Origin: Escherichia phage EC_OE_11
DNA: 64,000 bases
Strand: one strand, 5' to 3'
Sequence record: OQ108497.1
Shown: piece after piece, positions 1 to 64,000 of the stretch
Position numbering within the stretch: position 1 is the stretch's first letter
Layout of the letters: each line of letters begins with the position of its first letter
Made by a program: the position numbers and the translations under genes
Notes under the pieces: model-generated
Database searches by the model: none
Told to the model about the DNA's origin: nothing
Seen by the model: the letters and a program-made list of their open reading frames with translations, nothing else

Positions 1-64
1 AGTAATCTACACTTTCGTCATTAAGCAAGTTGTTACTTTCAATGTCGAAAGTAAAAGCTCCCAT
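1..64 (-). CDS. hypothetical protein, N-terminal fragment (gene runs off window start)
   Basis: Minus-strand ATG at 62-64 preceded by AAGGAGGGAG SD at 69-78; frame open to position 1. Confidence 0.4.
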   Translation of the reverse strand, partial: MGAFTFDIESNNLLNDESVDY

Positions 65-131
65 TCTCCCTCCTTAAAATATTTCTAAAGTCTTAATTTG
101 TTAATACTGTACCATAAATTAATTGTTTTGT

Positions 132-150
132 AAAGGGGCTTTCGCCCCTT
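132..150 (-). terminator. GC stem-loop aaaGGGGCtttcGCCCCtt, probable intrinsic terminator
   Basis: 5-bp GC stem with 4-nt loop just downstream of the 155..550 gene; near-identical hairpin recurs at 61091-61109. Confidence 0.45.
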
Positions 151-154
151 CTTG

Positions 155-550
155 TTATTTATTGTCAGCACTTAATTGTACTTTAATAAGGCAATTAGGG
201 ACACCATTGGTATTTCTCAAGCCTACACGGTCAATTTTAACTGTTCCTGTTAAGCCACTAAAAGTGGAAACAATGTTATTAATGTTTTCATCCTTACTAG
301 CGATATCAAGAACAACTTTATCACTAACATTTTTCAGCATACGATCTACAAGCTCTCCCACAAAACCACTGGTAGTTTGAATGAGAAGGTATAGGCAACC
401 ATCCTCAAACCACAAATGTTCACCATAAGCATAACCATATGGTTCTAACTCCGATCCATCTTGAAATTTAAACTTAGCAACAGTTTTCGTATAATCATAC
501 CCTAACGCAGAAGGGGATACCCCATAGAGGATGTTTTCGTTGTCTTTCAT
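155..550 (-). CDS. hypothetical protein
   Basis: 131-aa ORF, abuts primase-helicase gene; no recognisable motif. Confidence 0.55.
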   Translation of the reverse strand: MKDNENILYGVSPSALGYDYTKTVAKFKFQDGSELEPYGYAYGEHLWFEDGCLYLLIQTTSGFVGELVDRMLKNVSDKVVLDIASKDENINNIVSTFSGLTGTVKIDRVGLRNTNGVPNCLIKVQLSADNK

Positions 551-559
551 ATTTTCTCC

Positions 560-2332
560 TTAATAAGAACCAGCAGGAATATTCTCTGGGTTACTTGTGT
601 ATTGATCGTAATCGTGAAGTGTAGCTGTTTTAATCTCATAGAAGAAACTACCTGCTGCACCAGTCTCTGAGAACTCACGATTCTTTAGAATGTAGCAATA
701 TGTGCGGTTACGTTCCATAGGATCTTCAGCTTGTTTATCACGCTCCAGCGCAATTGTGATACCAGCACCTTTAGCAAGGAAGCTACTACCCATTGCATCA
801 TCTTCTACAATATGTTCATTGCTATTGTTAGAAGACTTTTTAACGTGTGAAATTACAACAATGGTGATTGCGTACTCTTTCATAATGCGTTTGAGCCACG
901 TCGCAAGTTCCTCTTGTTGTGACACGTCCATACCAGAAAGCAAGTCAGAATAAGGGTCGATAACAAGAATGGTTACTCCGAAATAAATAATCATTTCCAG
1001 AACCTTCTCTTTAATCACATCTACGTTAGCTCCACGATCATCACAAACATAGAAACGTGGTGTTCCATCTTCTCGTTCGTAAAAATCACGAATCTTTTCT
1101 TCATTATCTTTTAAAATCTTTTCCTTCTCTTCTTTCGTTTTACGGTGAAGAGGGATATGCAAGAATGAAGACAGTAAGTTACGAGAATACTTCTTATACG
1201 TTGCCTCCAAAGATAAAATACCAAGAGTATGTTCTGGGTGTGCAAGAATAATGTGCTTCGTAATCTCGTTAACCAACAGTGTCTTACCGATACTTGTTTT
1301 TGCAAGTATAACAGTAATTTCTTCTTCTACCAAGCCTCCACCTAACATATTAGAAGCAACACGCATGAATGGAGGAAGGGTGATCATTTTAGCTTCCAGG
1401 CATTCCAGGGCTGCTTCGTACAGTACGTTAGAAGCATAAACACCAGCAGGTGTGTACAGTTTAGCTTTGAAAAAGCGATCAATAAAGTGATCAATTTTTC
1501 CTTCTACTAACGCTTGGTTAGGATCTTTAACATCCGTTAGTTCCATCACGTAAACTTTATTACGTGGTAAGATTTTAACACATTTCTCAACTGCTGCACG
1601 TCCAGCTTCATCATTGTCCATACATAGAACAATCTTTTTAAATTGATCTAAGAATTTATAACGATGTTGAAGCTGCTTATGCAGAGATGTTTCGCCACAA
1701 GTACCAGATACTACAGCAGGAACAGGATATTTACCACCCTTGTTATAATCTTTTAGCATCTGTGTTGCAGCCAGCATATCGTGTTCACCACCAACGATTA
1801 GAATAGTACCGCTGTGGTTACGATATTTAAACTCCCCAAAAAGATCACAATCCTTTCCTGTTTCACCGATAGGATGCGAAAAATCTTTTGGATCGATACG
1901 TTGTTTATACCCAGCAATATTGTAATCTTTAGTTGTAGGGTATAGTGTTGAAATTACTTCGCCAGTAGCTTCATCGTACATATAGCGTACACCGAAAGGC
2001 TTAGAGATATCTTCACGAATACCACGATAACCTTTTGGATTAGTTCCAGTGCTGGCTTTTAGCTTATCATGCACTTCTGGATTAAACTCACTACCCAAGA
2101 TATCCTCCTCTTCAATTTCTTCGCCGTGTGCATTTAACCATTTTTGATCAGGGATAGTAAAGCCACAAGAAAAACAATGTGCGCCTCGATGGTCTTCATC
2201 GGCATCTAAGCCATATACCATTAAATTGTTTTGTGATCGATCACGTCCTCCTTTCATACAACGAGGACACCCAGTATGTCCTTCTTGACTTAGATCAATG
2301 TTATACCCATATTTATTTACAACATAAGACAC
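560..2332 (-). CDS. DNA primase/helicase (T7 gp4-like: zinc ribbon + TOPRIM + DnaB-type helicase)
   Basis: N-terminal CPRC..CFSCG zinc ribbon, TOPRIM-like GGEHD and DNDEAG motifs, Walker A AKTSIGKT, 590 aa. Confidence 0.85.
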   Translation of the reverse strand: MSYVVNKYGYNIDLSQEGHTGCPRCMKGGRDRSQNNLMVYGLDADEDHRGAHCFSCGFTIPDQKWLNAHGEEIEEEDILGSEFNPEVHDKLKASTGTNPKGYRGIREDISKPFGVRYMYDEATGEVISTLYPTTKDYNIAGYKQRIDPKDFSHPIGETGKDCDLFGEFKYRNHSGTILIVGGEHDMLAATQMLKDYNKGGKYPVPAVVSGTCGETSLHKQLQHRYKFLDQFKKIVLCMDNDEAGRAAVEKCVKILPRNKVYVMELTDVKDPNQALVEGKIDHFIDRFFKAKLYTPAGVYASNVLYEAALECLEAKMITLPPFMRVASNMLGGGLVEEEITVILAKTSIGKTLLVNEITKHIILAHPEHTLGILSLEATYKKYSRNLLSSFLHIPLHRKTKEEKEKILKDNEEKIRDFYEREDGTPRFYVCDDRGANVDVIKEKVLEMIIYFGVTILVIDPYSDLLSGMDVSQQEELATWLKRIMKEYAITIVVISHVKKSSNNSNEHIVEDDAMGSSFLAKGAGITIALERDKQAEDPMERNRTYCYILKNREFSETGAAGSFFYEIKTATLHDYDQYTSNPENIPAGSY

Positions 2333-2344
2333 ATGATTCTCCTA

Positions 2345-2614
2345 CTAAAATGATTCGTTTGTCTCCATAATATATTGCATTTCCAAATCTTCCATATGTT
2401 TCTTAAATTGGTAAACAATTTCCGATGGGGAAATATCTATATCAAAAAGTTCTTTTGTACCAGAATAAAACCTAATACCATCAACAATAAGACCACCATA
2501 ATAATCCCAATCACTTTCTCGTGAGAAAGGATTAGGTTCTTCATAATAGTAATCTACTTCAACAATAATAGGTTCTTTATTATCTTGTTTATACTCAAAA
2601 TCAAAAGTGTTCAT
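2345..2614 (-). CDS. hypothetical protein
   Basis: 89-aa ORF coupled to downstream gene. Confidence 0.5.
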   Translation of the reverse strand: MNTFDFEYKQDNKEPIIVEVDYYYEEPNPFSRESDWDYYGGLIVDGIRFYSGTKELFDIDISPSEIVYQFKKHMEDLEMQYIMETNESF

Positions 2615-3558
2615 TATAAATCCTCGATAAGCAGTCTGCGGGTTTCATTTAAATCATCAATATTGTAGTTATCTCTTACATACTTAGCAAGAGCCAATCC
2701 TTTCTCAATACAAACATCAGGAGATTCGATTAAGTATTCTACAATATCTTTCCACTCTTTAACTGAATCAGCAAAGAAGATTAGATCTTTAAACTCTTCA
2801 GTATAATAGTTCTCTCGTGGTGAACAAACGAGTGGCAAACCTTTAGCACCAGCTTCAAGAATTTTTAAATTACTTTTGGCATTATTAAAATGATTATTTA
2901 CTAATGGAGCTATGGAGATTTGATGACCATCGTATGCTTCCATATAGCACTCATAAGGACGAATACCTTCGTAAACACAATCTGGTTGAATATCTTCTTT
3001 AATTTGCAACCATTGAGCACTACTTAACTCTTCATGATCTCTACGAAATCCACATAAAGTTAAATCTTTACCAAAACTAGGAAGAATAGCTAAATCATGT
3101 TTATGTGTTTCACTTCCCGCCCAAACCAGTGGACTTTTAGAATAACGATCTTTCGTAAGAACAAACTGTCCTTCATCAAAAGGTAGTCCATTAGGCACAA
3201 TATGTACATTATCATTGTATTGGCTTAATTCAACCTTTAATGCTGGAGTTGTTGTAGTTACAAGATCGCTTCTTTCAAGGAACCATTTTAGATCATCTCG
3301 GATTTGATTTTCAAATAATCCTTCAAGCATATGTCCTTCAGGAATAATTAAAGAATCATCCAAATCCATTACCAATTTAAACCCAAGTTGTTTAAGAGCC
3401 AGGAAACCTGGCTTTCCACGGGTTGGTACTCCATTGAACACAAAAATATTATGCTTAGGATTAATGGTCAGTTTGCGTTTATATGGCAAAATGATTCTAT
3501 GAAAATCACATACACTATACTTTTCATTTCCGCGTGTGTCAAGAATAATATTAGGCAT
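2614..3558 (-). CDS. glycosyltransferase, GT-B-like (paralog 1)
   Basis: C-terminal KSNLKILEAGAKGLPLVCSP motif typical of GT1/GT4-type enzymes; paralogous to 3570..4544. Confidence 0.55.
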   Translation of the reverse strand: MPNIILDTRGNEKYSVCDFHRIILPYKRKLTINPKHNIFVFNGVPTRGKPGFLALKQLGFKLVMDLDDSLIIPEGHMLEGLFENQIRDDLKWFLERSDLVTTTTPALKVELSQYNDNVHIVPNGLPFDEGQFVLTKDRYSKSPLVWAGSETHKHDLAILPSFGKDLTLCGFRRDHEELSSAQWLQIKEDIQPDCVYEGIRPYECYMEAYDGHQISIAPLVNNHFNNAKSNLKILEAGAKGLPLVCSPRENYYTEEFKDLIFFADSVKEWKDIVEYLIESPDVCIEKGLALAKYVRDNYNIDDLNETRRLLIEDL

Positions 3559-3569
3559 ATCGCTCCTTA

Positions 3570-4544
3570 TTAAAGACTTTCAATAACTTGACGACGCAGT
3601 TCATTGGCATCTGCAAGATTATAATTAAGACGAACGTGTTCTGCAAGCATCATACCACGATCTTCTGTGTATCTAGGGTTTCTCATTAGCTTAACAACTT
3701 CATAATGCCAAGATGCTTTAGAGTCTGCATAGATAACAGCCTTTGCATCTACCGGATTGAAGTACGGCAGCACAGGAGAACAGATAATAGGAAGACCCTT
3801 TGCACCTGCTTCCAAAATCTTCAAATTGCTTTTACAATTGTTGAAGTCGTTATCTACCAGAGGAGCAATTGCAATACTGTGACCGTCATACACAGACATA
3901 TACTCACCTAAATTTTTAATAGCTGGTTTATACTGTGCATTTGGAATTTTACGTTTTACTTTAACCCACTCCGCAGTAGTTAGATACTGACTATTATTTC
4001 CAACAGGTGCAGAAGGATACACTTCATACCCTGCAATTGTCAATAGTGTATCATCAAATGTATTAGCTACAAGAGATAAATCAGGCTCATGGCTTGCTCC
4101 TCCAGCCCAAATAATAGGTGTGTCAGAATAACGGTCTTTTGTCAAAGTAAATTGACCTTCGTCGTAAGGTAGTGCGTTTCTAATAACGACAACATTACGA
4201 TTTAAATGACGAATTTTGTAAGCTAGGTATTCTGTTGTTACTGTAACAACATCTGCTAACTTAACCATCTCTACAATAGTCTTTGAATGATTAGTAAATA
4301 CGCCAGCCATATAATGTTCAGGATTAAGTGAATAAAAGTCATCTAAATCAACAATAATCTTAACACCTTGTGCCTTCAGGCGTTTAACTTCGTCTGCCCC
4401 ATGAGAATACACTCTATTAAAAACTAAAACGTCTTTCTTAGGTTTAAACGTATTTCCAGCAAATGGCATTACAATACGATGGTAATCACAACCACTGCCT
4501 AACTTATTATCACACTTAAGTACAGGAGTATTAGGATTTACCAT
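3570..4544 (-). CDS. glycosyltransferase, GT-B-like (paralog 2)
   Basis: Same KSNLKILEAGAKGLP motif and shared N-terminal CD(Y/F)HRI motif; start moved to ATG at 4544 with GAGGAGG SD. Confidence 0.55.
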   Translation of the reverse strand: MVNPNTPVLKCDNKLGSGCDYHRIVMPFAGNTFKPKKDVLVFNRVYSHGADEVKRLKAQGVKIIVDLDDFYSLNPEHYMAGVFTNHSKTIVEMVKLADVVTVTTEYLAYKIRHLNRNVVVIRNALPYDEGQFTLTKDRYSDTPIIWAGGASHEPDLSLVANTFDDTLLTIAGYEVYPSAPVGNNSQYLTTAEWVKVKRKIPNAQYKPAIKNLGEYMSVYDGHSIAIAPLVDNDFNNCKSNLKILEAGAKGLPIICSPVLPYFNPVDAKAVIYADSKASWHYEVVKLMRNPRYTEDRGMMLAEHVRLNYNLADANELRRQVIESL

Positions 4545-5217
4545 ATTTTTGAGCCTCCTCATAAGAGATAAAAGTTTTACCATTGCGAAGATCCTCCAGT
4601 GATTGTTTATATTGTTCCCAGTTTACACCAATCCCCTGTTCTTTCTCTTCTTTTGACAGATTCGCAAAAGGTAAAGGATTGTCTCCAAACACATCGTCAG
4701 GATGGATAAACGCCATAATTCGAATAGGACATGGTACGCCTGGAATACCTCGGTTCAAACCTGCCAGCGGAACGCGCTGAATCCACTCTGCATCTTCATA
4801 CCCATAACCGTGGGTGTATGAGCGGAAATAGCCAGCTTTCTCAATAACTGCACGGGAATACATACCAAACTGGCACATCCCTAGTTCCCAAATAACCACT
4901 TCTCCTTCAATACCTTTTACTTTATCTTTAAAGTATTCAGGCATACCAAAGAAATCCCAACCATTTTCTTTTGCCTGTTTTACAAAATATGTTTCCCAAC
5001 CTGGAACAACAGGATAACAATCATCATCAAAAATAAACCAGTAGTCATACCCTTCATCATAAAACTTTTTCATCAGTTCATTACGGGCATATGCAACACC
5101 TTTTCGTTCCCGATCATACTGCACAACAAAAGTAGCATTAGGATCAGTCACAAGATAATCTTTAAGAGGACGCTTACCTACAGTAATAACACCAACACCG
5201 ATTTTTGTATTTTCCAA
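4531..5217 (-). CDS. glycosyltransferase, GT-A-like (DxD motif)
   Basis: WFIFDDDCYP DxD-type motif, 228 aa. Confidence 0.5.
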   Translation of the reverse strand: MENTKIGVGVITVGKRPLKDYLVTDPNATFVVQYDRERKGVAYARNELMKKFYDEGYDYWFIFDDDCYPVVPGWETYFVKQAKENGWDFFGMPEYFKDKVKGIEGEVVIWELGMCQFGMYSRAVIEKAGYFRSYTHGYGYEDAEWIQRVPLAGLNRGIPGVPCPIRIMAFIHPDDVFGDNPLPFANLSKEEKEQGIGVNWEQYKQSLEDLRNGKTFISYEEAQKYGKS

Positions 5218-5226
5218 AATAACTCC

Positions 5227-5790
5227 TTAAATAATTTTATTCATGTCTTGACAATGTAAAAGGTGTGAAACAGCTTTCCTAGGATCATCACTACCTAAAC
5301 GGTATGTGTGAAATAAATATAACCCACGTAATAAACCTAGCCTTTTGTTGTTAGCATGTAATGCTTTAGAGAAAATTATATCAAATTGTATTGACCTTTC
5401 CTCAAAAGGGATTTCATTCCACAGGCTCTTACGAAAGAGAAGAAAGAATCCTGCTAAGATAGCATCTGTAGGTACTTCCTCTATTGAGTTTCCCCATTCT
5501 AGATGTGCTCTTTTTGCAATTTCAATGTGGTGTAATATATTTGGATCTTCACTTCTTTCATTATTAAATAATTGATATGTTGATCCCAGTCTATTACAAG
5601 ATGCACCAAGAACATCAAAATCAGGATTTGAACGGACTATTGATTCCAACCAAGCAGGTTGTTCTGGAAGAAGAAACATTGTATCAATGTCTCTTAGGCA
5701 AATCCAACTATCTTCTGGTAAGACACTTATTGTGTCATTGATACCTTTTCCAATATCTCCAGAAAGATAGGGAGTTATGTGAAATATCAT
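5227..5790 (-). CDS. hypothetical protein (possibly glycosyltransferase-associated)
   Basis: 187-aa ORF in glycosyltransferase cluster. Confidence 0.45.
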   Translation of the reverse strand: MIFHITPYLSGDIGKGINDTISVLPEDSWICLRDIDTMFLLPEQPAWLESIVRSNPDFDVLGASCNRLGSTYQLFNNERSEDPNILHHIEIAKRAHLEWGNSIEEVPTDAILAGFFLLFRKSLWNEIPFEERSIQFDIIFSKALHANNKRLGLLRGLYLFHTYRLGSDDPRKAVSHLLHCQDMNKII

Positions 5791-5847
5791 ACTCCCTCCG
5801 TATTATTACTTTAGCATTTTTAGACTAAAAAGTCCAAATGGTTTTAC

Positions 5848-6042
5848 CTATTGATTACGTTTTGCGAGTTCCATTTGGATAGCTAAACTGTGATCTCGTG
5901 CTTCCATATACTCTTTATATGTTTCATTAAGATGATCACGACAAACATCACGCAGTTTAATCAGTTTATCTGTAGGGATACCACTAAGATCATCCCAAGA
6001 CTTTACAACTTCACCAGTATCATTGATCCCAATGGTTTTCAT
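5848..6042 (-). CDS. hypothetical protein
   Basis: 64-aa ORF. Confidence 0.4.
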   Translation of the reverse strand: MKTIGINDTGEVVKSWDDLSGIPTDKLIKLRDVCRDHLNETYKEYMEARDHSLAIQMELAKRNQ

Positions 6043-6298
6043 CTACAACCTCCTTAATTGCTACAGCACAGTTTTTGCAGATACACTGCCCTTTACCTTT
6101 AGAAATCTGGATGTAAGGTTCATTTTCATTTTCGCCCTTACGTGAGTCATATATTACAGAATTGAAGCACACAACGCAAATATTTTTTAAGATTGTATAC
6201 TTATCAACTTTCTTTTTTGTTTTAAAGTTAACTTCAATAACATCAGCCATCAGTGTAACACTCCCAGTATGTTGTTTTGTGACATAACCATAGAACAT
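6020..6298 (-). CDS. hypothetical protein, Cys-rich (zinc-finger-like)
   Basis: CVVC...CICKNC cysteine pairs. Confidence 0.45.
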   Translation of the reverse strand: MFYGYVTKQHTGSVTLMADVIEVNFKTKKKVDKYTILKNICVVCFNSVIYDSRKGENENEPYIQISKGKGQCICKNCAVAIKEVVDENHWDQ

Positions 6299-6528
6299 TC
6301 AACATTATCGTGACTACGTGAAAAACGTTCCCAAACATCTTCATCGACTCGTAAAGCTATACAAGGATAGACGTTATCATTGATCATTTCAATTGAATAA
6401 ACATCCACATTGTCTTCGTCTTCGATGAACATCATTGCAAACTGTTCTAAATGTTTCCTAATGTAATGTACATCCTCTTCTGTAAGACCAATAACAAGAT
6501 AACTTGCAACGATAACGCCATCTTTCAT
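6250..6528 (-). CDS. hypothetical protein
   Basis: 92-aa ORF. Confidence 0.45.
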   Translation of the reverse strand: MKDGVIVASYLVIGLTEEDVHYIRKHLEQFAMMFIEDEDNVDVYSIEMINDNVYPCIALRVDEDVWERFSRSHDNVECSMVMSQNNILGVLH

Positions 6529-6538
6529 CTATATCTCC

Positions 6539-7048
6539 TTAGCGATAGAATTGATGTTCTTTGTAGCGGTACACTAGAACCATATCTTTTTCCCAGTGTG
6601 CTTTTATTGTAGATTTTTTAAAGTATAATGCGCCTTTTGTAATATCTAATGCAATTCGTAATTCTGGAAAATGGTTATCGAGATAAAGTAGACGTTCTGC
6701 TATAGCCTTAGCTTCCTTCCACTTATCGTGTTCCATAACATTGAATGTCTTCGTGTAAGAGAATTGTCCTTTTTGAAACAAAACTTCTTTTATAGTATCA
6801 GGGAAATATGAATCTCTCGCCCTATTCAATACTACATTACCAACAGCAGACATACCGCGCTTTCCTTGATTACGACTTTCTGCATAGATTGCACAAGCTA
6901 ATAGATTTTCTTTACTATCACGCTTTGTACACTTGTGAACTACTTTAGCAGTTTTTACGTTTGCAGCTTCGGCTTGCGCCACAACAGGTGTAAATGTAAA
7001 AGCAGTTAAGGATAGTAACGCAATTGCGACAAAGGTTTTTATTGACAA
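6539..7048 (-). CDS. SleB-like cell wall hydrolase with N-terminal signal/SAR sequence (candidate endolysin)
   Basis: Signal-like N-terminus then CAIYAESRNQG...VGNVVLNRARD...QFSY motifs of SleB/Hydrolase_2 family. Confidence 0.75.
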   Translation of the reverse strand: MSIKTFVAIALLSLTAFTFTPVVAQAEAANVKTAKVVHKCTKRDSKENLLACAIYAESRNQGKRGMSAVGNVVLNRARDSYFPDTIKEVLFQKGQFSYTKTFNVMEHDKWKEAKAIAERLLYLDNHFPELRIALDITKGALYFKKSTIKAHWEKDMVLVYRYKEHQFYR

Positions 7049-7111
7049 ACTTGCCTCCTATTTTGTTAAACGAACTTTTATTGTAACACAGAAGAGGCTG
7101 TTTTGCAAGTG

Positions 7112-7130
7112 GAGGGGGATAATCCCCCTC
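7112..7130 (-). terminator. GC stem-loop (possible terminator or RNA-stability hairpin)
   Basis: GAGGGGG-ataat-CCCCCTC hairpin downstream of 7141..7755; weak U-tract. Confidence 0.35.
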
Positions 7131-7140
7131 TTAGACTCTG

Positions 7141-7755
7141 TTAGATATTGTAAACCTTTGTATGAGTTACTACACCATCTTCTACAAAATCAATACGTTC
7201 TTGATCCGTAACTAGTGCAGACAACACTTTAAATTTAATTTTTACACGTTCAAAAGCTGGTTGACCATCTTTAAGATAATTATGTTCAGTTGTCACTGTC
7301 TTGTTTACAAAATCAACTTTTGCTTTACCGTTTTCGCGCAAATGGAATGTTTTCCCTGCTTTATACACAATTTCAACATTACCTTCAAGAGTAATTCCTT
7401 CAAAAAGTTCACCCTCGTCTTCATTTTCTTCTTCATTTTCTTCACTTTTGAACAGACGACGAAACTCTTCCATATCAAGATAAACAACATCTTCAGAATG
7501 ACTATCAGTAAGGTATGTCCTACCATCCATTAACCCGAAATATTGCCAGATTGCAGAATAAACATCACAAGTTGATCCTGCGGTTTCCTTTAGTTTAGTT
7601 CCACGGATTACTTCATAAACTTCAAAATTGAAACCAGATTGCAAAGCATTAAACAGTACATCACTAACCTCAAAAGCATAATCTTTATTGCTGTTAATAT
7701 CTACAAGAAAATTGCCACTGCGAATAAGTTTTTTACCTTCTAAAGTAATACCCAT
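7141..7755 (-). CDS. hypothetical protein (acidic stretch)
   Basis: 204-aa ORF with AGAGGAG SD; EENEEENEDEGE run. Confidence 0.55.
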   Translation of the reverse strand: MGITLEGKKLIRSGNFLVDINSNKDYAFEVSDVLFNALQSGFNFEVYEVIRGTKLKETAGSTCDVYSAIWQYFGLMDGRTYLTDSHSEDVVYLDMEEFRRLFKSEENEEENEDEGELFEGITLEGNVEIVYKAGKTFHLRENGKAKVDFVNKTVTTEHNYLKDGQPAFERVKIKFKVLSALVTDQERIDFVEDGVVTHTKVYNI

Positions 7756-7782
7756 TGTTTTCTCCTCTTTTATTTCGAATAT

Positions 7783-7798
7783 GCGCCCCGAAGGGCGC
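7783..7798 (-). terminator. GC stem-loop (possible terminator or processing hairpin)
   Basis: GCGCCC-cgaa-GGGCGC hairpin downstream of TerD-like gene; weak U-tract. Confidence 0.35.
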
Positions 7799-7807
7799 TA
7801 TGATTTA

Positions 7808-8404
7808 TTACTCGAACCAATCGTCGCCAGCGCCAAACGCTTTAACTACATCGTAAATGTCAAGCCCAGCTTTACCTACACCATATGCTTTCAGTTTCCA
7901 TTCGCTATCTTCTCGCACCAGGGAGGCAACGTGGCAAATGGTGTTACCTGCAAGTTCTGGAGCCAAGAAGTCAAAGTCCAGCAGTTCAACATTACGTTCA
8001 TCATCGAAGATTTTAAGGAAACCTTCGGTAGCGTGACCAAGGCGTTTCTTACCCGTTTCGTCATCAATAGTAATTACGAATGCAATTTCCTGTGCTTCAG
8101 CAGAGATATTATCCAGTGTAACATCAATCTGCTCCATTTGTCCTACACCGTCACGAACATCTTCACCTGCAAAAGTAGAACGTTCAGGATCAAATTTCTG
8201 CGCGTAGCATACCAGGTGGCGAGGAGACAACAGTTCCGGCAGACCAGATGCGTTGTGTCGGCAAATCAGAGCACTAACATCCAGATCCAGTTTTTCGTTA
8301 GATTTCCAAGAGAATTCCAGACGAATGCGTTTCAGTGCTGGTGCGATCTTTTTCAGAGAAACTTTTTCGCTAGAACCTTTTTTCAGGGAAATTTTCTGAG
8401 TCAT
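7808..8404 (-). CDS. terD: TerD-domain protein (tellurite-resistance/stress family)
   Basis: Alignable to TerD consensus: ISLKKG..VSL, LDLDVSAL, EIAFVITIDD, SEWKLKAYGVG; AAGGAG SD. Confidence 0.8.
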   Translation of the reverse strand: MTQKISLKKGSSEKVSLKKIAPALKRIRLEFSWKSNEKLDLDVSALICRHNASGLPELLSPRHLVCYAQKFDPERSTFAGEDVRDGVGQMEQIDVTLDNISAEAQEIAFVITIDDETGKKRLGHATEGFLKIFDDERNVELLDFDFLAPELAGNTICHVASLVREDSEWKLKAYGVGKAGLDIYDVVKAFGAGDDWFE

Positions 8405-8476
8405 AATTTATTATCTCCTTTGTTGTTAATTTACGTTGTCTATTTTACTAATCTTTTCTACAAAGTCAAGCGTTTT

Positions 8477-9271
8477 TTACGCTTTTGCTCCAAATTTTTT
8501 AACCCACTCGCCAAACTCTTCGGATAACAGTTTATCGTAAAGTTCTTCATCAGACAAGGACAAATCTGCAATACCGATAAAATCAACATTATCGTACTCT
8601 TTTGCCAAGTCTTTCAGGAATTTAAAGTTTGCATTACCTACACCAACCATAAACCAGTAAACAGGTGTATTGCGGTGTTTGTTCAGCAAGCTACGTACTG
8701 CTGAAGTATCCATGTTCTCCCCGTCAGTTTGGAAGAAAATCATTGCAGGAGTACGATCAACTTGTGCATTAGTATCTACAACCTGTTCTACAACAGTACG
8801 TGTAACTTGTACAAGTTCTTTTTTACCAGTTAGTTTAGCAAGGAAACCTTTAGCCGGAACTTCTTCATACTCAACGACTTCGCGTGTAATATTTTTCATA
8901 GGTACACTGCCGAAGTATGTATCATAAATCTCTTGCATTACTGGAGCATAAGCTGTACCACCGTTGATGCAAACATTAGACATGCAAGAGCCGACATAAT
9001 CATCATACACATCAGCCGTTGCAGGAGGCAGTTCAAAAGAAGAACTATTGAAAGCCCACATGTCAATCTGTGCATTATCATCAAACTTCATACCAAACGG
9101 CAGCAGTTTACCTACAAAATCACTAACAGTGCCATCACGATACAGTTCACACATACTGCCCGAAATATCTAAGGCGCTACCGACACGAAGAACAACATCG
9201 TTAATCTTTTTCTTACGCAGAGATACAGTAAGAGTTTCTTGACGTTTTTTAAGACTGATTTTATTGGACAT
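8477..9271 (-). CDS. von Willebrand factor A domain protein (TerY-like)
   Basis: MIDAS-type DISGSM, GGTAY and FFQTDGE motifs; adjacent to TerD gene. Confidence 0.65.
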   Translation of the reverse strand: MSNKISLKKRQETLTVSLRKKKINDVVLRVGSALDISGSMCELYRDGTVSDFVGKLLPFGMKFDDNAQIDMWAFNSSSFELPPATADVYDDYVGSCMSNVCINGGTAYAPVMQEIYDTYFGSVPMKNITREVVEYEEVPAKGFLAKLTGKKELVQVTRTVVEQVVDTNAQVDRTPAMIFFQTDGENMDTSAVRSLLNKHRNTPVYWFMVGVGNANFKFLKDLAKEYDNVDFIGIADLSLSDEELYDKLLSEEFGEWVKKFGAKA

Positions 9272-9272
9272 A

Positions 9273-9542
9273 TTATTTCTCCTTTCTGAGTGTAATGTTA
9301 GTAACTTCTAAATCCACTTCTACTACTTCTGTATCATATAAAATACAGTTAAGTTGACCTCTTTGTGAACCATTCAGACACATTGCTTGGTTTGTATTAA
9401 CCTTAATAAACACTAAGTTTCTGAACGTATCTAAACCAGCATCTTGATAGGCAACATAATATACGAATGTATCACCTGCGTCAAGTTCTCCAAAAGATTT
9501 AGGTTCATCTGATTTGTCGTCTTTGATATTAAATTTAAGCAC
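9273..9542 (-). CDS. hypothetical protein
   Basis: 89-aa ORF. Confidence 0.45.
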   Translation of the reverse strand: MLKFNIKDDKSDEPKSFGELDAGDTFVYYVAYQDAGLDTFRNLVFIKVNTNQAMCLNGSQRGQLNCILYDTEVVEVDLEVTNITLRKEK

Positions 9543-10098
9543 TGTCTTCTCCTTTACCTGCTCTCAAGCCTAAATAGAAAGCCTCTCTGGTGATCTTTTG
9601 CAACTCGTTTAAAGAGATAGTTACAACTAAATCATCTTCAATTTCTAGCCTTGAGTCTTCTTCTGTCTCAATGCAAGTATTATGCACTTTGTGGTAAGGA
9701 TTGTCAACACGTTTAAATTTATTATTTTCAGTGCTGAAGAAGCAATCTGGATCTTCTTCTCCATCACCCCAGCCCTGGTTAGGGTCTTCTTCAGATCTTT
9801 CTGTTGGGATCTCACCTGTAAAGTGCTCTTCTAATACCAGAGCAATACCATCCCCAAGATCGGAAGAGAACATCAAATTACAAACTTCTTCCCAAGGCAT
9901 AGACCACTTGAATCTTTTACGATTGCCATGTTTATCTTCTTCGTTAGAGAAAACACCACCATAGCTATCATAATTGCCATACATCTCTTCAACAACTTTA
10001 CCACCTTTCAAAAGAAATAGGTAGCAAGGAGAGCCATCGAAAGAGGTAGAAAGAGCAGCATTACCAGACTCTTTGCACAAGAAACTAAAGCACCCCAT
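9535..10098 (-). CDS. hypothetical protein
   Basis: 187-aa ORF. Confidence 0.5.
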   Translation of the reverse strand: MGCFSFLCKESGNAALSTSFDGSPCYLFLLKGGKVVEEMYGNYDSYGGVFSNEEDKHGNRKRFKWSMPWEEVCNLMFSSDLGDGIALVLEEHFTGEIPTERSEEDPNQGWGDGEEDPDCFFSTENNKFKRVDNPYHKVHNTCIETEEDSRLEIEDDLVVTISLNELQKITREAFYLGLRAGKGEDSA

Positions 10099-10298
10099 TA
10101 TACACCAGCCTTAAGATCAATTAAAGCCAAAGTTGTTTCAGAATGTGTTTGCTCGTCTACAGGTGCAGTCATATGATAATACAAAAAGTCTTCGGCATCA
10201 TACCAATCTGACTCTTGACCTTGTTTCCAACCATCAATGAAAGCATCTTCCATGATGGTTTGTAACTCTTCACGAGTTAAGTGAATATCTTTACTCAT
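10098..10298 (-). CDS. hypothetical protein
   Basis: 66-aa ORF, coupled. Confidence 0.45.
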   Translation of the reverse strand: MSKDIHLTREELQTIMEDAFIDGWKQGQESDWYDAEDFLYYHMTAPVDEQTHSETTLALIDLKAGV

Positions 10299-10531
10299 TA
10301 CACATTCTCCTCTTTTACCAATTCCATCGTTGAACTATCAAAACCATCTTTAGAAGAATAGGTATAGACAGGACGTAGTTCTCGCAGGACAGTGAATACA
10401 TTAGGATCATCTAACCAAGCATCCTGGAGGAGAACATAACGATCTTCATTGTCGTACTGGACAGCAATCATAGAACCAGACAGTTTGTAAATTTTAATAT
10501 TCATAATATATTTCTCCTTAAAGTAGACCAC
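10298..10531 (-). CDS. hypothetical protein
   Basis: 77-aa ORF, coupled. Confidence 0.45.
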   Translation of the reverse strand: MVYFKEKYIMNIKIYKLSGSMIAVQYDNEDRYVLLQDAWLDDPNVFTVLRELRPVYTYSSKDGFDSSTMELVKEENV

Positions 10532-11621
10532 GTTTAACAGTTTGAATCATACCATCTTCAAGAGATTGTACTTCTTGGATGTAATCAATACGAGCAGCAC
10601 GGGCTTCAGTGTTGATTCGGTTAGTTTCTTCCAACATTTTAACTAAGTTTTCTTGATCGCGACGTAGTGTTTCAATATCCAATACTTGACGATTAGCAAG
10701 TTGTGTAGCTTCAATTTGGTTTTGTGCAGCCAGATCACTACCCATTGCAATAGCAGCATTAAATTCATTCAGTACATTGTTCTGTGTATCGGCTGCTTTC
10801 TTCTGGCGTAGACTTTCAATATACATAGAAAAGTTTGCAGAGTAAGCAGGGATAACATTATTCACAATGTTACGTGCTGATCGCATCAAACTTGCAGATA
10901 CTTTCTGCATACTTTGTACACGTGGCCCCATCTGAACACACAGTAAACGCAAGGCTTTCAGGTCTGCAATACGAATTTCAAGCAGATCCATAGTATCACG
11001 AGTACGTTGACGCTCTTCTACTTCATTTTCAGGTAGAGTATTAAGGCGAACTTCTTCTTTTTCATAAGTAGCTGTTAGAAGCTCTATATCCCTGTTTAAG
11101 CTAAGAGCATATTTTGCAATAGCCTCTTCTAAACGTTGCAGATATCGTAAAGAATCTTCTTCTTTTTTCAAGTCTGTTTGGAGTGTCTTTACCAAACCTT
11201 CAATACGATTATTGATGGTGTCAAACTCTCCAAACAAATCTTCTTTCATACCTAACACTTTCTTAACTAGCTTACCTAAACCTTTAGATTGTTTAATAGA
11301 ATTAGGATCAAGTTGCTTTGCTTGCTTAATAAGTGCAGTTAAACGTTCACTCATTTCATCTCCCTGGGATGAACGCTGGTGTTTAAGCACTTCAGCATTA
11401 AGGTTACGAAGAGTAAGTCCTGCATCAGCACCAACTTGTTCAATCTCTTCACGAGACATTGGAGGCAGCATTTGTACAGGTCGTGCAACAGCAGGTGCAT
11501 ATACAGGGCTTGCATCCATAGCACTTGGAGCAAACAAAGACTTACTCTTTTCTGTTGTTGCCGTGAATACACTCATTTCAGACGGTTTGCTTTTTACGGC
11601 ACTGATAAAAGGACTGGACAT
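10518..11621 (-). CDS. TelA-like toxic-anion-resistance family protein (tentative)
   Basis: 367 aa, disordered N-terminus then long coiled-coil; size, architecture and Ter context match TelA/KlaB; not motif-proven. Confidence 0.45.
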   Translation of the reverse strand: MSSPFISAVKSKPSEMSVFTATTEKSKSLFAPSAMDASPVYAPAVARPVQMLPPMSREEIEQVGADAGLTLRNLNAEVLKHQRSSQGDEMSERLTALIKQAKQLDPNSIKQSKGLGKLVKKVLGMKEDLFGEFDTINNRIEGLVKTLQTDLKKEEDSLRYLQRLEEAIAKYALSLNRDIELLTATYEKEEVRLNTLPENEVEERQRTRDTMDLLEIRIADLKALRLLCVQMGPRVQSMQKVSASLMRSARNIVNNVIPAYSANFSMYIESLRQKKAADTQNNVLNEFNAAIAMGSDLAAQNQIEATQLANRQVLDIETLRRDQENLVKMLEETNRINTEARAARIDYIQEVQSLEDGMIQTVKRGLL

Positions 11622-11689
11622 TCAATTTCCTCCATATTCTTTAGTAGATGGTGATACCTCTGTACCACCATCATAACACAAATTAAGTA

Positions 11690-12541
11690 TTAAACAAACA
11701 TATCTAAATAATTTGTAGTAATAAATGCTCCATCTGCTTCCAGATTAACATAACCAGTAGCATTAGTGGTTAAGAAATCCAGATCGAAGGACTCTTTAAC
11801 ACCCCGTACCTCAACACGAGAGATATCGAATACAGGTAGTGTAACAGCCTCTTCGTGCAATACCGTACCTTTGTAGGTTGCCTTAATGATAAACTTGATA
11901 TTACCCGTTCCAGCATCATACAAAACACTTTCAAACCCTTTGAGAGTATATTTATCACCAGAAGTGAAGTGCAAAGTTGCTTTGTTTACAGTACGTTTTT
12001 TACGAGGAGTTCCTTTCACACGTTTATGATCACTACGTTTTTTGTATTTAGGAATGAATACAAACGATACACTCTCAAGAAAGGTATCAACATCAAGGAT
12101 TTTAATATCCTCTGTTGCAGCAAATTTTGAAGTCGTTGCATCAAAATGCTTTCCCCTGCGATCATACATAAAGATATCAAACCGATCTTCTAAATCAAAC
12201 AAATTATGTATCTTAATTTCAGAATGCTTGCACATTGCAGCAACCTTAAACTCTTCAAAACGTGGGTGTTCTACCAGTTCTTCAAGTTTTACACCAAAGA
12301 CAGTATATGGTTTCGAAGTTTTTTCTGGTGTTGGCATTACAGAAGCATAATCACCGATTGCGCTCTTAAAGCAAAATTGTTCTTGACCTGTATTTTTACC
12401 AACGAATTTACAGTATTCGTCATCGTGCATGCTTTCCTTGGTAGTACCAACAAACTCAAAACCATCTTTATTCTTCTCAAGAATTTCTTGATTAAAGATC
12501 CAACCTTCCAGGCGATACACTTTACCAACTTCTAGTTTCAT
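11690..12541 (-). CDS. hypothetical protein
   Basis: 283-aa ORF. Confidence 0.55.
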   Translation of the reverse strand: MKLEVGKVYRLEGWIFNQEILEKNKDGFEFVGTTKESMHDDEYCKFVGKNTGQEQFCFKSAIGDYASVMPTPEKTSKPYTVFGVKLEELVEHPRFEEFKVAAMCKHSEIKIHNLFDLEDRFDIFMYDRRGKHFDATTSKFAATEDIKILDVDTFLESVSFVFIPKYKKRSDHKRVKGTPRKKRTVNKATLHFTSGDKYTLKGFESVLYDAGTGNIKFIIKATYKGTVLHEEAVTLPVFDISRVEVRGVKESFDLDFLTTNATGYVNLEADGAFITTNYLDMFV

Positions 12542-12576
12542 CTGTTTCTCCTTCTTGTTTAATCTGTATTAAATTA

Positions 12577-13182
12577 TTAACGACGACGTGAGCTACTAAA
12601 ACTACGTTTCGACGAAGAATAACTTTTCGAAGACTTACTATAAGAGCTAATAGGACTTGAGTAAGACTTACGAGCAGAGTAATCACTATTCACTTTTGTT
12701 GTTGATGGGCGTGAATACGTTTGTACACTTTGCTGCTTAATTGTGTTTTGTTTAGTGGTTGTATATGTATTTACAGGTTTATCATAAAAACTACGCTTTT
12801 GTGTTGTATATGATTTACTGTTAGTTGTAGGAGCAGCATTGTTATTAATAATGGTTGTATTGCTACCACCATCTCTATAACCACCACCGCCACTATTACC
12901 ACTCAACATATGACCAAGAAGCATACCTGTAGCAAATTCACCTACACCAGAAGAACTACTACCGCCTCCTTGCACAACAACTGTTGAAGGTTGTGCAGGT
13001 GCTGCTTGAACAACTTGAGGTGCAGGTTGATTTACATATTGTTCATCTACCATCTGATTTGGTGTTTGTTGGTAACGTTGATTTTGTACATTTTCAGAAT
13101 CATCACAACCTACCAGCAATACACTACCTAATACAACTGCAACAATAAAAGATTTAATGTTTTTCATTTGTAACCCTCTCAT
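12577..13182 (-). CDS. lipoprotein, low-complexity S/T/Y/K-rich
   Basis: Signal peptide with LLVGC lipobox; C-terminal repetitive S/Y/K region. Confidence 0.55.
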   Translation of the reverse strand: MRGLQMKNIKSFIVAVVLGSVLLVGCDDSENVQNQRYQQTPNQMVDEQYVNQPAPQVVQAAPAQPSTVVVQGGGSSSSGVGEFATGMLLGHMLSGNSGGGGYRDGGSNTTIINNNAAPTTNSKSYTTQKRSFYDKPVNTYTTTKQNTIKQQSVQTYSRPSTTKVNSDYSARKSYSSPISSYSKSSKSYSSSKRSFSSSRRR

Positions 13183-13360
13183 TTAAAGTCTCAACACAAT
13201 TTTTAAAATCCCTAGAGAAACAATACATCTGTTCTCCGTTCCTGTTGATAGTAATTGTATGATTATCAATGTATGTTGTCAAGATAAAAATCAAACAAAA
13301 TAACCCTAAAGCAAAACAAATATTTTCAAACAGAATCCAAAGAACACGTAAAACCACCAT
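13154..13360 (-). CDS. small membrane protein (hypothetical)
   Basis: 68-aa hydrophobic ORF. Confidence 0.35.
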   Translation of the reverse strand: MVVLRVLWILFENICFALGLFCLIFILTTYIDNHTITINRNGEQMYCFSRDFKNCVETLNERVTNEKH

Positions 13361-13375
13361 CAGATCACCTCAACA

Positions 13376-13393
13376 AAGCCCCCGAAGGGGCTT
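13376..13393 (-). terminator. intrinsic terminator-like hairpin downstream of terC
   Basis: aaGCCCC-cgaa-GGGGCtt followed on minus strand by TTTGTT. Confidence 0.5.
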
Positions 13394-13399
13394 AATGAA

Positions 13400-14377
13400 T
13401 TAAGCAACAGCCTGGTCTTCTTTTTCAGGGAAGATTAAACTTGCAATGACACCCAGCCCCAGAGTACCTAACACAATATACATACTGATCGTCGGATCAA
13501 TGTGTGCTGGCAGGAAACTCACTTTTGCGTGCAGAGTTTCTGCAAACGGGTGATACATCAGTTTTACACCCACAAATACCAGGACTACGATAACTGCTTT
13601 CTCCAGATGAACCAAATATTTCAGTGCAACACTAAGGACAAAGAACAGAGCACGTAGACCTAAAATTGCACACAGCATTGAAGAAAATACAAGCAGAGGT
13701 TCTTGTGTCACTGCAATTACTGCTGGAACAGAGTCTACTGCAAAGATTACGTCAACCATTTCCATTACAAACACACAAACCAGAGCCGGAGTTGCTACAC
13801 GAACACCATTTTTGATTGTGAAGAACTTCTCACCATCCATCTGATCAGATACAGGGAACAGCTTACGAACAATGCGAGTAGCCCAGTGTTTAGAGTAATC
13901 AACTTCTGCGTCATTATCTCCAGCGAATACCATTTTAGCTGCACAGAAAAGGATGACCGCACCGAAGAAGATATTAACATACCAGCCCAAACTCAACAAA
14001 TAAGTGCCTACTGCTACAAACACACCTCGGAAGACAATCGCACCTGCAATACCCCAAAGTAGAATCTTGTGTTGCAAGTGTGTGCTTTTAATACCAAAAC
14101 TTGCGAATACTGCCACAAATACTACTAAGTTATCTACAGAAAGAGATTTCTCCAACACATATCCACTCAAGAACAAGCTCGCAAAATCAGCACCGTGCTG
14201 GAAGTATACAAAACCATAGTAGGCTAATGATACCCCAATCCAGAAAATTGACCAACCAATTGCAGATTTAAATGAAATTTCTTTGTTTTCTCTGTGTCCA
14301 AAGAAATCAATACAAATCGACAACACTAAAATACCCACTAAAACAACCACATCAATAATTGGGAAACCCAGTTGCAT
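13400..14377 (-). CDS. terC: TerC-family integral membrane protein
   Basis: Multi-TM protein with duplicated TerC signature (LEKSLSVDNLVVF...LWGIAGAIVFRG and AVDSVPAVIAV...ILGLRALFF). Confidence 0.8.
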   Translation of the reverse strand: MQLGFPIIDVVVLVGILVLSICIDFFGHRENKEISFKSAIGWSIFWIGVSLAYYGFVYFQHGADFASLFLSGYVLEKSLSVDNLVVFVAVFASFGIKSTHLQHKILLWGIAGAIVFRGVFVAVGTYLLSLGWYVNIFFGAVILFCAAKMVFAGDNDAEVDYSKHWATRIVRKLFPVSDQMDGEKFFTIKNGVRVATPALVCVFVMEMVDVIFAVDSVPAVIAVTQEPLLVFSSMLCAILGLRALFFVLSVALKYLVHLEKAVIVVLVFVGVKLMYHPFAETLHAKVSFLPAHIDPTISMYIVLGTLGLGVIASLIFPEKEDQAVA

Positions 14378-14395
14378 TCTTATCTCCTCTTTAAT

Positions 14396-14414
14396 GCGGA
14401 GGACAATCCTCCGC
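14396..14414 (-). terminator. GC stem-loop just upstream of terC SD (terminator/attenuator)
   Basis: GCGGAGG-acaat-CCTCCGC hairpin between 14455..14703 and terC. Confidence 0.4.
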
Positions 14415-14454
14415 TCTATGTCTTATACTATAAACTGTTTTTAAAGAAAGTCAA

Positions 14455-14703
14455 CTAGTTCAGTTCTGTAATTTTAAGTTTATCTTCTTTGTTAATGATA
14501 GGGAAAGCTACAGCATCACCTACGTCATCAATAAAGCAAATAGCAAGACCACCTTCCACTTTACTAATCTGACCCTTAAAGGCGCGATACGGGGCAGGAA
14601 CTTTATCTCCATCTTCAAGGATAATAGCCTCGTAAACCTTGCCGATAGTACAATCACGAGTGTTTCTAAATTTTTCAAGCACTTCAACATTTACTTTACG
14701 CAT
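14455..14703 (-). CDS. hypothetical protein
   Basis: 82-aa ORF. Confidence 0.5.
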   Translation of the reverse strand: MRKVNVEVLEKFRNTRDCTIGKVYEAIILEDGDKVPAPYRAFKGQISKVEGGLAICFIDDVGDAVAFPIINKEDKLKITELN

Positions 14704-14718
14704 ATAAAAAATCCTCTC

Positions 14719-14925
14719 TTATTTGTTAGATTGAAAGATACCACGAAGTACCGCAAGAATGAACGTCACACAGACTACACTCCAAAACGTTACAGGAACA
14801 TGATGCCAGTCTAAACCGATAATGTCAATCATATAGTTGTATGCTAAAAGCAGCAGCCAACTAGGGATTAACACAATCAAAAACACAACAATAAAACAAC
14901 CTAATACTGCTAAAACACCTGCCAT
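14719..14925 (-). CDS. small membrane protein
   Basis: 68 aa, two predicted TM helices. Confidence 0.5.
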   Translation of the reverse strand: MAGVLAVLGCFIVVFLIVLIPSWLLLLAYNYMIDIIGLDWHHVPVTFWSVVCVTFILAVLRGIFQSNK

Positions 14926-14934
14926 ACTTTCTCC

Positions 14935-15651
14935 TTATTTCAGTTTGTAAACAATTACATTTAAACCTTTGTTTACTAGAGTTTCTTCGATCATAAGTTT
15001 TACAATATTCCAAGAACCTCCAGCCAAACCACAACCAAGCATTGGTAAACCTACAATTTTACCGCCTGAAGATACAACATCGTCTCCCATACTATCTAGC
15101 GCATTGTAGATAGCTTCATAATTCAGATCACGCTTACCTTCCTCACGACTACTATAACCATATTGTCCATATAAATTATAAATTGTCAAATTGTTTTCTG
15201 TATATTTGGTAAACGTACCTAATTTTTTATAATCACCACGTTTAGTGGCACAATCTGCTTTAAACGCACCAGGCCACTTGCTTTTAATTTTTGGTGCAAT
15301 ACCACTACCCATAGTGCAAAAACAGTTACAGCAGTGTGCTATAGCGTCTATATCGCCTCTCTCGGCTGCTGCTAAAAGATCACCGTATACCTCAACGATA
15401 CCTGCTGGATAACTTGTTACAATTTCATCTTCCCAGTACATTTTCTCTACACCACCGATCAGTGCAAAGTTTTGTGTAATGCGATCATCAATATAGTTAA
15501 GACCTGAAACATACACAGCGTATTCATCCTGTGCTGTAATACCTTGCACACGAATTCTTAAGACACCATCTTTATCTGTTGCTACACGCCCAAAATCTTT
15601 TTCTGTAATATTGGTGATAGGATCTCCGAAAGTCATTACTTTATTAGACAT
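14935..15651 (-). CDS. macro-domain-like protein (putative ADP-ribose binding/processing), tentative
   Basis: DAIAHCCNCFCTMGSGIA resembles macro DAIVNAAN..LGGGGV motif, later LPMLGCGLAGG; start moved to ATG at 15651 (SD AAAGGGGA) to clear PRTase overlap. Confidence 0.4.
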   Translation of the reverse strand: MSNKVMTFGDPITNITEKDFGRVATDKDGVLRIRVQGITAQDEYAVYVSGLNYIDDRITQNFALIGGVEKMYWEDEIVTSYPAGIVEVYGDLLAAAERGDIDAIAHCCNCFCTMGSGIAPKIKSKWPGAFKADCATKRGDYKKLGTFTKYTENNLTIYNLYGQYGYSSREEGKRDLNYEAIYNALDSMGDDVVSSGGKIVGLPMLGCGLAGGSWNIVKLMIEETLVNKGLNVIVYKLK

Positions 15652-16501
15652 AATAATCCCCTTTAACATTAGATTTGTTGATAATGTTGCTTTCAAAAAA
15701 TTGACGTAGGAAATCAAAGTTCTCTTTGTATTTTTCAATGTTATTGTAGCCTTCTGCAAGGCAACCAAAGAACAGTTGTTCTACATAATACAAAGGAAGC
15801 TGTGAAAGTGCAATTTTAAAATCAACTTCGCTTTGACTCATTAGATACTTAATAGGACGAACCAAACATTTAGCATCAGTTTCTTGCTTAATCATTTTAA
15901 TAAAAGCTGCCAGGTTATTGATATAGTTGAAGTTAAGTGCAGCTTCGGTGTTGGCTTCTGTACCTTCATACTTTGCAAAGTACAGGAAAAACGTATCGTT
16001 TTCAACACCTTCTTTGTCTAAAATTTCAATAAGTTTTTCTTCGTGTGTTCCTGTAATATTAACATCATCAATGAAAATCAGAGTTTTATTACCCCAGAAA
16101 TCACGATTGATAGAGAAAGTGTCACCATCGATCAAAGCCTTACGATCTTCTTTGCTAAGAAATCCATAATCATTGATATAGCTCACTTTACGATGAACGA
16201 TATCCCACTCCACTGGTTTACCACCTTTGATAGAGATTAGGTAGTTGAGGTGATCTACAAAATGTTCAGATAACACTGTAGCTGCATTTTTCACATAGTT
16301 ATATGGAGATGGAATAACAACAAAACTTTCATTTACCAGTCGTTCTTCATACTTAGAAAAGAAACTTTCAGCCAGAATGCGCCCCATTCTTTTTGCTGCC
16401 TGGTTACTACCAAACTTTAGTTTGGAATAATCTGCAATGTTAAATTTTGCTTCCTTCAGGTTAGTAAAAGTATTAGCAAAATGTTGAATTTGATTACGCA
16501 T
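15644..16501 (-). CDS. phosphoribosyltransferase-like protein (Ter-associated PRTase type)
   Basis: PRPP-binding-like motif LIFIDDVNITGTHE; AGAGGA SD. Confidence 0.6.
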   Translation of the reverse strand: MRNQIQHFANTFTNLKEAKFNIADYSKLKFGSNQAAKRMGRILAESFFSKYEERLVNESFVVIPSPYNYVKNAATVLSEHFVDHLNYLISIKGGKPVEWDIVHRKVSYINDYGFLSKEDRKALIDGDTFSINRDFWGNKTLIFIDDVNITGTHEEKLIEILDKEGVENDTFFLYFAKYEGTEANTEAALNFNYINNLAAFIKMIKQETDAKCLVRPIKYLMSQSEVDFKIALSQLPLYYVEQLFFGCLAEGYNNIEKYKENFDFLRQFFESNIINKSNVKGDYYV

Positions 16502-17150
16502 TAATAAGTTCCTCTTTTTTAAGTTTAGCCAACAAGTTTTCTGGATTAATAATATGACAGAACTTCATCCCTATGTCAACAGCTTTTCCATCATAGATCA
16601 AACTATCTCCAACGTGTAAGATCTCCTCTGGTGCGAGATCAAACGTTACCATTTCATCAAAAGAGAGTTTAAAAAACCTAGGATCTGGTTTACACAAGCA
16701 AAACTCATCAGAAAAATGCATAAAGTCGAATGGTAATTTTGTCAAGCCAGAATATACAGCTAAGAAACTACCAGGTACAAAATTGGTATTGCTCTTAATA
16801 CTCAAAGAATAGGTTGAACTTAGCTCTTCCAACTTCTTGCAAAGTTCAGGGTTTAATGTTGGAGGATGTTTTATAAACATTGCTAAACAGTCTCTTTTTA
16901 ACCCATCCACCTTATCAAGATCAATGTTCAAATGAGCAGAAAGTGTTTCCCAAGCATTTCTAGATGTTCCACAAATGCCTTTTTCTGCTTTTAAATCCAA
17001 GAGAGTTTTTACCTCTTTATATACGGTAGCTGCTTCTACCTCAGAACAAGAGGCATACTCGGCAATAACCTTGTTGCGTTCTTCTGCATACAAAGGATTA
17101 GCAGTAATAAGAGTATTCCATACATCAAAAGAAATATGCTTAACAGTCAT
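16494..17150 (-). CDS. HAD-superfamily hydrolase (phosphatase)
   Basis: Motif I ISFDVWNTL and C-terminal HVGDSLIYDG; start set to ATG at 17150 with GGAGG SD. Confidence 0.6.
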   Translation of the reverse strand: MTVKHISFDVWNTLITANPLYAEERNKVIAEYASCSEVEAATVYKEVKTLLDLKAEKGICGTSRNAWETLSAHLNIDLDKVDGLKRDCLAMFIKHPPTLNPELCKKLEELSSTYSLSIKSNTNFVPGSFLAVYSGLTKLPFDFMHFSDEFCLCKPDPRFFKLSFDEMVTFDLAPEEILHVGDSLIYDGKAVDIGMKFCHIINPENLLAKLKKEELINA

Positions 17151-17319
17151 TTTTAATCCTCCGTCCAAAAGAATATCATCTGCTTAATTTTATTGATCTC
17201 TTGATGTAGTAACTTTCCAGCATGTAATTGATCTTTAATATTGACAGCAAGAATTTCAAGCTCCGTCAGTTTTTCTTGGATAGCTTTATATTCATCATCT
17301 GTAAGCATTTTCTTCCCCT

Positions 17320-17523
17320 TTAGAATGGTAATCTTTGTATGTCACTTGTCCCCACACCAAGAAGTCTAGCAATATCCTTATCTAAAAGCAACTCTTTTTG
17401 TTCTAAAATGTTAATCAGATCTCCTAATACTTCTTTAATGTCACGATCATTTTTAGCAACGTGACCACCTGCGGTATCAACTTTATCTTTAAAAATAAAA
17501 TAATGATCCATAATACCCTCCAT
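17320..17523 (-). CDS. hypothetical protein
   Basis: 67-aa ORF. Confidence 0.45.
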   Translation of the reverse strand: MEGIMDHYFIFKDKVDTAGGHVAKNDRDIKEVLGDLINILEQKELLLDKDIARLLGVGTSDIQRLPF

Positions 17524-17530
17524 ATAAATA

Positions 17531-17550
17531 AAGGAGGCTTTCGCCTCCTT
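17531..17550 (-). terminator. intrinsic terminator (bidirectional-looking)
   Basis: aAGGAGGC-tttc-GCCTCCTt with T-rich flanks on both strands, downstream of AAA+ ATPase gene. Confidence 0.55.
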
Positions 17551-17557
17551 TTATCAC

Positions 17558-18718
17558 TTAGTAAGAACGACCACCAAACACATACTCTGTGTAGTTTTTA
17601 CGTTCTTTGTTTTTAATAACAACTTCAATGTTGTTACCTTTATCATCGGTGAACATAAAGTGATAACCGTCACCACCCATTGTACGGATGTGTTTTTCAT
17701 CATACGTTAGCAAGATACGGTCTACACCCCAGTAGTAGTCACCTTCTTCATCTTTATCTTCTACGGTAACGATCCCTTCCATTTCAGGAAGATGCTCTTC
17801 ACCTAGTTTATGGTCTACAGCTACAACATAACGATTACCACTAAACAAACCTTGTGCTGTCATACCGTCAATATCGGTATCTGCCGAAACATCTCCTGTA
17901 CGATCTACACCGTTAACTTTCAGAAGTTTAACCTCTTTTGCAGCATAGCGGTGTTCAGTAATACTGATACCCATTAGTGCAAGTGCATCAGAGAATTTGT
18001 CATTAGGGTAACGGTTAAGTTCTTCTACTAATGACTGAACAATATCAAAGTTCAAATCCACGGAGAGATTATAAAGCGTTTCAAAGTCTGGTAAGAAGGC
18101 TTTGTTCTCCAGATTTTTAGCCAGATAATCATCCATAGTAGCTTTAGGTAGTTTCTTATAGCTAAAACTGTAGAAAATACGGCTAGGACGATTACGCAAA
18201 AATTCTGATACATAACCATCATTTTTAGTCAATACAAACAGTTTGTCGTAGCCACCAACACCATCCAGCAGGGTAAGCAAACCATCTTGTGCATCTTTTT
18301 CAGCATACAGTTTATCAAATTCATCGATCATAATCATTACAGGTTGTGTGATTTTAGACATAAAATTGATAAAGCCTTCACCATTAAAAGCACTGCCGAT
18401 AGAAATAGTAGGAATACCCATTTCACGAAGAGCAGAAGACAGCATTTTAGCTTGCAAAGTTTTACCGCTACCTTTCGTACCTTCAAGGAGAACACCTGTG
18501 TTTTTACCTTTGCGGCTAAGGAACGTTTTGATAATACGTTCTGATTTATCATCAGTATCACCGTATGTTACTGAAGGGACTTCCATATCGTTTTTAGGAT
18601 ACAGGAAGAACTCACCACTTTGAGTAACACCTACACCAAAAGTTCCTGCTGGAATTTCTTCAATATCTGTACCAGATTTCTGACGCAGGAAGATTTGATT
18701 GCCGAATACTGTAAACAT
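17558..18718 (-). CDS. AAA+ ATPase (paralog 1)
   Basis: Walker A GTKGSGKT, Walker B MIMIDEFDK, sensor-1 FVLTKN; paralog of 32445..33572. Confidence 0.7.
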   Translation of the reverse strand: MFTVFGNQIFLRQKSGTDIEEIPAGTFGVGVTQSGEFFLYPKNDMEVPSVTYGDTDDKSERIIKTFLSRKGKNTGVLLEGTKGSGKTLQAKMLSSALREMGIPTISIGSAFNGEGFINFMSKITQPVMIMIDEFDKLYAEKDAQDGLLTLLDGVGGYDKLFVLTKNDGYVSEFLRNRPSRIFYSFSYKKLPKATMDDYLAKNLENKAFLPDFETLYNLSVDLNFDIVQSLVEELNRYPNDKFSDALALMGISITEHRYAAKEVKLLKVNGVDRTGDVSADTDIDGMTAQGLFSGNRYVVAVDHKLGEEHLPEMEGIVTVEDKDEEGDYYWGVDRILLTYDEKHIRTMGGDGYHFMFTDDKGNNIEVVIKNKERKNYTEYVFGGRSY

Positions 18719-18738
18719 AGTTTTCTCCTCTATTTAAT

Positions 18739-19209
18739 TTAGTCAGATTCCCAAATGTTGTCTTTCTTAACCCACATTCGTTGATTATCTGAACCTCTAT
18801 AACGTTTCGTTGTTGGTTGATTCATATCATACTTACCATCTATCACTATGTCAACCAGTTTTTTAATTTTTTCTGGAATTTCTTCAAAAAGATATCCTGT
18901 ATATAAAACAATATCTTTTTTGTTTCCAAAACAATCTCTTACCTTCTCAAGAACATACTCTACAGTGTCAATGTTCTCTTTGTCAAGAGGTTCACCACCT
19001 AAAACTGTTAATCCTTTAATGAAAGGTCGAGATAAATCTTCCAAGATAAGATCTAATGTTTCAGCAGTGAACTCTTGTCCGTAGTTATACGACCAGGCTT
19101 TCTGGTTAAAGCAGCCACGGCAACCGTGGCTGCAACCGCTCACCCACAAAGAGCATCTTACACCGTCACCGTTGAGCATGTCAACAGGTTCATATCCGGC
19201 GTAATTCAA
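18739..19209 (-). CDS. nrdG: anaerobic ribonucleotide reductase activating protein (radical SAM)
   Basis: GCSHGCRGC CxxxCxxC cluster; 4-bp overlap with nrdD. Confidence 0.8.
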   Translation of the reverse strand: MNYAGYEPVDMLNGDGVRCSLWVSGCSHGCRGCFNQKAWSYNYGQEFTAETLDLILEDLSRPFIKGLTVLGGEPLDKENIDTVEYVLEKVRDCFGNKKDIVLYTGYLFEEIPEKIKKLVDIVIDGKYDMNQPTTKRYRGSDNQRMWVKKDNIWESD

Positions 19210-21005
19210 AAGTGTTTCTCCCTTTCTAGTACCTCTTGCATTTTACCTTTATTATAAGGGCGAGAGTTAGGGGCAGAAAGGTATCCTGACACTCTTCTGA
19301 TCACAGATATGGATTCTTCTTCATGATTACCGCAACTTGGACACTCGAAGCCTTTAGCCGTTGCTTTAAATTCACCATGAAAACCACATTTGAAACACTG
19401 ATCTACAGGTTGGTTCACGCCAAAATAAGGAATTTTGTTGTAGGCATAATCTACAAGAGTTTCCAGTGCTTGCAAGTTATTTTTAAGGTTTGGTGTTTCT
19501 ACATAACCTATGTTCCCACCATTACTAATTTGTGCAAAACCTTCCTCATAATCCCATTTTTGGAACGGGGTAGTGTGCATCCATACAGGTTGATGGAAAG
19601 AGTTTGTCAAGTAGTCACGATCAATAGAACCAGGATAGCGATCATTTAACGCTTTGGCAAATTTATAGCACAAGGATTCTGCTGGTGTTCCATACAAACT
19701 AAAAGCTAAACCAGAACGTTCTTTAAATGTGCAACAGATATCCTTCATATATTGAAGGATGTTTTTACCCATTGCTTTTGGATTGGTGTTATTTGGGTAT
19801 AAAATTTCCATAGCTTCTGCTAAACCTACATAACCGATACTAATAGAGGCATAACCACCCTCAAATAGTTTACCAATCTCTTCATTAGCTTCTAGTCGAG
19901 CTAAAGCCCCTTCCATAAACAATGTAGGGTTTTGAGATGCTTTGGTATGTCTAATACGGTTAACACGTAGCATATGTGCCTTATACGCCATCTCCATATG
20001 TTGTTCCAACAGTTCAGTAAATAAGATGCCCTTTTCACGGGACTCTGCTGCAATGATAGGTAAGTTTAAAGAAACCACGCCTAAGTTGAAACGACCATCA
20101 TATTTTTCACCTTGCTCTGTTGCATAATATGACAAGAAACTACGGCAACCCATGCTTGTGACGCGACCATCTGAAGATCCTGTAACTTCTTTGTTTAAAG
20201 GTACAGAGATAAAATCAGGATAAATGCGTTCAGCACAACACTCCATTGCCAGTTGCTTCAAATCATAGTTTGGATCGCCAGCTTTCATGTTAACACCATC
20301 TTCCAAGAAGAAGATAACTTTAGGAAACACAGGAGTTACCCTATCTTTTCCTAATCCTTGTTTGTGCACCATTAGGTAGTTTTTAGTGATCATTCTACCA
20401 AAAGCAGAGGTATCCAAGCCTAAACTAATTGTTATAAAAGGTGACTGACCATTTACACTCATCAAGGTGTTCACCTGGTAGATTAAAGTTTGCATTGCAT
20501 CGTAAACCTGTTTATCTACCATACGCATAGCAATATCATAATCGCCAACATCGGCATAGATTTTATTAAAACTTGCTTTAACGTATTGACTAAGCCCAGT
20601 ATCAATATGTGCACAAGTTTGTCCACCATATTGGCTAGAAGCTACTGCTTGAATAATTTGAGTTAGGACAGTAGTTGCTACACCGATAGATTTTGGTTTT
20701 TCAATATGTGCATTACCAATACGGAAACCGTTCTCAAGCATATCTTGGTAATTTACCAGGCAACAATTAGTTAGAGGTGAGAGTAAATAATCTAAATCGT
20801 GAATATGACCATACCCACTTTTATGCCATTCTGCCAGATCTTCCGGTAAAATATGGGTCATTGCCATGTGCTTGCTTAGGATACCTGCTAGTAAGTCTCG
20901 GTGAGTATTAACAATCATTGCAGGTTTGTTTGCATTTTCACGAGTAAATTCTTCGGATGTTTGTTCGAGGAATCCGATTACATCCTCATATAGTTTTTGG
21001 GTCAT
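19206..21005 (-). CDS. nrdD: anaerobic ribonucleoside-triphosphate reductase
   Basis: C-terminal glycyl-radical RVSGY motif and CFKCG..CPSCG zinc ribbon; start moved to ATG at 21005 with GGAGG SD. Confidence 0.9.
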   Translation of the reverse strand: MTQKLYEDVIGFLEQTSEEFTRENANKPAMIVNTHRDLLAGILSKHMAMTHILPEDLAEWHKSGYGHIHDLDYLLSPLTNCCLVNYQDMLENGFRIGNAHIEKPKSIGVATTVLTQIIQAVASSQYGGQTCAHIDTGLSQYVKASFNKIYADVGDYDIAMRMVDKQVYDAMQTLIYQVNTLMSVNGQSPFITISLGLDTSAFGRMITKNYLMVHKQGLGKDRVTPVFPKVIFFLEDGVNMKAGDPNYDLKQLAMECCAERIYPDFISVPLNKEVTGSSDGRVTSMGCRSFLSYYATEQGEKYDGRFNLGVVSLNLPIIAAESREKGILFTELLEQHMEMAYKAHMLRVNRIRHTKASQNPTLFMEGALARLEANEEIGKLFEGGYASISIGYVGLAEAMEILYPNNTNPKAMGKNILQYMKDICCTFKERSGLAFSLYGTPAESLCYKFAKALNDRYPGSIDRDYLTNSFHQPVWMHTTPFQKWDYEEGFAQISNGGNIGYVETPNLKNNLQALETLVDYAYNKIPYFGVNQPVDQCFKCGFHGEFKATAKGFECPSCGNHEEESISVIRRVSGYLSAPNSRPYNKGKMQEVLEREKHF

Positions 21006-21023
21006 TAATCCTCCGTGGAAAAT

Positions 21024-21048
21024 AAAAGCCAGCATTAAGCTGGCTTTA
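21024..21048 (-). terminator. intrinsic terminator upstream of nrdD
   Basis: AAAGCCAGC-ttaat-GCTGGCTTT followed on minus strand by TATTTT. Confidence 0.6.
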
Positions 21049-21094
21049 GGGTGGATCTTTATTTTAAATCTTTTTCGTAAGATTGTCCTTGATC

Positions 21095-22045
21095 TTAGTC
21101 AAGGTTTTTGGTAATACGTGTACAACCGTCAGAAGTCAAACCGTCAACTTGAGTTTCCCAAGTACCATGAATATTTCGGAACAATGTTGTTACACCTTTT
21201 GGTTCATTAATAATGATTGCCATAACAAGTTTAGGATCGATAACAGACATAATCTTTTCCTCAATACCCTCTGTAATAACGTTATTGCGCACAATATTAA
21301 TTGCATCTTCTTGTACAGTAAGAACACTTACGTTCTTAAGAGTATATACCTGCTGTGTAGTGTAAATGATACGAACATAACTTACAGAACGAGTAGGCAC
21401 AGGTTTACGCGGTCGGCGAAAACGTGGTTTTGGTGAAGATTCAGTTTTACTTTCATCTTTTGAATAATACTCCTCAAACAGTTTAGTAAATGTTTTTACA
21501 TCAACTACAAACCGATCTTTCCGATATGGAGAATTCTTATGTGCACCATTAATACCACTGTTTTCATCGAAGAAAGTAATGTTTTCTTCAGTTGAATACA
21601 TTAGATAATGATCTGCATTGTTCCAATGTGGTTGTGGACAACGAGAATTACAAACGGAAAGCAGATAATTAATATTTTCTTTCGTGGCCTCAGTATCCAG
21701 GAAACACGTATTATGCACAGTCAGTTGTACTTTTTCAGCCATATCCTTTTCTTTATCCCCATTGGTAAGATATTCAGTACGAAGAATTTCCAGAAAATTT
21801 TCAGGTGTTACTTCCATAAATGTATATTCAGGATGAAGTTCCATATATTCAAATCCACAACCATCTAATTGCTGTAGAAAGTTAGGGTAGAAGAACAAAT
21901 CATTAACACTGTGAATCAGATCATTGATTTCTGCTTCAGTTGTGTAACCAAAACTTTTGTGAATTGCCTCGTTAAGAGTATGCAGGATACCCATCTCTTC
22001 TGCTGCTTTTTTAACTTCCAGTTTATTAGCGTAAAATGCAATCAT
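21095..22045 (-). CDS. hypothetical protein
   Basis: 316-aa ORF. Confidence 0.55.
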   Translation of the reverse strand: MIAFYANKLEVKKAAEEMGILHTLNEAIHKSFGYTTEAEINDLIHSVNDLFFYPNFLQQLDGCGFEYMELHPEYTFMEVTPENFLEILRTEYLTNGDKEKDMAEKVQLTVHNTCFLDTEATKENINYLLSVCNSRCPQPHWNNADHYLMYSTEENITFFDENSGINGAHKNSPYRKDRFVVDVKTFTKLFEEYYSKDESKTESSPKPRFRRPRKPVPTRSVSYVRIIYTTQQVYTLKNVSVLTVQEDAINIVRNNVITEGIEEKIMSVIDPKLVMAIIINEPKGVTTLFRNIHGTWETQVDGLTSDGCTRITKNLD

Positions 22046-22062
22046 TATGTTCTCCTTCTAAA

Positions 22063-22497
22063 TTAGTTTAAAATTTCTTTTGCAATGGTAGAAGCAAGTT
22101 TTCCATCATATTGATTCGGATACTCTGCTTTAAGGTGTTTCATCATATCTGGCATTTTCTTGCCTGTCAAGGCAAATTCTTCAGCAATAGCTCGAAGATC
22201 ATCTTCAGATAGCATTTCTGGCAAATATTTTTCCAGAGCGGTGATATCACGCATAGCTCGCTCACATTTGCTAATGGAGGCATTAACTTTCTTAAGTGAG
22301 TCTAGTTCCTCTTTAGCGTGTGCAATACCAATCTTAACAATGTTAATCATAATATCGTCTTCTGATTTGTTTAGATTTGCCTTTTGAGTACGAGCAAGGT
22401 CAAACTCACCAATAATATTAGTTAACAAAGCAAAAGCACCCTTATCGGTTGTACGTGCTAAGATACGATCTGCTTTCATTTGTGTCACAATAGACAT
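22063..22497 (-). CDS. GatB/YqeY-domain protein
   Basis: 144 aa with YqeY-like pattern (EKYLPEMLSEDDL...DGKLAS...KEIL). Confidence 0.6.
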   Translation of the reverse strand: MSIVTQMKADRILARTTDKGAFALLTNIIGEFDLARTQKANLNKSEDDIMINIVKIGIAHAKEELDSLKKVNASISKCERAMRDITALEKYLPEMLSEDDLRAIAEEFALTGKKMPDMMKHLKAEYPNQYDGKLASTIAKEILN

Positions 22498-22509
22498 TCT
22501 ATTCTCCTC

Positions 22510-23082
22510 TTATTTGCTAATGCTTTGAGTTTTGTTTACAACACGGTTTATTGCCAGTGAAGCCCTAGGCTCTGCAATACCTGTTGCATAGATATAAGGA
22601 TGACCTTTTGGAGACTCCCTCATACCGAATGAACCTAATTCTAAACCATATTCATCCTCTACGTCAACCCCAATATTAGTGGGTACTAAATATGTTTTAA
22701 CTCCATAATAAGTAGAGAAGAAACAGCGCATAGCGTTAGCATACTCTTCAATTGTAGCATCAGGGTAGAACTCAATCAACTCCAATTTCAAGAAAATATT
22801 AAAATGGGTATCATCTAAATTTTCTTCTGTACGGTAACATGGTGTTAGTGCCATATACGGATTACCTGCTGCAAATTCAAAACCATCCTTCTCCATTTGC
22901 AGGAAAGATTGTTCTGCACTAGCTACATAGTATTTACCGTTAGGATGCCCTAATGGGCGATCCTCTTTATTTTCTGGTAGTGTGTACGCCAGTATATCAG
23001 TATCCACGAGATATGGAACTTCTAACATTTGTGCAAATCGACCATAGTAATCAATAGCTTGAGCTATTACTGCAACATTCAT
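22510..23082 (-). CDS. class II aminoacyl-tRNA-synthetase-like catalytic core protein (tentative)
   Basis: Motif-2-like CYRTEENLDDTHFNIFLKLELIEF; only 190 aa, so a truncated ligase-like domain. Confidence 0.35.
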   Translation of the reverse strand: MNVAVIAQAIDYYGRFAQMLEVPYLVDTDILAYTLPENKEDRPLGHPNGKYYVASAEQSFLQMEKDGFEFAAGNPYMALTPCYRTEENLDDTHFNIFLKLELIEFYPDATIEEYANAMRCFFSTYYGVKTYLVPTNIGVDVEDEYGLELGSFGMRESPKGHPYIYATGIAEPRASLAINRVVNKTQSISK

Positions 23083-23330
23083 GATCGACCTCCGTTGCGG
23101 AATGCACGTTTAGTAATGTTTGACATAGTGATCAAATCTTGAAGCGTCATATCAGGAAAATGCTGTTCAAGAACACCCTCAACAGCGCCTACAATATCTG
23201 ATAACTCAATAAGTTGCATCAGCTTGCAATCTTGATCAATAGCATCTTGAAGTTCATAAAGCTCTTCTTGAATCTTAGCAACAGAACCATATTCCTCTTT
23301 GCTAATCTCCTTCAAATGATACCCTGCCAC
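23079..23330 (-). CDS. MazG-like nucleotide pyrophosphohydrolase (small), tentative
   Basis: 83 aa with EExxELxDA-type acidic helix motif. Confidence 0.4.
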   Translation of the reverse strand: MAGYHLKEISKEEYGSVAKIQEELYELQDAIDQDCKLMQLIELSDIVGAVEGVLEQHFPDMTLQDLITMSNITKRAFRNGGRS

Positions 23331-23340
23331 TTTAACCCCC

Positions 23341-25077
23341 TTAGTTTACCAGTTTATTTATGTCTGGTAAAAGATTTATTTCACCTAAAAAATCACCTTC
23401 ACCTTCCTCTAGCCAACTCTCATATGCTTGTGCATGATTATAGTTACCATCAAAAGACTCTGCAACAAATTTTTCTACAGTTTTTCGAGATGTGCCAGCG
23501 CCAAATACACCAAGTTTAATACCATTGATCGGTAAAGTGGTGCTTGTAGGTACTTTCTCTGTTGCAACACGGTTGATATCTATAATCTCCTGTACGGTTG
23601 TGTTCCATTGTAAGCATTTAACACAACGGGTATGCGCTACATACAGTAGGTTTCGCTCTGCCTCTTCTAGTCCTACCCACTCACCAGTCTTTTTATCATA
23701 GTTGGAAGGAAAATCATTAGCAACAATAACCTGATCCCACTCCAAACCTTTAGACTTATGTGCTGTAGTCAATGTGACTTTTGCTGTAGGAGAATTTCTA
23801 TGCGTTCTAAGTGTATGTGCTATAGTGTTTGCCTTACCAGAAACTACAATGTTTAACAAGCGTTTAGCATCTGGATCAGCCTCTGCACACTCGACAAATT
23901 CATTCCAGTCTGCGTAAGGTAATACAGTTTCATGTTTTACTTTCTCAATATCTCCTCTCCGAAGAGCATTAACACTATCTACCATAGAGATAAAATCCCT
24001 GGTATCTACGTTAATAATAATTTCTTCCCCATCTGCAATACGATCCATTGCCTCCATAAGCAAGGTTAAATTCTTGCGAAAGATGATGGTGTAAGGTTTT
24101 GTATAGTCTACAACATCTGATTTGTAGCTACCTACTACAGTATCAAAGCCTTTACCAACCAAAGGATGACGCAAAGGTTCTTTATCACTTAAAATCATAT
24201 TCGCAATGTTTGCCACTTTGGGGCCAAAACGGAAGCAAGCAGTTAATGGAAGCTCTGCCCCATATGTAGAGGTTTCCTTCATCATATTTTGGCTTCCACG
24301 GAACTGGTAGATGCTCTGATATTCATCCCCCACCACCACTACTTGTTTTGCAGATTTAGCATTTCGCAGAATAGACAAGAATGCAGGGTTAACATCCTGG
24401 AATTCATCCCCAAAAATAATGTCATAACCAAGATCAGCACCTGATAACTCAAACAATTTTACATAGGTGTCATGAGTCATCAAAGTATCTGTGTTAGGAT
24501 CAATGCGCTCTCGCCACAATTGTTTTGCATACTTAACTACTTCTGTAATTAGTTTGTGTTCGTTAATACCTTTTCTTTTAATATCTGCAAGATGTACACT
24601 AGGAAAATGTTTACGGCTGATAAAAGGATCATCCGAAAATTCAAACTTACCTACGGTTTGCTTGATCATTAAACCAATCATAGCACGAGTTAAAAGTGTT
24701 TTCCCTCGTTTATCAATAAGATTATTAATCTTGAATTTCTTTGCTATCTCGCTACCTGTACCTGCAACGTTAACATACTGTCCTTCTGGTCGTGACAGTT
24801 TTGCACGTAAACGATGATCCAGGAATTGATAGCAAATGGAATGCAATGTACGGCATTCTACATTTGGTGGCATCTTACGCCGTGCTTCTTCTGCCATGCT
24901 TTTATTGAAAGCTAAGTAAAGAATGCGATCTTCTGTACTGTTAGCCAGCAAATAAAGTGTTGACGTTTTGCCTGACCCAGATTTAGCTTGGATAGTTAAA
25001 AAGCGATGATCTGGAAAAGCCTCCTTAATAGCTGTTTGCTCTTCTGTTGGAGTAAAACTCAACTCTTTCTTAGCCAT
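23341..25077 (-). CDS. UvrD/PcrA-like SF1 DNA helicase
   Basis: Walker A AKSGSGKTST, DEFQD, C-terminal TAHKSKGLEWDQV; start moved to ATG at 25077 with AGAGAGG SD. Confidence 0.75.
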   Translation of the reverse strand: MAKKELSFTPTEEQTAIKEAFPDHRFLTIQAKSGSGKTSTLYLLANSTEDRILYLAFNKSMAEEARRKMPPNVECRTLHSICYQFLDHRLRAKLSRPEGQYVNVAGTGSEIAKKFKINNLIDKRGKTLLTRAMIGLMIKQTVGKFEFSDDPFISRKHFPSVHLADIKRKGINEHKLITEVVKYAKQLWRERIDPNTDTLMTHDTYVKLFELSGADLGYDIIFGDEFQDVNPAFLSILRNAKSAKQVVVVGDEYQSIYQFRGSQNMMKETSTYGAELPLTACFRFGPKVANIANMILSDKEPLRHPLVGKGFDTVVGSYKSDVVDYTKPYTIIFRKNLTLLMEAMDRIADGEEIIINVDTRDFISMVDSVNALRRGDIEKVKHETVLPYADWNEFVECAEADPDAKRLLNIVVSGKANTIAHTLRTHRNSPTAKVTLTTAHKSKGLEWDQVIVANDFPSNYDKKTGEWVGLEEAERNLLYVAHTRCVKCLQWNTTVQEIIDINRVATEKVPTSTTLPINGIKLGVFGAGTSRKTVEKFVAESFDGNYNHAQAYESWLEEGEGDFLGEINLLPDINKLVN

Positions 25078-25078
25078 T

Positions 25079-25555
25079 TCAACCTCTCTTAATTTGTTTA
25101 ACAAGCATAGGAACAAAATCTCGTTTTAAAATTTGTTCAATAATGTGATCAGGTAGCTGTTGGAAATTATAATTAAAAGCTACTGTTTCACCTTTAGGTG
25201 TTTCTACTCGCACATATAACATGTTGCGAAGTTTATCCACTTGTGCTGTATATTCTAAACCACGTAATTGATGCATTGCAAACATCAAATCATCAGTTTC
25301 AGTTTGGAATCTATCCCTTGTCTGCATCAAGGATAAGGCAAAAGGTAGATTTTCCCTAAGAGCCACCTTCTTAGGCACTAGTGAAGGGAAATACTCCCCA
25401 ATAACTTCCTGTGTAAGCTGAATACACTCTTTTTCAAGCTGGTTTTGTTCCTTGAGTTCACAAACACTTTTTTGTAAAGTGTTAACCTCTTTTTGCAAAG
25501 CTGCTAGTTGAGCACTTAACTTTCTTTTTTGATTACGACCAAAACGTTTAGACAT
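25079..25555 (-). CDS. hypothetical protein (coiled-coil N-terminus)
   Basis: 158-aa ORF. Confidence 0.5.
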   Translation of the reverse strand: MSKRFGRNQKRKLSAQLAALQKEVNTLQKSVCELKEQNQLEKECIQLTQEVIGEYFPSLVPKKVALRENLPFALSLMQTRDRFQTETDDLMFAMHQLRGLEYTAQVDKLRNMLYVRVETPKGETVAFNYNFQQLPDHIIEQILKRDFVPMLVKQIKRG

Positions 25556-25563
25556 ATTTCCCC

Positions 25564-26079
25564 CTAGTAAAACCCCTTAACAATTTGTATTAACTCGGCA
25601 CAACGGTTGACCAACTTTTCCTCGTACAATACACGTTGTGGCATATGTTGTATAATATACTCCATTTGCTCATGCCATGTCCACTTTTCTTTTTTGTCTG
25701 GGATAACATCACTAGCACGAGAATTATCTTTTAATGTTTGTATAATCCAATTGCTTGGAAAGTGCTCTCCACCTTTCTTAAATGGTTTATAGTGGCCTAG
25801 AGTGAATTGAGAATCCCCTGTTAGAGCACCCAATTTATTTAGATGGATAATCAAACTACGAAACACGTAGTATTCATAGATGTTATCCACCGTATAGCAA
25901 GCATAATATTTCAAGATGCCCTTATCTCGCGGATACTTACCAACATCCAGATTACACCAGTTGACATTTTCTGGATCATAGTGGTGTTCCTTAAGCCATA
26001 TTTCTCTTTCATCAAAGTCTGGATATATTACCGCCCTGCTTACAGAGTCAACAAGTGGAGATTGAGCATCAAAAAACAT
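25564..26079 (-). CDS. hypothetical protein
   Basis: 171-aa ORF. Confidence 0.5.
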   Translation of the reverse strand: MFFDAQSPLVDSVSRAVIYPDFDEREIWLKEHHYDPENVNWCNLDVGKYPRDKGILKYYACYTVDNIYEYYVFRSLIIHLNKLGALTGDSQFTLGHYKPFKKGGEHFPSNWIIQTLKDNSRASDVIPDKKEKWTWHEQMEYIIQHMPQRVLYEEKLVNRCAELIQIVKGFY

Positions 26080-26100
26080 TATATTTTCCTTATTGGTTTG

Positions 26101-26466
26101 TTAAACGTTTTCTAAATCTTTTAAGGCATTACCCAACGTTAGAACAATAACATCGTTTGCTGCCTCTTCCCCATTGATATTGGTGAAATTTGGTGTGACA
26201 AAAGTAACCATATAAAACTCGTCCACCTGGAAGATAGCAATAACACCATCCATCTTAACATCTTGACGAAAGGAAAAACCAATCATCTTCTCTTGCAAAG
26301 GCATATCCCCTTCCTTCATTACCGCCAGGGAGTTTTCAGGAATGTTATATTTATCTGCTCCGATGTAGATGTACGTAATGTTATCTTTATCGTGATGATA
26401 CAGGGTTGCTTTTTCCATGTCTAAACCTGACAGATCAAATACGTTAATTTCTTGTGTAGTCTTCAT
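26101..26466 (-). CDS. hypothetical protein
   Basis: Start moved to ATG at 26466 with GGGAGG SD. Confidence 0.5.
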   Translation of the reverse strand: MKTTQEINVFDLSGLDMEKATLYHHDKDNITYIYIGADKYNIPENSLAVMKEGDMPLQEKMIGFSFRQDVKMDGVIAIFQVDEFYMVTFVTPNFTNINGEEAANDVIVLTLGNALKDLENV

Positions 26467-26830
26467 AAATATCCTCCCAAATCCAATAATCATCTGTGTA
26501 AGTAGGATGCCTTTTATCCCACTCTGTTCTAGCCCAAGCAACCGCTGCTACCAACACATCACCATGACAAGGTTGAGGTGAGCAGAAGCAAACTAAGTCT
26601 TTCCCTTCTAATTCTAACAAATCTTCAAGAGTGATTTTACCACAACGAATTTGCTCCCACAACCACTCTTTATATCTTTGTATAGTTGATCCTCGTGGTT
26701 CATCATCCTTTAACTTGAAAGGATTTGCAAACTTTGAGGCTTTTAACCCCATATGAGGCATAGCTCTACCAATGTACACTGCACCTTCAGGTATTACTTT
26801 ACCTAAGTGGTAAAAATTTAATACTTTCAT
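26444..26830 (-). CDS. DUF4326-like protein (tentative)
   Basis: CFCSPQPCHGDVL motif. Confidence 0.4.
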   Translation of the reverse strand: MKVLNFYHLGKVIPEGAVYIGRAMPHMGLKASKFANPFKLKDDEPRGSTIQRYKEWLWEQIRCGKITLEDLLELEGKDLVCFCSPQPCHGDVLVAAVAWARTEWDKRHPTYTDDYWIWEDIYEDYTRN

Positions 26831-26831
26831 A

Positions 26832-27182
26832 TTAACCCAAACACATCCGCGCGATCAAGCCTTGTATAAATTTATTAGCTTCTTTACTGTCGTAGTCAGT
26901 CTCTTCTGGATATCCATCTTCATCGTACACAACTGTACCTTCAATATACCCTGCCTCAATTAAGGCGCGGATCATATCAAATTGCCAGCATGAGTTACCA
27001 AATGGACGTTTACCATTAAAACACTCTTCTTCTCTCCATAACGTAGAGAGTAGTTGTCGGAAATATTCCCGTACAGTGACAGTACCAAGATCTGAATCCT
27101 CAAACATAACATCCAGAGCATCAGGATTGCTTTTCTCTACGTAAGGAATATATTTAACACCATTAATAGTTACATCAAGCAT
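26832..27182 (-). CDS. hypothetical protein
   Basis: 116-aa ORF. Confidence 0.5.
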   Translation of the reverse strand: MLDVTINGVKYIPYVEKSNPDALDVMFEDSDLGTVTVREYFRQLLSTLWREEECFNGKRPFGNSCWQFDMIRALIEAGYIEGTVVYDEDGYPEETDYDSKEANKFIQGLIARMCLG

Positions 27183-27545
27183 TTATTTCTCCTTATCATC
27201 ATATTCTAGGAACATATCTGCACGATATGCTTTACGCTCTTCAAACTTAGCAGGATTTACAACAATAAGCAATACAAGGTTAACATCTAAATACTTCTTA
27301 ACAAATAGAAATAAATCTTTTCCACAGTTAAAACCTACACCAGTATAGGCATCCCCATATTGATCTACTGATTTAATCTTCTTACTAACCGTACACTCTA
27401 TGCTATTCTTTTCTTCTTGGTATAAGGCTTTCCCACCCCAATATGTAAAGAATTTAGTACCGTCAGCACCAAGTTTAAAACCTTCTGTTGCATGTCCAGC
27501 AAATGAAAGTAAACATAACCAAGTAATCATCAGGTACTTTAGCAT
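27183..27545 (-). CDS. secreted/periplasmic protein (signal peptide)
   Basis: Start at ATG 27545 (GGGTGG SD); N-terminal signal-like MLKYLMITWLCLLSFAGHA. Confidence 0.5.
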   Translation of the reverse strand: MLKYLMITWLCLLSFAGHATEGFKLGADGTKFFTYWGGKALYQEEKNSIECTVSKKIKSVDQYGDAYTGVGFNCGKDLFLFVKKYLDVNLVLLIVVNPAKFEERKAYRADMFLEYDDKEK

Positions 27546-27546
27546 T

Positions 27547-28029
27547 TTAACCACCCAATTGCAAATGTTTAGAAAGAACAATATCCCATTGATCACCACA
27601 ACCGTTATCTATGCGGAACATAATGTACGTATCATCTTCTTCTACAACATACCGTACCTCATAGGAGTTACAACAGCCTTCCCAATTTTTAACGGCTTCT
27701 GGTGTATGATGTGTAAGAATTTCATTACCATCATATGACCAAAACAAAGGGGTAAGGTTTTCGAAGGTCAGTGAAGTAGGGTTTACTTCATCTTTAACTG
27801 CTTCCTCATATTCCTTATGCGTTTGTACTGCTTTAGTTAGTGTACTCATGTCTATCTCCTTTTCTCCTTCTTGACTATGGAGGATAGCGAACTCTCTAAA
27901 CTCCACCTCACGCCATGTTTTCAGGTAGTGCTTTATAATTTGATCAACATCTGCCTGTTCAACGTTACTTTTCAAGCAATAGTAGTCATGGTCTTCACCC
28001 ATTCTACCCCATATGCTATACATTGTCAT
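27547..28029 (-). CDS. hypothetical protein
   Basis: 160-aa ORF with AAGGA SD. Confidence 0.5.
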   Translation of the reverse strand: MTMYSIWGRMGEDHDYYCLKSNVEQADVDQIIKHYLKTWREVEFREFAILHSQEGEKEIDMSTLTKAVQTHKEYEEAVKDEVNPTSLTFENLTPLFWSYDGNEILTHHTPEAVKNWEGCCNSYEVRYVVEEDDTYIMFRIDNGCGDQWDIVLSKHLQLGG

Positions 28030-28297
28030 CTGATTGATCCTTCACATTGTTCTTGGCATACACAGGAATAACATCATGGTGATCTTTATTACTTTCGTCT
28101 GTTAAAGCCCAAAACAACTTACCTGCCGGATGTTTAAAGATGTAAGCAATAGGTTCCTCTTCCTGTGCTTCTTTGCTACGGATGCCATCCCGCCAGGCAA
28201 GCCAAGTGTAGATCATCATCTCTTGACGTTCTTCTTCATTAGGCCACAGATGGGGTAGAAAGTTTTTATCAAACCATTGCTTAAACTCTTCAGTCAT
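28016..28297 (-). CDS. hypothetical protein
   Basis: 93-aa ORF with AAGGAG SD. Confidence 0.5.
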   Translation of the reverse strand: MTEEFKQWFDKNFLPHLWPNEEERQEMMIYTWLAWRDGIRSKEAQEEEPIAYIFKHPAGKLFWALTDESNKDHHDVIPVYAKNNVKDQSDDNV

Positions 28298-28307
28298 AGT
28301 CTACTCC

Positions 28308-28472
28308 TTAGCGTACAAAGTTAACTTCTGCTTCTTTCAGCTTTGACACTTCTACATAACCACCATGATCATCTTTAATCCATTCTTTTCCTTTACGGAT
28401 GATAACAGGATATGTAGAGTGAGTAAGTTTAGGTACAGATCTTTTTGTTTTAGTGATAGAAATGTTTTGCAT
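28308..28472 (-). CDS. small hypothetical protein (54 aa), not in ORF track
   Basis: ATG at 28472 preceded by TAAGGAG SD; stop overlaps SD of next gene. Confidence 0.45.
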   Translation of the reverse strand: MQNISITKTKRSVPKLTHSTYPVIIRKGKEWIKDDHGGYVEVSKLKEAEVNFVR

Positions 28473-28532
28473 AGTAATCTCCTTAGTAAATTTTACATAG
28501 AGTCTAGATTATTTAGTAGGTAGAGTCAATAA

Positions 28533-28799
28533 CTAATTACTGTTAGATCTGTACTCTGTCTTCCATTCACAATGGTAAACTTCAACAGGTTCTAACTTCC
28601 AGTGTTCAGGAACTAGTTCAGGACAATATCTACAAAAGAGAAATAGATAGATAACTAAGACAGGTATTAAATAGTAAAATGGTATACGATCATAACCATA
28701 CTTACGAGATAACATGTAGACATATAGATAGGGTATAACAATTAATCCTATAACTATAAGTAAGAAGAGAAGTATAAACCTTAGTGTAGTAACATCCAT
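28533..28799 (-). CDS. small membrane protein
   Basis: 88 aa, two TM helices. Confidence 0.5.
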   Translation of the reverse strand: MDVTTLRFILLFLLIVIGLIVIPYLYVYMLSRKYGYDRIPFYYLIPVLVIYLFLFCRYCPELVPEHWKLEPVEVYHCEWKTEYRSNSN

Positions 28800-28878
28800 A
28801 GTATTCTCCTATACAGTAATATACTCTGTTCCTGCCCCTCCATGAGTGACAGGAACAATATCTATAGAGAATACTAAC

Positions 28879-28935
28879 TCGCTTCGCTCGTCACCTTTCA
28901 GGTTTAGGGTAGCATGTTTTTCTGAAAAAGTCAAT
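28879..28935. repeat. intergenic conserved element, copy 1 (core TTAGGGTAGCATGTTTTT)
   Basis: 18-mer at 28904-28921 identical to 56766-56783; shared upstream TCGCT..CGCTCG. Confidence 0.55.
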
Positions 28936-28963
28936 ACTCTCCACAAAACTTTACAAAATACTT

Positions 28964-29236
28964 TTACATAGGTACAACAGAGTCTGTTTTGAAGTCGTAC
29001 ATATGATTTACACCTGTGATTTTTGACATAGAGATTGCACGTTTAACACCTGCAATTACCTGGTCTGTCTTCTTAATCTCTTCACGGAACTTACGCACAG
29101 TTAGAGAGAAGAAACGATGATCCATCCATTGACGATTCACACGATCACGCTTGAAGTGACGGAAATCTTCAATCTGTTTATTGCGCAATCGGCGCAGTAC
29201 ATGCAATAATTTATAGTAAGGGTGTTTATTTTTCAT
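28964..29236 (-). CDS. hypothetical protein (basic)
   Basis: 90-aa ORF. Confidence 0.5.
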   Translation of the reverse strand: MKNKHPYYKLLHVLRRLRNKQIEDFRHFKRDRVNRQWMDHRFFSLTVRKFREEIKKTDQVIAGVKRAISMSKITGVNHMYDFKTDSVVPM

Positions 29237-29239
29237 AAT

Positions 29240-29668
29240 TTATTCTCCAAATCGAAAATCGTCAATATCATCAAACCATACACAATGGTGAGTCCTTTCT
29301 TTTTCTGTTGCAGACATTGTTTCAACAGCTTTAGGACTAAGCACAACAGGAATGTAACGAATAGGTCGTTCATAATAGTAGCCATACTTTTCTGTATTAG
29401 CTGCCTCAAAGACTTTACGGCGTTCTTCAAGATCTTCTATGGTGAATCCTACCATATAACCATCATATTTGCTACCCCATCCTTCCTCACTTTCAACAAT
29501 CGGGATATAAAAGCCGTTACGCGTCCCTGACGCTGGTTCTTCTTGAGCCTGAAGGCAAGCCTCCCATCCTGCTTTAAAGACGTTATAGAGCGATTTACGC
29601 ACGTTATGAGTGCCGCTTTCGCTTGCTGGATAGAGTTCATTAAATTTATCTTGGATTTGTTGTGTCAT
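29240..29668 (-). CDS. hypothetical protein
   Basis: 142-aa ORF. Confidence 0.5.
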   Translation of the reverse strand: MTQQIQDKFNELYPASESGTHNVRKSLYNVFKAGWEACLQAQEEPASGTRNGFYIPIVESEEGWGSKYDGYMVGFTIEDLEERRKVFEAANTEKYGYYYERPIRYIPVVLSPKAVETMSATEKERTHHCVWFDDIDDFRFGE

Positions 29669-29811
29669 ACTCGCCCCTTAGTGATTATTTGACCAGCTAA
29701 ACAAATAGCTTGTAGTACAATAAAGAAGTAGCCTAATTTTACACTACCCAATACCCAGAATGCAATGTTTGCAAACAAACAAAAAGCAATATTAAGTCTA
29801 AAGAATAACAT
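29665..29811 (-). CDS. small membrane peptide (48 aa), not in ORF track
   Basis: ATG at 29811 with GGGGA SD; stop overlaps next ATG (ATGA coupling). Confidence 0.4.
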   Translation of the reverse strand: MLFFRLNIAFCLFANIAFWVLGSVKLGYFFIVLQAICLAGQIITKGRV

Positions 29812-30012
29812 TTAATCCCCTTCATATTTAGGTAAAGGCATATATGCCACAATAGGAGGGTAATCAAAGTGAAAATGATGGTTCACCACAATAATCTTAC
29901 CAGACATACTTTTATGCACTTCACAATACCCTTTTTCACCATCTTCCATTACCACCACATACTCACCTAGTGGGATATCGTATGGATCTTCTACTTTTAC
30001 CCATTCTGTCAT
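29812..30012 (-). CDS. hypothetical protein (66 aa)
   Basis: Start moved to ATG at 30012 with GAGGAG SD. Confidence 0.5.
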   Translation of the reverse strand: MTEWVKVEDPYDIPLGEYVVVMEDGEKGYCEVHKSMSGKIIVVNHHFHFDYPPIVAYMPLPKYEGD

Positions 30013-30161
30013 TTTGTAAACTCCTCGTAGTAAGGTAAAGCCTTGACCAGTTGTTCTGAAGTGCCATTTTGCACCCACGTAACACCATTGTCAACAGAAA
30101 CATACCCTTTTTTGTCAATAAATTTACGCAGACAGCCAGTGAACTTATTTTTGTAGATCAT
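30009..30161 (-). CDS. small hypothetical protein (50 aa), not in ORF track
   Basis: ATGA coupling at both ends (30158-30161 and 30009-30012). Confidence 0.4.
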   Translation of the reverse strand: MIYKNKFTGCLRKFIDKKGYVSVDNGVTWVQNGTSEQLVKALPYYEEFTK

Positions 30162-30325
30162 TTCTTCTTTCCTTTTTGATTACAGCCCCCATCACTCTCT
30201 TGCCAAACTTCCGATCTGAATTCCATCTCAAACCACTCACCACCGCAAAAACGGTTATGTTCAACACGTCTATCTTCCTTCATTGCTTCTTTAGCTTCGA
30301 TAGAAGTTAGTTCGATGTTTTGCAT
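30158..30325 (-). CDS. small hypothetical protein (55 aa); first gene of minus-strand transcription unit
   Basis: ATG at 30325 with AAGGAG SD; ORF-track version extended into promoter region. Confidence 0.5.
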   Translation of the reverse strand: MQNIELTSIEAKEAMKEDRRVEHNRFCGGEWFEMEFRSEVWQESDGGCNQKGKKK

Positions 30326-30355
30326 TTGTTTTTCTCCTTTCATTTGGTATGCGCT

Positions 30356-30384
30356 AATCTTAACAAAATAAAAATGTATGTCAA
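30356..30384 (-). promoter_or_regulatory. sigma70-like promoter driving the minus-strand block
   Basis: On minus strand TTGACA-16nt-TAAGAT about 25 nt upstream of 30325 start. Confidence 0.45.
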
Positions 30385-30392
30385 TACTTGAT

Positions 30393-30425
30393 TTGACATT
30401 AGTTTCTGGTACTCTGTGGGTATCG
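30393..30425 (+). promoter_or_regulatory. possible divergent plus-strand promoter
   Basis: TTGACA at 30393-30398; -10 not clear. Confidence 0.3.
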
Positions 30426-30443
30426 TAACAAAAGAGGTTAGAT

Positions 30444-30734
30444 ATGAACATCACACTAGCAACTAAGAATATTACAGAAACTTTTGATGGTTTTGGCATT
30501 ATTATTGCTGTTCATGGGCATAACGAAAAATGGTTAGCCTCTTTTGAAGAGGACAAAGAACGTAATGTACGTTTGAATGCACCAATCAAAGTTTTACACC
30601 AGGTAAGTGAGAATAAGAAACAATGGAGATCATACAAAGAGTGGAACATTACGAACGAGTTAATACACAAACTTGACAAAGTGATAAACATGTTCGACAA
30701 TGCACCAAGCAGTGCAAAACGTGTTTTACTATAA
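30444..30734 (+). CDS. hypothetical protein
   Basis: 96-aa ORF, AGAGG SD. Confidence 0.5.
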   Translation: MNITLATKNITETFDGFGIIIAVHGHNEKWLASFEEDKERNVRLNAPIKVLHQVSENKKQWRSYKEWNITNELIHKLDKVINMFDNAPSSAKRVLL

Positions 30735-30745
30735 AGGAGAGTGAT

Positions 30746-31099
30746 ATGAAAATTGTACACGATGAAATTCAATTTGAAGAGAGTGATCTTCTTGATCTGG
30801 ATGTGACACTAAGTAAACTGATCTACAACGCACTTTCTGCATATCGTGCAAAAGTGATAGCCACAAACAATGTTAAAATTCCTAGTGGGTTACTTCGTCG
30901 GATGTACCCACACGCTAAAGGTGACTATCTACCTTATATGGAAGAACGAGCAGCAGAACACTGGTTAGAAATTCTTGAAAAAATGGAGTCCTCTTTTAAA
31001 GATTCAACTCCACCTGAAGAAGTTAATGAAAAACAACGGCAAGAGCGTTTAGAAGGTCGTATTTTGTTTGCTAAGTATTTCCATAATTTGTGGAGCTAA
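30746..31099 (+). CDS. hypothetical protein
   Basis: 117-aa ORF, AAAGGAG SD. Confidence 0.55.
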   Translation: MKIVHDEIQFEESDLLDLDVTLSKLIYNALSAYRAKVIATNNVKIPSGLLRRMYPHAKGDYLPYMEERAAEHWLEILEKMESSFKDSTPPEEVNEKQRQERLEGRILFAKYFHNLWS

Positions 31100-31197
31100 A
31101 CATATCTGGTAAAATCACTTATATGTTCTTAGTATACTTGTGTAAAGAAGTTATCTAATAGGTGTTGAGTGGACTATTAAATTAGGAGGGCTTTAAT

Positions 31198-31536
31198 ATG
31201 TTTAGTAAAGAAATGAGAGAAGTAATTGCCACTTTGGTAGTTGATCATGGTGTTGAAGTTGAGCGTCACGTTTGGAACGATGAACCTCCTTTCTTCGATT
31301 TGGCATCACGAGCTAAAAGTCATATGCACCTGCTGGAAGACGGTAATGAGTTTGTTCTCCGTATGCGTTATGATCGAGAGTTTCGAATTCCGCTTGACAC
31401 TGAACCAGATGGTGTAGTAATGTGGTTGGCAGAACATTTCGCATACGATGCACTACATGGAAGAAGTTTTGGTAATGAGCGTTGGGATGCCATTTGTCGT
31501 AAGCATAATATTGAACCAGAGTACGGAGTTTTATAA
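31198..31536 (+). CDS. hypothetical protein
   Basis: 112-aa ORF, AGGAGGG SD. Confidence 0.55.
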   Translation: MFSKEMREVIATLVVDHGVEVERHVWNDEPPFFDLASRAKSHMHLLEDGNEFVLRMRYDREFRIPLDTEPDGVVMWLAEHFAYDALHGRSFGNERWDAICRKHNIEPEYGVL

Positions 31537-31787
31537 TGTTAAGTATCAAACCTAAAATGATAACAGCAGATGAAGCAGACTTTATTTTCAAATGTGGACG
31601 TGTATGGAGAGAATTCACAAAAGGGAATGAAGTGGTTGTTGTTGTCGAACACAAGATATCTATCCAGGATCTGTTTGGACAATATGTTGATGTTATTAAA
31701 TTAGGTATTGACAAGGGTTTAGTTGAGGTGTTAACATTAGATCAAGTTGAAGCAGAGCACCTCGATAAAGTGGTGGTTGAATTTTAA
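31536..31787 (+). CDS. hypothetical protein
   Basis: 83-aa ORF, coupled. Confidence 0.5.
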   Translation: MLSIKPKMITADEADFIFKCGRVWREFTKGNEVVVVVEHKISIQDLFGQYVDVIKLGIDKGLVEVLTLDQVEAEHLDKVVVEF

Positions 31788-31807
31788 AATACAGACGGGA
31801 GAAAGGT

Positions 31808-31981
31808 ATGAGTTTCTTTGTTACAGTATTTATGGCTATCTGGATTGTAGTCTCACTCGTTCTTTTCCTGGTGGGTTGTCTGGAAGAGATTAAGAAAGCA
31901 GTTATTTGCGGTTTCTTTGGCTTTATTATCTCTCCTGCCTGGATGTGGTTCTTCATTATGATTGGTTTCCTTAAAAGGTAA
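31808..31981 (+). CDS. small membrane protein (57 aa), not in ORF track
   Basis: ATG 31808 with GGGAGAAAGG SD; two TM helices. Confidence 0.45.
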   Translation: MSFFVTVFMAIWIVVSLVLFLVGCLEEIKKAVICGFFGFIISPAWMWFFIMIGFLKR

Positions 31982-31995
31982 GTGAGGAATAAAGA

Positions 31996-32433
31996 ATGAG
32001 TAAAACAAACGCAATCGCAGATAAAGCAACGGATGTACTTCTGAACATGGTTAACGTCACTATTCAAACAATGAGTGATGTTGTGGAGTTTGGAAAACAA
32101 CAAATTCCAGAAGTAATCCATCAATTACTAGTGTGGAAAGCAGTATCCGCAGGTTTATGGCAACTTTTTAGTATTTGCTTTATGTTTATTACTTTTATTG
32201 CTGTGCGGAACCTCGTAAAAGCAATTAAAGATAAAGAATGCCTGTGGTCACGAGATCGCTATGGTGAAGTATCTGCTTTACCTATTGTTGGTCTTGTTGT
32301 CTGTGCTTTCTTTTTCTTTTTAGGATTTGTTATTTTCTTTTCGAATTTTGATTGGCTAAAAATCATTATTGCACCAAAAGTGTATCTGATTGAATTTGCT
32401 GCTGATTTAATTCGTTCATCTCAACAAAAATAA
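31996..32433 (+). CDS. membrane protein
   Basis: 145 aa, several TM helices. Confidence 0.55.
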   Translation: MSKTNAIADKATDVLLNMVNVTIQTMSDVVEFGKQQIPEVIHQLLVWKAVSAGLWQLFSICFMFITFIAVRNLVKAIKDKECLWSRDRYGEVSALPIVGLVVCAFFFFLGFVIFFSNFDWLKIIIAPKVYLIEFAADLIRSSQQK

Positions 32434-32444
32434 AAGGGGTTAAA

Positions 32445-33572
32445 ATGAAATACACGATTTATGGTGATATTGTAAGTGTAAATAAAGATATGGGTGTGGA
32501 ATCTAATTATCTTCCACCTGGATTCTATACTGTTAGTCGTGATCCCCTTGGCAATTATTTTTTAAGCCGTGGTAATCTAACAGGTGTACCGGATGTTCTG
32601 TATGGTGAAACAGAAAAACGAGCAAATCACGTTATCCGTACATTCCATCGCCGGAGTGCACAAGGTAAAAATACAGGTTTGCTTCTGACAGGAACTAAGG
32701 GCAGTGGTAAAACTATGTTAGCCAAGCTCATTAGTCGTGACCTTGTAGAAGAAGGTATTCCAACTATTATGGTTACTCAAGCCTACAGTGATGCTAATTT
32801 CATTGAACTTATTAGCAAGATCACCGACAAAGCAGTGATTATTTTTGACGAGTTTGATAAAGTATATGAGAAGAAACAAGATCAAGAAGCACTTCTCACT
32901 TTGTTAGATGGTACTGGCAGTGGTAATAAACTGTTTATTCTAACTAAAAACAGTGGCTTTATCTCTGAATTCTTTCTAAATCGTCCTAGTCGTGTGTTTT
33001 ATAATTTTAATTATGATAAAATCTCACTAGAAACTATGATTGACTATTTAGATAAAAACCTGGATAACAAAGCACACTTTGATAATTTCCAAAGACTTTG
33101 GGATGTAAGTTTAGAGTTGTCCTTTGATGTGATCCAAGGTATAGTAGAAGAACTTAATTTCTACCCTGATTTATCCTTTAAAGAATGCATCTCTATGATG
33201 GGCGTTTCTTTGGGTGGTGGTAATAAATGGGATATCAGTAGCGTTATTATTAATGGAAAACTTCAGAAAGTTAGCTGGGTATCTAGTTGGCATAACTTTA
33301 CACCTGCAATCTTTTTAGGTGGCTCGTGCACACTAGACGTGTACTTGTCATCTCCAAGTGATGCAGATTCTAAAGAAGCCCTTGCTAATAGCTCTTACGT
33401 GGTTTTTGATGATGAAGGCGATGCTCGAATTCCGTTGAATGCGACAAAAATGAAAGCAGACCTTATCACAGGCGGTAAAATCGTTGTGTTTAGTGATGAT
33501 CCAGAAGATTCTTTCCGTATTGTTCTGGAACCAACTATCACCAATGGTGCAACTTTGGCAAGTGTGTTTTAA
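32445..33572 (+). CDS. AAA+ ATPase (paralog 2)
   Basis: Walker A GTKGSGKT, Walker B IIFDEFDK, FILTKN; collinear with 17558..18718. Confidence 0.7.
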   Translation: MKYTIYGDIVSVNKDMGVESNYLPPGFYTVSRDPLGNYFLSRGNLTGVPDVLYGETEKRANHVIRTFHRRSAQGKNTGLLLTGTKGSGKTMLAKLISRDLVEEGIPTIMVTQAYSDANFIELISKITDKAVIIFDEFDKVYEKKQDQEALLTLLDGTGSGNKLFILTKNSGFISEFFLNRPSRVFYNFNYDKISLETMIDYLDKNLDNKAHFDNFQRLWDVSLELSFDVIQGIVEELNFYPDLSFKECISMMGVSLGGGNKWDISSVIINGKLQKVSWVSSWHNFTPAIFLGGSCTLDVYLSSPSDADSKEALANSSYVVFDDEGDARIPLNATKMKADLITGGKIVVFSDDPEDSFRIVLEPTITNGATLASVF

Positions 33573-33585
33573 GTAAGCCAGCAAA

Positions 33586-33610
33586 TAAAAACCCGCTTCG
33601 GCGGGTTTTC
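33586..33610 (+). terminator. intrinsic terminator
   Basis: AAACCCGC-ttcg-GCGGGTTTTCTTGTAT; identical copy at 60338-60361. Confidence 0.8.
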
Positions 33611-33646
33611 TTGTATTGATGCCAGATTTAATAAAAGGAGTAGTAG

Positions 33647-34819
33647 ATGGTAGCACTAAAATCATGGGAACAATATAAAGAAGAATTAATACCCCTTGCT
33701 AAAAATCACAATATTCAAATCTTGGGTTATGTTGGTGAATGGAAAGGGAACAAGACTAAACTTAAGCTATCTTGCCCTAAACATGGAGAGTGGAACACCA
33801 CGAACATTAATGATTTTAAGAAGGGACGTGGTTGTCCTATCTGTTCTGGTAAGAAGCCGTTAACATGGGAAACAGAATTGCCGATCTTGGAAGAGATAGC
33901 ACAGAAGAGGGGGTATCAGGTGTTAGGGTACGTGGGAGAATGGAAAGGGAATAAAACAAAACTTGATTTGTTGTGTCATTGTGGTAATAAATGGGATACT
34001 ACAAGTATTAACAATTTTAAACGTGGTAGCGGTTGTCCACAATGTAAGAGGGAGAGACAAACAATGTCCGACGATCAACATATTGCAGATTTCTTTTCTA
34101 CAGGGGAATTTAAGGAAGGCACTATCTTCACCAATACAGGGAAACGTAACAAGCGTGATGCAGTATGGATGGTTGAGTGTCCTGTTTGCTCCCATGATGA
34201 ATATGTTCAAGCAGGTGTTTGTGATGGTAAATTTTACTCTGCAGGACATAACCTTAAACAAGGGTATATTCCGTGTCGTTGTGGGAACTATCAGTATACA
34301 GAAGACCAGATCACCTATAGGGTAAAAAAGGAAGTAGAAGGGAAAGGGTATGTCTGGGTAGATTGGATTACCAAACCCTCTTCTATAGGTAAGTTTAAAT
34401 ATCTTTGTCTTGTGCATGGTGAGCAGATAGGGAGTGCTCGTAATTTATTAAGCCTCGGTCAAGGTTGTCCACAGTGTGCTGGTCATAATCAACAGCAATT
34501 ATATATTAATATTGTTAAAGATAATGATATTATAGTTGCTCTTAAGTTTGGCATAGCTAAAGATAGTGACAGGCGATTAAACAATCAAAATAGGCGTAAT
34601 ATGTTTTTTATGGAGCGTATTTGTTTATATGATTTTAGTACAGTGAAACAGTGTAAGGCTGCTGAAAGAGCTATAAAGAAAAAACTAAAAACTGGTATTT
34701 TAACAGCAAGAGAGTTGAAAGATGGTTATACAGAAACAGTAAGTGTTTCTGATTTGGAAAATCTTCAAAAAATTATTACACAATATGGTGGCAAGTTAGT
34801 ATACAGTAAGGAGGTGTAA
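33647..34819 (+). CDS. zinc-ribbon-repeat protein with C-terminal GIY-YIG-like (T5orf172/MUG113-type) domain
   Basis: Two about 45-aa repeats (GYVGEWKGNKTKL..C..G.W.TT.IN.FK.G.GCP.C) plus more CxxC pairs; C-terminal LYINIV...KFGIAKDSDRRL...AERAIKKKL. Confidence 0.45.
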   Translation: MVALKSWEQYKEELIPLAKNHNIQILGYVGEWKGNKTKLKLSCPKHGEWNTTNINDFKKGRGCPICSGKKPLTWETELPILEEIAQKRGYQVLGYVGEWKGNKTKLDLLCHCGNKWDTTSINNFKRGSGCPQCKRERQTMSDDQHIADFFSTGEFKEGTIFTNTGKRNKRDAVWMVECPVCSHDEYVQAGVCDGKFYSAGHNLKQGYIPCRCGNYQYTEDQITYRVKKEVEGKGYVWVDWITKPSSIGKFKYLCLVHGEQIGSARNLLSLGQGCPQCAGHNQQQLYINIVKDNDIIVALKFGIAKDSDRRLNNQNRRNMFFMERICLYDFSTVKQCKAAERAIKKKLKTGILTARELKDGYTETVSVSDLENLQKIITQYGGKLVYSKEV

Positions 34820-35371
34820 ATGCGGATTACTGATAAGTATGTGTTCTTCTTCTCGGCAAAAGATGAATTTAGCAACTGGTATCTATCATCTTTTATTGAA
34901 CCTTTAGCTCCCAAGTATAATAATTCTATTACAAGTTCTGTTGAATTTACTTGTGTGGAACAATATATGATGTGGAGAAAAGCATGTTTGTTTTATGATT
35001 ACAACATTGCATCTTCTATTTTAACCGGAGATCTAAGATATACAGGAGAAAAAGAACAGGCATATTATAAGCGACTAGGTAGATTAGTTAAAGATTACGA
35101 TGAAGCTACTTGGACTTCTTTACGGGAGAAGATTGTCAAGCGTGGTTTGTATCTTAAATACACACAAAATGAAGATCTCAAAAATAAACTTATAGCTTAC
35201 GCAGATAAGGAGTTTGTAGAGGCAAGTCCTTATGATTCTATTTATGGTATCAAAATGGGGATGTGGGATCGGGACGTGGAAAATAAGGATTGTTGGAAAG
35301 GACAAAATCTTTTAGGAAAATGGCATACAGACCTTGCTGTTTATCTAAAATCACAATCTGATATTTCCTGA
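34820..35371 (+). CDS. NADAR-family protein (YbiA-like)
   Basis: FFFSAKDEFSNW, CVEQYMMWRKA, EASPYDSIYGIK, GQNLLGKW align to YbiA motifs. Confidence 0.7.
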   Translation: MRITDKYVFFFSAKDEFSNWYLSSFIEPLAPKYNNSITSSVEFTCVEQYMMWRKACLFYDYNIASSILTGDLRYTGEKEQAYYKRLGRLVKDYDEATWTSLREKIVKRGLYLKYTQNEDLKNKLIAYADKEFVEASPYDSIYGIKMGMWDRDVENKDCWKGQNLLGKWHTDLAVYLKSQSDIS

Positions 35372-35585
35372 TATTTTGAAAATTTTTACTTTTATAAAAA
35401 GGGGTGTGGGTTTCATGTACGGAAATCCACCCTCTGAATAATATATCCAGAGTAAATATTATTCTGTACTCTGTTAATAAAGTATTTAATTTGTTTGTTG
35501 GACTATGGTATCTGATCTTTAAAAGGCATACTATCTCTTAACTACTATTTATAACAGAACAGTAAAATCATTTTTATAAAAAGGA

Positions 35586-35790
35586 CAAAATTATTTAAAG
35601 TTTTTACAGATTTTTGGATACAAATTTTGAAAATGAAAAGTTCAAGTTTGGTCAAAATTATTTAAAGTTTTTGTACGTATTTCTATCCAGATTTTGAAAA
35701 TGAAAACTTCAATTTTTTAAAAATTCCCCAGTTTATTTAAAGTTTTTTTGCCTTTTTCCGTAGAAAAATCAAAAATGAAAAGTTCAATTT
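35586..35790. repeat. 3 tandem copies of about 67-bp AT-rich unit
   Basis: Each unit has AAAATTATTTAAAGTTTTT and ATTTTGAAAATGAAAAGTTCAA. Confidence 0.7.
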
Positions 35791-35811
35791 CGTGTTTTTA
35801 TAGGTGTGCGT

Positions 35812-35925
35812 ATGATAATCATTCTCATTTGTAAATGAGAATCATTATCATTTAATTATGTAAGTGATAATCATTCTCAGTAAGAGAATGAGAATCATTA
35901 GCAAATGAGAATTTTTCTCATTTAG
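35812..35925. promoter_or_regulatory. cluster of Fur-box-like motifs (GATAATCATTCTCATT / AATGAGAATCATTATC)
   Basis: At least 5 units in both orientations resembling Fur consensus GATAATGATAATCATTATC. Confidence 0.5.
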
Positions 35926-35929
35926 AGAA

Positions 35930-36480
35930 TAACGCGCAGGGGTGGTGTTTGTCTCGCGCTCCCGTGTCCCTCGCCATACAATAAGAATAGCATAACCAAC
36001 AACAAAAGCAAGCGATTATTTTTATCTTTACATTTCTTTACAAATTTATTTTAGACGAGCTACCGGCGATCAACCTTCCAACCAGTGCCCCTGGTATGTT
36101 AGCCCCGCCTTTACGCCGTGGGGGTGGCGCTTCCTCTTCTGTATGTAAAACAGTATAAGCCCGATCCCTGGGCTTGTCAAGATTATTTTTTGTTTTCTTG
36201 CCAGGAAAGGACACCTAACCAAAAATACATATCGCCCCGCGCCCCTGGCGGGATCTTGCTTTCCCCGCCGCCACTGCAAGCCCATAAATAACCATCAGCG
36301 AACGGATCAAAATGTTCTATCTCTTCCACCTTATGATCGCCCAGGTTGAGAACGGTTTCAACCTTTAAGCCCGTTGCGCTTGCTACCTGGTGCACCGTGC
36401 CGCCTTGCCAGCCCAATGAGTGCATGAGATGTAAAGGAGTATTTGTCATGGTATCGCCCTTTCTTTGATGTGCGCCCTGG
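35930..36480. other. GC-rich compositional island inside AT-rich non-coding hub
   Basis: Visibly GC-rich versus flanks; only weak ORFs. Confidence 0.5.
36183..36449 (-). CDS. hypothetical protein (88 aa) within GC-rich island; possibly acquired
   Basis: ATG 36449 with AAAGGGCG SD-like; atypical codon composition. Confidence 0.3.
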   Translation of the reverse strand: MTNTPLHLMHSLGWQGGTVHQVASATGLKVETVLNLGDHKVEEIEHFDPFADGYLWACSGGGESKIPPGARGDMYFWLGVLSWQENKK

Positions 36481-36714
36481 TTGGCGCGGTAGAAAGATAA
36501 TAGCCGTTTCCTTTATAGATAGCAAGCAAAAAGAAATGAAAAAAAGATTAAAAAATGGTTGACGTTCCTCACCTGGTAGCGTAGTATTCATCTTGTCGAG
36601 GGGGGCAAGGCACAACGACAATAAACAATAGGCGGGTGCAATGCAGGACGGGCAAAGGTGAGGATCTCCACAATCCACCGTCACAATAACATTACTTATA
36701 AAAGGTTGATAACG

Positions 36715-36810
36715 ATGATCAAGAAAGAAAACAGCTTGACGGTTGGAACGATTAACGCTATCATTCTAGCCGTTCCATTTTGGATTGTAGTAGCGGTTGT
36801 TATTTTCTAA
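36715..36810 (+). CDS. small membrane peptide (31 aa), speculative
   Basis: ATG 36715; single hydrophobic helix; weak SD. Confidence 0.25.
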   Translation: MIKKENSLTVGTINAIILAVPFWIVVAVVIF

Positions 36811-36819
36811 AAAATATTC

Positions 36820-36878
36820 TTGACAACGTTTTTTAATCTGATAAGATGTATCACATAGGGCGGCAATAGTGCCGCTCA
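36820..36878 (+). promoter_or_regulatory. promoter + 5'-leader stem-loop cassette (PeSL-like, type B)
   Basis: TTGACA-16nt-TAAGAT then GCGGC-aatagt-GCCGC hairpin, SD, ATG 36900. Confidence 0.55.
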
Positions 36879-36899
36879 TAACAGAAGAGAGAAATAATC

Positions 36900-37172
36900 A
36901 TGGCATCATATAGCGCATCAATGATCGTAACGGGCATGACTGGTAAACCTATGCGCGGTGGCGGATCTTTCGCTAACATCAATATTGATGGGCGTTTATC
37001 CCTGGATGCAGCGATCACCGTGGCACGGGAAACATTTAAAAAAGAATGTAATTTCAATAAACAAGATTATCTCGGCTTCGTTATTGAAAAAACCGCGCGC
37101 TTTGTTGATTATAAAAGCCCGAAAATGATCGACACTACACTAAAAGCGCAAGATGTAGCATTTTTGCTTTAA
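36900..37172 (+). CDS. hypothetical protein
   Basis: 90 aa. Confidence 0.55.
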   Translation: MASYSASMIVTGMTGKPMRGGGSFANINIDGRLSLDAAITVARETFKKECNFNKQDYLGFVIEKTARFVDYKSPKMIDTTLKAQDVAFLL

Positions 37173-37175
37173 GGC

Positions 37176-37235
37176 TTGACACTGAAAAATAATTTAGTAA
37201 TATATACCACATAGGGCGGGAAATGGTTTCCCGCC
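37176..37235 (+). promoter_or_regulatory. promoter + stem-loop cassette (type A: GGGCGGGaaatggtttCCCGCC)
   Basis: TTGACA-16nt-TAATAT then 22-nt hairpin. Confidence 0.6.
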
Positions 37236-37257
37236 AAATCAAAGAAAGGGTAACACA

Positions 37258-37620
37258 ATGAGCAAGCAAATCAATACTATCATGTTAAACCTGGTATCTT
37301 TCCGCGATGACGTGAAAAATCTTTCGCGTGATGCAGTGGATGCACGGATCGAAAGCTATCGCACACAGATCGCGACATTACCGTTAAAACGTGATCAACA
37401 TGCCGCTAATATGATGCTTGATGCTATGATTAAAAAGATGATTCAATGTGATCTTACCCTGGCTTATGAATATGCTGGCGATCTTTTTGTAACGTATAAT
37501 AAACCCGTTCCAGGTATGAGCACCACGGAAGAATTGCATGCCTTAAATCTGCGACAAGATGCATGGGATAACATGCGCCGTGTTATGGTATGGGTAGAAA
37601 GCGGTAAAATTTACGAATAA
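37258..37620 (+). CDS. hypothetical protein
   Basis: 120 aa. Confidence 0.55.
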   Translation: MSKQINTIMLNLVSFRDDVKNLSRDAVDARIESYRTQIATLPLKRDQHAANMMLDAMIKKMIQCDLTLAYEYAGDLFVTYNKPVPGMSTTEELHALNLRQDAWDNMRRVMVWVESGKIYE

Positions 37621-37626
37621 AAACGG

Positions 37627-37680
37627 TTGACATTGCACGAAAACCTGATAAGCTATCTTAAAGCGGGAATTGTTCCCGCT
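37627..37680 (+). promoter_or_regulatory. promoter + stem-loop cassette (variant AGCGGGaattgttCCCGCT)
   Basis: TTGACA-16nt-TAAGCT then hairpin. Confidence 0.55.
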
Positions 37681-37698
37681 TACATAGGATAAAACTTT

Positions 37699-37845
37699 AT
37701 GAAACAATATGTAATGAGTATCCACACCAAAAACGGCGCTACTGTTACGACTCCGGCACGGTTTGCACTTGTAAACCGTTGCAAGAGACTAAAACGAGAG
37801 TTAAAAAATAACCGTGCAACGGGCTTTAAACGCTGGGGAGGATAA
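37699..37845 (+). CDS. small basic protein (48 aa), not in ORF track
   Basis: ATG 37699 downstream of cassette. Confidence 0.45.
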   Translation: MKQYVMSIHTKNGATVTTPARFALVNRCKRLKRELKNNRATGFKRWGG

Positions 37846-37847
37846 TC

Positions 37848-38108
37848 TTGTTTTTTCTAAAAGTTTGTGATAATGTGATCGCTTTTGAACATGCTACAAC
37901 GTTCGACCTGGCGAGATACGCTATCAGGTTTAAAGATAATGTTTATCCCCGTGCTGGCGGCGGTTACACTATTTTTAATCACCGTAACGCTCAATTAACG
38001 GATATAACTAATCCAGATCCTGGAGTGTATCGCATAGGCTGGCTACCGTCAAAAGACGCTGCAAGCATGTTTAAGGTGTGCAAACTACTAACAGAAGAGG
38101 CGAACTAA
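37848..38108 (+). CDS. hypothetical protein (TTG start as in ORF track; GTG at 37875 alternative)
   Basis: GGAGG SD 7 nt upstream of TTG. Confidence 0.45.
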   Translation: MFFLKVCDNVIAFEHATTFDLARYAIRFKDNVYPRAGGGYTIFNHRNAQLTDITNPDPGVYRIGWLPSKDAASMFKVCKLLTEEAN

Positions 38109-38109
38109 C

Positions 38110-38664
38110 ATGGGGCGTGAATATGTGATCCAGTCCTGGGTAAAGCATGATGCTAATGATCCGCGCATAATACCAGATGACATGATCGATCACATGGTAG
38201 GGTATAGCGGGGAGCAGATAGGAAATCGAGCGGCAAAGAGCAACGGCAACACCAGGACGCGATCCGTTCGCCCTGGATGGCTGGCGAATGGTAACGCTGA
38301 CATTGCAAGCGCCGCAGATCCAAGCGATGACGCTAAAAATAATCCCTTATACAGCATTGATCCGGCTTTTAAGGTGTTAGAAGAGTATCCCGCTAAATTA
38401 GCCGCACTAGATAAGGCATACGAAGAAAAGCGCATGGCATGGACTGTATACAACACCGCTAAAATGGTGCTAGATGCAAAATTGATTAAAGCCCAGGAGA
38501 AGATCAATAAACTTGTTACCATAGCGCAAGAGGAAGACCAGGACTACCAGGAGGAAGCGGAAGAAATCATGCCTACTCTGGAAGAGGAAGAGATCCAGCC
38601 ATACATGCCGACGGAAGAGGAAAAAAGACAAGCCCTAAAAAATTATGAAAATTGCATTGTGTAA
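38110..38664 (+). CDS. hypothetical protein with acidic C-terminal tail
   Basis: 184 aa, coupled. Confidence 0.55.
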   Translation: MGREYVIQSWVKHDANDPRIIPDDMIDHMVGYSGEQIGNRAAKSNGNTRTRSVRPGWLANGNADIASAADPSDDAKNNPLYSIDPAFKVLEEYPAKLAALDKAYEEKRMAWTVYNTAKMVLDAKLIKAQEKINKLVTIAQEEDQDYQEEAEEIMPTLEEEEIQPYMPTEEEKRQALKNYENCIV

Positions 38665-38667
38665 GGC

Positions 38668-38724
38668 TTGACATAGGCAAACAAGCCCCGTAATATGTAC
38701 CACATAAAGCGGGGCAACGCCCCA
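38668..38724 (+). promoter_or_regulatory. promoter + stem-loop cassette (variant)
   Basis: TTGACA-17nt-TAATAT then GGGGC-aac-GCCCC hairpin. Confidence 0.5.
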
Positions 38725-38745
38725 TAAGGTGAAATAAAAAATCAC

Positions 38746-38773
38746 TTGACACCTGAAATCAGTAAGCTATAAT
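38746..38773 (+). promoter_or_regulatory. sigma70-like promoter (no stem-loop)
   Basis: TTGACA-16nt-TATAAT. Confidence 0.55.
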
Positions 38774-38810
38774 GCTTATATAGATTGAAACATTACTAAG
38801 GAATAAAAGC

Positions 38811-38990
38811 ATGGCTATTATTGCAAAGACTGAGATCGTAGGTTTAGATTCTATCATCCTGGCATATGAGGAAGCTATAGAAATGTATGTGGTTTCCTAT
38901 GGTGATTATATCCGTGAATATAAATCTATTGATCTAGCTTTTGAATGCTATATTCGCCAGGTCAATAAAGCATATGATGATTATCGTTAA
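38811..38990 (+). CDS. small hypothetical protein (59 aa), not in ORF track
   Basis: ATG 38811 downstream of tandem promoters. Confidence 0.45.
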   Translation: MAIIAKTEIVGLDSIILAYEEAIEMYVVSYGDYIREYKSIDLAFECYIRQVNKAYDDYR

Positions 38991-39009
38991 AAGTTTTAGT
39001 CTTGTGCTA

Positions 39010-39038
39010 TTGACAACGAACGATAGTACAAGCATAAT
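39010..39038 (+). promoter_or_regulatory. sigma70-like promoter
   Basis: TTGACA-17nt-CATAAT. Confidence 0.5.
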
Positions 39039-39085
39039 AACTTTTATCGGGAATACTCCTAACTAATCAAAAGAGATTAAAGACT

Positions 39086-39451
39086 ATGGCTAAAAATATC
39101 AATGTTTCTGCTTATGCTACCCTGGCTAACACTGCTAAAATTGAACTATCCAGCATTGAAGCGGTACATATTAGCGCCCGTCGCTGGTTTCAAAAGTCTT
39201 ATGGTAATACTTATTTCTCTTTGATGGTTGACGTTGAGATCGGCGGTAAACTGATCGAAGTAGTTAACGTTCCGTTTCAATATGGTTATGGGGATCATTT
39301 TGATACCGTTGCCCTAGAAGAGTTTAGCAAGGTTATCAACCTGGAAGGTAAAGACTTTTCAAATTATGCTTACCTTTCCCGCTTTTGCCGTGATAATGGG
39401 ATCGCTGTATACAGTCATGCAAGCGATGTAAAACGTAAAAAAGATTTATAA
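39086..39451 (+). CDS. hypothetical protein
   Basis: 121 aa. Confidence 0.55.
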   Translation: MAKNINVSAYATLANTAKIELSSIEAVHISARRWFQKSYGNTYFSLMVDVEIGGKLIEVVNVPFQYGYGDHFDTVALEEFSKVINLEGKDFSNYAYLSRFCRDNGIAVYSHASDVKRKKDL

Positions 39452-39457
39452 AAAGCA

Positions 39458-39517
39458 TTGACAGCACGAATAAAAAGCATATAATACTTATATCGAGAGC
39501 GGGAATAGTTCCCGCCT
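39458..39517 (+). promoter_or_regulatory. promoter + stem-loop cassette (variant AGCGGGaatagttCCCGCC)
   Basis: TTGACA-16nt-TATAAT then hairpin. Confidence 0.6.
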
Positions 39518-39539
39518 CACTGAAAAAGAGATTAACATC

Positions 39540-39779
39540 ATGGCTAAATCTAAAATGTACAACGGTCACAAAAATAAAACTCATTGGAATGTAAGCCTTT
39601 GGATTAATAATGATGAATCGTTATACTTATACGCTGTAGGTTTAATAAATGAGTGCGGCAATAAAGATAAAGCGGCGGATCTGATGTGCTACAGATTAAA
39701 ACAGGATGGAATCACTCATACACCTGATGGTTTCAAGTATAGTAAAACTGCAATCCGTGCCGCTATGGTAGGAATGTAA
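39540..39779 (+). CDS. hypothetical protein
   Basis: 79 aa. Confidence 0.55.
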   Translation: MAKSKMYNGHKNKTHWNVSLWINNDESLYLYAVGLINECGNKDKAADLMCYRLKQDGITHTPDGFKYSKTAIRAAMVGM

Positions 39780-39788
39780 TAAAAGCAG

Positions 39789-39848
39789 TTGACAACGTTT
39801 TTTAATCTGGTATAGTTTATCGCATAGGGCGGGAAATGGTTTCCCGCC
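39789..39848 (+). promoter_or_regulatory. promoter + stem-loop cassette (type A)
   Basis: TTGACA-16nt-TATAGT then GGGCGGGaaatggtttCCCGCC. Confidence 0.6.
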
Positions 39849-39870
39849 AAATCAAAGAAAGGTTATCATT

Positions 39871-40098
39871 ATGGCTATCGTTATTGTTCGCGTATCCGGC
39901 ACGGTTGGAATCTCCCAGGTAGTAGCAGTTATCACCGAGAAGAAAGGGGATGATCTTCACTCCTCATTGAATAGCTGGGCGGTCGCTAACTTTGGGCAAT
40001 GGTCGAGCGTTGAGTACATCGAATCCTACCAGGTGCCAACGATTAGCCTGACCGATCTCAACGTTGATCGTCTGTTATGCCTGGATCAATTAAACTAA
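39871..40098 (+). CDS. hypothetical protein
   Basis: 75 aa. Confidence 0.55.
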   Translation: MAIVIVRVSGTVGISQVVAVITEKKGDDLHSSLNSWAVANFGQWSSVEYIESYQVPTISLTDLNVDRLLCLDQLN

Positions 40099-40106
40099 AA
40101 ATAATA

Positions 40107-40164
40107 TTGACAAGACAACTAAAATTAGTAAAATGTAATTCATAGGGCGGCAATAGTGCCGCCC
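40107..40164 (+). promoter_or_regulatory. promoter + stem-loop cassette (type B)
   Basis: TTGACA-16nt-TAAAAT then GGGCGGC-aatagt-GCCGCCC. Confidence 0.6.
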
Positions 40165-40185
40165 CTAGTAAGAGAGATTATCAAA

Positions 40186-40401
40186 ATGGCTAATATCCGC
40201 ACCTTGTTAAAAAATGCAAAGCAAGTTTTATTTTCAGATGACGAGTATTTCAACAAAGACATTACAGGCGTGAAAAATTTAAAAGACGTGAAGGATGTTA
40301 TCGGTATCCGTGGATCTTTACGTAAAGGTGACATATACGGTAACAAGGTGCAATATAAACTGTCAAAAGATTATGATTTTACTTTGACAATTATTTCATA
40401 A
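40186..40401 (+). CDS. hypothetical protein (71 aa)
   Basis: Start moved to ATG 40186 (MANIRTLL). Confidence 0.5.
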   Translation: MANIRTLLKNAKQVLFSDDEYFNKDITGVKNLKDVKDVIGIRGSLRKGDIYGNKVQYKLSKDYDFTLTIIS

Positions 40402-40407
40402 AACTAC

Positions 40408-40470
40408 TTGTAAACCTGGTAAAATAAAGTAAACTATATTCATCAAGGCGGTGGAATAGCCCACCGCCTA
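40408..40470 (+). promoter_or_regulatory. promoter-like + stem-loop cassette (variant GGCGGTGGaatagCCCACCGCC)
   Basis: TTGTAA -35-like, long hairpin, then SD and ATG 40493. Confidence 0.45.
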
Positions 40471-40492
40471 ACAAAGAGAAGAGGAAAATATC

Positions 40493-40663
40493 ATGATCAC
40501 TTTCGCTACCCGTGAAGCCGCTCGCAACGTTGCACGTAAAGTTAACGCCGCAAACCTGGGCGCTACGCTTAAAGCCCCGGTGAAAGATGAATCAGGAAAA
40601 TGGATCTTTCCTGGTCTGCGTCACGCTGATAAGCTGGGAACATTAACGTTAAAAAATAAATAA
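40493..40663 (+). CDS. small hypothetical protein (56 aa), not in ORF track
   Basis: ATG 40493 with GAGGAAAA SD-like. Confidence 0.45.
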   Translation: MITFATREAARNVARKVNAANLGATLKAPVKDESGKWIFPGLRHADKLGTLTLKNK

Positions 40664-40670
40664 TATCCGC

Positions 40671-40729
40671 TTGACAGTAGCATCATTTATAAGTAAAGTA
40701 ACAACAACGGCGGGAAATGGTTTCCCGCC
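40671..40729 (+). promoter_or_regulatory. promoter + stem-loop cassette (type A)
   Basis: TTGACA, -10-like, GGCGGGaaatggtttCCCGCC. Confidence 0.55.
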
Positions 40730-40749
40730 ATCAATAAAGAGATAAGATT

Positions 40750-41109
40750 ATGAAATCAGTAAAAGCAATTAAAACTTACATTGTGTCGGCTATTTCTTTT
40801 GATGGTACTACAACCGAAAAAGAAAAAATCACCGAACTGATGCGCCGTTTTAACTCTGAATACTGGTATCAATCTAATCGTGATCGTTATAATAACAATA
40901 TGGTACAAGCTGTTAAAAGCTGGTTGCAAGGTTTACCGTCAGATATCAATATCGCTTTTAATTATAACGAGATCGATCAATTATTAATTGAATGGAAGTA
41001 CATAAAAGAAACAAGCAAAGAAACAACCGTTACCCGTGAGCGGGAAAATTATTGGTTATATATTGCAAGCATGATCGTAACTTTGGCAAAATATCATAAC
41101 GTAGCGTAA
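40750..41109 (+). CDS. hypothetical protein
   Basis: 119 aa. Confidence 0.55.
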   Translation: MKSVKAIKTYIVSAISFDGTTTEKEKITELMRRFNSEYWYQSNRDRYNNNMVQAVKSWLQGLPSDINIAFNYNEIDQLLIEWKYIKETSKETTVTRERENYWLYIASMIVTLAKYHNVA

Positions 41110-41123
41110 TCGAGAGGAAAAAC

Positions 41124-41261
41124 ATGAACGCATCACAGCAGATCGAAAAATTCAACCGCAACAAAGCGCGTAAAGATTGGAACGAAGAGATCACCAAGAA
41201 AGGCGACAAGCGGAACAAAACAAAGAGAGATCGCAGCAGCAAAAGATACTGGAACGAATAA
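41124..41261 (+). CDS. small basic protein (45 aa), not in ORF track
   Basis: ATG 41124 with GAGAGG SD; K/R-rich. Confidence 0.4.
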   Translation: MNASQQIEKFNRNKARKDWNEEITKKGDKRNKTKRDRSSKRYWNE

Positions 41262-41263
41262 CA

Positions 41264-41290
41264 AAAAAGGGCGCAATAAGCGCCCTTTTA
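41264..41290 (+). terminator. intrinsic terminator
   Basis: GGGCGC-aataa-GCGCCC + TTTT. Confidence 0.75.
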
Positions 41291-41379
41291 GCTTATATAG
41301 GGGCTTGTTAGTTATAGGCAATGGTAACGCCAGGATAAGCCTATAAACCACGTTAGACAGCTTTACAGGAGCTTTAAAA

Positions 41380-41562
41380 ATGAAATTAGACGAAATAAGC
41401 AAGGCACTAGCCCAGGGGCAAAGGTTATGCGCCCGATATCGTGATCAATATGGCTTTATAACTAGCGGCGTGATCCTGGGGATTGAAGACAATAAAATTT
41501 TTATTGACACGTGGAAAAACGTTGTATATAGTGACAATATAATCTCAATAAAACATATATGA
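41380..41562 (+). CDS. hypothetical protein
   Basis: 60 aa. Confidence 0.5.
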   Translation: MKLDEISKALAQGQRLCARYRDQYGFITSGVILGIEDNKIFIDTWKNVVYSDNIISIKHI

Positions 41563-41570
41563 GGCAAGAA

Positions 41571-41972
41571 ATGAAAAAATTATTGATCGCTGGTTTACTC
41601 TCTTTTGGTATGGTTGGAACATCTAGCGCGGCGATATCCTCCACAGTAGCAGAATTAAGCGCCGTTGATGCAATGGAAAACGTCATGATCATTAATAATG
41701 CGATCCCCGATGAAATCATGGAGGATTCACACATGATCGCTTATGGTGCTATTACACAACTGACGGCAAAAATAGATAAATCTATTGTTAATGGCTTAAA
41801 TGAAGATGTACCATGCGAAATTATTACCAGTGTGCTCACTACTCAAAATTTTACGCCGTGGTTAAAAAGTATTCAAAAAGTACACAGTACAGCCGCAGAT
41901 CGTAGCAATGAAAAACTAGTGTCAGCACTTGCAACGTATACCCTAGCAAAATGTACTGAAATAAAAGATTGA
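41571..41972 (+). CDS. secreted protein (signal peptide)
   Basis: MKKLLIAGLLSFGMVGTSSA signal; start at 41571 with GAGG SD (ORF-track start 41559 also possible). Confidence 0.5.
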   Translation: MKKLLIAGLLSFGMVGTSSAAISSTVAELSAVDAMENVMIINNAIPDEIMEDSHMIAYGAITQLTAKIDKSIVNGLNEDVPCEIITSVLTTQNFTPWLKSIQKVHSTAADRSNEKLVSALATYTLAKCTEIKD

Positions 41973-42019
41973 CAACATAGAAAGCACGTTATAAGATACA
42001 CACAACAAAGGAGAACTAC

Positions 42020-42322
42020 ATGAACGGCATAGCTAAAACGTTTTTTCTTTTTTCTGGTGTAAATGATCCATCAATAAAAGTCGATAGCGTAAAAGAAAAC
42101 AATACTATCACCGCTAAATTATTTCAAGATGAAACAAATAACGTGCTAATCATTAATCTTAAAGAAATAACAAAAGGTTATTATACTATTGCTTACCATG
42201 CGATCTATAATGCTGATACTAGTGAGGAAGTGCAAACAAGCAACAACGAAAGCGCGGCGCTACCTGGTGATCTGGTGCTGGGCGTTATCAGTTTAATTGT
42301 CAATGATTTTTTTAAGGAGTAA
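42020..42322 (+). CDS. hypothetical protein
   Basis: 100 aa. Confidence 0.5.
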   Translation: MNGIAKTFFLFSGVNDPSIKVDSVKENNTITAKLFQDETNNVLIINLKEITKGYYTIAYHAIYNADTSEEVQTSNNESAALPGDLVLGVISLIVNDFFKE

Positions 42323-42326
42323 AACC

Positions 42327-42422
42327 ATGCCCTATTTACATTTATTTTTCGGTATCTTATTGACAGGATCTTTTTTCTTCTGTATGCTTGTTTCTATTGT
42401 AAACCACGTTTTAAGACATTAA
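42327..42422 (+). CDS. tiny membrane peptide (31 aa), speculative
   Basis: AAGGAG SD 7 nt upstream of ATG 42327. Confidence 0.35.
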   Translation: MPYLHLFFGILLTGSFFFCMLVSIVNHVLRH

Positions 42423-42431
42423 GGAAACAGC

Positions 42432-42551
42432 ATGAAAATTATTCCCGTACAGTATAGCGTAATAAATCCAGCATATGAGGAAGGAAGGAAAACAAGCATG
42501 GCTTTATGTTGTATTGCTACTATAACCATGTTGTTATACATTGTGTTTTAA
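42432..42551 (+). CDS. small membrane peptide (39 aa), speculative
   Basis: ATG 42432; hydrophobic C-terminus. Confidence 0.25.
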   Translation: MKIIPVQYSVINPAYEEGRKTSMALCCIATITMLLYIVF

Positions 42552-42580
42552 TAGGTTTTATAGTTGTACGCTTTAAAGGC

Positions 42581-42608
42581 TTGACAATTTTTTGTTATGC
42601 TTTAAAAT
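42581..42608 (+). promoter_or_regulatory. sigma70-like promoter
   Basis: TTGACA-16nt-TAAAAT. Confidence 0.5.
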
Positions 42609-42651
42609 ATATCTTGAAAACGGCAAAGGCCGCAAACAAAAGGGTAAAATT

Positions 42652-42975
42652 ATGAAATCTGTGATCGGTGTTTATTTGGATAACTCTGATTTTTTCTATC
42701 ATCGCGCTCGTTTCCTTGATGCGATTGAAATGATAGAATCAGGCTTTAAAGAGTATCGCCTTGCACATGATGACCTGGAAGCATTACAGGACAATAGTGT
42801 TTTTACATTGCAAGCTAAAGCACTATGCAAAAGCCGGATCGACATTGCAAGCAAAAAGATAGAACGCGGCATGTCCTGGTTGCGCACCGCAGAAATCAAC
42901 ATGGGGCAATGGTACGGCGAAAACTTAGAAAATAAACACACTTTTGTAAATGTAGAAAATATTAAAGATTATTGA
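42652..42975 (+). CDS. hypothetical protein (107 aa)
   Basis: Start moved to ATG 42652 downstream of promoter. Confidence 0.5.
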   Translation: MKSVIGVYLDNSDFFYHRARFLDAIEMIESGFKEYRLAHDDLEALQDNSVFTLQAKALCKSRIDIASKKIERGMSWLRTAEINMGQWYGENLENKHTFVNVENIKDY

Positions 42976-43037
42976 TTGACAGCACACCTGATAAGTAATA
43001 TATTGTATCTCATAGAGCGGGGAAATGGTTTCCCCGC
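42976..43037 (+). promoter_or_regulatory. promoter + stem-loop cassette (type A variant)
   Basis: TTGACA, TAATAT-like -10, AGCGGGGaaatggtttCCCCGCC. Confidence 0.55.
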
Positions 43038-43057
43038 CTTAACAGAAGAGATAAGAT

Positions 43058-43342
43058 ATGAAGATCACAAAAGCACTTTCCAACTATGCAGCACGTCGCG
43101 GCTTATGTTTAACCGTTGAAAACCTGGGGAAAGAAGATTTTTTGTGCTTTTGGGAGCTTGAGAATGATAATGAGTGGATCTTCTCTTATTCTATCTGCGA
43201 AGATCAAAACGGTTGTTTATTAACCTGGCGCGGTAATATCTATTTACCGCAAGAAATCAAAGAGGAACTACCAGGCACGATCATGACTGAGAAACAGCTT
43301 AAGGAAGTGATCAATTTTGTAGGGCAAAACATTAAAAAATAA
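43058..43342 (+). CDS. hypothetical protein
   Basis: 94 aa. Confidence 0.55.
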   Translation: MKITKALSNYAARRGLCLTVENLGKEDFLCFWELENDNEWIFSYSICEDQNGCLLTWRGNIYLPQEIKEELPGTIMTEKQLKEVINFVGQNIKK

Positions 43343-43343
43343 T

Positions 43344-43404
43344 TTGACACTAGGCAAACAACGTAGTAAAGTTTATCACATAGGGCGGGAAATGGTTTCC
43401 CGCT
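43344..43404 (+). promoter_or_regulatory. promoter + stem-loop cassette (type A)
   Basis: TTGACA then GGGCGGGaaatggtttCCCGCT. Confidence 0.55.
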
Positions 43405-43426
43405 CACAGTAGAAGAGAAACAAATC

Positions 43427-43597
43427 ATGATCCCAACTATGTTTTATGTATCGCGCAAAGGTCACAATATTTTTTGGTCTGAAGATTTAAATGAAGCCAT
43501 GACGTTTGCCCGTGATCGTGTTGCTATTGGTGGCGTTAATATCACTGTAACCGATGAAAATGGCATTGAATACTATAACGGCGACGATGAAGAGTAA
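43427..43597 (+). CDS. small hypothetical protein (56 aa), not in ORF track
   Basis: ATG 43427 downstream of cassette. Confidence 0.45.
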   Translation: MIPTMFYVSRKGHNIFWSEDLNEAMTFARDRVAIGGVNITVTDENGIEYYNGDDEE

Positions 43598-43604
43598 TTA
43601 ATGA

Positions 43605-43630
43605 GGCGGGGGGAGTATTCCCCGCCGTCA
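43605..43630 (+). promoter_or_regulatory. orphan GC stem-loop without obvious promoter
   Basis: GGCGGGGGG-agtatt-CCCCGCC between coupled genes. Confidence 0.4.
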
Positions 43631-43645
43631 ATAAAGAGATAAATC

Positions 43646-43915
43646 ATGAAAATATCATTAGACGTTGCAATCAAGGCCATCGAATCCGGTTACATCCTGG
43701 TAAAAGATGATAAGGCTAAAACCGTGCACCACGTTAACAAGGAAACAGGCGAAAGCATGATCACATATAAAGCCGCCTACTTTCTCCAATCAGTAGCAGA
43801 TCCGCGCGTACAACGCCAGGTTACAGCGGCTATTGCTAAAAAATTATGTGCTTTACAGGGCACAAGTTTTAACGAGATCGCCCCGTGTTTTGACTGGTCG
43901 AGCTTGAAAAAATAG
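43646..43915 (+). CDS. hypothetical protein
   Basis: 89 aa. Confidence 0.55.
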   Translation: MKISLDVAIKAIESGYILVKDDKAKTVHHVNKETGESMITYKAAYFLQSVADPRVQRQVTAAIAKKLCALQGTSFNEIAPCFDWSSLKK

Positions 43916-43916
43916 T

Positions 43917-43972
43917 TTGACAACAATTATAAATCGGGTAGAATGTATTTCGTAGGGCGGCAATAGTGCCGC
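43917..43972 (+). promoter_or_regulatory. promoter + stem-loop cassette (type B)
   Basis: TTGACA-16nt-TAGAAT then GGGCGGCaatagtGCCGC. Confidence 0.6.
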
Positions 43973-43995
43973 TCACAACTAAAAGAGAAATCATC

Positions 43996-44190
43996 ATGGC
44001 GCTTAAAAAATTAACAAGCAATACTCGTTGGGATGAAATCGACGGGGAAGTATACATTTTCGCCCGTAAACCAGGTGATCAAAAATGGTCAAAGGCTTTT
44101 ACTTGCCACCCTGCAACAATAGATCTAATAAAAAGTAAAGGTTTACGTGAAGCAGTAGCAAGGAGCTTACTGATCCCTTATAAAAAATAG
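43996..44190 (+). CDS. hypothetical protein (64 aa)
   Basis: Start moved to ATG 43996. Confidence 0.5.
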   Translation: MALKKLTSNTRWDEIDGEVYIFARKPGDQKWSKAFTCHPATIDLIKSKGLREAVARSLLIPYKK

Positions 44191-44191
44191 T

Positions 44192-44250
44192 TTGACAATA
44201 CGCGGTTATCTGGTAAAGTGTACGACATAGGGCGGGGCAATAAGGCAACG
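44192..44250 (+). promoter_or_regulatory. promoter + imperfect stem-loop cassette
   Basis: TTGACA-16nt-TAAAGT then GGGCG...CGCCC. Confidence 0.5.
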
Positions 44251-44271
44251 CCCACTAATGAGGGTAAAATC

Positions 44272-44376
44272 ATGTTAGAGAAAATTTTCACGGTTGTAGT
44301 AGTGGGCCTGGCGTTATCGGTTGGAGTGATTGCAACTATGGCTAACATGATCCTATCTTCCCACGGTATTGGATAA
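44272..44376 (+). CDS. small membrane peptide (34 aa), not in ORF track
   Basis: ATG 44272; single TM helix. Confidence 0.4.
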   Translation: MLEKIFTVVVVGLALSVGVIATMANMILSSHGIG

Positions 44377-44386
44377 GGTGAATCAA

Positions 44387-44602
44387 ATGATCACGAATAA
44401 GACAGGTAAAACAGAATTTTTACGCGGCTTGCAAATAGGTAAACCTGAAATCTGGCATTGCACTAAAACACCACGTGACGAAATGAAAGATTTCACCGCT
44501 ACTTTACAACGTGTTAAAATATCTATCACACAGAAAAAAGCCTTGTTAGTAGTAGAAAACGAGATCCCGCAAACCATTATTATTGTTGAGCGTACAGCAT
44601 GA
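44387..44602 (+). CDS. hypothetical protein (71 aa)
   Basis: ATG 44387 with AAGGTG SD; ORF track used upstream TTG. Confidence 0.5.
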   Translation: MITNKTGKTEFLRGLQIGKPEIWHCTKTPRDEMKDFTATLQRVKISITQKKALLVVENEIPQTIIIVERTA

Positions 44603-44985
44603 AAACAGAAATCATTATTGAAATCATCAACGGTTATAAAGAAGCCTTTATTTTTGCTGAATCCGCCAGGGATCATGAAGGTAATTTTATTGATAACTTA
44701 GACGATTATGATTTTTCAGATCAAGCCCATCAGCGGATTATACGTGACGTGGCGGCGTTTTGTGATGCCAATGATGCCGCTATCTCTGAGGCAATGAGCG
44801 ACGGCGCAACAGCCAACCAGATCGGGAATGATTTACATTTTACCCGTAATAGTCACGGCGTAGGCTTTTGGGATCGCCCTGAAATATACACTACTAACAC
44901 CGCCAACCGCTTAACTAATGCAGCTAAATTGATGCCATCGGTGCATGCTTACATTGGTGAAGATAATTTGATTTATATTGAATAA
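44599..44985 (+). CDS. hypothetical protein
   Basis: 128 aa, ATGA coupling. Confidence 0.55.
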   Translation: MKTEIIIEIINGYKEAFIFAESARDHEGNFIDNLDDYDFSDQAHQRIIRDVAAFCDANDAAISEAMSDGATANQIGNDLHFTRNSHGVGFWDRPEIYTTNTANRLTNAAKLMPSVHAYIGEDNLIYIE

Positions 44986-44991
44986 AAAGTA

Positions 44992-45050
44992 TTGACACCG
45001 ATCCCCAATATGGTATGATTTACCACGTAGGCGGGAAATGGTTTCCCGCC
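44992..45050 (+). promoter_or_regulatory. promoter + stem-loop cassette (type A)
   Basis: TTGACA-16nt-TGGTATGAT (extended -10) then GGCGGGaaatggtttCCCGCC. Confidence 0.6.
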
Positions 45051-45073
45051 AGGTAATCAAAAAGGTAAATACT

Positions 45074-45463
45074 ATGCGCAACCTGGTTTCTGTTTCTAAC
45101 GTTGAAAAATTTCAATCCTTGCAGGGTATCGTTAACAACGTAGCGCCTTTTTTAGTCAATGGCTTGATTGCAAAGATGAAGAATAAACATCATGCGGCAT
45201 GGTCTGCTTACTGCTTTGATAATGATGAAAAAGCGGCTGAAATGATGTTAAATATGCTGTTAGATAGTGTAGAATCATCTTTACCGGAAAACATCGCAGA
45301 AGAGATCACCTATCGTTATAATATGGCGATCACTTACCAGGAAGTGGCGCAATTTAATATGATGGATGATGACGAACAACAGGATCAGGAAATTTTCTGG
45401 GAGTATGCAGATCGTCAATCAGCTTTTGATGAAAAATTAGCGATGTATTATAACGAATATTAA
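45074..45463 (+). CDS. hypothetical protein (129 aa)
   Basis: Start moved to ATG 45074. Confidence 0.5.
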   Translation: MRNLVSVSNVEKFQSLQGIVNNVAPFLVNGLIAKMKNKHHAAWSAYCFDNDEKAAEMMLNMLLDSVESSLPENIAEEITYRYNMAITYQEVAQFNMMDDDEQQDQEIFWEYADRQSAFDEKLAMYYNEY

Positions 45464-45472
45464 TACACGGTA

Positions 45473-45504
45473 AAAGAAAGGGGCGCACTAAGCGCCCTTT
45501 TTTG
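45473..45504 (+). terminator. intrinsic terminator
   Basis: GGGCGC-actaa-GCGCCC + TTTTTT. Confidence 0.8.
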
Positions 45505-45849
45505 TATTCTTTTTTTCACGATGGAAACAACACGTAAAGAATAGGCGTAAAGGTGGCGTAAAACCATCTAAAACCGACTGTAACCGCTTAAACAAGGTAG
45601 GAATGATTAATCACCTTACCAGGATGAAAAAGCTGTTAGAGAGCTATTCAGAGCGTTTAAAGCACATAGGAAATAATTTGCTTTTTATCTTGCCTTTTAT
45701 CCTGCTTTTGATTATTATTATGGAACGGGCGGCACCTGGGGACAGGGGAAGATAATCACCGGAAGATCCCGCTATATATTAATAGCTAATACCTATTAAA
45801 CAACAAAACATCAAAGGTATAAACTATCAAATCTTTACAATTCTACCTA

Positions 45850-45878
45850 TTGACACCGGATCACGCTTACACTATTAT
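45850..45878 (+). promoter_or_regulatory. sigma70-like promoter
   Basis: TTGACA-17nt-TATTAT. Confidence 0.55.
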
Positions 45879-45924
45879 TTATCACGTAGGGCAAATCATT
45901 TTAAACGGTAAACGAGGAATCACC

Positions 45925-46308
45925 ATGAGCAATATCATCAACCTGGCAGCGACTGTAAACGGTAAAGACTTTAACGGCGCTGTAGACCGTGATCCTATGT
46001 GGTGCTTGTCAGTGTTTAAAGGCGATCTGGTTGAAGTTAGAACAACCGAAGGTTATAGCGACGATTATAAATGCGAGATCCATTTACATAACTGGTACAC
46101 GGGGAAAACTTATGCGCTGAATCACGCGTTTATCGGGAAAATTGAATATCGCGAGATGATCGACGAAGAAACGGGGCAAGATTTTAGCGATTATGTTTAT
46201 ATCCGTTCAGAAACATTAGCCGAACGTTTGATCGAGAAAATGAAAGCAAAAAATAAAATTAATTTATCTCATTGGATTGATATAACAAACGATCCTGCTT
46301 ATCAGTAA
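45925..46308 (+). CDS. hypothetical protein (127 aa)
   Basis: Start moved to ATG 45925. Confidence 0.5.
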   Translation: MSNIINLAATVNGKDFNGAVDRDPMWCLSVFKGDLVEVRTTEGYSDDYKCEIHLHNWYTGKTYALNHAFIGKIEYREMIDEETGQDFSDYVYIRSETLAERLIEKMKAKNKINLSHWIDITNDPAYQ

Positions 46309-46332
46309 ATAACATTTCATACCAGGGCGCAC

Positions 46333-46360
46333 AAAGCGCCCTTTCTTTTTACCTAAATAA
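46333..46360 (+). terminator. intrinsic terminator
   Basis: GGGCGC-acaaa-GCGCCC + TTTCTTTT. Confidence 0.75.
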
Positions 46361-46554
46361 AGATGATAGCTTTTACCTATCAAAAACGTTCACCGAAAAA
46401 AGTGAATAGATCGCGGTATCGAGCTAATCAAGGAGCAGATGAACAACCATACCATGAAGATCATAAGGCGCTTACAACGTGTTTTAGACCGCTTATTTTT
46501 AATTTCTCAATGTAACTATCGGGCAAAAACAGCCTTTTTCTTGTCTTTCCTCTT

Positions 46555-46572
46555 AAATGATAATCATTCTTA
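46555..46572. promoter_or_regulatory. Fur-box-like motif AAATGATAATCATTCTTA
   Basis: Matches GATAATGATAATCATTATC-type consensus. Confidence 0.45.
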
Positions 46573-46610
46573 TTTATAGCTGATTATTTATGCAATAAAC
46601 TGCATAATGC

Positions 46611-46630
46611 AATAATGATAATCATTCTTA
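46611..46630. promoter_or_regulatory. Fur-box-like motif AATAATGATAATCATTCTTA
   Basis: Second copy about 55 bp downstream. Confidence 0.45.
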
Positions 46631-46924
46631 ACTTATGACCATCTAACCTATAAAATAATAAGTTATCTAACTAAATTAAAGCTAACTATTTCACCTTTAT
46701 TTATAACTTACTGTTACTATCTCATTGATAACCTTATATTAAACAACAATAACTAATATAAATCATTACTAAGCTAAATATAATCTATCTAACCTTTAAA
46801 ACTATAACTATAATCTATCGAATTGTTGCACAAAGTAACTATTAAATTGTTAGTAACATTACTAAATAATTCACATCCTATCTATTTATGATCTAATCTT
46901 TACCTTCCTATCTATTACCTAAGT

Positions 46925-46956
46925 AATCATTTCATACAGCAATCATTTCATACAAC
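46925..46956. repeat. tandem direct repeat AATCATTTCATACA(G/A)C x2
   Basis: Two adjacent 16-bp units in ORF-free AT-rich region. Confidence 0.6.
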
Positions 46957-47019
46957 AACTATAACAAGAAATATAATTAGCAAGCGTATCATTAGCAGCC
47001 TATGCCGGACACATAGGCG

Positions 47020-47165
47020 GCTAATAATAACGCAACTACACACCCCACATAATAACCATCACCGATAGTTATTATCTGTGCTTATGTAGCTTGCAACAAT
47101 TGCAAGCGCAACAATATACATGGTATATTGTATCCCTTACATTGTTGCGGTGCGTTATTATTAGC
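47020..47165. repeat. large dyad-symmetry element: 14-bp inverted repeats flanking about 120 bp with internal hairpins
   Basis: GCTAATAATAACGC at 47020-47033 vs exact reverse complement at 47152-47165; internal CGCAACAAT...ATTGTTGCG hairpin. Confidence 0.6.
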
Positions 47166-47511
47166 TAATGTTTGGAACATTGGCTATAATATAAGCTACA
47201 TATAATAAGCTATTCAATAATAAACATCGTGAATAATGACATTGAAATGAATAATGACACTGATGATCATAATGCGCCACCTTCCAGGGGGCGCTATGTG
47301 AACACAAAGAAATCTTTCTTGTCAAGAAAAATATCACCATTATTGCGCAAAATTATTTATATCTGAATAGATGATTTTTCATACTATTGCCCCTATACAC
47401 TACCTCATTTGTTGCAATGTATCCCCCTATTTGTTGAGCCTATTCTCTTAAAAGCGCAATAAATCAGAATTATCTTGATTTTTAGTGGATTTTATAGTAT
47501 AGAAAATATGC

Positions 47512-47529
47512 AAATGATAATCATTATCA
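47512..47529. promoter_or_regulatory. Fur-box-like motif AAATGATAATCATTATCA
   Basis: Near-consensus Fur-box-like palindrome. Confidence 0.45.
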
Positions 47530-47694
47530 GCTATCTTCCACGGGTGGCACTATTTCACGCCAGATCATTTCATTTGGCAAGGTGTATATAGATGTTTAGA
47601 AATGCCAAGCCATTGATTTACTTAGAATTTATCTGTTTTGTTGTGAGTAGTGCCTTTCTTGCTCAGAAAATAATCAAAAGTCTTATAAGTCATT

Positions 47695-47730
47695 GAATGA
47701 TAATGCAAATGATAATAATTCTCATTGATA
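47695..47730. promoter_or_regulatory. tandem Fur-box-like motifs
   Basis: GAATGATAATGCAAATGATAATAATTCTCATTGA. Confidence 0.45.
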
Positions 47731-47846
47731 TTTGAGGGGGACGGTCGGCAGAAATCGGGGGGCGCTGAAAATCGCGTTAAGCACCTCTCGCAAGCGAGCA
47801 GTATTTTGCGGCAAGTTATTGATATTATTGGCTTTACGCTTATGGA

Positions 47847-47954
47847 AAGGGGGTGTGTCGAAATAAATCGGGTATACCGGAAAATTTTTGTGGCATAGAT
47901 ATTTATTTGTCTATATTATGTACAAAGGGGTGTGTTAAAAATATTAGGTATATA
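47847..47954 (+). repeat. two copies of about 30-bp direct repeat (AAAGGGGTGTGT..AAATA..GGTATA), possible promoter elements
   Basis: 47847-47876 and 47924-47954, about 75 bp apart, upstream of first gene of 48-60 kb cluster. Confidence 0.5.
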
Positions 47955-48085
47955 TAGAATAATTGATAGGGAAATCCTATACTAATTCCTCTATTAATGA
48001 TGCTTCTAGGTTGCTGTTCTTGTAATAGATGAAAAGACGCTATATGATGTGTGGCATGAAACGTAAATTTATAAAGGAGTCTGAT

Positions 48086-48445
48086 ATGTGTGTTCCTCTT
48101 AGCAGTCCACTGCTGTTAGAATTTTACAAAGCATGGATGGAAGATCATTCCTCAATGCATCGTGAGAATGTTGGTTTGTGTAATTGCCTTATGGATTACC
48201 TGGCAACCACTATGTCAAAGAAAAAACCTACGGAAGAAGATATAGAATATTTCAAGATGGTTCGTAGCAAAACGCTGGAAGAGATGAAACTGCAATTCAC
48301 GTGTGCTGGGCTATGCTCCTTCCTACCCTTTAATTATGATCTTCTGTGTTATGAAGATGAAGGTAAGACACATTCTTGCCATACCAACCCAAAGAGATTG
48401 CAGTGGGTGAAAGATCGTATTGCCGATTCATGCAAGGGTGTGTAG
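48086..48445 (+). CDS. paralog family member A (conserved-Cys family)
   Basis: ATG 48086 with AAAGGAG SD; shared LLEFYKAW, GLC.CL, FTCAGL, LPFN.D, RLQWVKDRI. Confidence 0.55.
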   Translation: MCVPLSSPLLLEFYKAWMEDHSSMHRENVGLCNCLMDYLATTMSKKKPTEEDIEYFKMVRSKTLEEMKLQFTCAGLCSFLPFNYDLLCYEDEGKTHSCHTNPKRLQWVKDRIADSCKGV

Positions 48446-48446
48446 A

Positions 48447-48602
48447 ATGTTGGAATTGATTGGGATAGTTTGGTTAATGATAAAAGCAGGTTTCGTCGGT
48501 TTCGGACTTCTTATAATTTTGTGTATGTTCCTTAGTGCAATACAGGCATTCTTTTATCTGCTAGGTAGAATACTTAAGTTGGGAGGTGATAATGAAAAGT
48601 AA
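48447..48602 (+). CDS. small membrane protein (51 aa)
   Basis: ATG 48447 right after upstream stop. Confidence 0.4.
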   Translation: MLELIGIVWLMIKAGFVGFGLLIILCMFLSAIQAFFYLLGRILKLGGDNEK

Positions 48603-48960
48603 TATTCCGTTGAGTAGTGCAGCTTTAATACGATTCTATAAAGCATGGATTGCCAACCATCCTGCAATGAATCGCACAACGAGTGGCTTATGTGGTTGTC
48701 TGGTAGATTATGTAGATGATTTTGTTGGGGAGATAACTAGAGAAGAAGATAAAAGATGGCGTGATCGTTTGTTGGATAGTTTGAAATACGAAATGAGGAA
48801 ACAATTTACATGTGCAGGACTGGACTACAATCTTCCGTTCAATGCAGATTGCATGGATTACCTTTCAGAGTGTATAGACTTGGCGTGTCATACCAACACG
48901 TTACGTCTTCAATGGGTGAAAGACAGAATCGAAGATGCAAATAATGCTTGCATTGAATAG
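48592..48960 (+). CDS. paralog family member B
   Basis: ATG 48592 with GGGAGGTG SD; same motif set. Confidence 0.55.
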   Translation: MKSNIPLSSAALIRFYKAWIANHPAMNRTTSGLCGCLVDYVDDFVGEITREEDKRWRDRLLDSLKYEMRKQFTCAGLDYNLPFNADCMDYLSECIDLACHTNTLRLQWVKDRIEDANNACIE

Positions 48961-49030
48961 AAATGTCTGTACACTGTGTTCCATAAGATATACAATATCG
49001 CGCATAACAAACTACTAATGAGAGGTGTAA

Positions 49031-49489
49031 ATGAAAACTGTATCTTTGTATCTTGCTAACACGGAGCGTGTACATAATCTTGTAAAAGAATGCGGTGTGA
49101 GTGTTCAATTTAACATAGGAAAGCCTTCCGTGGTGACAGGCAGTGAGATGTGTGTTATTGATTTCCTCAATGAGTATTTTCGTGGAAAACCTATTGCTCG
49201 TCACTTCATTCAAGAAATGCGAGATGTACTACAGGCTTATGAATTCTACCCAGAAATTTGTGAACGCTATGAAACGATTCTTAGTTCTGTAGAAGATCCA
49301 GATACTAGTGAAACAGGTGCTTCCCACTTGCTGTGGATGTTGAATGAAATTCAGGATGGGTGTAATGGTATGTCTGAAACCAAACGCCATCGCTGGCTAG
49401 GCTATATTCAGGGTGTTATGGTTATGAAAAACCTTATTACAGTGAATGATGAACGTAACGCTACCCGCCCAGTCTTTAATGGAGCATAA
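49031..49489 (+). CDS. hypothetical protein
   Basis: 152 aa. Confidence 0.55.
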   Translation: MKTVSLYLANTERVHNLVKECGVSVQFNIGKPSVVTGSEMCVIDFLNEYFRGKPIARHFIQEMRDVLQAYEFYPEICERYETILSSVEDPDTSETGASHLLWMLNEIQDGCNGMSETKRHRWLGYIQGVMVMKNLITVNDERNATRPVFNGA

Positions 49490-49490
49490 C

Positions 49491-49706
49491 ATGAAAAGCA
49501 TTAGGGTGTGTATCGAAAATAATTGTGGCTATCTGGGGTTGACACACGTTGCTTTCCCTCTTATATTGGATGCCGATATAGCTTACAGTGGAGTTGCTTA
49601 TGTGTCATTCAAGACAATGAGCCAAGTACCTGGCTGGAATTGGGAAGTGGTTGATGTTGTTGAAGGAGAAGACTATGTTTTCCTTCCACACGAATATACT
49701 GTTTAA
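49491..49706 (+). CDS. hypothetical protein (71 aa)
   Basis: ATG 49491 with GGAG SD. Confidence 0.5.
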   Translation: MKSIRVCIENNCGYLGLTHVAFPLILDADIAYSGVAYVSFKTMSQVPGWNWEVVDVVEGEDYVFLPHEYTV

Positions 49707-49721
49707 AGAGAGGAAAAGAAG

Positions 49722-49904
49722 ATGGATAAACAAACTACTGTGTACTTAGTAACAAAGAATACCCTAGACTGGAACCAATGCAGCACTGTCCCTTACAAGA
49801 TCTGTGCAACATTAGAACTAGCACAACGTGCAGAAGCAGAAGTGGATGCCATGCAAATGCAACACAGCTATGGTGAAATCATTCCTTTTACTATTGAACA
49901 ATAA
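49722..49904 (+). CDS. hypothetical protein
   Basis: 60 aa. Confidence 0.5.
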   Translation: MDKQTTVYLVTKNTLDWNQCSTVPYKICATLELAQRAEAEVDAMQMQHSYGEIIPFTIEQ

Positions 49905-49915
49905 GGAGTTGTGTA

Positions 49916-50368
49916 ATGTTTGAAATTGGTAAAGTGTATCGTTTTAAGAACGAATCTTATATCCGTAAGTTTGCTAATGTGTCTGAGTGCAATAGCAGGA
50001 TTGCTTCTTTCTTAGGTGATTCCTGTTTTCGTGTATTAGATGTGGATGCCTGGTATGGTGTCACTTCTTTGCAATCCTTAGCAGGAGAGCAAGAAATTAT
50101 CACTCAAAATGAAGGAGACTTTGTTCTGTGTTACACATTGCTTGCAGAAAGTGAGTTTGAATACTTTGTAGAAGTAGTAGAGGAAACACCAAAAAGTAAA
50201 CATGAAGAGAAATACCTGCTTGTAGTGGATGGAGTTCCAATCGTGGAAACCATCTACCGTGAGGAAGTTGAAAAAGAGGCAAAACGTTACAAGCTGGATC
50301 GTACACAGAGTGTAGTTGAAGTCTATTCTCTTATTGGTGTTGCAGATGTTCATGTGAACATTGTATAA
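49916..50368 (+). CDS. hypothetical protein
   Basis: 150 aa, AAGGAG SD. Confidence 0.55.
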   Translation: MFEIGKVYRFKNESYIRKFANVSECNSRIASFLGDSCFRVLDVDAWYGVTSLQSLAGEQEIITQNEGDFVLCYTLLAESEFEYFVEVVEETPKSKHEEKYLLVVDGVPIVETIYREEVEKEAKRYKLDRTQSVVEVYSLIGVADVHVNIV

Positions 50369-50369
50369 T

Positions 50370-50582
50370 ATGTGTAATGATAGATACATTCTTCGTGTAT
50401 CTGATAAGTCTCCTATGTTTGACTGGCGGGGCTGGTGGCTACTAGCTCCGATGCTAGGTCTGACTGACGTGGAAAAGGAGGCTTATGTGTATACAAAAGA
50501 AGAGATAGAAGATAGCCTTTATTTGACAGATAACATTAAGAATGGTATCTTTGAGTGTAAATTGAAAGGAGAGGAAGAATGA
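50370..50582 (+). CDS. hypothetical protein (start uncertain)
   Basis: First ATG at 50370; weak SD. Confidence 0.35.
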   Translation: MCNDRYILRVSDKSPMFDWRGWWLLAPMLGLTDVEKEAYVYTKEEIEDSLYLTDNIKNGIFECKLKGEEE

Positions 50583-50878
50583 CTGTTACAGAAAAACTGC
50601 GTTGTATTGCAAAGCAAAGCGGGGAAGGTTTGTGGTTTCCTATTGATGAAGTTATTCAGGACTGTTATGATCAGGCTAAGACTGGTAAATACTCCAAAGC
50701 ATTTAAACCATCTGTTTTCGGTCTGGATGACTATCCGACAAATGAACAAGCAAGGAAACGCCAAGTTGATTTGATTGATCTTGCTATGGAAGCACTACGG
50801 GAGCGTGGACTTAGTAAGGTGTATGCTTTAAACACCAAAGAGGGTTTTGTAGATTCCGTGATCGTAGACTGGCATTAA
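50579..50878 (+). CDS. hypothetical protein
   Basis: 99 aa, AAAGGAGAGG SD. Confidence 0.55.
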   Translation: MTVTEKLRCIAKQSGEGLWFPIDEVIQDCYDQAKTGKYSKAFKPSVFGLDDYPTNEQARKRQVDLIDLAMEALRERGLSKVYALNTKEGFVDSVIVDWH

Positions 50879-50887
50879 GGAGAGATC

Positions 50888-51127
50888 ATGCAAGACAAGA
50901 ACCTAGCTGTAGGTGATACTGTTATTTACACACCGATGAAGCCCAATGGTTTTCCTATGCTCGGTACTGTTGTAGATATTACAGACCGTTTTGTCACCAT
51001 CTCTACAGGAGATATGCAGGTTGTACGTGATCGCAAGAATATCACTCGCTTTACGGACACTAAAACAGCATATGAGTCGAGAGATAAATTGGCTGAAGAG
51101 ATTGCCAAGTGGTATCCTGTACACTAA
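50888..51127 (+). CDS. hypothetical protein
   Basis: 79 aa, AAGGAG SD. Confidence 0.55.
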   Translation: MQDKNLAVGDTVIYTPMKPNGFPMLGTVVDITDRFVTISTGDMQVVRDRKNITRFTDTKTAYESRDKLAEEIAKWYPVH

Positions 51128-51141
51128 AAGGAGTGTGTAAC

Positions 51142-51483
51142 ATGAAAAGCAGCCCCTATTTGCTACAATTTTATGAGTGGTGGTTAGAACAAGAAGATAC
51201 AAACTTTAGCAAAAAGCACTATGGTCTTTGCACGTGTCTTGTAGACTTCTTATACAATATTGCTTGGATAAAAGATGTTGAGAATGTATCAAAACTCCAG
51301 TCCTCTGTACGAGAGGAAATGAAGGAACAGTTTAAGAAAGCGGGTTTGAACCATTTACACCCATTTAATACAGATTTCTCACATTACTTTACGGAAACAG
51401 AGTTAGGCATTGCACACCTTAACAAAAAACGTGTACAATGGGTGATTGATCGTATTCGTGATATGGAGGAATATAATGGTTAA
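51142..51483 (+). CDS. paralog family member C
   Basis: ATG 51142 with AAAGGAG SD; LLQFYEWW, GLC.CL, FKKAGL, HPFN.D, RVQWVIDRI. Confidence 0.55.
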   Translation: MKSSPYLLQFYEWWLEQEDTNFSKKHYGLCTCLVDFLYNIAWIKDVENVSKLQSSVREEMKEQFKKAGLNHLHPFNTDFSHYFTETELGIAHLNKKRVQWVIDRIRDMEEYNG

Positions 51484-51694
51484 GTTTAAAACTTTCTGTG
51501 CAATCTCTGTTTGTCTTGTTCTTGCATACGTGTTATTCTCTGGTATCATTCGTTTAGGTGATCATATGGCAAGAGAAGCTCGTGAAAGTGAAGCTAAAAA
51601 AGAACAGTGTATTGTGTTCAAGCATCAAAGAGATGCTGAAAAGTTTCTCGCACTTGATTGCAATCGTTATGTATCTTATCAAATGTATAAGTAA
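51476..51694 (+). CDS. small N-terminally membrane-anchored protein (72 aa)
   Basis: ATG 51476 with GGAGG SD; paralog of 56188..56412. Confidence 0.5.
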   Translation: MVKFKTFCAISVCLVLAYVLFSGIIRLGDHMAREARESEAKKEQCIVFKHQRDAEKFLALDCNRYVSYQMYK

Positions 51695-51703
51695 GGAGGA
51701 TTT

Positions 51704-51928
51704 ATGGTAAAACGTCTGGAATGGGATGCGTGTACTGCTCACGCTTGTCACTGCGATATTGTTGAAGATCCTAATGGGGAGATGGTGTATTACGAGGATT
51801 ACGAAGCATTGCATAATGCTGTGATCGCTTTACTGGATGATATTAGCTCACGCTATCCAGGACAACAGTTTACGTGTCCACATATTCAACTGTTAGCCAA
51901 ACTTACGGAGTATCCAAGTGTTCCATAA
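51704..51928 (+). CDS. hypothetical protein (Cys/His-rich N-terminus)
   Basis: 74 aa, AAGGAGG SD. Confidence 0.55.
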   Translation: MVKRLEWDACTAHACHCDIVEDPNGEMVYYEDYEALHNAVIALLDDISSRYPGQQFTCPHIQLLAKLTEYPSVP

Positions 51929-51929
51929 T

Positions 51930-52097
51930 ATGGGTGTCCCTGAACAACTCCTCTTTATTGTAGGACTAGTAGGCTTATTGGCGGCTGGAGCTAAAGCCGC
52001 TTCTCACACGCGTCACATAATGTTAAGATTTCTATTCCTGCTCCCTTCTATCCTCGTACTACTAGTCATACTGATCGATAACATTTTGCACAACTAA
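51930..52097 (+). CDS. small membrane protein (55 aa), speculative
   Basis: ATG 51930; hydrophobic; no clear SD. Confidence 0.25.
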   Translation: MGVPEQLLFIVGLVGLLAAGAKAASHTRHIMLRFLFLLPSILVLLVILIDNILHN

Positions 52098-52106
52098 GGA
52101 GAAGTC

Positions 52107-52691
52107 ATGAGTAAAATTATACCAAGCAGTTATGAATTATTGCAGTTTTATGTCTATTATATAGACTGGGTTACTAGATCGAATGTTAAAGACAATGCGA
52201 TGTTTAGTAAAAACATCTGTTTAACAGAAAGTATCTTCCGTTACTGGCACACAGGCAGAAAGTGTACACACAGTGAAGCTATGCGCATTGTAGGTGAATA
52301 CCTGGAGCAATTGCAAAAAGCAGAACTTCCTGTCCTTCACCCATTCAATGAATCTAAAGAAGAATTAGAACAAGAGTGTAGGGAAGGTAAGTGTCATTTG
52401 AATGAAAAACGTATTGAATGGGTAAGGCAACGTTTAGCCGATGCAGGAAAGCCTCCTAGTGACTCTGACTATACGTGGTACGATGTAGAGGGTTTAGTTC
52501 AAGGTTTTGAGGCTTGTGCTATAAATAATACCAACTTTGCTAAAGTTTTATGCGAGGTTTATGATTTGGCAGATAAAATCCGAAATCAAGGATGGAAACA
52601 AGAGCATAAAGAATCATATGAACGCCTTGACAAGATTTTCAAACAGATCTATTCTAACCACAAAGAGATGTTCCAAATGGAGGATGTGTAA
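52107..52691 (+). CDS. paralog family member D (longer C-terminal extension)
   Basis: LLQFYVYY, FSKNICL, QKAELPVLHPFN, RIEWVRQRL; 194 aa. Confidence 0.5.
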   Translation: MSKIIPSSYELLQFYVYYIDWVTRSNVKDNAMFSKNICLTESIFRYWHTGRKCTHSEAMRIVGEYLEQLQKAELPVLHPFNESKEELEQECREGKCHLNEKRIEWVRQRLADAGKPPSDSDYTWYDVEGLVQGFEACAINNTNFAKVLCEVYDLADKIRNQGWKQEHKESYERLDKIFKQIYSNHKEMFQMEDV

Positions 52692-53377
52692 TGAAAGAGA
52701 TTATGTTTGAAGGGCATCGTTACGAAGTTCCAGATAATGCAAATTTCATGGCTCGTGATATCACTGGAGATGTGTTCTGGTTTGAAGATGAACCTGTGTT
52801 TTCTTCGAACAAACACTGGTTTTCACAACAATCTTCTTCGGAAAATATGACTTTTGGCTACGTAGAGCCTAAAGTGCGCTGCAAAGCAGCTTCTTCTTTG
52901 GTAAAAATTTCCCAAGATGATCAAGAAAATACTCAAGATGTTGTTAGTGCACTACTGAAGTACATTGCCGAACTTGAGAATAAAATTAAAGAAGCAGAAA
53001 CTAAAGTGAAAGCACGATCAGCAATCATTGAAGCTATGTCTGAACGTATTTTAGAACTAGAAGATTTGTGTGGAGAGGCTTATCAAGTGGTTGGTGCACT
53101 GGCTTGTGAAGCAGAAATGTTTGAAACTTCAGAACAAGTTTCACATATGTTAGATAATTTGAGTGAATGTAAAATGATTCATGATGATGTATTGCCATTT
53201 TGTTGCAATGTTAACAAAACAGAGCAAACAGAAGATTCAGAAACAGTTTATGTTCCGCTGATGTGTATTCCAGATCATCTAAAAGGTGTATTCTCTTGTA
53301 AATGGTCATTGTTGAGCGTTACTAATTGTGGTGAAAATTATTCTGCTAACATTGAATTGCTAAAACACGTTAAATAA
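52691..53377 (+). CDS. hypothetical protein (central coiled coil, Cys-rich C-terminus)
   Basis: 228 aa, GGAGG SD. Confidence 0.55.
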   Translation: MKEIMFEGHRYEVPDNANFMARDITGDVFWFEDEPVFSSNKHWFSQQSSSENMTFGYVEPKVRCKAASSLVKISQDDQENTQDVVSALLKYIAELENKIKEAETKVKARSAIIEAMSERILELEDLCGEAYQVVGALACEAEMFETSEQVSHMLDNLSECKMIHDDVLPFCCNVNKTEQTEDSETVYVPLMCIPDHLKGVFSCKWSLLSVTNCGENYSANIELLKHVK

Positions 53378-53387
53378 GGAGAGTAAT

Positions 53388-53792
53388 ATGTGGTCTGTTA
53401 AAATCAAATATAATGCGCAGTATTATGGTGGGAAGCCTTACGAAGTTGTTATTTGTGACTGTATCTCTAAAGAAGTTGCACAGCTTTGTGGCGCTGGTGT
53501 TAGTGAAGCTATGAACAAAATGCATAACTCCACTGTACGTTACCTGGATCGGGATATTTCAGAAGATGTAAATGACTATGATTACGAGGTTATTTACAGT
53601 GAAGGTAAGAAACTCTCTATTGAAGATGCACTTAAAGCACTACCTGCTCTCTGCAATCCGACACCAGAAGCAGTTAAAGAGATTTTACCAGAATCCAACC
53701 CCGATGAATATGCCTCTATGGTTGCTTCAGATATGTGGAATCTCTGTCGAGAAACTATGATTAAAAATCTTGTGGAAATGGCACATGAGTAA
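53388..53792 (+). CDS. hypothetical protein
   Basis: 134 aa, AAGGAG SD. Confidence 0.55.
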   Translation: MWSVKIKYNAQYYGGKPYEVVICDCISKEVAQLCGAGVSEAMNKMHNSTVRYLDRDISEDVNDYDYEVIYSEGKKLSIEDALKALPALCNPTPEAVKEILPESNPDEYASMVASDMWNLCRETMIKNLVEMAHE

Positions 53793-54003
53793 AACGCACT
53801 TTATACATCCGTTTGATCCAAAGAACAAGGCGGTTATACACCGCCGTTGGACTGAAACGCGCATTACAAAATGTCCTGTGCCAGCAGCAGAGGAATATAA
53901 CAAAACATATAAAGCAGAATTCGTGGAGTACACCTTTGTGAATAACAAAGGGAAAGAGGTTTATGTTCCAGAATACTGTCTTTGGATAAAATGGGAGGAA
54001 TAA
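53785..54003 (+). CDS. hypothetical protein (72 aa)
   Basis: ATG 53785. Confidence 0.45.
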   Translation: MSKTHFIHPFDPKNKAVIHRRWTETRITKCPVPAAEEYNKTYKAEFVEYTFVNNKGKEVYVPEYCLWIKWEE

Positions 54004-54170
54004 TGCAAACATTTTTTATCGACAAGTTCAATAAAAATATGAACACGTGGATGGCAACATTCACTATGCAATTTGCGTCGTTTAAAGAAGCTCAAGAATG
54101 GTGCGATCAGCACAAGGATTTTGATTTTTACTATCAAATTAATACAAATCTCTCTCCAGAGGAGAAATAA
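54003..54170 (+). CDS. hypothetical protein (55 aa)
   Basis: ATG 54003 with GGGAGG SD, TAATG overlap. Confidence 0.45.
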   Translation: MQTFFIDKFNKNMNTWMATFTMQFASFKEAQEWCDQHKDFDFYYQINTNLSPEEK

Positions 54171-54171
54171 T

Positions 54172-54516
54172 ATGTTGGCTGATATTGAAATCCTTATGTA
54201 CCGACAAGGTATGATCAAAATGTGGCTGGACTCTTTTAGCAACATATACAGCACAGTGCGATCAGCAGAGGAGCGTAAAACGCTTATTTTATCTGCTATT
54301 GTTGATAAACAACGTTTCTTCAAAGAAGTTTTGCAAACAGGCTTCTCTGATGCAGGAGTAGAAATTGCAACTCTAAGTCTTGGGGTGCTGTCTTACTTGG
54401 AGTCCGTTGTTTTATATGTCTTCTCTTTAGAAGAAGACTTGCAATTTGAAGCATTAAAACTTATCTTAGATGCTGCAATTGACATAGAACAAAATCGAAT
54501 TGATTCTTTTGAATAA
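54172..54516 (+). CDS. hypothetical protein (114 aa)
   Basis: ATG 54172 with GAGGAG SD. Confidence 0.5.
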   Translation: MLADIEILMYRQGMIKMWLDSFSNIYSTVRSAEERKTLILSAIVDKQRFFKEVLQTGFSDAGVEIATLSLGVLSYLESVVLYVFSLEEDLQFEALKLILDAAIDIEQNRIDSFE

Positions 54517-54532
54517 AAATAAGGAGAAAACT

Positions 54533-54991
54533 ATGCAAGAGGTTAAACATTATCCACATGGTCGTAGTTTTGTAGCTGTATGGCATGTTCCTGCTCGTAA
54601 TGAACTGTTTTGTGCATCTTTTCATTACAAAGATGGACAATATTTCACCTATGACGAGACGATGGATGATTTTATCCCAGAGTGCGATCATGGGTATACA
54701 CCAATGTTCTTTAAACGTATGAAAGCTCGTTTCTTCGTTACAGATGTTGATGGTGAACCTACTTGGCACATCGAAGAAGATTGGCAAGATTCTGTGGATA
54801 TTAAAGAAGCCCCAGAATGGGCTACACTACTGGTACACGTGAAAACCCCTACCCTTGATATTATGGCGTGGGTTAATCATGATGATACCCATTACCAATA
54901 CATAAACAGTAGCACAGAGATTTCTGGTGAGATTATTGGTCGTTGGAAGCCTACGAATCAGGTTGCTATTGTCGGATATAAGACAGTATAA
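54533..54991 (+). CDS. hypothetical protein (152 aa)
   Basis: ATG 54533 with AAGGAG SD. Confidence 0.55.
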   Translation: MQEVKHYPHGRSFVAVWHVPARNELFCASFHYKDGQYFTYDETMDDFIPECDHGYTPMFFKRMKARFFVTDVDGEPTWHIEEDWQDSVDIKEAPEWATLLVHVKTPTLDIMAWVNHDDTHYQYINSSTEISGEIIGRWKPTNQVAIVGYKTV

Positions 54992-54992
54992 T

Positions 54993-55187
54993 ATGAAAAG
55001 TAGCGTAGATTGGGATGATTTATCCGCTTTTGAAAAATGGTTCTTAGGTAGTGGTTGTTATGCAGATGGGGATCTCGAAAGAGATCCTTCTGGAAACTAC
55101 ATTATGCCATTAACCCAAGGTTTTTATGAGTGCTGGTGTGCAGCACAAAACAACGTACTGAATAAGGAGACAACACAATGCAATTAA
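54993..55187 (+). CDS. hypothetical protein (64 aa)
   Basis: ATG 54993 right after upstream stop. Confidence 0.4.
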   Translation: MKSSVDWDDLSAFEKWFLGSGCYADGDLERDPSGNYIMPLTQGFYECWCAAQNNVLNKETTQCN

Positions 55188-55417
55188 ACATCGGACAACC
55201 AATTTTTGATGCAGATACTGGTCAATATGCAGTGATTGTTGCTCGTATGAGCGGTGATGACTTTATTGTTTCAGAACTACTAGGATCAGATCCGCAACTA
55301 CGCGTAGTATGTGATCTATATCTTCGAGACGAAAGTGATCGCATTGCATTGAAGGAAGATGGTATGCTCTACTACACCTGGACTAGAGATCCTGGGGTAA
55401 CGGAGGTAGAGGTATAA
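55178..55417 (+). CDS. hypothetical protein
   Basis: 79 aa, AAGGAG SD. Confidence 0.55.
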   Translation: MQLNIGQPIFDADTGQYAVIVARMSGDDFIVSELLGSDPQLRVVCDLYLRDESDRIALKEDGMLYYTWTRDPGVTEVEV

Positions 55418-55716
55418 TGGTAAGGAATAGGGGTTTACATAAAAGAAGACACCTTACTTACTGGCATCGCAAAGTACATGAACCTGTATCAAAGAAAGAA
55501 TGGCAATACCTGCCTTATGGAAAGGAGCGAAGGAAGTATTTGTTAGCTCATTTAAGGGTACATGGTTCGCTTCCTGTTAACAGTAAGTGGCAATTGCAAA
55601 CAGCTTATGACGAAGATATGAAATATCTGTTAAAGAGAGGCATTATTTGCCTTGTTAAGATAGGGAGATGGAAATCTCGTCAATCCTATATCGTACTTAA
55701 ACAGGAGAAACCATGA
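55417..55716 (+). CDS. hypothetical basic protein
   Basis: 99 aa, K/R-rich N-terminus, GGAGG SD. Confidence 0.5.
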   Translation: MVRNRGLHKRRHLTYWHRKVHEPVSKKEWQYLPYGKERRKYLLAHLRVHGSLPVNSKWQLQTAYDEDMKYLLKRGIICLVKIGRWKSRQSYIVLKQEKP

Positions 55717-55964
55717 ATATCAAAGATGTTGTAGCATACGTAGAAGATGAAGTTAAAAACCATACAAGTTTACTGAAAGTAATGGTTGTGGTTAAAAATG
55801 GCATTGGACAAGTAAACGTGCAACATGTCCTATCTGATACTGTATATAATGTGTTTGAATGTAAAGACACACCTCATGGAGTACGTGTGGTGTATATTGA
55901 TAACAATTTCAAAGAGTGTGTGAGACATACCTTAGAAAATGAGCTAAGGATCACAATCTTATGA
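55713..55964 (+). CDS. hypothetical protein
   Basis: 83 aa, AGGAG SD. Confidence 0.55.
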   Translation: MNIKDVVAYVEDEVKNHTSLLKVMVVVKNGIGQVNVQHVLSDTVYNVFECKDTPHGVRVVYIDNNFKECVRHTLENELRITIL

Positions 55965-56134
55965 GTTATTATGTTGTACCCTATGCTAATAAGTGGAGAG
56001 TAAGAGAAACTTGTTTTCTATTCTCCTGGTGGGCTACGTTCGGAGATGGTTGTGGAAATGATACAGGGAAGCCTGTAGAGTATGACACAAAAGAAGAATG
56101 TGAACAGTGGATAAAATTAACACAAAGATGTTGA
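55961..56134 (+). CDS. small hypothetical protein (57 aa), not in ORF track
   Basis: ATGA coupling with upstream gene. Confidence 0.35.
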   Translation: MSYYVVPYANKWRVRETCFLFSWWATFGDGCGNDTGKPVEYDTKEECEQWIKLTQRC

Positions 56135-56159
56135 CACGATCTTAACTTCTTGTTAGTAT
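56131..56159 (+). promoter_or_regulatory. sigma70-like promoter
   Basis: TTGACA-17nt-TAGTAT upstream of 56188. Confidence 0.5.
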
Positions 56160-56187
56160 CAATATGTACTAACGATAAGGAGGGTTT

Positions 56188-56412
56188 ATGAAGTCTGTAA
56201 ACAAGTTGCAACAATTTTTGTTATCAACAGCAATCTTTTTGCTTTTGTTAATTGGTATTCTGTATGGTGCATCTAACTTATACAATCTACACAACAATGT
56301 AGAACATAATATAGAGAAGTGCACCATCCTAAAACACAATAAACAAGCAGAAGATTTCTTAAAGAATAAGTGTTACAATTACATTGATTATGAGGAGACA
56401 AACAATGATTAA
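56188..56412 (+). CDS. small N-terminally membrane-anchored protein (74 aa)
   Basis: AAGGAGGG SD; shares E(K/Q)C.(I/V).KH...AE.FL...C..Y motif with 51476..51694. Confidence 0.55.
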   Translation: MKSVNKLQQFLLSTAIFLLLLIGILYGASNLYNLHNNVEHNIEKCTILKHNKQAEDFLKNKCYNYIDYEETNND

Positions 56413-56647
56413 ACAATTAGGGATGCGAGTATACAGTGAGTGGACTCCAAGCAATGGCCCAGGAGTTGTTGCAGCTAAATGTATCAATGGTCGTATTGAG
56501 TACCTGGAAGGTTATGAAGATAATGAAGAGTTAGTAGATTATGCTAAATCTTTTATTGAAGATGATACAGACTTTATTGTATTATATGATACAGGAGAGT
56601 TAGAGTATGGATATGATGGAGATGGGGATATCTTTGAACTTCAATAA
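56405..56647 (+). CDS. hypothetical acidic protein (80 aa)
   Basis: ATG 56405 with GAGGAG SD. Confidence 0.5.
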   Translation: MIKQLGMRVYSEWTPSNGPGVVAAKCINGRIEYLEGYEDNEELVDYAKSFIEDDTDFIVLYDTGELEYGYDGDGDIFELQ

Positions 56648-56742
56648 GAGTAGTAAGTAAGATATAAAGAGTATATAGTTAGCTATAGAGTTAGTAACAT
56701 TACATATACTCTTTCCATGTATAACATGGAATATTCTCTACC

Positions 56743-56800
56743 TCGCTATCGCTCGGTATATAAGATTAGGGTAGCATGTTTTTTACGAAAAGTAAAACTG
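56743..56800. repeat. intergenic conserved element, copy 2 (core TTAGGGTAGCATGTTTTT)
   Basis: 18-mer at 56766-56783 identical to 28904-28921. Confidence 0.55.
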
Positions 56801-56854
56801 TTTGTACCGATTGATAGCAGGTTTTTAATAGATTTTATCTATGAGGAGTAGAAA

Positions 56855-57073
56855 GTGTACAAATTATATAAAGCAAAAGATAAGTTTACGGGCAATACAT
56901 CTGGTTTCTATGTAACACCCCGTGGTGTTGCTGTGTTTGATTGGATCTCTGGTACTCCAGATCGTGAAATGATCTCTCTTGTAAAACTGTCAGAACAAGA
57001 TTATACTTACGGTGACATTACAACGTTCTATTCTCGTGCAGAAAATCCAAAACTGATTGCGGAGTGGGAATAA
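56855..57073 (+). CDS. hypothetical protein (GTG start)
   Basis: GAGGAG SD 7 nt upstream of GTG at 56855. Confidence 0.45.
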   Translation: MYKLYKAKDKFTGNTSGFYVTPRGVAVFDWISGTPDREMISLVKLSEQDYTYGDITTFYSRAENPKLIAEWE

Positions 57074-57336
57074 TGGTTACACGATATGGTTTAGAGGTGT
57101 ACAGCCAAGGTGCTGCTGGTCAGTGTGATATTGTACCAGATCCAGAAGGGGATTATGTTCTTCTTGCTGATTACAATAAGCTAGAAGAAAGACTTCTGGC
57201 TGTGTATGCTAAAGAGAACAAAACAATCTGTCCTTATTGCAGTGGAATGGGTTGGGTTGTTGCAGATATTGGACAAATGTATGAATGTGTACCTTGTAAA
57301 ACCACAGGATTTATTGAAAAGGATACTGACAAATGA
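57073..57336 (+). CDS. zinc-ribbon protein (CPYCSG...CVPCKTTG), 87 aa
   Basis: ATG 57073 with GGAGTGGG SD; two CxxC pairs. Confidence 0.5.
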   Translation: MVTRYGLEVYSQGAAGQCDIVPDPEGDYVLLADYNKLEERLLAVYAKENKTICPYCSGMGWVVADIGQMYECVPCKTTGFIEKDTDK

Positions 57337-57581
57337 CTGTAGCAGATAAAATGAGAGAACTGGCAGAAAACGCAGAACTTAACAAAGCAAAGGAGAGTTT
57401 ACAAAATATCTACGCGTATATTGAGAGAGCAGCTAAAGACGGGGACAGAGAAGTTGCTATCTACACGCTTTATCCAACTTTTGTAAAAGTTAGCTTGGAT
57501 GCTGAAGGTTTTTCAACTTTTATTGATACAGCAACATCTCATTACGATGAAAACTTTACTCGAATAGTTATTCGATGGTAA
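57333..57581 (+). CDS. hypothetical protein
   Basis: 82 aa, ATGA coupling. Confidence 0.5.
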   Translation: MTVADKMRELAENAELNKAKESLQNIYAYIERAAKDGDREVAIYTLYPTFVKVSLDAEGFSTFIDTATSHYDENFTRIVIRW

Positions 57582-57686
57582 ATTTCTGACATTTATGCGC
57601 CCTGGCTACCTGGGCGTAATAAATTCAGCTTATATTTGATCCGCGCCTTCGGCGCTTAGGCAAAGCCACGCCACACAGGAGGGTTT

Positions 57687-58097
57687 ATGTTCAAATGGTT
57701 AAAAGGGTTTCTAACATCTTTGGCAGAACCTAAGCAAGATGTTATTAAAAGCTCTATCACAGGAAAACCGCTTGTTATAGTTACAGGCGGCTTTGGTCAT
57801 GGGTTTTCCCTTAAACAAACAGATATAGGTTTACAGGGATGTTTGATTAGTTTTAGAATCACTCAATTAGGAGACAACAGACAAACAATCTTAGATCTTT
57901 TCAATGGAGAGTTTGATGATTATTTATCTAAGAGTGATAAAGAACGTCTGATCGAGCATATAAAACATCGTTATGAGCGTGGTGGTTACTATCTAGAGAC
58001 AAAACGTAATTCACAAGGTAATCTTGACATAGTTAGCACAGCGTGGGATAATGAATTTAAAACTAAACTTGGTAAACTTCTGGAGGAGTTATGGTAA
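57687..58097 (+). CDS. hypothetical protein
   Basis: 136 aa, AGGAGGG SD. Confidence 0.55.
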   Translation: MFKWLKGFLTSLAEPKQDVIKSSITGKPLVIVTGGFGHGFSLKQTDIGLQGCLISFRITQLGDNRQTILDLFNGEFDDYLSKSDKERLIEHIKHRYERGGYYLETKRNSQGNLDIVSTAWDNEFKTKLGKLLEELW

Positions 58098-58273
58098 ATA
58101 TTAAAACAGGTGATATTGTACGTCTTGCCAGCGAAGAAATGTTAATGACTGTAATGGTATCTACTTACGATACTTGCGAAGTGGTGTGGTTTGATGTTAA
58201 TGAGCAACTACAGAAAGCTACATTTGATAAACGTATGCTTCGTAAAGTTGAAGAAGTGAAGGAGGAAGAATAA
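58091..58273 (+). CDS. hypothetical protein
   Basis: 60 aa, GGAGGAG SD. Confidence 0.5.
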   Translation: MVNIKTGDIVRLASEEMLMTVMVSTYDTCEVVWFDVNEQLQKATFDKRMLRKVEEVKEEE

Positions 58274-58274
58274 T

Positions 58275-58487
58275 ATGGGAATGTTGCTTCGTGTTTTTGT
58301 GTTTCTTATGTTCTGGATTATCGTTGGTAATGGTATTGTATTTTTGATTTTTCCTGAAGTGATGACAGGTAATGAAAATAAGGCAGTGCCTTACATTATG
58401 CTTATCGGTTACGGTATTGGTACACTTGGACTACTGTTTGCTGACTGGTTGATCAATACTTTGTTCTCTAAGTACAGGAACAACTAA
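58275..58487 (+). CDS. membrane protein (2 TM)
   Basis: 70 aa, AAGGAGGAAG SD. Confidence 0.55.
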   Translation: MGMLLRVFVFLMFWIIVGNGIVFLIFPEVMTGNENKAVPYIMLIGYGIGTLGLLFADWLINTLFSKYRNN

Positions 58488-58488
58488 T

Positions 58489-58761
58489 ATGTCGGAAAAA
58501 TTACCTAACGTTTTCTTTTGTTTTGTAGATTGCGTTACACAAGAAATTATAGTTGACGAAGAAGGTATGTTTACTTATTTTGCATCTGAAGAAGAGGCAA
58601 AACTGTCAGCTATAAAGTGTATAAGCCAATTGTCAGTACCTGCTGTCAACAGGTTCGGTATTGCACAGGTGTATAAAACAGTAACAGAGTTTACACCAGA
58701 TCGAAAACTAACTTTTCTTAACGTTCACTTTGTTTGTAAGTTTAGTGAACTACGACATTAA
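58489..58761 (+). CDS. hypothetical protein
   Basis: 90 aa. Confidence 0.5.
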   Translation: MSEKLPNVFFCFVDCVTQEIIVDEEGMFTYFASEEEAKLSAIKCISQLSVPAVNRFGIAQVYKTVTEFTPDRKLTFLNVHFVCKFSELRH

Positions 58762-58774
58762 ATCAGGAGTAAAA

Positions 58775-59374
58775 ATGAAAGAATATTGGAGTGGTGAGAA
58801 GGGCTTGCTAAAGCCAGGAATGCTTTTGCGAGTAAAGAACATGTTGATCACACAAGATTACATAATGCCTAATCCTGGAGCATTAGTAGAATTCCTTACT
58901 GCGCGAGATCAACCTGGGGTTGGTGAAATGTGGATTGTAACGTGGATATCTCTCGATAGTAAATTACGCGTTGCTCCTATTGACCCAAAACACTTGGAAT
59001 CTCCTTACGCCAGCATTGATTCTCGGATCATAGATTTGGCTAGAGTTTATAAGGCTAGAACTGGTGTAGAATTAGATGTAGAAATTTTAAATCAATGTAT
59101 TGACTTCTTACCTGAAAAAGTGCATAATGCACAACAAGAAGATAGCGGTTTAGAAGTTATTCTTCTGAATGATGGGATGTTCTCTGGTCTGGCATCTGTA
59201 GATTTTCCAATAACATTAAGATTGTTACCTGGGGAATACGTACTGGATGACACTACTATTGCTATATCCTCTAAAATTTTAGAACTCATTCCAGGTGCAA
59301 GGTGTGTTGGTGATACATCTTCCTTGCTGTTTACTCTGAATGAAGAAGCCATTATAGTTAAAAAGGAGAAGTAA
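58775..59374 (+). CDS. hypothetical protein (199 aa)
   Basis: ATG 58775 with AGGAG SD. Confidence 0.55.
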   Translation: MKEYWSGEKGLLKPGMLLRVKNMLITQDYIMPNPGALVEFLTARDQPGVGEMWIVTWISLDSKLRVAPIDPKHLESPYASIDSRIIDLARVYKARTGVELDVEILNQCIDFLPEKVHNAQQEDSGLEVILLNDGMFSGLASVDFPITLRLLPGEYVLDDTTIAISSKILELIPGARCVGDTSSLLFTLNEEAIIVKKEK

Positions 59375-59479
59375 ATGATGACGTTTATTGTTGGTGTTGT
59401 TGTTGGTTATTTTGGTCACAAGTACCAGGATGTTATCATCGCTAAAGTTGACGAAGTAATCGAAAAATTTAAACACTAA
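59375..59479 (+). CDS. small membrane peptide (34 aa), not in ORF track
   Basis: AAGGAG SD; ATG right after upstream stop. Confidence 0.4.
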   Translation: MMTFIVGVVVGYFGHKYQDVIIAKVDEVIEKFKH

Positions 59480-59530
59480 TTTTCTAAAAGGCTGTACTAT
59501 TGTGCAGCCTATCTTTCAAAGGAGAGTAAA

Positions 59531-59695
59531 ATGTTCAAAGATACCAATTATAAATGTGTACATTGTGGTAAATCTTTTGGTGATCACCAAGCTAAGACGT
59601 TCAATTGTCCACGAAAAGGGCGAGGTAGCTTTAAAGGTTTTAATCCATCCCACGTTTATTCTCCCAACTACGAGAAACCAGAAGAAGAAAAATTT
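59531..59695 (+). CDS. small zinc-finger-like protein (54 aa), not in ORF track
   Basis: AAGGAG SD 7 nt upstream of ATG 59531; CVHCG...CPRKG; preferred over ORF-track 59502..59699. Confidence 0.5.
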
Positions 59696-59713
59696 GTAAT
59701 CTGAGGAGGCAAT

Positions 59714-60001
59714 ATGGAACTAGTACAAGAAGTTTATGAAAAACTAAAAGAAGAGAATCTTGATTGGCCTGAACATGCTCTTATTGTCGTCAAAGATACT
59801 AATGGTGAAATAAAATTCTCAAGTGTAAGTGAAGATGATGTTGTTTTAAGTCCTACAGGATATTATATGAGAGGTGTTACGTGTCTATTCAACACCAAAG
59901 TGTATCCTGAAGTTAAACTTAGTTACGGTGAACCTGATCATCCAGAAATCGTTACACGTAATGAATATGAAAATTATTATTTTGCTCGTGAAAGCAAATA
60001 A
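59714..60001 (+). CDS. hypothetical protein
   Basis: 95 aa, GAGGAGG SD. Confidence 0.55.
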   Translation: MELVQEVYEKLKEENLDWPEHALIVVKDTNGEIKFSSVSEDDVVLSPTGYYMRGVTCLFNTKVYPEVKLSYGEPDHPEIVTRNEYENYYFARESK

Positions 60002-60009
60002 GGAAAACT

Positions 60010-60333
60010 ATGCAAAAAATAAACACTGGTTCTCGTCCTAAACAGAAGCAAACAAAAGCAAGGGTGTCTTATATTGATAACTCTTGCTATAATTTCAAAA
60101 ATGTTAAAGAAGTCATCATTGATGAAAAAGAAGGTTTGATTCACATTTCATCTGAACGTTTGAAAGGTAGTGTTACTCTTCGTGAGAATGTATCTATACC
60201 TATGAAAGTTGTGGCTACACTCTGTGTTGATAAACCAGATGTTGCTAACTATTATGTGTTCCGTGATAATCGTATTTCATTACATAACAAGATTTTTAAA
60301 TCTTCGCACGTTAAAACAAAACACATTGTATAA
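60010..60333 (+). CDS. hypothetical protein
   Basis: 107 aa. Confidence 0.55.
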   Translation: MQKINTGSRPKQKQTKARVSYIDNSCYNFKNVKEVIIDEKEGLIHISSERLKGSVTLRENVSIPMKVVATLCVDKPDVANYYVFRDNRISLHNKIFKSSHVKTKHIV

Positions 60334-60337
60334 CGCA

Positions 60338-60361
60338 TAAACCCGCTTCGGCGGGTTTTCT
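60338..60361 (+). terminator. intrinsic terminator (duplicate of 33586-33610)
   Basis: AAACCCGC-ttcg-GCGGGTTTTCTTGTAT. Confidence 0.8.
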
Positions 60362-60418
60362 TGTATATATGCTCTTTATATGTTATAAACACTTTTAGCA
60401 TAAACAATAGGAGGTATT

Positions 60419-60640
60419 ATGTCTGTAGTTGTAGAAGGTAGTATTGGTTTCTTAGTAGATAACCCTCACCCTTTCGTGGTTAAGGTTCATATTCAAGAAA
60501 AGGTAAGCAACAATACGTGGTTGTGCTTGTTAGATAGTAAGATACACTCTTATACAGAGGTTTATCTTCACACTTGGCAAATTGGTACGATAACAGCAGA
60601 GGATGAATTGATAATTGAACTATATGAACGAGATTTATAG
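60419..60640 (+). CDS. hypothetical protein
   Basis: 73 aa, AGGAGG SD. Confidence 0.55.
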   Translation: MSVVVEGSIGFLVDNPHPFVVKVHIQEKVSNNTWLCLLDSKIHSYTEVYLHTWQIGTITAEDELIIELYERDL

Positions 60641-60715
60641 ATGACTTTACTAGAGAGTATTGTAGTGTTAATCATCTTTATCATTGTTGTCATAGGATAT
60701 TTTACAGAAGACTAA
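60641..60715 (+). CDS. tiny membrane peptide (24 aa), speculative
   Basis: ATG right after upstream stop; single hydrophobic helix. Confidence 0.25.
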   Translation: MTLLESIVVLIIFIIVVIGYFTED

Positions 60716-60716
60716 A

Positions 60717-60753
60717 ATAAAGCCCCTAGAAGCGATTCTAGGGGCTTTTGTTT
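60717..60753 (+). terminator. strong intrinsic terminator ending the plus-strand block
   Basis: AGCCCCTAGAA-gcga-TTCTAGGGGCT + TTTTGTTTG. Confidence 0.85.
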
Positions 60754-60815
60754 GCATTAGGTAGGGAAACGTATTACTAAAATAAAAAGTGCGTTAGAAT
60801 GCGTTACAGAAGGTT

Positions 60816-61073
60816 TTAGGAATGCATAAAATCTTCTTCAGGGCAGGTTGAGAGATAAGAGATGCACGTTGGGACAACAACAACATTATCTTTAAGGTTT
60901 GCAACCAGTCCTTTTGTAATCCCAGCCACTGCCCCGTTAATATCTGCTTGACGGATACCAAAACCTTGTTGTGCGGATAGATAACAAAATCCTTCACCTT
61001 TCTGTTGATTGTTATTGAAGTAATAAACGTAGTGCATCATAAAATGGTCTTTAACGATTTGTTCTGTGGTCAT
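60816..61073 (-). CDS. hypothetical protein
   Basis: 85 aa; ATG 61073 with AGGAG SD. Confidence 0.5.
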   Translation of the reverse strand: MTTEQIVKDHFMMHYVYYFNNNQQKGEGFCYLSAQQGFGIRQADINGAVAGITKGLVANLKDNVVVVPTCISYLSTCPEEDFMHS

Positions 61074-61090
61074 AATATTCTCCTATAAGA

Positions 61091-61109
61091 AAAGGGGCTT
61101 TCGCCCCCT
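61091..61109 (-). terminator. intrinsic terminator downstream of Sir2-like gene
   Basis: aaGGGGC-tttc-GCCCCc then TTTTCTTA on minus strand; sequence family shared with 132-150. Confidence 0.6.
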
Positions 61110-61117
61110 TGGTTAAG

Positions 61118-61930
61118 TTATTTAGTCAAATGATCTTCTATCATTTTTATGAAAGCAGGATTGCTAAAAGCATCTGCGGCCTTTTCTCGATAAACAAAGA
61201 CTCCTCTATCTTCGTAAAGAAGAGTTTCTTCGTAATTAATTCCTGGGTTAACAACGATCATTTTTGTACCCATATTAAGTGCAGGGAATAATTCCCAATT
61301 AAAATTGATAACTTGGTTTGAACATCCTACTACTACAACCAAATCTTGCATGGTCAAAGTATCAAACAAGTGAGCCATATCTGCATACAAAGGTGCAGCC
61401 TCACCAAAAAATACAACATTAGGCTTCACCCAGTTGTAATCATCTATGTTTATACTGTTGTAACCAATATCTACCAGTGTTTTGTAATCCCCAGGATGCA
61501 TACGGTAAACTATTTCAGGAAGATATCCGTGCACGTGAATAACCGAATCTCTGTCTACACCTGCTCGCTCTAGTAGATCATCGACGTTTGTTGTCAAGTT
61601 TACTACTTGGTTAGGATATTCCTTAAACCACTTTGCTATTTGAATATGTGCAGCATTAGGTTGTACATCTTTAAGCTCAACACGTCTTTTGTTATAAAAT
61701 TCGTGTGTTTTGGCATACAAATCCATACCGTTCTCGTCTACACCACCAACCACGGGAAGATCTGGAGATGTTCTAACACGATAACCTGCTTGGAAAGCTC
61801 CAATATCGCAGACCTCTTCTAAATCATATTCTTCCCATAAGGCACGACCACTATCGGTGTCTGTTCGGAATGTTCGAATCCCACTGTCTGCACTTAAACC
61901 TGCGCCACTGACAAAAATTACTCTTCGCAT
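61118..61930 (-). CDS. Sir2-family protein (sirtuin-like NAD-dependent deacylase or ADP-ribosyltransferase)
   Basis: VIFVSGAGLSADSGIRTFR, PNAAHIQIA, TTNVDDLLERAG...HVHG, VVFFGE, VVVGCSNQV; no obvious Zn-binding CxxC pairs. Confidence 0.75.
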   Translation of the reverse strand: MRRVIFVSGAGLSADSGIRTFRTDTDSGRALWEEYDLEEVCDIGAFQAGYRVRTSPDLPVVGGVDENGMDLYAKTHEFYNKRRVELKDVQPNAAHIQIAKWFKEYPNQVVNLTTNVDDLLERAGVDRDSVIHVHGYLPEIVYRMHPGDYKTLVDIGYNSINIDDYNWVKPNVVFFGEAAPLYADMAHLFDTLTMQDLVVVVGCSNQVINFNWELFPALNMGTKMIVVNPGINYEETLLYEDRGVFVYREKAADAFSNPAFIKMIEDHLTK

Positions 61931-62472
61931 TCAATATCCTCTTCGTAATCATCATCCCAAGAAGATGCATCGTAACGCTCTTCCTCTTCGAAATCCCAAT
62001 TAATTTCTACTCCAAAATCTAAAAACAATTTAACAATGTTTTCTGTAGAATAGTATTTATCATAAGCGTTAGCTAGTTCCCAATACTTGTCACTCAATTT
62101 TTTATAAGTAGGATCATTATAGTCATAATCTACTTTATAACCATAGTCATACATCTCTTGTTCAGCTTTAAGCATAGCTTCTGGTGTAAGAAGATTAGGG
62201 AACGGACGATTTCTTTCTTTTAACTTAGAAGTAATCCAGTTTGCAACATTCGCCACTTCACCATCTCGATTATCACCTAAACAACTTGCATAATCTCCAT
62301 CTTCGTAAGTGCCTAAATCCCCACTGACTTCATGTACAATAGATGAATACGATCCACACGTTTCACAATCTGAAAAAGTGTCTACTGTTGTAATATCAAT
62401 AGATAAAACTGGTAAAGCCATAGCTTCTTTCACACAAGCCTCCTCATATAATAACATGTCATCAAAACCCAT
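61918..62472 (-). CDS. hypothetical acidic protein (184 aa)
   Basis: Start moved to ATG 62472 with GGAGG SD. Confidence 0.5.
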   Translation of the reverse strand: MGFDDMLLYEEACVKEAMALPVLSIDITTVDTFSDCETCGSYSSIVHEVSGDLGTYEDGDYASCLGDNRDGEVANVANWITSKLKERNRPFPNLLTPEAMLKAEQEMYDYGYKVDYDYNDPTYKKLSDKYWELANAYDKYYSTENIVKLFLDFGVEINWDFEEEERYDASSWDDDYEEDIECEE

Positions 62473-62490
62473 ATATCCTCCAGACAAATA

Positions 62491-62509
62491 AAGCCCCTGC
62501 TTGGGGCTT
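62491..62509 (-). terminator. intrinsic terminator-like hairpin
   Basis: aaGCCCC-tgctt-GGGGCtt then TATTTGT on minus strand. Confidence 0.5.
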
Positions 62510-62526
62510 TGGTTAAGTTTTACGGA

Positions 62527-63138
62527 TTATACCAGACTTTTAAGGTACTTGTCAAGGGCTTCTTGATCACCTTGACAAACATAGCAACGGAAGTCTTGAG
62601 CAGAAGGTTCTTTGTCCTCGTCCCAATCCCAGTAGACAGTACCTTTATAGCGTGAGCCTGGGAACTCGAAGTATGCTACATGAGTAATATGGTGTGGGCC
62701 ACCCCAAAACTCTGTAAAAGTAAATTGAGGATACGCGGCTTTAACTGTATTTTCAAACCAAGTTTTACGATCTAATGCTTCGTTTATAAAATAAGCATGG
62801 CGTTCCATTTCATCCCAATCTTTCCAAACGCATTTTTCATCCAGAGAGAAAACAAAATTTTCACTGTTAAACTCGTCTGTATCTGATTCCAAAATATCAT
62901 AGTCATGTGCACTAGGTATCCACCACCCAGCTTCTAATAGTGCTTTTGCAGGTACAAAACCTTTTTCAGCGTATTGATCAAATTCTTTTACTCTACGTAC
63001 AGTGCAGTATTCATCTTCACCACCAATGTCCAATAGACAAGCGCCTCTGCGTCTTGCTGCAAGACCATGTGTATCAAAAACTACAACGCTACCTTCACCA
63101 TCTTCACGATCTACTTGATATGCAACTTTTTGAGTCAT
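62527..63138 (-). CDS. hypothetical protein
   Basis: 203 aa; GGGGG SD. Confidence 0.55.
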   Translation of the reverse strand: MTQKVAYQVDREDGEGSVVVFDTHGLAARRRGACLLDIGGEDEYCTVRRVKEFDQYAEKGFVPAKALLEAGWWIPSAHDYDILESDTDEFNSENFVFSLDEKCVWKDWDEMERHAYFINEALDRKTWFENTVKAAYPQFTFTEFWGGPHHITHVAYFEFPGSRYKGTVYWDWDEDKEPSAQDFRCYVCQGDQEALDKYLKSLV

Positions 63139-63139
63139 A

Positions 63140-63262
63140 TTACCCCCAATGTATATGGGAAATTACCCAAAAGATAAATTCCCAAAAACACCAACCAAGA
63201 AAAGTTAATGGAATTATAAAAGCTATCAGAGCAGTCTTCCAGCCTTTCCACAATGTTTCCAT
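63140..63262 (-). CDS. small membrane peptide (40 aa), not in ORF track
   Basis: ATG 63262 with GGGGGAATA SD, overlaps upstream stop by 1 nt. Confidence 0.4.
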   Translation of the reverse strand: METLWKGWKTALIAFIIPLTFLGWCFWEFIFWVISHIHWG

Positions 63263-63999
63263 TATTCCCCCATAGATTTAAGAATATGTGCAATAACAGG
63301 TATAGTCCAACCATTGCCTAACATCTTATATGCTTGTGTGTTACTACTCACTTTAAAGTAATCATCTGGAACACCTTGTAAGCGGCAACACTCTTTAACC
63401 GTTAACTTTCTATAATGTACGCCTTCACTCAATTTTTCAAAGGCATCTAGATATCTTCCAGGTGGAATGTAAGCTAGTAGTACGTCTTTAGGCACAGTCG
63501 TGAGGCAACGAGTTTTTTCACTGTCCTGAACTTCCAAACAATGTACCAAACGATCAGTTTTAGATGTATTACGTTTGCCATTTTCATTAATTCTACGCCC
63601 ATATATTGCTGCCGGATAAAAAGCCAGTTGTCTGCGACTCTTTTCAAAATACTGTTCTATATTACCACCTTTGGCATAATTTGCATCTATGCAATAAGCC
63701 TTATCTCTGTCTACGATACTATCATCTTCAATGATATCTTGCAACACTTCATTGGTAATATCCCAAGGTTTTATTTCCCAATTGCACCAGTATAAACGTT
63801 GTCTATTCTGTGCCGTGAAATCTGCGGAGTTAATGAATACGGGATCAACACCTAAGTAACTTGTGATCACGTTTTCCCACTCCACCTTCATCTTAACGTT
63901 TTCAAGCATGAACTTAACATTAGGGTTAAACTTTTTAATATGTTCAAGAATTTCAACATATTCAAAGAACAGTTTTGATCGCGGGTCTTCAAAGTTCAA
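63262..63999 (-). CDS. DNA (cytosine-5)-methyltransferase, C-terminal part (5' end beyond window)
   Basis: Motif VI FMLENVKMK, motif VIII TAQNRQRLY, motif X MLGNGWTIPVIAHIL; motifs I and IV (PCQ) expected upstream. Confidence 0.7.
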   Translation of the reverse strand: MNFEDPRSKLFFEYVEILEHIKKFNPNVKFMLENVKMKVEWENVITSYLGVDPVFINSADFTAQNRQRLYWCNWEIKPWDITNEVLQDIIEDDSIVDRDKAYCIDANYAKGGNIEQYFEKSRRQLAFYPAAIYGRRINENGKRNTSKTDRLVHCLEVQDSEKTRCLTTVPKDVLLAYIPPGRYLDAFEKLSEGVHYRKLTVKECCRLQGVPDDYFKVSSNTQAYKMLGNGWTIPVIAHILKSMGE

Positions 64000-64000
64000 A

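Follow-up and report, generated by a model that had tools for sequence, protein, structure and literature searches.

Why should a phage genome carry the same 18 nucleotides twice, in non-coding DNA and some 28 kb apart? The question comes from a preliminary description of a window of 64,000 nucleotides of Escherichia phage EC_OE_11 (OQ108497.1; "the window" is this whole stretch), which had noticed TTAGGGTAGCATGTTTTT in two intergenic gaps together with a similar segment upstream of each copy, had placed both before a small gene, and had offered a shared promoter, a small-RNA element or a recombination hotspot as possible explanations. The two observations of sequence are sound. The 18-mer occurs exactly at 28904-28921 and at 56766-56783 (sites A and B), on the + strand at both; there is no third match in the window even when three mismatches are allowed, and at least two matches turned up in 0 of 100 dinucleotide shuffles. 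Without gaps, the similarity extends over 31 nt at 84% identity (28904-28934 against 56766-56796). The neighbouring segment is a box that reads CTCGCT(T/AT)CGCTCG on the + strand at both sites (CTCGCTTCGCTCG at 28878-28890 for A, CTCGCTATCGCTCG at 56742-56755 for B), and its other-strand form, CGAGCG-N(0-2)-AGCGA, is found at only these two places in the window, against 0.00 expected by chance. Box and 18-mer are separated by 13 nt at A and 10 nt at B, and the distance ranges over 10-16 nt between copies.

The sequence around both sites agrees at 97-99% with that of dozens of Escherichia phages in the genus Justusliebigvirus, and judged by its sequence the window is that of a phi92-like phage (Justusliebigvirus, subfamily Stephanstirmvirinae). 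A greedy map of open reading frames, combined with the annotation of phi92, gives leftward genes from about 31.7 kb down to position 1 and rightward genes from about 32 kb to 60.6 kb, after which the genes run leftward again; the rightward run crosses the genome terminus near 47 kb. Every open reading frame that flanks the two sites could be assigned to a phage protein family. Site A is flanked by two genes of the minus strand, at 28533-28799 and 28964-29236, which are homologues of phi92 gp208 and gp209; the neighbours of site B are gp023 and gp024 on the + strand, with gp024 starting at 56855. The two copies have the same orientation in the DNA and are therefore opposite relative to local transcription. 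The idea that each stands before a small gene holds for the + strand at site B, where the gene is gp024, but fails at site A, between its minus-strand genes.

A promoter-like module on the minus strand

The reverse complement of site A reads TTGACT, 17 nt, TGC, TACCCT, AA, 13 nt and CGAGCGAAGCGAG, and that of site B reads TTTACT, 17 nt, TGC, TACCCT, AA, 10 nt and CGAGCGATAGCGAG. Both copies have the TTGACA-like -35, the 16-18 bp spacing and the TG at -15/-14 of a sigma-70 extended -10 promoter; the exception is a poor -10 hexamer, which agrees with TATAAT at three of six positions (T1, A2 and T6 are kept, and the middle is CCC). In our opinion the best-supported reading of these sites is a host sigma-70 extended -10 promoter, with a predicted start. 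The shared promoter that had been suggested is thus retained, but on the opposite strand and with another target, copy A facing gp208; nothing assigns it to the middle or late type that had been given as an example. The features of the two sites, all on the minus strand, are the following.

28929..28934, minus strand: -35 hexamer TTGACT of copy A, matching TTGAC-N15-TGNTACCCTAA
28912..28928, minus strand: 17-nt spacer of copy A, with the extended -10 TGC at its end (28912-28914)
28904..28911, minus strand: -10 hexamer TACCCT of copy A (28906-28911), followed by AA (28904-28905)
28898..28899, minus strand: predicted transcription start of copy A, 7-8 nt past the -10, placed by sigma-70 geometry only
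28875..28893, minus strand: predicted hairpin of copy A, UGA-C-GA-GC-[GAA]-GC-GA-G-UUA (box 28878-28890); outer stem covaries, core invariant
28800..28874, minus strand: remainder of the leader of about 100 nt after copy A, with a strong predicted fold
28533..28799, minus strand: homologue of gp208, an 88-aa hydrophobic protein (PHROG 18381), first gene after copy A
56791..56796, minus strand: -35 hexamer TTTACT of copy B
56774..56790, minus strand: 17-nt spacer of copy B, with TGC at its end (56774-56776)
56766..56773, minus strand: -10 hexamer TACCCT of copy B (56768-56773), followed by AA
56739..56758, minus strand: hairpin of copy B as in the ViennaRNA minimum-energy fold, UAC-C-GA-GC-[GAUA]-GC-GA-G-GUA (box 56742-56755)
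56668..56731, minus strand: two predicted hairpins after copy B, 56713-56731 and 56668-56712, then UUUAUAUCUU; fold z = -2.81

The pattern TTGAC-N15-TGNTACCCTAA is shared by copy A and by copies in phi92, alia, phAPEC8, KP13-16, Tr1 and phiWec181. In an alignment of 13 copies from several genera, TT-AC, TG and TACCCTA are invariant, the spacer measures 17 nt in 11 copies and 18 nt in the remaining two, and the base after TG is C or G, as TGn predicts. The -35 hexamer of copy B is TTTACT in three lineages and TTGACT in Phapecoctavirus; in Justusliebigvirus it agrees with the consensus at only four of six positions, and TTTACW-N17 is the early-promoter consensus of T4/PST (PMC4122927). Neither site was listed by a consensus promoter and terminator scan, because TACCCT falls below its 4-of-6 rule.

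That such a phage relies on host sigma-70 promoters is clear from the early block, where about 25 sites with a perfect TTGACA, 16-17 nt and TAnnnT precede small genes. For the related phage rV5, 33 promoters of the sigma-70 type have been predicted, 11 of them with an extended -10 (PMC3606486). The module resembles extended -10 promoters at large in its TTGACA-type -35, its 17-nt spacer, its TGn and the A2 and T6 of its -10, but differs from them in that TACCCT and the next base are invariant instead of drifting around TATAAT, in that it is always coupled to one hairpin, and in that there are three copies per genome, one of them antisense. The frozen TACCCTA may mean that the promoter is weak or conditional, or that these bases are recognised together with the hairpin described below. 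The literature that we searched yielded no transcription study or 5'-end data on Stephanstirmvirinae and no mention of the motif, whose strings match only unrelated primer sequences there.

Further copies do exist, and the module is conserved in related phages. The whole genome of J. alia has three copies, phi92 has the same three, and the sister genus Phapecoctavirus, represented by 536P1, has three with syntenic spacing. The third copy (copy C) lies 39.6 kb beyond copy B in alia, hence outside the window, and reads TTGACA-17-TGC-TACCCT-AA..CGAGCGCAGCGAG; that of 536P1 has an 18-nt spacer and TACCCTAG. Both alia and 536P1 contain three boxes, each adjoining a promoter, with none elsewhere in about 148 kb each. 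The module is also present in Klebsiella and Citrobacter relatives and in several metagenomic contigs. A covariance model of the whole module, built from the 13 copies, gives the two sites 78.6 and 70.5 bits, against 17.5 bits for the next best place in the window, and it recovered 28 more copies among metagenome loci. Three stretches are the same in all 34 distinct sequences, namely ATG-n-TACCCTA, CGAGCG and the GC that makes up the two-base 3' arm of the inner stem; the closing GCGAG reads GCGAT in a single metagenomic copy. Across 55 records the 76-nt module shows 100% identity and its flanks 97-99%, and in another genus the module can be aligned at 82%. BLAST found no such element outside Stephanstirmvirinae, and a search of E. 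coli complete genomes for a host counterpart gave no match. The repeat is under selection. The recombination hotspot that had been proposed finds no evidence here, the three copies being syntenic across genera.

A few other matches belong beside these. The sole other covariance-model match in the window, at 5782-5842 (minus strand, 17.5 bits), is a promoter of like spacer style, TTGGAC..AAAAATGC-TAAAGT, directly upstream of a gene starting at 5790, with an ordinary -10 and without the box. A loose pattern search of IMG/VR and a scan of metagenomes were discarded as such, their matches being mostly due to chance, and the true copies were extracted by the covariance model. The pattern CGCTCG-N10-TTAGGGTAGCAT also matches, over a span of 28 nt, one coding sequence that is strongly conserved in large bacterial contigs from the human gut; this is a chance, unrelated match.

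A hairpin at the predicted 5' end

On the minus strand the box reads CGAGC-(GAA/GATA)-GCGAG and begins 12-16 nt past the -10 hexamer. When its arms, CGAGC and GCGAG, are paired, they form two G-C pairs, a tandem G.A/A.G and a closing C-G, within a hairpin of 19-22 nt; a C-GA-G tandem is a classic stable sheared G.A motif. Variation of the box is confined to its centre (GAA, GATA, GCA, GAAT, GGGA) and affects length as well as sequence, which fits a loop and fits two fixed half-sites poorly. Outside the box, the flanks of the different copies are complementary although they differ from one copy to another: UGA/UUA, UAC/GUA, UUA/UAG, UAA/UUA, UUC/GGG and GUG/UAU. Over the 34 distinct sequences, pairing is found in 89% of the cells of this outer stem, and sliding the 3' partner lowers the figure to 31-49%; covariation was also seen in a hand-made test on 13 sequences. 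Closest to the box, the flank pair is C-G 24 times and A-U nine times, the next-but-one position shows U.G, U-A, C-G and G.U, and the middle pair is a G.G mismatch in about half of the 34. Since 28 cells hold G.U pairs, where the other strand would hold A.C mismatches, the hairpin belongs only to the strand of the predicted transcript.

Covariation scores 0.280 in the real sequences and 0.128 +/- 0.021 in shuffles, of which 0 of 500 came up to the real value, a count that overstates the support because structure, alignment and test share related sequences (the hairpin was picked from the sequences on which it was tested, and the alignment of 42 sequences was fitted to it). We therefore regard the hairpin statistics as supportive, not decisive. 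When B-type transcripts of five phages were given to RNAalifold with no structure supplied, the box hairpin was the sole structure returned, and for copies B and C the minimum-energy fold of ViennaRNA includes it, in the form ((((..((....))..)))) for B. Rfam 15 gave no match in the whole window at gathering thresholds, and around copy A a search at an E-value threshold produced chance-level matches only.

Several other structures or readings were considered and dropped. Pairing of the -10 region with the sequence that follows the box is present in some copies only. A small hairpin between the -10 and the box of A-type copies is mostly a conserved CC..AAGG without compensatory change, and its 5' arm would fall upstream of the start. 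A boxA-like reading of CGCTCG lies on the wrong strand relative to the promoter and is inconsistent between the sites.

Genes and predicted RNAs downstream of the three copies

In every genome examined, copies of types A and C have a co-oriented ribosome-binding site and an ATG downstream. After copy A of the window, these are the AGGAG at 28806-28810 and the ATG at 28797-28799 of gp208, and the gene that follows the Klebsiella and Citrobacter copies has the N-terminus MD(V/T/I)..RF in common with gp208. The leader in between has a predicted fold of -36.4 kcal/mol (z = -4.18), equalled by 0 of 200 shuffles, which comprises a hairpin TGTTCCTG..CAGGAACA at 28827-28857 and in which the segment UAGUAUUCUCUAUAG, just past the 5' hairpin, would pair with the Shine-Dalgarno region of gp208. 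This anti-Shine-Dalgarno pairing was not seen in the copy of the Klebsiella phages, whose leader has instead a 21-bp hairpin and then UUUUCUUUU between the 5' hairpin and the gene.

Copy C lies in the divergent gap between gp106A and gp107 and faces gp107 and gp108, annotated as PRPP synthetase and nicotinamide phosphoribosyltransferase. It is followed by about 110 nt, an AT-rich and partly palindromic tract and then a second, sigma-70-like promoter of the form TTGACT-17-TA..T, some 40 nt before gp107, so that two tandem promoters would stand ahead of these NAD-salvage genes. As the second is nearer to gp107, copy C may not be the main promoter of this gene. A terminator scan found no sense-strand terminator downstream of copy C.

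Copy B is of another kind, for it is directed away from gp024, opposes gp023 and is antisense to the genes of the early block, a placement kept in Justusliebigvirus, Phapecoctavirus and one Klebsiella-type contig. There is no minus-strand open reading frame of at least 20 aa after copy B in the window; a 64-aa antisense frame after copy B of phAPEC8 was rejected, as it is absent from phiWec181 and from the window, and of the two overlapping frames only the sense gene is conserved. The two hairpins after copy B and the U-rich stretch that follows them come before the gp023 stop codon (56647), and the first, 56713-56731, scores on the + strand as terminator-like for gp023. Copy B probably makes a short non-coding RNA, with a candidate length of about 100-120 nt. 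The small-RNA element proposed in the preliminary description is thus probably right for copy B. Such an RNA would recall lambda OOP and P22 sar, for copy B is a promoter that converges on the 3' end of a gene, lacks an open reading frame and has hairpins about 50-110 nt downstream; unlike OOP and sar, the predicted copy B RNA shares its promoter and 5' hairpin with two mRNA leaders. Its 3' end is suggested only by the hairpins with their U-rich tail, and the convergent arrangement is kept in three genera. The promoter scan showed no evident + strand promoter for gp024; gp024-gp027 are therefore probably expressed by read-through, against which copy B would act.

Short open reading frames of 41-45 aa overlap the module itself (28809-28946 on the minus strand and 28846-28971 on the + strand at site A), and a "hypothetical protein" is annotated over it in database records that include phAPEC8_0059, VivaForever and PD114. 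We doubt that these are genes, because the spacing within the module differs by 1-4 nt between copies; probably they are not.

The window contains other repeats as well. Small early genes are preceded by cassettes in which a near-perfect TTGACA, 16-17 nt, TAnnAT promoter is followed after about 10 nt by a GC hairpin, GGGCGGGAAATGGTTTCCCGCC or GGGCGGCAATAGTGCCGC, and further on by a ribosome-binding site, an arrangement that is like the PeSLs discussed below except that the stem-loop is downstream of the promoter. At least eight copies of AATGATAATCATT(C/A)TCA occur in two non-coding regions, one of which adjoins the genome terminus; over 16 consecutive bases the copy at 47513-47529 agrees with the Fur-box consensus of E. 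coli, GATAATGATAATCATTATC, and these repeats could be iron-responsive sites or a decoy for Fur. Lastly, near-identical terminator-like hairpins, AAACCCGCTTCGGCGGGTTTTCTTG and AAAGGGGCTTTCGCCCCTT, are reused at distant gene ends.

36820-36882, 37190-37260, 39789-39873, 40107-40169: early cassettes
43020-43051, 43359-43429, 43917-43979, 44992-45054: early cassettes
35811-35903, 46556-46630, 47513-47529, 47708-47724: AATGATAATCATT(C/A)TCA repeats
33589-33622 and 60339-60372; 132-163, 17531-17562 and 61091-61122: AAACCCGCTTCGGCGGGTTTTCTTG/AAAGGGGCTTTCGCCCCTT terminator-like hairpins

What the module may do

The geometry of -35, TGn and -10, a hairpin confined to one strand and the direction in which copies A and C point together lead us to read the repeats as leftward promoters with a conserved 5' hairpin. 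We go one step further and think, with moderate confidence, that the module is a leftward sigma-70 promoter cassette whose 5' hairpin serves as a recognition tag on three transcripts. The host sigma-70 polymerase would read the good -35, the 17-nt spacer, the TG of the extended -10 and the invariant TACCCT with its AA, and the transcript would start about 7 nt past the -10; its first 25 nt would fold into C-GA-GC, a G(N)NA loop and GC-GA-G, extended by three variable pairs. As the inner G.A stem is frozen while the outer stem covaries, a pattern typical of specific binding sites, we infer that this hairpin is a tag, recognised by a trans-acting factor, most likely a phage RNA-binding protein, and that it additionally shields the 5' end. 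No candidate for the factor emerged among the neighbouring genes, none of which has an established function. The tagged transcript of copy A would be an mRNA starting with gp208, that of copy C a long leader ahead of the genes for PRPP synthetase and NAMPT, and that of copy B a short non-coding RNA against early genes, aimed at the terminator region of gp023, which could counteract transcription running on into gp024-gp027, or else titrate the factor that reads the tag.

A more ambitious version, which we advance only tentatively, makes the G.A hairpin the tag of a new regulatory circuit of phi92-like phages, in which the factor would act on exactly three transcripts, two mRNA leaders and one antisense or decoy RNA near the end of the early operon, and perhaps also read the TACCCTAA core. 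Such a factor might switch expression by antitermination, by stabilisation or by titration.

The invariance of the -10 region and of the box would also fit a DNA-binding protein, and it goes far beyond what plain sigma-70 needs. One may thus imagine an operator in duplex DNA, where a protein bound at about +8 to +25 represses or times the three promoters, TGCTACCCTAA belongs to the same interface and the RNA is irrelevant. The box can indeed be read as two direct AGCGA repeats, its place just past the start is the typical one for a repressor, and phi92 annotates putative transcription regulators, gp026 and gp027, close to copy B. We nevertheless consider this rather unlikely: the distance between the half-boxes shifts by 1 bp (the loop having 3 or 4 nt) and that to the -10 by 4 nt, which fixed protein-DNA contacts tolerate poorly, and flanks that covary as pairs and use G.U would be meaningless in duplex DNA. 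Moreover, the neighbouring proteins have no Pfam DNA-binding domain.

If the hairpin works as RNA, its factor might be an antiterminator that loads on the nascent transcript, as lambda N does at nutL and nutR, and allows read-through of the hairpins or terminators downstream. The likeness to nut sites lies in the layout: immediately after the promoter, the nascent RNA would have a small conserved hairpin whose loop is of the G..A type, and this is found at a few specific promoters in a handful of copies per genome, here at three places. Both the 21-bp hairpin with UUUUCUUUU of the Klebsiella phages and the hairpins with a U-rich tail after copy B would give an antiterminator something to act upon, yet terminator-like hairpins follow the tag only in some lineages: copy A of the window has no U-tract after its hairpin, and the scan downstream of copy C was empty on the sense strand. 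There is no CGCUCUUA-like boxA on the sense strand, the tandem G.A stem and the 3-4-nt loops are unlike known boxB hairpins, and the phage, unlike lambda, is a virulent one outside the lambdoid group. The analysis identified no protein resembling N or Q, and no N-like protein is known in Stephanstirmvirinae. A loading site of this sort is in our view unlikely.

Could the module be simply a generic cassette of promoter and stem-loop, duplicated and homogenised by recombination, in which the hairpin does nothing more than stabilise the 5' end? The early block is full of TTGACA, 16-17 nt, TAnnAT promoters with a GC hairpin about 10 nt later, and flanks or loops are shared within one genome (GGGGAGATTCT comes after copies A and C alike in Klebsiella-type phages, and in Phapecoctavirus copies A and B both have the GATA loop), which suggests exchange between copies. 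This idea would perhaps also make the module a recombination site as has been proposed for the PeSLs (promoter-early stem-loops) of T4-like phages. PeSLs are repeated intergenic elements in which a sigma-70-like promoter (TTGACA or TTTACW, N17) is joined to a stem-loop; they show conservation both inside single genomes and among related phages, and occur in many copies in hyperplastic regions, where they are linked to insertions and deletions (PMC2839356, PMC4122927). According to the legend of Fig. 3 in PMC4122927, the stem-loop lies just upstream of the promoter and is the terminator of the preceding gene.

The module is PeSL-like in combining a conserved promoter with a stem-loop. It differs from the arrangement of that legend in that its hairpin, with an invariant core, lies 12-16 nt downstream of the -10, in the transcript. 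Instead of many copies bordering insertions and deletions, we see three copies, syntenic in both genera, with no insertions or deletions associated; and a Shine-Dalgarno sequence and start codon come after copy A but not after copy B, which has no gene at all. As for a mere stabiliser, the 5' stem-loops of the ompA type are similarly found about 2-9 nt from the (here predicted) 5' end, but they need no fixed sequence, whereas the core of the module is invariant and contains non-canonical pairs. The hairpins of the early cassettes vary from copy to copy and the core of the box is frozen across genera, and for this reason we favour a tag over a stabiliser and find the generic cassette quite unlikely.

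The preliminary description had implied a promoter or signal on the + strand before a small gene at both sites. It is true that gp024 starts 72 nt downstream of site B and that a 41-aa + strand frame overlaps site A, but the latter site lies between two minus-strand genes of real phage families, coding is ruled out by the 1-4 nt differences in spacing between copies and orthologues, and neither site has a + strand -35/-10 pair with fixed spacing, because the distance between box and 18-mer varies among the copies; we hold this to be very improbable. Least probable of all is a replication signal, be it a transcription-primed (R-loop) origin of the type of T4 ori(uvsY) and ori(34) or a hairpin for single-strand initiation on the displaced strand, for although the box of copy A contains GCGAAGC, the sequence of a very stable DNA mini-hairpin, and very AT-rich tracts lie downstream of C-type copies, the AT tract is directly upstream of the second TTGACT promoter and looks like its UP element, the sign of the GC skew flips only at the turns of transcription (near 31 kb and near 60.7 kb) and at neither 18-mer site, and there is a better origin candidate at 35570-35790 (three tandem AT-rich repeats of 70-79 nt). 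These last repeats are iteron-like and sit in a 698-nt gap free of open reading frames, 35372-36069.

We thus return to the leftward promoter with a hairpin tag, and to what it would mean for these phages. The annotation of their genomes could be corrected, in that the "hypothetical proteins" placed over the module are probably not genes. A non-coding RNA that opposes the early operon is predicted. More generally, the module may provide a handle on regulation in this group, with a class of promoters that has an unusual, invariant -10 and with an RNA hairpin of 19-22 nt that could be used as bait.

Follow-up and report, generated by a model that had tools for sequence, protein, structure and literature searches.

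The gene at positions 33647 to 34819 of the window (the whole 64-kb stretch of DNA analyzed here) probably encodes a member of the T5orf172 homing endonuclease family, a free-standing DNA endonuclease that is directed to specific sequences. The gene is real, and as its architecture has already been described in other phages, it is an ordinary member of a known family. T5orf172 homing endonuclease genes (HEGs) with this architecture have been reported in Netter 2021 (PMC8096241) and Barth 2023 (PMC10448857) and are defined by one or more DNA-binding domains at one terminus, often repeated CapR, DUF723, or DUF4379 domains, with the T5orf172 domain at the other (PMC10448857). The features of the gene agree with the description in PMC10448857: its product has repeated CapR-type fingers at one end and T5orf172 at the other, and the gene contains recombining intragenic repeats, with in-frame gain and loss of modules and domain shuffling. 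We propose that four independently folded CapR-type modules, each holding one Zn through two Cys/His knuckles and separated from the next by a flexible linker, would jointly read an extended DNA site, and that the C-terminal T5orf172 domain, with a GIY-YIG fold in which Lys replaces the second Tyr and Arg and Glu are kept, would cut near the bound site. The gene itself appears to be an insert that directly follows the terminator of an AAA ATPase gene, itself highly conserved. In mixed infections, the protein most likely cuts related phage genomes bearing a sensitive site, which could result either in gene conversion of its own region or in exclusion of the competitor, and its specificity would be continually renewed as finger modules are gained, lost, and exchanged. 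No target site for the endonuclease could be proposed from this analysis.

The open reading frame at 33647..34819 (plus strand) was confirmed to be complete, with an ATG start and 390 amino acids (aa) plus a stop, and is the orthologue of phi92 gp222 and JohannJBalmer bas62_0105. The window belongs to a phi92-like coliphage (Justusliebigvirus) and is 99.3% identical to phage JohannJBalmer. A ribosome-binding site, AAGGAG, was read from the sequence at 33635..33640 (plus strand), 6 nt 5' of the ATG, and an AGGAG motif is likewise annotated for gp222 in the phi92 record. Between the upstream AAA ATPase gene and the endonuclease-like gene, a terminator scan and the sequence itself reveal an intrinsic-terminator-like hairpin, AAAACCCGC-TTCG-GCGGGTTTT, followed by a T-rich tail (33588..33609, plus strand), and this hairpin marks the upstream border of the insertion site. 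The neighbor on the other side is a NADAR gene, and a conserved, repeat-rich noncoding region lies 0.6 kb downstream. The sequence-only reading had linked the gene to mobility near a noncoding hub, and this part of it was not supported: we inspected the repeats and palindromes of the region, found nothing that connects them to the protein, and detected no functional link.

The gene is single copy within the 64-kb window, in which tblastn and two custom HMMs recovered the gene itself and no paralogue. The whole protein matches PHROG 681 ("endonuclease") at 2e-86 with its full length covered. Its labels in the databases are inconsistent among records ("hypothetical protein," "endonuclease," and "HNH endonuclease"). 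Scanning with NCBIfam and PADLOC produced no meaningful match, and the protein therefore has no place among catalogued components of defense systems. We also considered that it might be a tRNA-associated or intron-associated endonuclease, an idea that was dropped because neither a tRNA scan nor Rfam scans revealed an RNA gene at the locus or close to it.

The N-terminal half of the protein is built from repeated zinc-finger modules. CapR (Pfam PF21817; cutoff, 24.2 bits) matches the protein over 4 stretches with an E value of 3e-43 and 146.3 bits, and DUF4379 and DUF723, profiles related to CapR, are also over their cutoffs. Module M1 (aa 1 to 70; 33647..33856) has the knuckles C43xxH46 and C63xxC66 and scores 46.7 bits against CapR by itself, and module M2 (aa 71 to 137; 33857..34057) has C110xC112 and C130xxC133 and scores 61.1 bits. 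Module M3 (aa 138 to 215; 34058..34291), with C178xxC181 and C210xC212, is a long-spacer variant (CxxC-28-CxC) that scores 52.7 bits, and module M4, which together with a short linker to the nuclease domain occupies aa 216 to 282 (34292..34492), has C254xxH257 and C274xxC277 and scores 21.1 bits alone. All four are encoded on the plus strand and have two Cys/His pairs each, for a total of eight knuckles. Of the 16 ligand positions, 11 do not vary among 29 four-module homologues (C63, C66, C110, C130, C133, C181, C212, C254, H257, C274, and C277), including all four in M4, and conservation is 90% or more at 3 others (C43, C178, and C210). The Cys/His pairs that the sequence-only reading had seen in the repeats are thus borne out, and the "additional CxxC pairs" that it listed are present as modules 3 and 4.

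The similarity among modules is far beyond chance. The local alignment of M1 with M2 scores 186, compared with an average of 25.8 for shuffled sequences (z = 31; 0 of 300 shuffles), and M1 versus M4 and M2 versus M4 give z values of 11 and 5, respectively. The repeats described in the sequence-only reading are therefore real, but they are about 65 to 78 aa long rather than about 45, and there are four modules instead of two. M3 has no significant pairwise similarity to M1, M2, or M4, which raised the question of whether it is a zinc ribbon of another kind. Its own match to CapR, at 52.7 bits, led us to conclude that it is CapR type. At the DNA level, M1 and M2 have in common a repeat (D3) of 49 nt that is 78% identical (33715-33763 versus 33916-33964) and is a likely substrate for unequal recombination. 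A structure model of M1 consists of a helix plus beta-hairpins (elements H7-20, E24-29, and E38-43). The full-length model has confident domains (pLDDT, 88.6), a low pTM of 0.48, and low-confidence linkers at aa 61 to 70 and aa 131 to 140, which together argue for a beads-on-a-string layout. CapR, the capsid repressor of the Vibrio cholerae phage satellite PLE, has an experimentally shown DNA-binding role, and its Cys-to-Ser mutants have been assayed for DNA binding (PMC8096241). By analogy with these experiments, the modules would be expected to bind Zn and DNA.

The C-terminal T5orf172 (GIY-YIG superfamily) nuclease domain spans aa 283 to 390 (34493..34816, plus strand) and contains the motifs Y286-I-N, K300-F-G302-I, R310, Q314-N315, E340, and D359-G-Y-T-E363-T. 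A T5orf172/MUG113-like C terminus had been recognized in the sequence-only reading, and profile searches agree: PF10544 (T5orf172; GIY-YIG clan) matches marginally, with 21.4 bits for the whole protein and 23.6 bits for the domain alone against a cutoff of 20, and MUG113 is under its cutoff. Among 36 diverse family members, T5orf172 is matched by 16, MUG113 by 10, and GIY-YIG by 2. G302, R310, E340, D359, G360, and E363 are invariant in 36 sequences whose identity goes down to 14%, and R310, E340, and E363 are invariant also in the 29 full-length homologues. The sequence-only reading had let its proposal depend on GIY-YIG or T5orf172 similarity and on conserved catalytic residues, and the Pfam match and the invariant Arg and Glu provide these.

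The nuclease domain is modeled with a pLDDT of 97, and in the model it adopts the GIY-YIG alpha/beta fold, with the canonical second Tyr and helix-1 His replaced by K300 and Q314. Comparisons with known structures and enzymes serve as consistency checks and not as proof. The top match in a profile search of PDB sequences was the GIY-YIG protein 1zg2 (UPF0213), at a nonsignificant E value of 0.53, and this alignment, itself not significant, places E340 on the conserved Glu of the UPF0213 protein. Foldseek against the PDB ranked SLX1/HIGLE first (E = 0.4, not significant), and hhalign of the family profile with I-TevI (approximate query sequence) gave a weak alignment of 16 columns (E = 0.097) that pairs G302 with G19 and R310 with R27. 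ICP1 ORF130/tcgB, annotated as a "putative homing endonuclease," shares 44% identity with the domain (E = 1e-17). The family HMM also detects phage T5 p137 (2e-21), and the domain is present in 333 phage records from Escherichia, Vibrio, Klebsiella, Salmonella, and Pectobacterium phages; some genomes have several copies of it. Taken together, the T5orf172 match, the identity to tcgB, and the CapR-type fingers support, at the level of sequence, the earlier suggestion of a DNA-binding nuclease or homing-endonuclease-like factor. Cleavage by a T5orf172 protein has been shown for ICP1 Odn (Gp88), the origin-directed nuclease, in which E180A abolishes cleavage (Barth 2021, PMC8263062). Odn is the only T5orf172 protein for which both cleavage and a catalytic-Glu mutant have been demonstrated (PMC8263062). 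By analogy with Odn and with GIY-YIG enzymes, the domain analyzed here would be an active nuclease, and one of its invariant Glu residues (E340 or E363) is presumably equivalent to Odn E180.

The gene is found at the same site in every Justusliebigvirus record (~55) and also in phAPEC8, phiWec179, and PsgM04F; the Phapecoctavirus genomes examined are gene positive. phiWec179 has, in addition, a second, divergent copy on the opposite strand. Klebsiella phage KP2025 and IMG/VR contig 3300030441_000047 have the orthologous ATPase but lack the gene downstream of it. In these two lineages the ATPase is 74 to 75% identical, the ATPase-terminator junction is kept, and an equivalent hairpin lies directly 3' of the ATPase. 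This picture of presence and absence covers 14 loci plus BLAST counts, and the search for related loci by the ATPase protein alone gave 4 loci. Insertion polymorphism, which the sequence-only reading had proposed to look for in relatives, exists between lineages (the gene is absent from KP2025-like phages) but not within the genus, as the gene is present in every Justusliebigvirus examined. Because all ~55 records carry the gene at the same site, there is no HEG-minus allele inside the genus to home into. That the gene is both fixed and still conserved suggests that it does something useful for the phage and is not purely selfish.

Module number is polymorphic within Justusliebigvirus, in which alleles with 3, 4, and 5 modules coexist, and homologue lengths cluster at ~327, 395, and 467 aa. 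EmilieFrey has an M1/M2 fusion, PaulScherrer has one extra M1-type module, and modules are always gained or lost in frame. Within the genus, the zinc-finger half is 52 to 92% identical at the DNA level, with repeat-sized indels, versus 96 to 100% for the flanks, and its dS reaches 0.91 compared with 0.11 for the ATPase. In phi92, M3 and M4 are replaced (42 and 47% identity to the window) beside a 95%-identical nuclease, and the M3 and M4 modules of phAPEC8, which is in another genus, are 75 and 70% identical to those of the window. The difference in dS and the fact that the phAPEC8 modules are nearer than those of phi92 indicate that some of the zinc-finger modules were imported. The nuclease half, with a dN/dS of 0.13 to 0.47, is under purifying selection. 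For the gene, dN/dS is 0.13 to 0.48, against 0.01 to 0.05 for neighboring genes, and it is well under 1 in both halves.

The higher dN/dS relative to the neighbors is what would be expected of a decaying remnant of a formerly active homing endonuclease that was fixed by drift and is now functionless, and homing endonuclease life-cycle theory foresees such decay once fixation has occurred. We regard this as very unlikely, since the relatives examined have intact, full-length open reading frames with conserved Zn ligands and invariant catalytic-type residues, dN/dS stays well below 1, and every gain or loss of a module has kept the frame. The same selection data bear on the possibility that the protein is mainly a DNA-binding transcriptional regulator, either CapR-like or bifunctional like I-TevI, that acts on a phage promoter or operator (e.g., in the downstream noncoding stretch) and whose nuclease is vestigial or secondary. 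PLE CapR is a repressor made from the same zinc-finger domain (PMC8096241), I-TevI combines repressor and endonuclease functions (as discussed in PMC10448857), and the gene is fixed in a genus in which the repeat-rich region downstream is highly conserved. Nevertheless, a primarily regulatory role seems improbable to us: even very divergent relatives keep the nuclease-type residues unchanged, in a domain that is under purifying selection, a conserved phage promoter would predict a conserved DNA-binding half rather than the hypervariable one observed, and no link to the noncoding region was found.

A further alternative is that the gene encodes a domesticated arms-race nuclease similar to Odn, fixed because it destroys a parasite or competitor (a satellite, plasmid, prophage, or host element), with hypervariable fingers that track the target. 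The gene is fixed and syntenic over two genera, with a hypervariable DNA-binding half and a conserved nuclease; the same phage group (Inny, Muut, and Mt1B1_P17) has separate RepA_N-T5orf172 genes that have been proposed to encode anti-satellite nucleases (PMC10448857); and Odn shows that T5orf172 nucleases can be co-opted in such a way (PMC8263062). However, the zinc-finger half (33647-34490) had no blastn match in any of 5,426 complete E. coli genomes, and in 72,556 plasmids tblastn found nothing beyond weak partial matches (≤36% identity) from Bacillus, Cupriavidus, and similar nonenterobacterial hosts. Moreover, the DNA-binding half is of the type native to T5orf172 HEGs and is not a captured foreign domain. 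We therefore give this alternative a small share of the probability, and the T5orf172 homing endonuclease remains our preferred reading. An equally improbable reading is that the protein is not just a selfish homing element but a fixed, phage-beneficial "programmable" nuclease, in which tandem CapR modules would form a combinatorial code of a few base pairs per module, re-assorted by duplication, loss, and cross-genus exchange so as to retarget competitors or parasites in coinfection. If this were true, the 3-, 4-, and 5-module alleles of the one genus would amount to a naturally occurring library of specificities and might offer a new scaffold for designer nucleases.

The importance of these observations is modest. 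They extend the T5orf172/CapR homing endonuclease family, recently described in the Vibrio phage ICP1, to an entire subfamily of large coliphages (the phi92- and phAPEC8-like phages, some of which belong to the BASEL collection and serve as laboratory models), and they correct an inconsistent database annotation. They also describe a natural experiment, in which genomes that are otherwise ~98% identical have 3-, 4-, or 5-module alleles and exchanged modules next to a constant nuclease domain. Two questions, how CapR fingers read DNA and whether such fixed endonucleases bring about exclusion between phages, are therefore directly testable in an easy E. coli system.

The nearest known systems are the ICP1 T5orf172 HEGs with CapR-homology domains, which are Gp130/TcgB, Gp53, Gp121, Gp165, and Gp174 (PMC8096241; PMC10448857), and whose homing "has not been experimentally verified" (PMC10448857). 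As in the window protein, CapR-type zinc fingers are repeated at the N terminus and T5orf172 is at the C terminus. Gp130 and the window protein are close in length (396 and 390 aa), are 38% identical over 163 aa by BLASTP (E = 4e-26), and match Pfam T5orf172 marginally in both cases (20.3 and 21.4 bits), although published work accepts Gp130 as a T5orf172 protein. In ICP1 gp174/gp174* (PMC10448857), as in the family of the window gene, intragenic repeat recombination alters the number of modules. The systems differ in phage lineage (an E. coli Justusliebigvirus versus a Vibrio Mohonavirus) and in location, with Gp130 adjoining the terminase and the window gene sitting between the AAA ATPase and NADAR genes. 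They also differ in distribution: the ICP1 HEGs are multicopy and variably present between isolates, whereas the window gene is single copy in the 64-kb window and has one fixed site genus-wide.

PLE CapR shares its zinc-finger family (PF21817) with the window protein, and M3 has the CxxC...CxC arrangement of CapR (PMC8096241). CapR is a 15.5-kDa, single-domain repressor without a nuclease, in contrast to the four modules and conserved nuclease domain found here, and the complete T5orf172 domain at aa 283 to 390 led us to reject a CapR-type, stand-alone repressor. Odn and the window protein both have a C-terminal T5orf172 domain with a conserved Arg and Glu and a helix 1 that lacks the His/Tyr. 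The DNA-binding half of Odn is a RepA_N domain captured from the satellite that it attacks, whereas that of the window protein consists of CapR zinc fingers, for which the E. coli genomes searched contain no homologue. The GIY-YIG enzymes of T4 (I-TevI and the Seg proteins) are similarly modular and laid out like beads on a string, in that a nuclease of the GIY-YIG fold is joined to DNA-binding modules, a zinc finger among them, and T4 GIY-YIG homing endonuclease genes, like the window gene, are free-standing and inserted between conserved phage genes. The order of domains is reversed relative to I-TevI, in which the nuclease is N-terminal, and the canonical YIG Tyr and His of the T4 enzymes are Lys and Gln in the window protein. 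For DNA recognition, I-TevI uses a minor-groove helix and a helix-turn-helix, and the window protein has several tandem zinc fingers in their place.

The gene analyzed here occupies positions 33647 to 34819 on the plus strand, exactly the coordinates given in the sequence-only reading; the ORF listing gives it an ATG start and 390 aa, and the start codon is preceded, at a distance of 6 nt, by the ribosome-binding site AAGGAG. The closest relative of the window is Escherichia phage JohannJBalmer (BASEL Bas62), which shares 99.3% identity with it over the 3 kb surrounding the gene; ~55 other phi92-like phages (Justusliebigvirus, Stephanstirmvirinae) share 93 to 99% over these 3 kb. The gene is the counterpart of bas62_0105 and phi92 gp222. 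GenBank records label it "hypothetical protein" and their RefSeq versions "endonuclease," and PHROG 681 ("endonuclease") covers the full-length protein (2e-86). Upstream is a gene for an AAA-type ATPase (32445 to 33572; PHROG 2376), in which a domain search detected nothing beyond the AAA/P-loop domain. Database labels for this ATPase conflict ("FtsH-like protease," "ATPase or Zn metalloprotease," and "replicative helicase"). A terminator hairpin (33588 to 33609) separates the two genes, and the gene under study starts 37 nt past it. Downstream, a NADAR/YbiA-like gene (34820 to 35371; Pfam NADAR, 2e-36; TIGR02464, 1e-31) abuts the endonuclease stop codon with zero gap. Further matches of the NADAR gene are to PDC-M42C, a candidate defence protein in PADLOC (2e-34), and, weakly, to an NCBIfam "NADAR family anti-phage protein," and its product may be a counter-defence enzyme that removes ADP-ribose.

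The N-terminal 282 aa contain eight Cys/His knuckles (C43xxH46, C63xxC66, C110xC112, C130xxC133, C178xxC181, C210xC212, C254xxH257, and C274xxC277) and were split into modules M1 (aa 1 to 70), M2 (71 to 137), M3 (138 to 215), and M4 (216 to 282). In pairwise local alignments with 300 shuffles, M1/M2 gave z = 31, M1/M4 gave z = 11, and M2/M4 gave z = 5, while M3 had no pairwise similarity to the other three. The Pfam CapR homology domain PF21817 matches four stretches of the protein (E = 3e-43), and every module matches it when scanned singly (M1, 46.7 bits; M2, 61.1 bits; M3, 52.7 bits; M4, 21.1 bits). Therefore, what had been described as two repeats of about 45 aa plus additional CxxC pairs is indeed repetitive, but consists of four modules of ~65 to 78 aa, all belonging to a single zinc-finger family. 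Aligning 29 four-module homologues (33 to 97% identical) showed the ligands C63, C66, C110, C130, C133, C181, C212, C254, H257, C274, and C277 to be invariant and C43, C178, and C210 to be ≥90% conserved.

The C-terminal segment had been read as T5orf172/MUG113-like. The T5orf172 part of this assignment holds, with PF10544 scores of 21.4 bits for the whole protein and 23.6 bits for the C-terminal segment alone (cut-off, 20), but MUG113 scores below its Pfam cut-off. Because the T5orf172 score is marginal, the assignment was tested in several independent ways. A search of 5.8 billion proteins found 157 homologues, in which the C-terminal ~110 aa are readily alignable. In 36 sequences filtered to <80% identity (protein numbering = alignment position + 280), G302, R310, E340, D359, G360, and E363 are invariant and K300, I303, and T364 show ≥90% conservation; when these 36 family members were scanned singly, 16 matched T5orf172, 10 matched MUG113, and 2 matched GIY-YIG. 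By tblastn, the nuclease domain (aa 283 to 390) was found in 333 of 50,697 phage records, including ICP1 ORF130 ("tcgB: putative homing endonuclease"; 44% identity, E = 1e-17) and phage T5 p137 (E = 5e-6). Full-length ICP1 Gp130 is 38% identical over 163 aa (BLASTP, E = 4e-26), with a second match within a zinc-finger module. Gp130 itself scores just 20.3 bits on PF10544 and is among the proteins used to define the CapR/T5orf172 homing endonuclease gene (HEG) family (PMC8096241, PMC10448857).

The AlphaFold2 model of the nuclease domain, built on the homologue alignment (pLDDT, 97.1; pTM, 0.89), is beta-beta-alpha-beta-alpha-alpha-beta. In its structural ranking, UPF0213, I-TevI, a GIY-YIG restriction enzyme, UvrC, and Eco29kI occupy lower places, and the full-length model gave the same ranking. 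Three weaker checks agree in direction, though none is significant by itself. The top PDB sequence-profile match was the GIY-YIG protein 1zg2 (E = 0.53), the first Foldseek match was SLX1/HIGLE (E = 0.4), and an hhalign comparison with I-TevI (E = 0.097) placed L299-Q314 onto I-TevI V16-H31, pairing G302 with G19, R310 with R27, K300 with Y17, and Q314 with H31.

The upstream ATPase, which is extremely constrained, shows ≥95% identity in 55 records, in contrast to the endonuclease gene, which is 95 to 99% identical in 16 records, 90 to 95% in 4, and 80 to 90% in 36. In a sliding identity comparison with JohannJBalmer, PaulScherrer, EmilieFrey, and phi92, both flanks are 96 to 100% identical, the zinc-finger half (33616 to 34458) is 52 to 92% identical with repeat-sized gaps, and the nuclease half (34459 to 34818) is 90 to 97% identical. 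By the Nei-Gojobori method, dN/dS is 0.01 to 0.02 for the ATPase (dS, 0.05 to 0.11), 0.03 to 0.05 for the NADAR gene (0.16 versus JohannJBalmer, from 5 substitutions), 0.13 to 0.47 for the nuclease domain, and 0.34 to 0.48 for the zinc-finger half (dS up to 0.91, dN up to 0.31). A gene in decay is disfavoured, since the ORFs are intact and constrained, and so is a purely regulatory role, given that the catalytic-type residues are invariant and the binding half is hypervariable.

Since dS is raised in the zinc-finger half, its variation was for the most part brought in by recombination rather than built up in place, and module mapping across relatives gives a direct view of this imported variation. 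The PaulScherrer allele has an extra M1-type module (467 aa), and the EmilieFrey allele has one M1/M2 hybrid (325 aa). The phi92 nuclease is 95% identical and its adjoining M3/M4 just 42 to 47%; in phAPEC8, which is of another genus (ATPase, 64% identical), M3/M4 are 75/70% and the nuclease 49% identical. M1 and M2 share a 49-nt segment (33715 to 33763 and 33916 to 33964; 78% identical) that is a plausible substrate for unequal exchanges. JohannJBalmer is identical to the window across the ATPase and the entire zinc-finger half, and falls to 93 to 97% at 34459 to 34818; divergence that begins exactly at the start of the nuclease domain puts a recombination breakpoint where the two domains join. 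A second drop in the same comparison covers 35059 to 35657, which is the 3' end of the NADAR gene plus the next spacer. Separately, a 112-aa gene at 31198 to 31536 is a mosaic patch, 100% identical to EmilieFrey and 64 to 80% to JohannJBalmer, PaulScherrer, and phi92, flanked on each side by DNA that is ~99% identical in all four relatives.

Every Justusliebigvirus record carries the gene at this site, and phAPEC8, phiWec179, and Pseudomonas phage PsgM04F have it too. Two lineages, represented by Klebsiella phage KP2025 and an IMG/VR contig of 149 kb, lack it; in both, the ATPase (74 to 75% protein identity) is followed by the same type of terminator hairpin and then by an unrelated gene. Thus, the gene is sporadic among lineages and fixed inside the genus, and the insertion polymorphism looked for in relatives exists between lineages but not within Justusliebigvirus. 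Further copies were also found. In phage phiWec179, another CapR-T5orf172 gene, divergent and on the opposite strand, lies 3.5 kb upstream of the syntenic one (retrieved locus L007, 160 to 1137, minus strand; 35% identity to the window protein in the C-terminal 170 aa; family HMM, 3e-28). T5p137 (retrieved locus L010, 358 to 1170; 270 aa, "hypothetical"), directly 5' of the gene for tail protein pb2, matches both the nuclease-domain HMM (2e-21) and the zinc-finger module HMM (1.5e-4), so T5 itself has a small protein built to this architecture. The same endonuclease locus occurs in four ~146- to 151-kb records named "Campylobacter phage" A145, A150, B15, and C3 (MG065639, MG065645, MG065650, and MG065656; host given as Campylobacter jejuni), one of which is 98% identical to the window ATPase gene; these look like phi92/phAPEC8-like coliphages whose host label is doubtful.

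The gene had also been tied to a nearby non-coding hub, but we found no link between the stretch at 35400 to 36900, 3' of the NADAR gene, and the endonuclease. This stretch has no ORF of >90 aa, a G+C content of 0.43 (versus ~0.37), and 99 to 100% identity among the four related phages, above that of neighbouring genes. It contains three AT-rich direct repeats of ~70 nt (35570 to 35790) and a palindrome cluster (35810 to 35924), yielded no family or tRNA in Rfam and tRNA searches, and could be an origin or regulatory hub. A search for the E. coli Fur-box consensus GATAATGATAATCATTATC, allowing ≤3 mismatches, gave 5 matches, versus 0.03 expected from shuffles. Among them are 35831 to 35849, 35884 to 35902, 46611 to 46629, and 47510 to 47528, and they suggest that several phage intergenic sites are under iron/Fur-responsive control or titrate Fur.

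The protein's domain composition, its fold, its conserved residues, and the way it has evolved agree with the earlier proposal of a DNA-binding nuclease or homing-endonuclease-like factor, and the best-supported reading makes it a T5orf172-family HEG product that cuts DNA in a sequence-directed way. By analogy with CapR, Odn, and GIY-YIG enzymes, it would bind zinc and DNA, cleave, and home: the four zinc fingers would place the GIY-YIG-type catalytic domain on DNA, the gene would act as a free-standing insert behind the terminator, and module exchange would reshuffle specificity. Fixation in the genus together with a diversified recognition half suggests that new specificities are still being selected, e.g., for exclusion between co-infecting relatives, over simple invasion of empty sites. 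An anti-satellite nuclease like Odn, the origin-directed nuclease of ICP1, is an attractive alternative, but the DNA-binding half has no homologue in 5,426 E. coli genomes, and a plasmid search with it gave only weak, distant matches.

As a T5orf172 HEG, the gene fits the published description in all features that can be computed. The Vibrio cholerae satellite repressor CapR is related to the N-terminal domains found in ICP1 proteins with T5orf172 at the other terminus, which were proposed to be homing endonucleases (Netter et al. 2021, PMC8096241). A survey of 229 T5orf172 HEGs (Barth et al. 2023, PMC10448857) found zinc fingers of the CapR, DUF723, or DUF4379 type in 87%, often as tandem repeats that recombine, and also described "beads on a string" modularity. 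As far as a term search shows, the window gene is absent from the supplements of that survey, in which Inny, Muut, and Mt1B1_P17 are included for another gene (RepA_N-T5orf172). The M3 arrangement, CxxC-(28)-CxC, is close to the CxxC-(24-26)-CxC of CapR, in which Cys-to-Ser mutants were used to probe the role of the motif in DNA binding (PMC8096241). The T5orf172 protein Odn cleaves in vitro, and E180A abolishes cleavage (Barth et al. 2021, PMC8263062); the His/Tyr of helix 1 is missing from Odn but the catalytic Arg and Glu are retained, which is consistent with the Tyr-to-Lys and His-to-Gln replacements in the window protein. The gene belongs to the kind described in 2021 to 2023 and covered by current Pfam and PHROG models.

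Follow-up and report, generated by a model that had tools for sequence, protein, structure and literature searches.

The gene at positions 34820-35371 of Escherichia phage EC_OE_11 raises the question as to whether it encodes an intact NADAR enzyme, whether such an enzyme would protect the phage from toxins that ADP-ribosylate DNA, and whether the gene immediately upstream belongs to the same system. These questions were addressed within the window, which is the whole stretch of DNA that was analysed and comprises 64,000 nt. The encoded protein is very probably a stand-alone phage NADAR, an allele of AdfN-Bas60, that reverses the guanine ADP-ribosylation of phage DNA by DarT1.

The phage background of the gene is well populated. 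Over the 4.5 kb around it, the sequence shows 98.6% identity to BASEL phage Bas62 (Escherichia phage JohannJBalmer) and 94-98% identity to dozens of relatives. Judged by its sequence, the source phage is a phi92-like E. coli myophage of the genus Justusliebigvirus, within the Stephanstirmvirinae. An exact-sequence look-up retrieved the identical protein WBF54231.1 (Escherichia phage EC_OE_11), which bears the GenBank name 'putative YbiA-like N-glycosidase' and shares a 90% cluster of 108 sequences with phi92 gp223. Homologues were found by tblastn in 716 phage records, mainly those of large myophages, a spread that agrees with the survey of Iyer et al., in which NADAR domains occur in about 27% of myoviruses (PMC9503650).

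The nearest relatives checked from outside the Stephanstirmvirinae are two proteins of 42-43% identity, both encoded on jumbo-phage-like contigs. One of them, P0111 (43% identical), is found on a 455-kb metagenomic contig (L009:155-7365) beside genes for an anti-Pycsar Apyc1-like protein and a CTP_transf_like nucleotidyltransferase, and is itself flanked by two GIY-YIG genes, which are homing endonuclease genes (HEGs). The other, P0052 (42% identical), is encoded on a 354-kb contig near genes for NAMPT/NAPRTase, a PRPP-type phosphoribosyltransferase and a nucleoside 2-deoxyribosyltransferase. Going by gene content, these two settings are apparent counter-defence or NAD islands, and would fit a counter-defence role.

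Gene structure, fold and active site

The features of the gene and its immediate surroundings are as follows.

34808..34814, + strand: Shine-Dalgarno sequence AAGGAGG, read from the sequence, within the 3' end of the upstream gene
34820..35371, + strand: adfN-type NADAR gene, predicted guanine-ADP-ribose DNA glycohydrolase (ORF, family profiles, AF2 model, near-identity to Bas60/61/62)
34958..34981, + strand: E-x6-K motif, from E47 (34958-34960) to K54 (34979-34981), by alignments with 8BAU, T4 gp30.3, YbiA and PnNADAR
35219..35236, + strand: E134 (35219-35221) to D139 (35234-35236), in the motif FVEASPYD, by alignments
35400..35435, + strand: hairpin, possible terminator or 3'-end stabiliser (RNA fold -19.2 kcal/mol, z = -1.7)

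The open reading frame begins with ATG, encodes 183 aa and includes its stop codon within 34820-35371. The AAGGAGG sequence is situated 5 nt ahead of the ATG, and codon comparison with close relatives gave 15 synonymous and 3 non-synonymous differences relative to Bas60, and 17 and 2, respectively, relative to Bas61. This excess of synonymous (15-17) over non-synonymous (2-3) differences indicates that the gene is under purifying selection. The strong ribosome-binding site and the predominance of synonymous differences thus bear out the reading of this ORF as a real gene.

The TAA stop codon of the upstream gene (34817-34819) directly abuts the ATG of the NADAR gene, an arrangement that suggests, with high probability, that the two genes are co-transcribed and translationally coupled. 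We infer that transcription of the NADAR gene starts at host-type promoters that it shares with the upstream genes, and early enough to matter, since host-type promoter-like sequences are present upstream (TTGACA-18-TAACAT at 31708-31737) and the gene has its place in a cluster of small non-structural genes on the + strand. Beyond the gene, the hairpin at 35400-35435 starts 29 nt past the stop codon and contains 14 paired bases (5 + 9, with one bulge); it has no U-tract, and its z of -1.7 lends weak support to a terminator reading.

The original prediction placed the protein in the NADAR (DUF1768) family, and the HMM searches, together with the fold, confirm this placement. Pfam NADAR PF08719 was matched over profile positions 9-154 of 163 with 126 bits (gathering score 35.1, E=2.3e-36), TIGR02464 with 109.8 bits (cut-off 73.7), and phrog_1017 with E=5e-50. 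A phmmer search of the PDB sequences returned the Phytophthora NADAR 8BAU (E=2.5e-12) as its sole match, and a PADLOC scan matched the candidate-cluster NADAR model PDC-M42C only, the DarG model remaining unmatched. The AlphaFold2 model, which was built on 44 homologues and reached a pLDDT of 96.7 and a pTM of 0.90, matches the NADAR fold, an alpha-helical core with small flanking beta hairpins, when compared with the PDB. Foldseek identified 8BAU, the P. nicotianae NADAR with ADP-ribose (TM 0.77, E=1.7e-9), and 2B3W, E. coli YbiA (TM 0.69), and beyond these two structures nothing in the PDB under E=1. The NADAR domain begins at about residue 8 of 183, and relative to relatives of 157-165 aa the Stephanstirmvirinae clade carries two insertions, at about residues 28-40 and 70-81.

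Throughout the 44-sequence alignment, S18, E47, K54, K84, G87, W98, E134 and D139 are invariant. The active-site residues S18, E47, K54, K84, E134 and D139 are all present, and they include the Ser, Glu and Lys that are conserved in the NADAR substrate channel (S18, E47 and K54) as well as the catalytic Glu (E134). As for their counterparts in characterized proteins, E47 and K54 align with E43/K50 of PnNADAR, E88/K95 of the E. coli C7 NADAR and E36/K43 of T4 AdfN, and mutagenesis shows that these counterparts matter (PMC11543638, PMC11825919). Similarly, E134 aligns with the catalytic glutamate of PnNADAR (E125) and of SCO5665 (E167), and D139 aligns with Asp172 of SCO5665 (D172), the residue roles in SCO5665 being those reported in PMC12945103.

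Anti-DarT1 activity of AdfN-Bas60, proposed mechanism and rival functions

Johannesman et al. (Nat Commun 2025) reported that the BASEL phages Bas60, Bas61 and Bas62 encode AdfN-Bas60, an anti-DarT factor NADAR (PMC11825919). This protein was equated here with bas60_0111 on the basis that bas60_0111 is the NADAR gene annotated in Bas60, and for comparison the gene annotated as NADAR was translated from each of the three phages. Compared with bas60_0111, the EC_OE_11 protein has 3 substitutions in 183 residues (N62S, A96D and S178T), none of them catalytic, and compared with the Bas61 and Bas62 proteins it has 2 in 183 each; all of these substitutions fall outside the conserved columns of the 44-sequence alignment.

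AdfN-Bas60 neutralises DarT1 in uninfected E. coli without other phage factors, and when expressed from a plasmid it brings RB69, T5 and Bas25 back to full titre on DarTG1 cells, while having no effect against the thymine-specific DarTG2 (PMC11825919). These published assays relied on ectopic (plasmid) expression of the Bas60 allele (PMC11825919), and a search of the literature for a deletion of the gene in any Justusliebigvirus came back empty. In the published phylogeny, AdfN-Bas60 groups with bacterial NADARs that are neither DarT-associated nor YbiA (PMC11825919). The underlying chemistry was described by Schuller et al. 2023 as the hydrolysis of ADP-ribose off the N2 of guanine, where it is put on by DarT1 or by ScARP/pierisin-type enzymes (PMC11543638), and the work on guanine-ADP-ribose hydrolysis was extended by Cihlova et al. 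2024.

The suggestion that the gene is a phage counter-measure against DNA ADP-ribosylating toxins of the DarT type has thus been demonstrated for a protein only 3 of 183 residues away. The function of essentially this protein is already published, in the 2025 work on a 98%-identical orthologue, and the EC_OE_11 locus adds just another allele to known anti-DarTG1 biology.

In the proposed mechanism, DarT1 of the host DarTG1 toxin-antitoxin defence would put ADP-ribose on the guanine N2 of phage DNA and thereby block its replication. The phage NADAR would then cut the guanine-ribose N-glycosidic bond, so that the DNA is returned to its unmodified state and the phage is able to replicate. Within the active site, the distal ribose and the diphosphate would be positioned by E47 and K54, and the catalytic acid would be E134, together with D139. 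The protein would in this manner act as an orphan type-IV antitoxin, one that undoes the damage without binding the toxin. The gene has no toxin partner beside it, its neighbours being a homing endonuclease gene, an AAA ATPase gene and an intergenic hub. The integrity of the gene, its family, its fold, its active-site residues and its near-identity to a tested protein were established directly; that the anti-DarT1 job is carried out in its own phage is what we infer. Phi92-like coliphages are candidates for phage therapy and would come with a ready-made enzymatic antidote to DarTG1, and knowing that the gene is present would help to foresee their host range among E. coli strains that carry DarTG1.

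DarT1 may not be the sole or main natural target of this NADAR, because the aspartate characteristic of DarG1 (D171 in the E. coli C7 enzyme, F132 here) and the N-terminal extension are both absent from its sequence. A 2026 study found that NADAR/YbiA enzymes whose residue at the E167 position is a glutamate act on guanine-linked as well as cytidine-linked ADP-ribose, in DNA and in RNA, whereas DarG1, which has Asp, and T4 AdfN, which has His, remove G-ADPr only (PMC12945103). Since the phage protein keeps this catalytic glutamate (E134), it could tentatively be read as a broader eraser than T4 AdfN, acting also on cytidine in DNA and on guanosine and cytidine in RNA. On this doubtful extension it would guard against pierisin/ScARP-like or undiscovered nucleic-acid ADP-ribosylating defences in addition to DarTG1, and the T5orf172 HEG might help to spread the gene between co-infecting phages.

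Three further functions have to be weighed against the reversal of guanine ADP-ribosylation, all of them of very low probability. Iyer, Burroughs, Anantharaman and Aravind proposed from comparative genomics that most phage NADAR and Macro domains act on soluble ADP-ribose-derived immune signals or toxins of the cADPR type (PMC9503650), in which case DNA de-ADP-ribosylation would be a side activity; the position of the jumbo-phage-contig relatives beside Apyc1, NAMPT and nucleotidyltransferase genes would suit this proposal. However, experimental support for it is absent for any NADAR, while reversal of guanine ADP-ribosylation in DNA is experimentally supported for AdfN-Bas60 (PMC11825919), and NAD-salvage genes are absent next to the EC_OE_11 gene. 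As the main function this is judged highly unlikely, though it may be an additional role. Still less probable is a metabolic role, in which the protein would be a housekeeping N-glycosidase like YbiA, serving the metabolism of phage or host by destroying reactive intermediates of the riboflavin pathway. It is the annotations that speak for such a role: TIGR02464, which is matched well above its cut-off (109.8 > 73.7 bits), is titled 'riboflavin biosynthesis intermediates N-glycosidase', the GenBank records of Bas60/61/62 and EC_OE_11 name a YbiA-like N-glycosidase, and several phage homologues are annotated as 'GTP cyclohydrolase II'. Yet TIGR02464 is a domain-level model that covers the whole NADAR fold, and the EC_OE_11 protein is only 25% identical to E. 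coli YbiA, of the riboflavin-linked YbiA/COG3236 proteins, as against 41-47% to stand-alone non-YbiA NADARs of 157-165 aa. Furthermore, AdfN-Bas60 falls outside YbiA in the published phylogeny (PMC11825919), the near-identical AdfN-Bas60 saves cells from DarT1 where E. coli YbiA fails, and there are no riboflavin genes next to the NADAR gene.

The least likely of the three is a non-enzymatic action, whereby the protein would bind ADP-ribose on a defence effector in the manner of the phage NADAR that inhibits Retron-Eco1. Carabias reportedly described in 2024 the inhibition of Retron-Eco1 by that other phage NADAR, and U56 of T5 is said to bind ADPr. The catalytic residues of the EC_OE_11 protein are, however, all intact and invariant, and binding of this kind could be an additional function that need not replace catalysis. 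The preferred reading is thus that of an enzyme which removes ADP-ribose from guanine in phage DNA.

The neighbouring homing endonuclease and the intergenic hub

The gene that precedes the NADAR gene is the following.

33647..34819, + strand: T5orf172 (GIY-YIG clan) homing-endonuclease gene, with three DNA-binding zinc-finger repeats of the CapR type, outside the NADAR mechanism (Pfam, phrog_681)

It had been described as encoding a zinc-ribbon/GIY-YIG-like protein, and this description stands: the product contains three CapR domains (E=3e-43; DUF723 and DUF4379 also match) and, at its C-terminus, a T5orf172 domain, which belongs to the GIY-YIG clan, the latter match being marginal at 21.4 bits versus a cut-off of 20. 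The protein also matches phrog_681 'endonuclease' (E=2e-86). T5orf172 homing endonucleases of the same architecture, with repeated zinc fingers of the CapR/DUF723 type at the N-terminus ahead of the nuclease domain, in which repeats are gained and lost by recombination, were described by Barth et al. 2023 (PMC10448857). From its domain composition, the neighbour is a selfish mobile gene of the T5orf172 HEG class, encoding a predicted homing endonuclease. The length of its product is 467 aa in Bas60 (L002:1148-2551), 390 aa in Bas62 and EC_OE_11, and 325 aa in Bas61 (L003:1148-2125). These size differences between near-identical phages correspond to whole CapR repeats, and the variation resembles the repeat recombination described for the HEGs of ICP1 (PMC10448857).

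A two-gene system composed of the NADAR and the zinc-ribbon/GIY-YIG protein was considered and rejected, the adjacency being coincidental: it is not conserved, and the neighbour fits the selfish HEG class. The lack of conservation follows from the differing arrangements in two other phages. In Phapecoctavirus ESCO13, two small, unrelated genes lie between the NADAR gene and the HEG homologue, which is 39% identical and has five CapR stretches. In Klebsiella phage 05F01, three genes upstream of NADAR were checked, and not one has a Pfam match (0/3). The HEG may nevertheless promote the spread of the adjacent NADAR allele.

Upstream of the pair, a strong intrinsic-terminator-like hairpin with a 9-bp stem, AAAACCCGC-TTCG-GCGGGTTTT, is present at 33588-33609, where it separates the HEG-NADAR pair from the AAA ATPase gene (32445-33572). 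Given this hairpin, expression of the pair may require read-through, or else a promoter that went unrecognised within the 37-nt gap.

Downstream, the NADAR gene was predicted to be the last before a large non-coding hub. This holds insofar as there is no large ORF in 35372-36850, but the region is not entirely non-coding, for an 88-aa ORF lies inside it. This minus-strand ORF (36183-36449) corresponds to phrog_19316 and has no Pfam match. It is 95% identical to its ESCO13 copy, whereas the adjacent NADAR and HEG products are 56% and 39% identical, respectively, and at the DNA level 35715-36608 shows 84% identity to ESCO13 versus about 71% for the flanking genes. The block at 35930-36660 has a GC content of 0.47-0.52, compared with about 0.35 around it. 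A near-consensus promoter on the minus strand, TTGACA-17-TATACT at 36180-36152, is located right past the stop codon of the 88-aa ORF and reads into 36150-35930. Searches with the hub gave no credible Rfam match and no similarity to E. coli genomes.

The hub also contains several kinds of repeated sequence. Arrays of Fur-box-like palindromes (GATAATCATTCTCATT / AATGAGAATCATTATC) are found in the hub at 35810-35925 and, beyond it, at 46611-46629 and 47510-47528, and such palindromes are also seen at L005:6070 and L006:5959. Within the 64,000-nt window, the E. coli Fur consensus was matched five times with <=3 mismatches, against an expectation of 0.03, and all five matches lie in low-coding stretches. 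In ESCO13 and in Klebsiella phage 05F01, the site 3' of the NADAR gene is kept, with flanking DNA only about 70% identical. A literature search found no link between Fur boxes and the phi92-like phage group. From their sequence, the palindromes might act as promoters that respond to iron or Fur, or might constitute a Fur sink.

Where the hub is richest in AT (GC 0.23-0.25), between 35570 and 35790, a direct repeat of about 67-79 nt occurs three times in a tandem-like arrangement; the copies are 71-73% identical, and each contains TTATTTAAAGTTTTT and GAAAATGAAAAGTTCAA. These repeats look like iterons and could belong to an origin of replication or to a regulatory array; the minimum of the GC skew falls at about 30300, at the coding-strand switch and away from the hub. 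In addition, a sigma70 promoter cassette, CTTGACA-N16-TAAGAT/TAATAT followed by ACCACATAGGGCGG, is present at 36819-36866, at 37175-37222 and further downstream, with many copies in L005, and is repeated ahead of each small + strand gene past the hub. Because these cassettes repeat, BLAST matches break into multiple pieces that resemble insertions. A 2.4-kb insertion near NADAR in relatives was accordingly rejected: the locus of phage Nernie is colinear, and the extra span consists of downstream promoter cassettes. Overall, the hub looks more unusual than the NADAR gene itself.

Comparison with known NADAR systems

The closest known system is AdfN-Bas60, which represents the same gene in the same genomic position and phage genus, with 180-181 of 183 residues shared and identical active-site residues. 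The loci are syntenic, having the same upstream HEG and the same downstream hub. The difference is confined to the alleles, that of EC_OE_11 carrying three substitutions relative to Bas60 and two relative to Bas61 and Bas62.

AdfN-T4 (gp30.3) is likewise an orphan phage NADAR with an E-x6-K motif (E36/K43 in T4) that reverses guanine ADP-ribosylation and counters DarTG1. The two proteins share only 17% identity, however, with a BLASTP E of 2.1 that is no significant match, and T4 has a histidine (...LKHS...) where EC_OE_11 has the catalytic E134 (...VEAS...). They also differ in their requirements, since AdfN-T4 needs a T-even infection context and gives no rescue from DarT1 alone, whereas AdfN-Bas60 does rescue (PMC11825919). 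The published phylogeny indicates that AdfN-Bas60 and AdfN-T4 were acquired independently (PMC11825919). Membership of the T4-type AdfN clade was rejected on the grounds of the low identity, the BLASTP result and the presence of Glu instead of His.

The DarG1 antitoxins of E. coli C7 and G. lovleyi have the same fold and, as far as AdfN-Bas60 is concerned, share hydrolysis of N2-guanine-ADP-ribose and neutralisation of the toxin. Unlike DarG1, the EC_OE_11 gene has no adjacent DarT1, and its product consists of 183 aa without an N-terminal extension, compared with 229-234 aa. Moreover, the catalytic aspartate of DarG1 (D171 in the C7 enzyme), two residues before the conserved glutamate, is replaced by Phe132, and Glu134 is present as in the general NADARs. 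The protein was therefore not assigned to the DarG1 antitoxins, for want of a DarT neighbour, of the N-terminal extension and of the Asp now occupied by F132.

The P. nicotianae NADAR 8BAU is the best structural match (TM 0.77) at 28% identity, and the general NADARs, comprising 8BAU, SCO5665 and the sigma70-linked E. coli NADAR, possess an identical active-site set of Ser/Glu/Lys/Glu/Asp. The phage clade is distinguished from them by its two insertions and by being viral, not cellular. E. coli YbiA (2B3W) shares the NADAR fold (TM 0.69) and the conserved Glu/Lys/Glu/Asp, and it removes G-ADPr in vitro without protecting cells from DarT1 (Cihlova et al. 2024). At 25% identity it stands apart from the EC_OE_11 protein, YbiA having a housekeeping role in riboflavin metabolism and belonging to a LexA-controlled operon.
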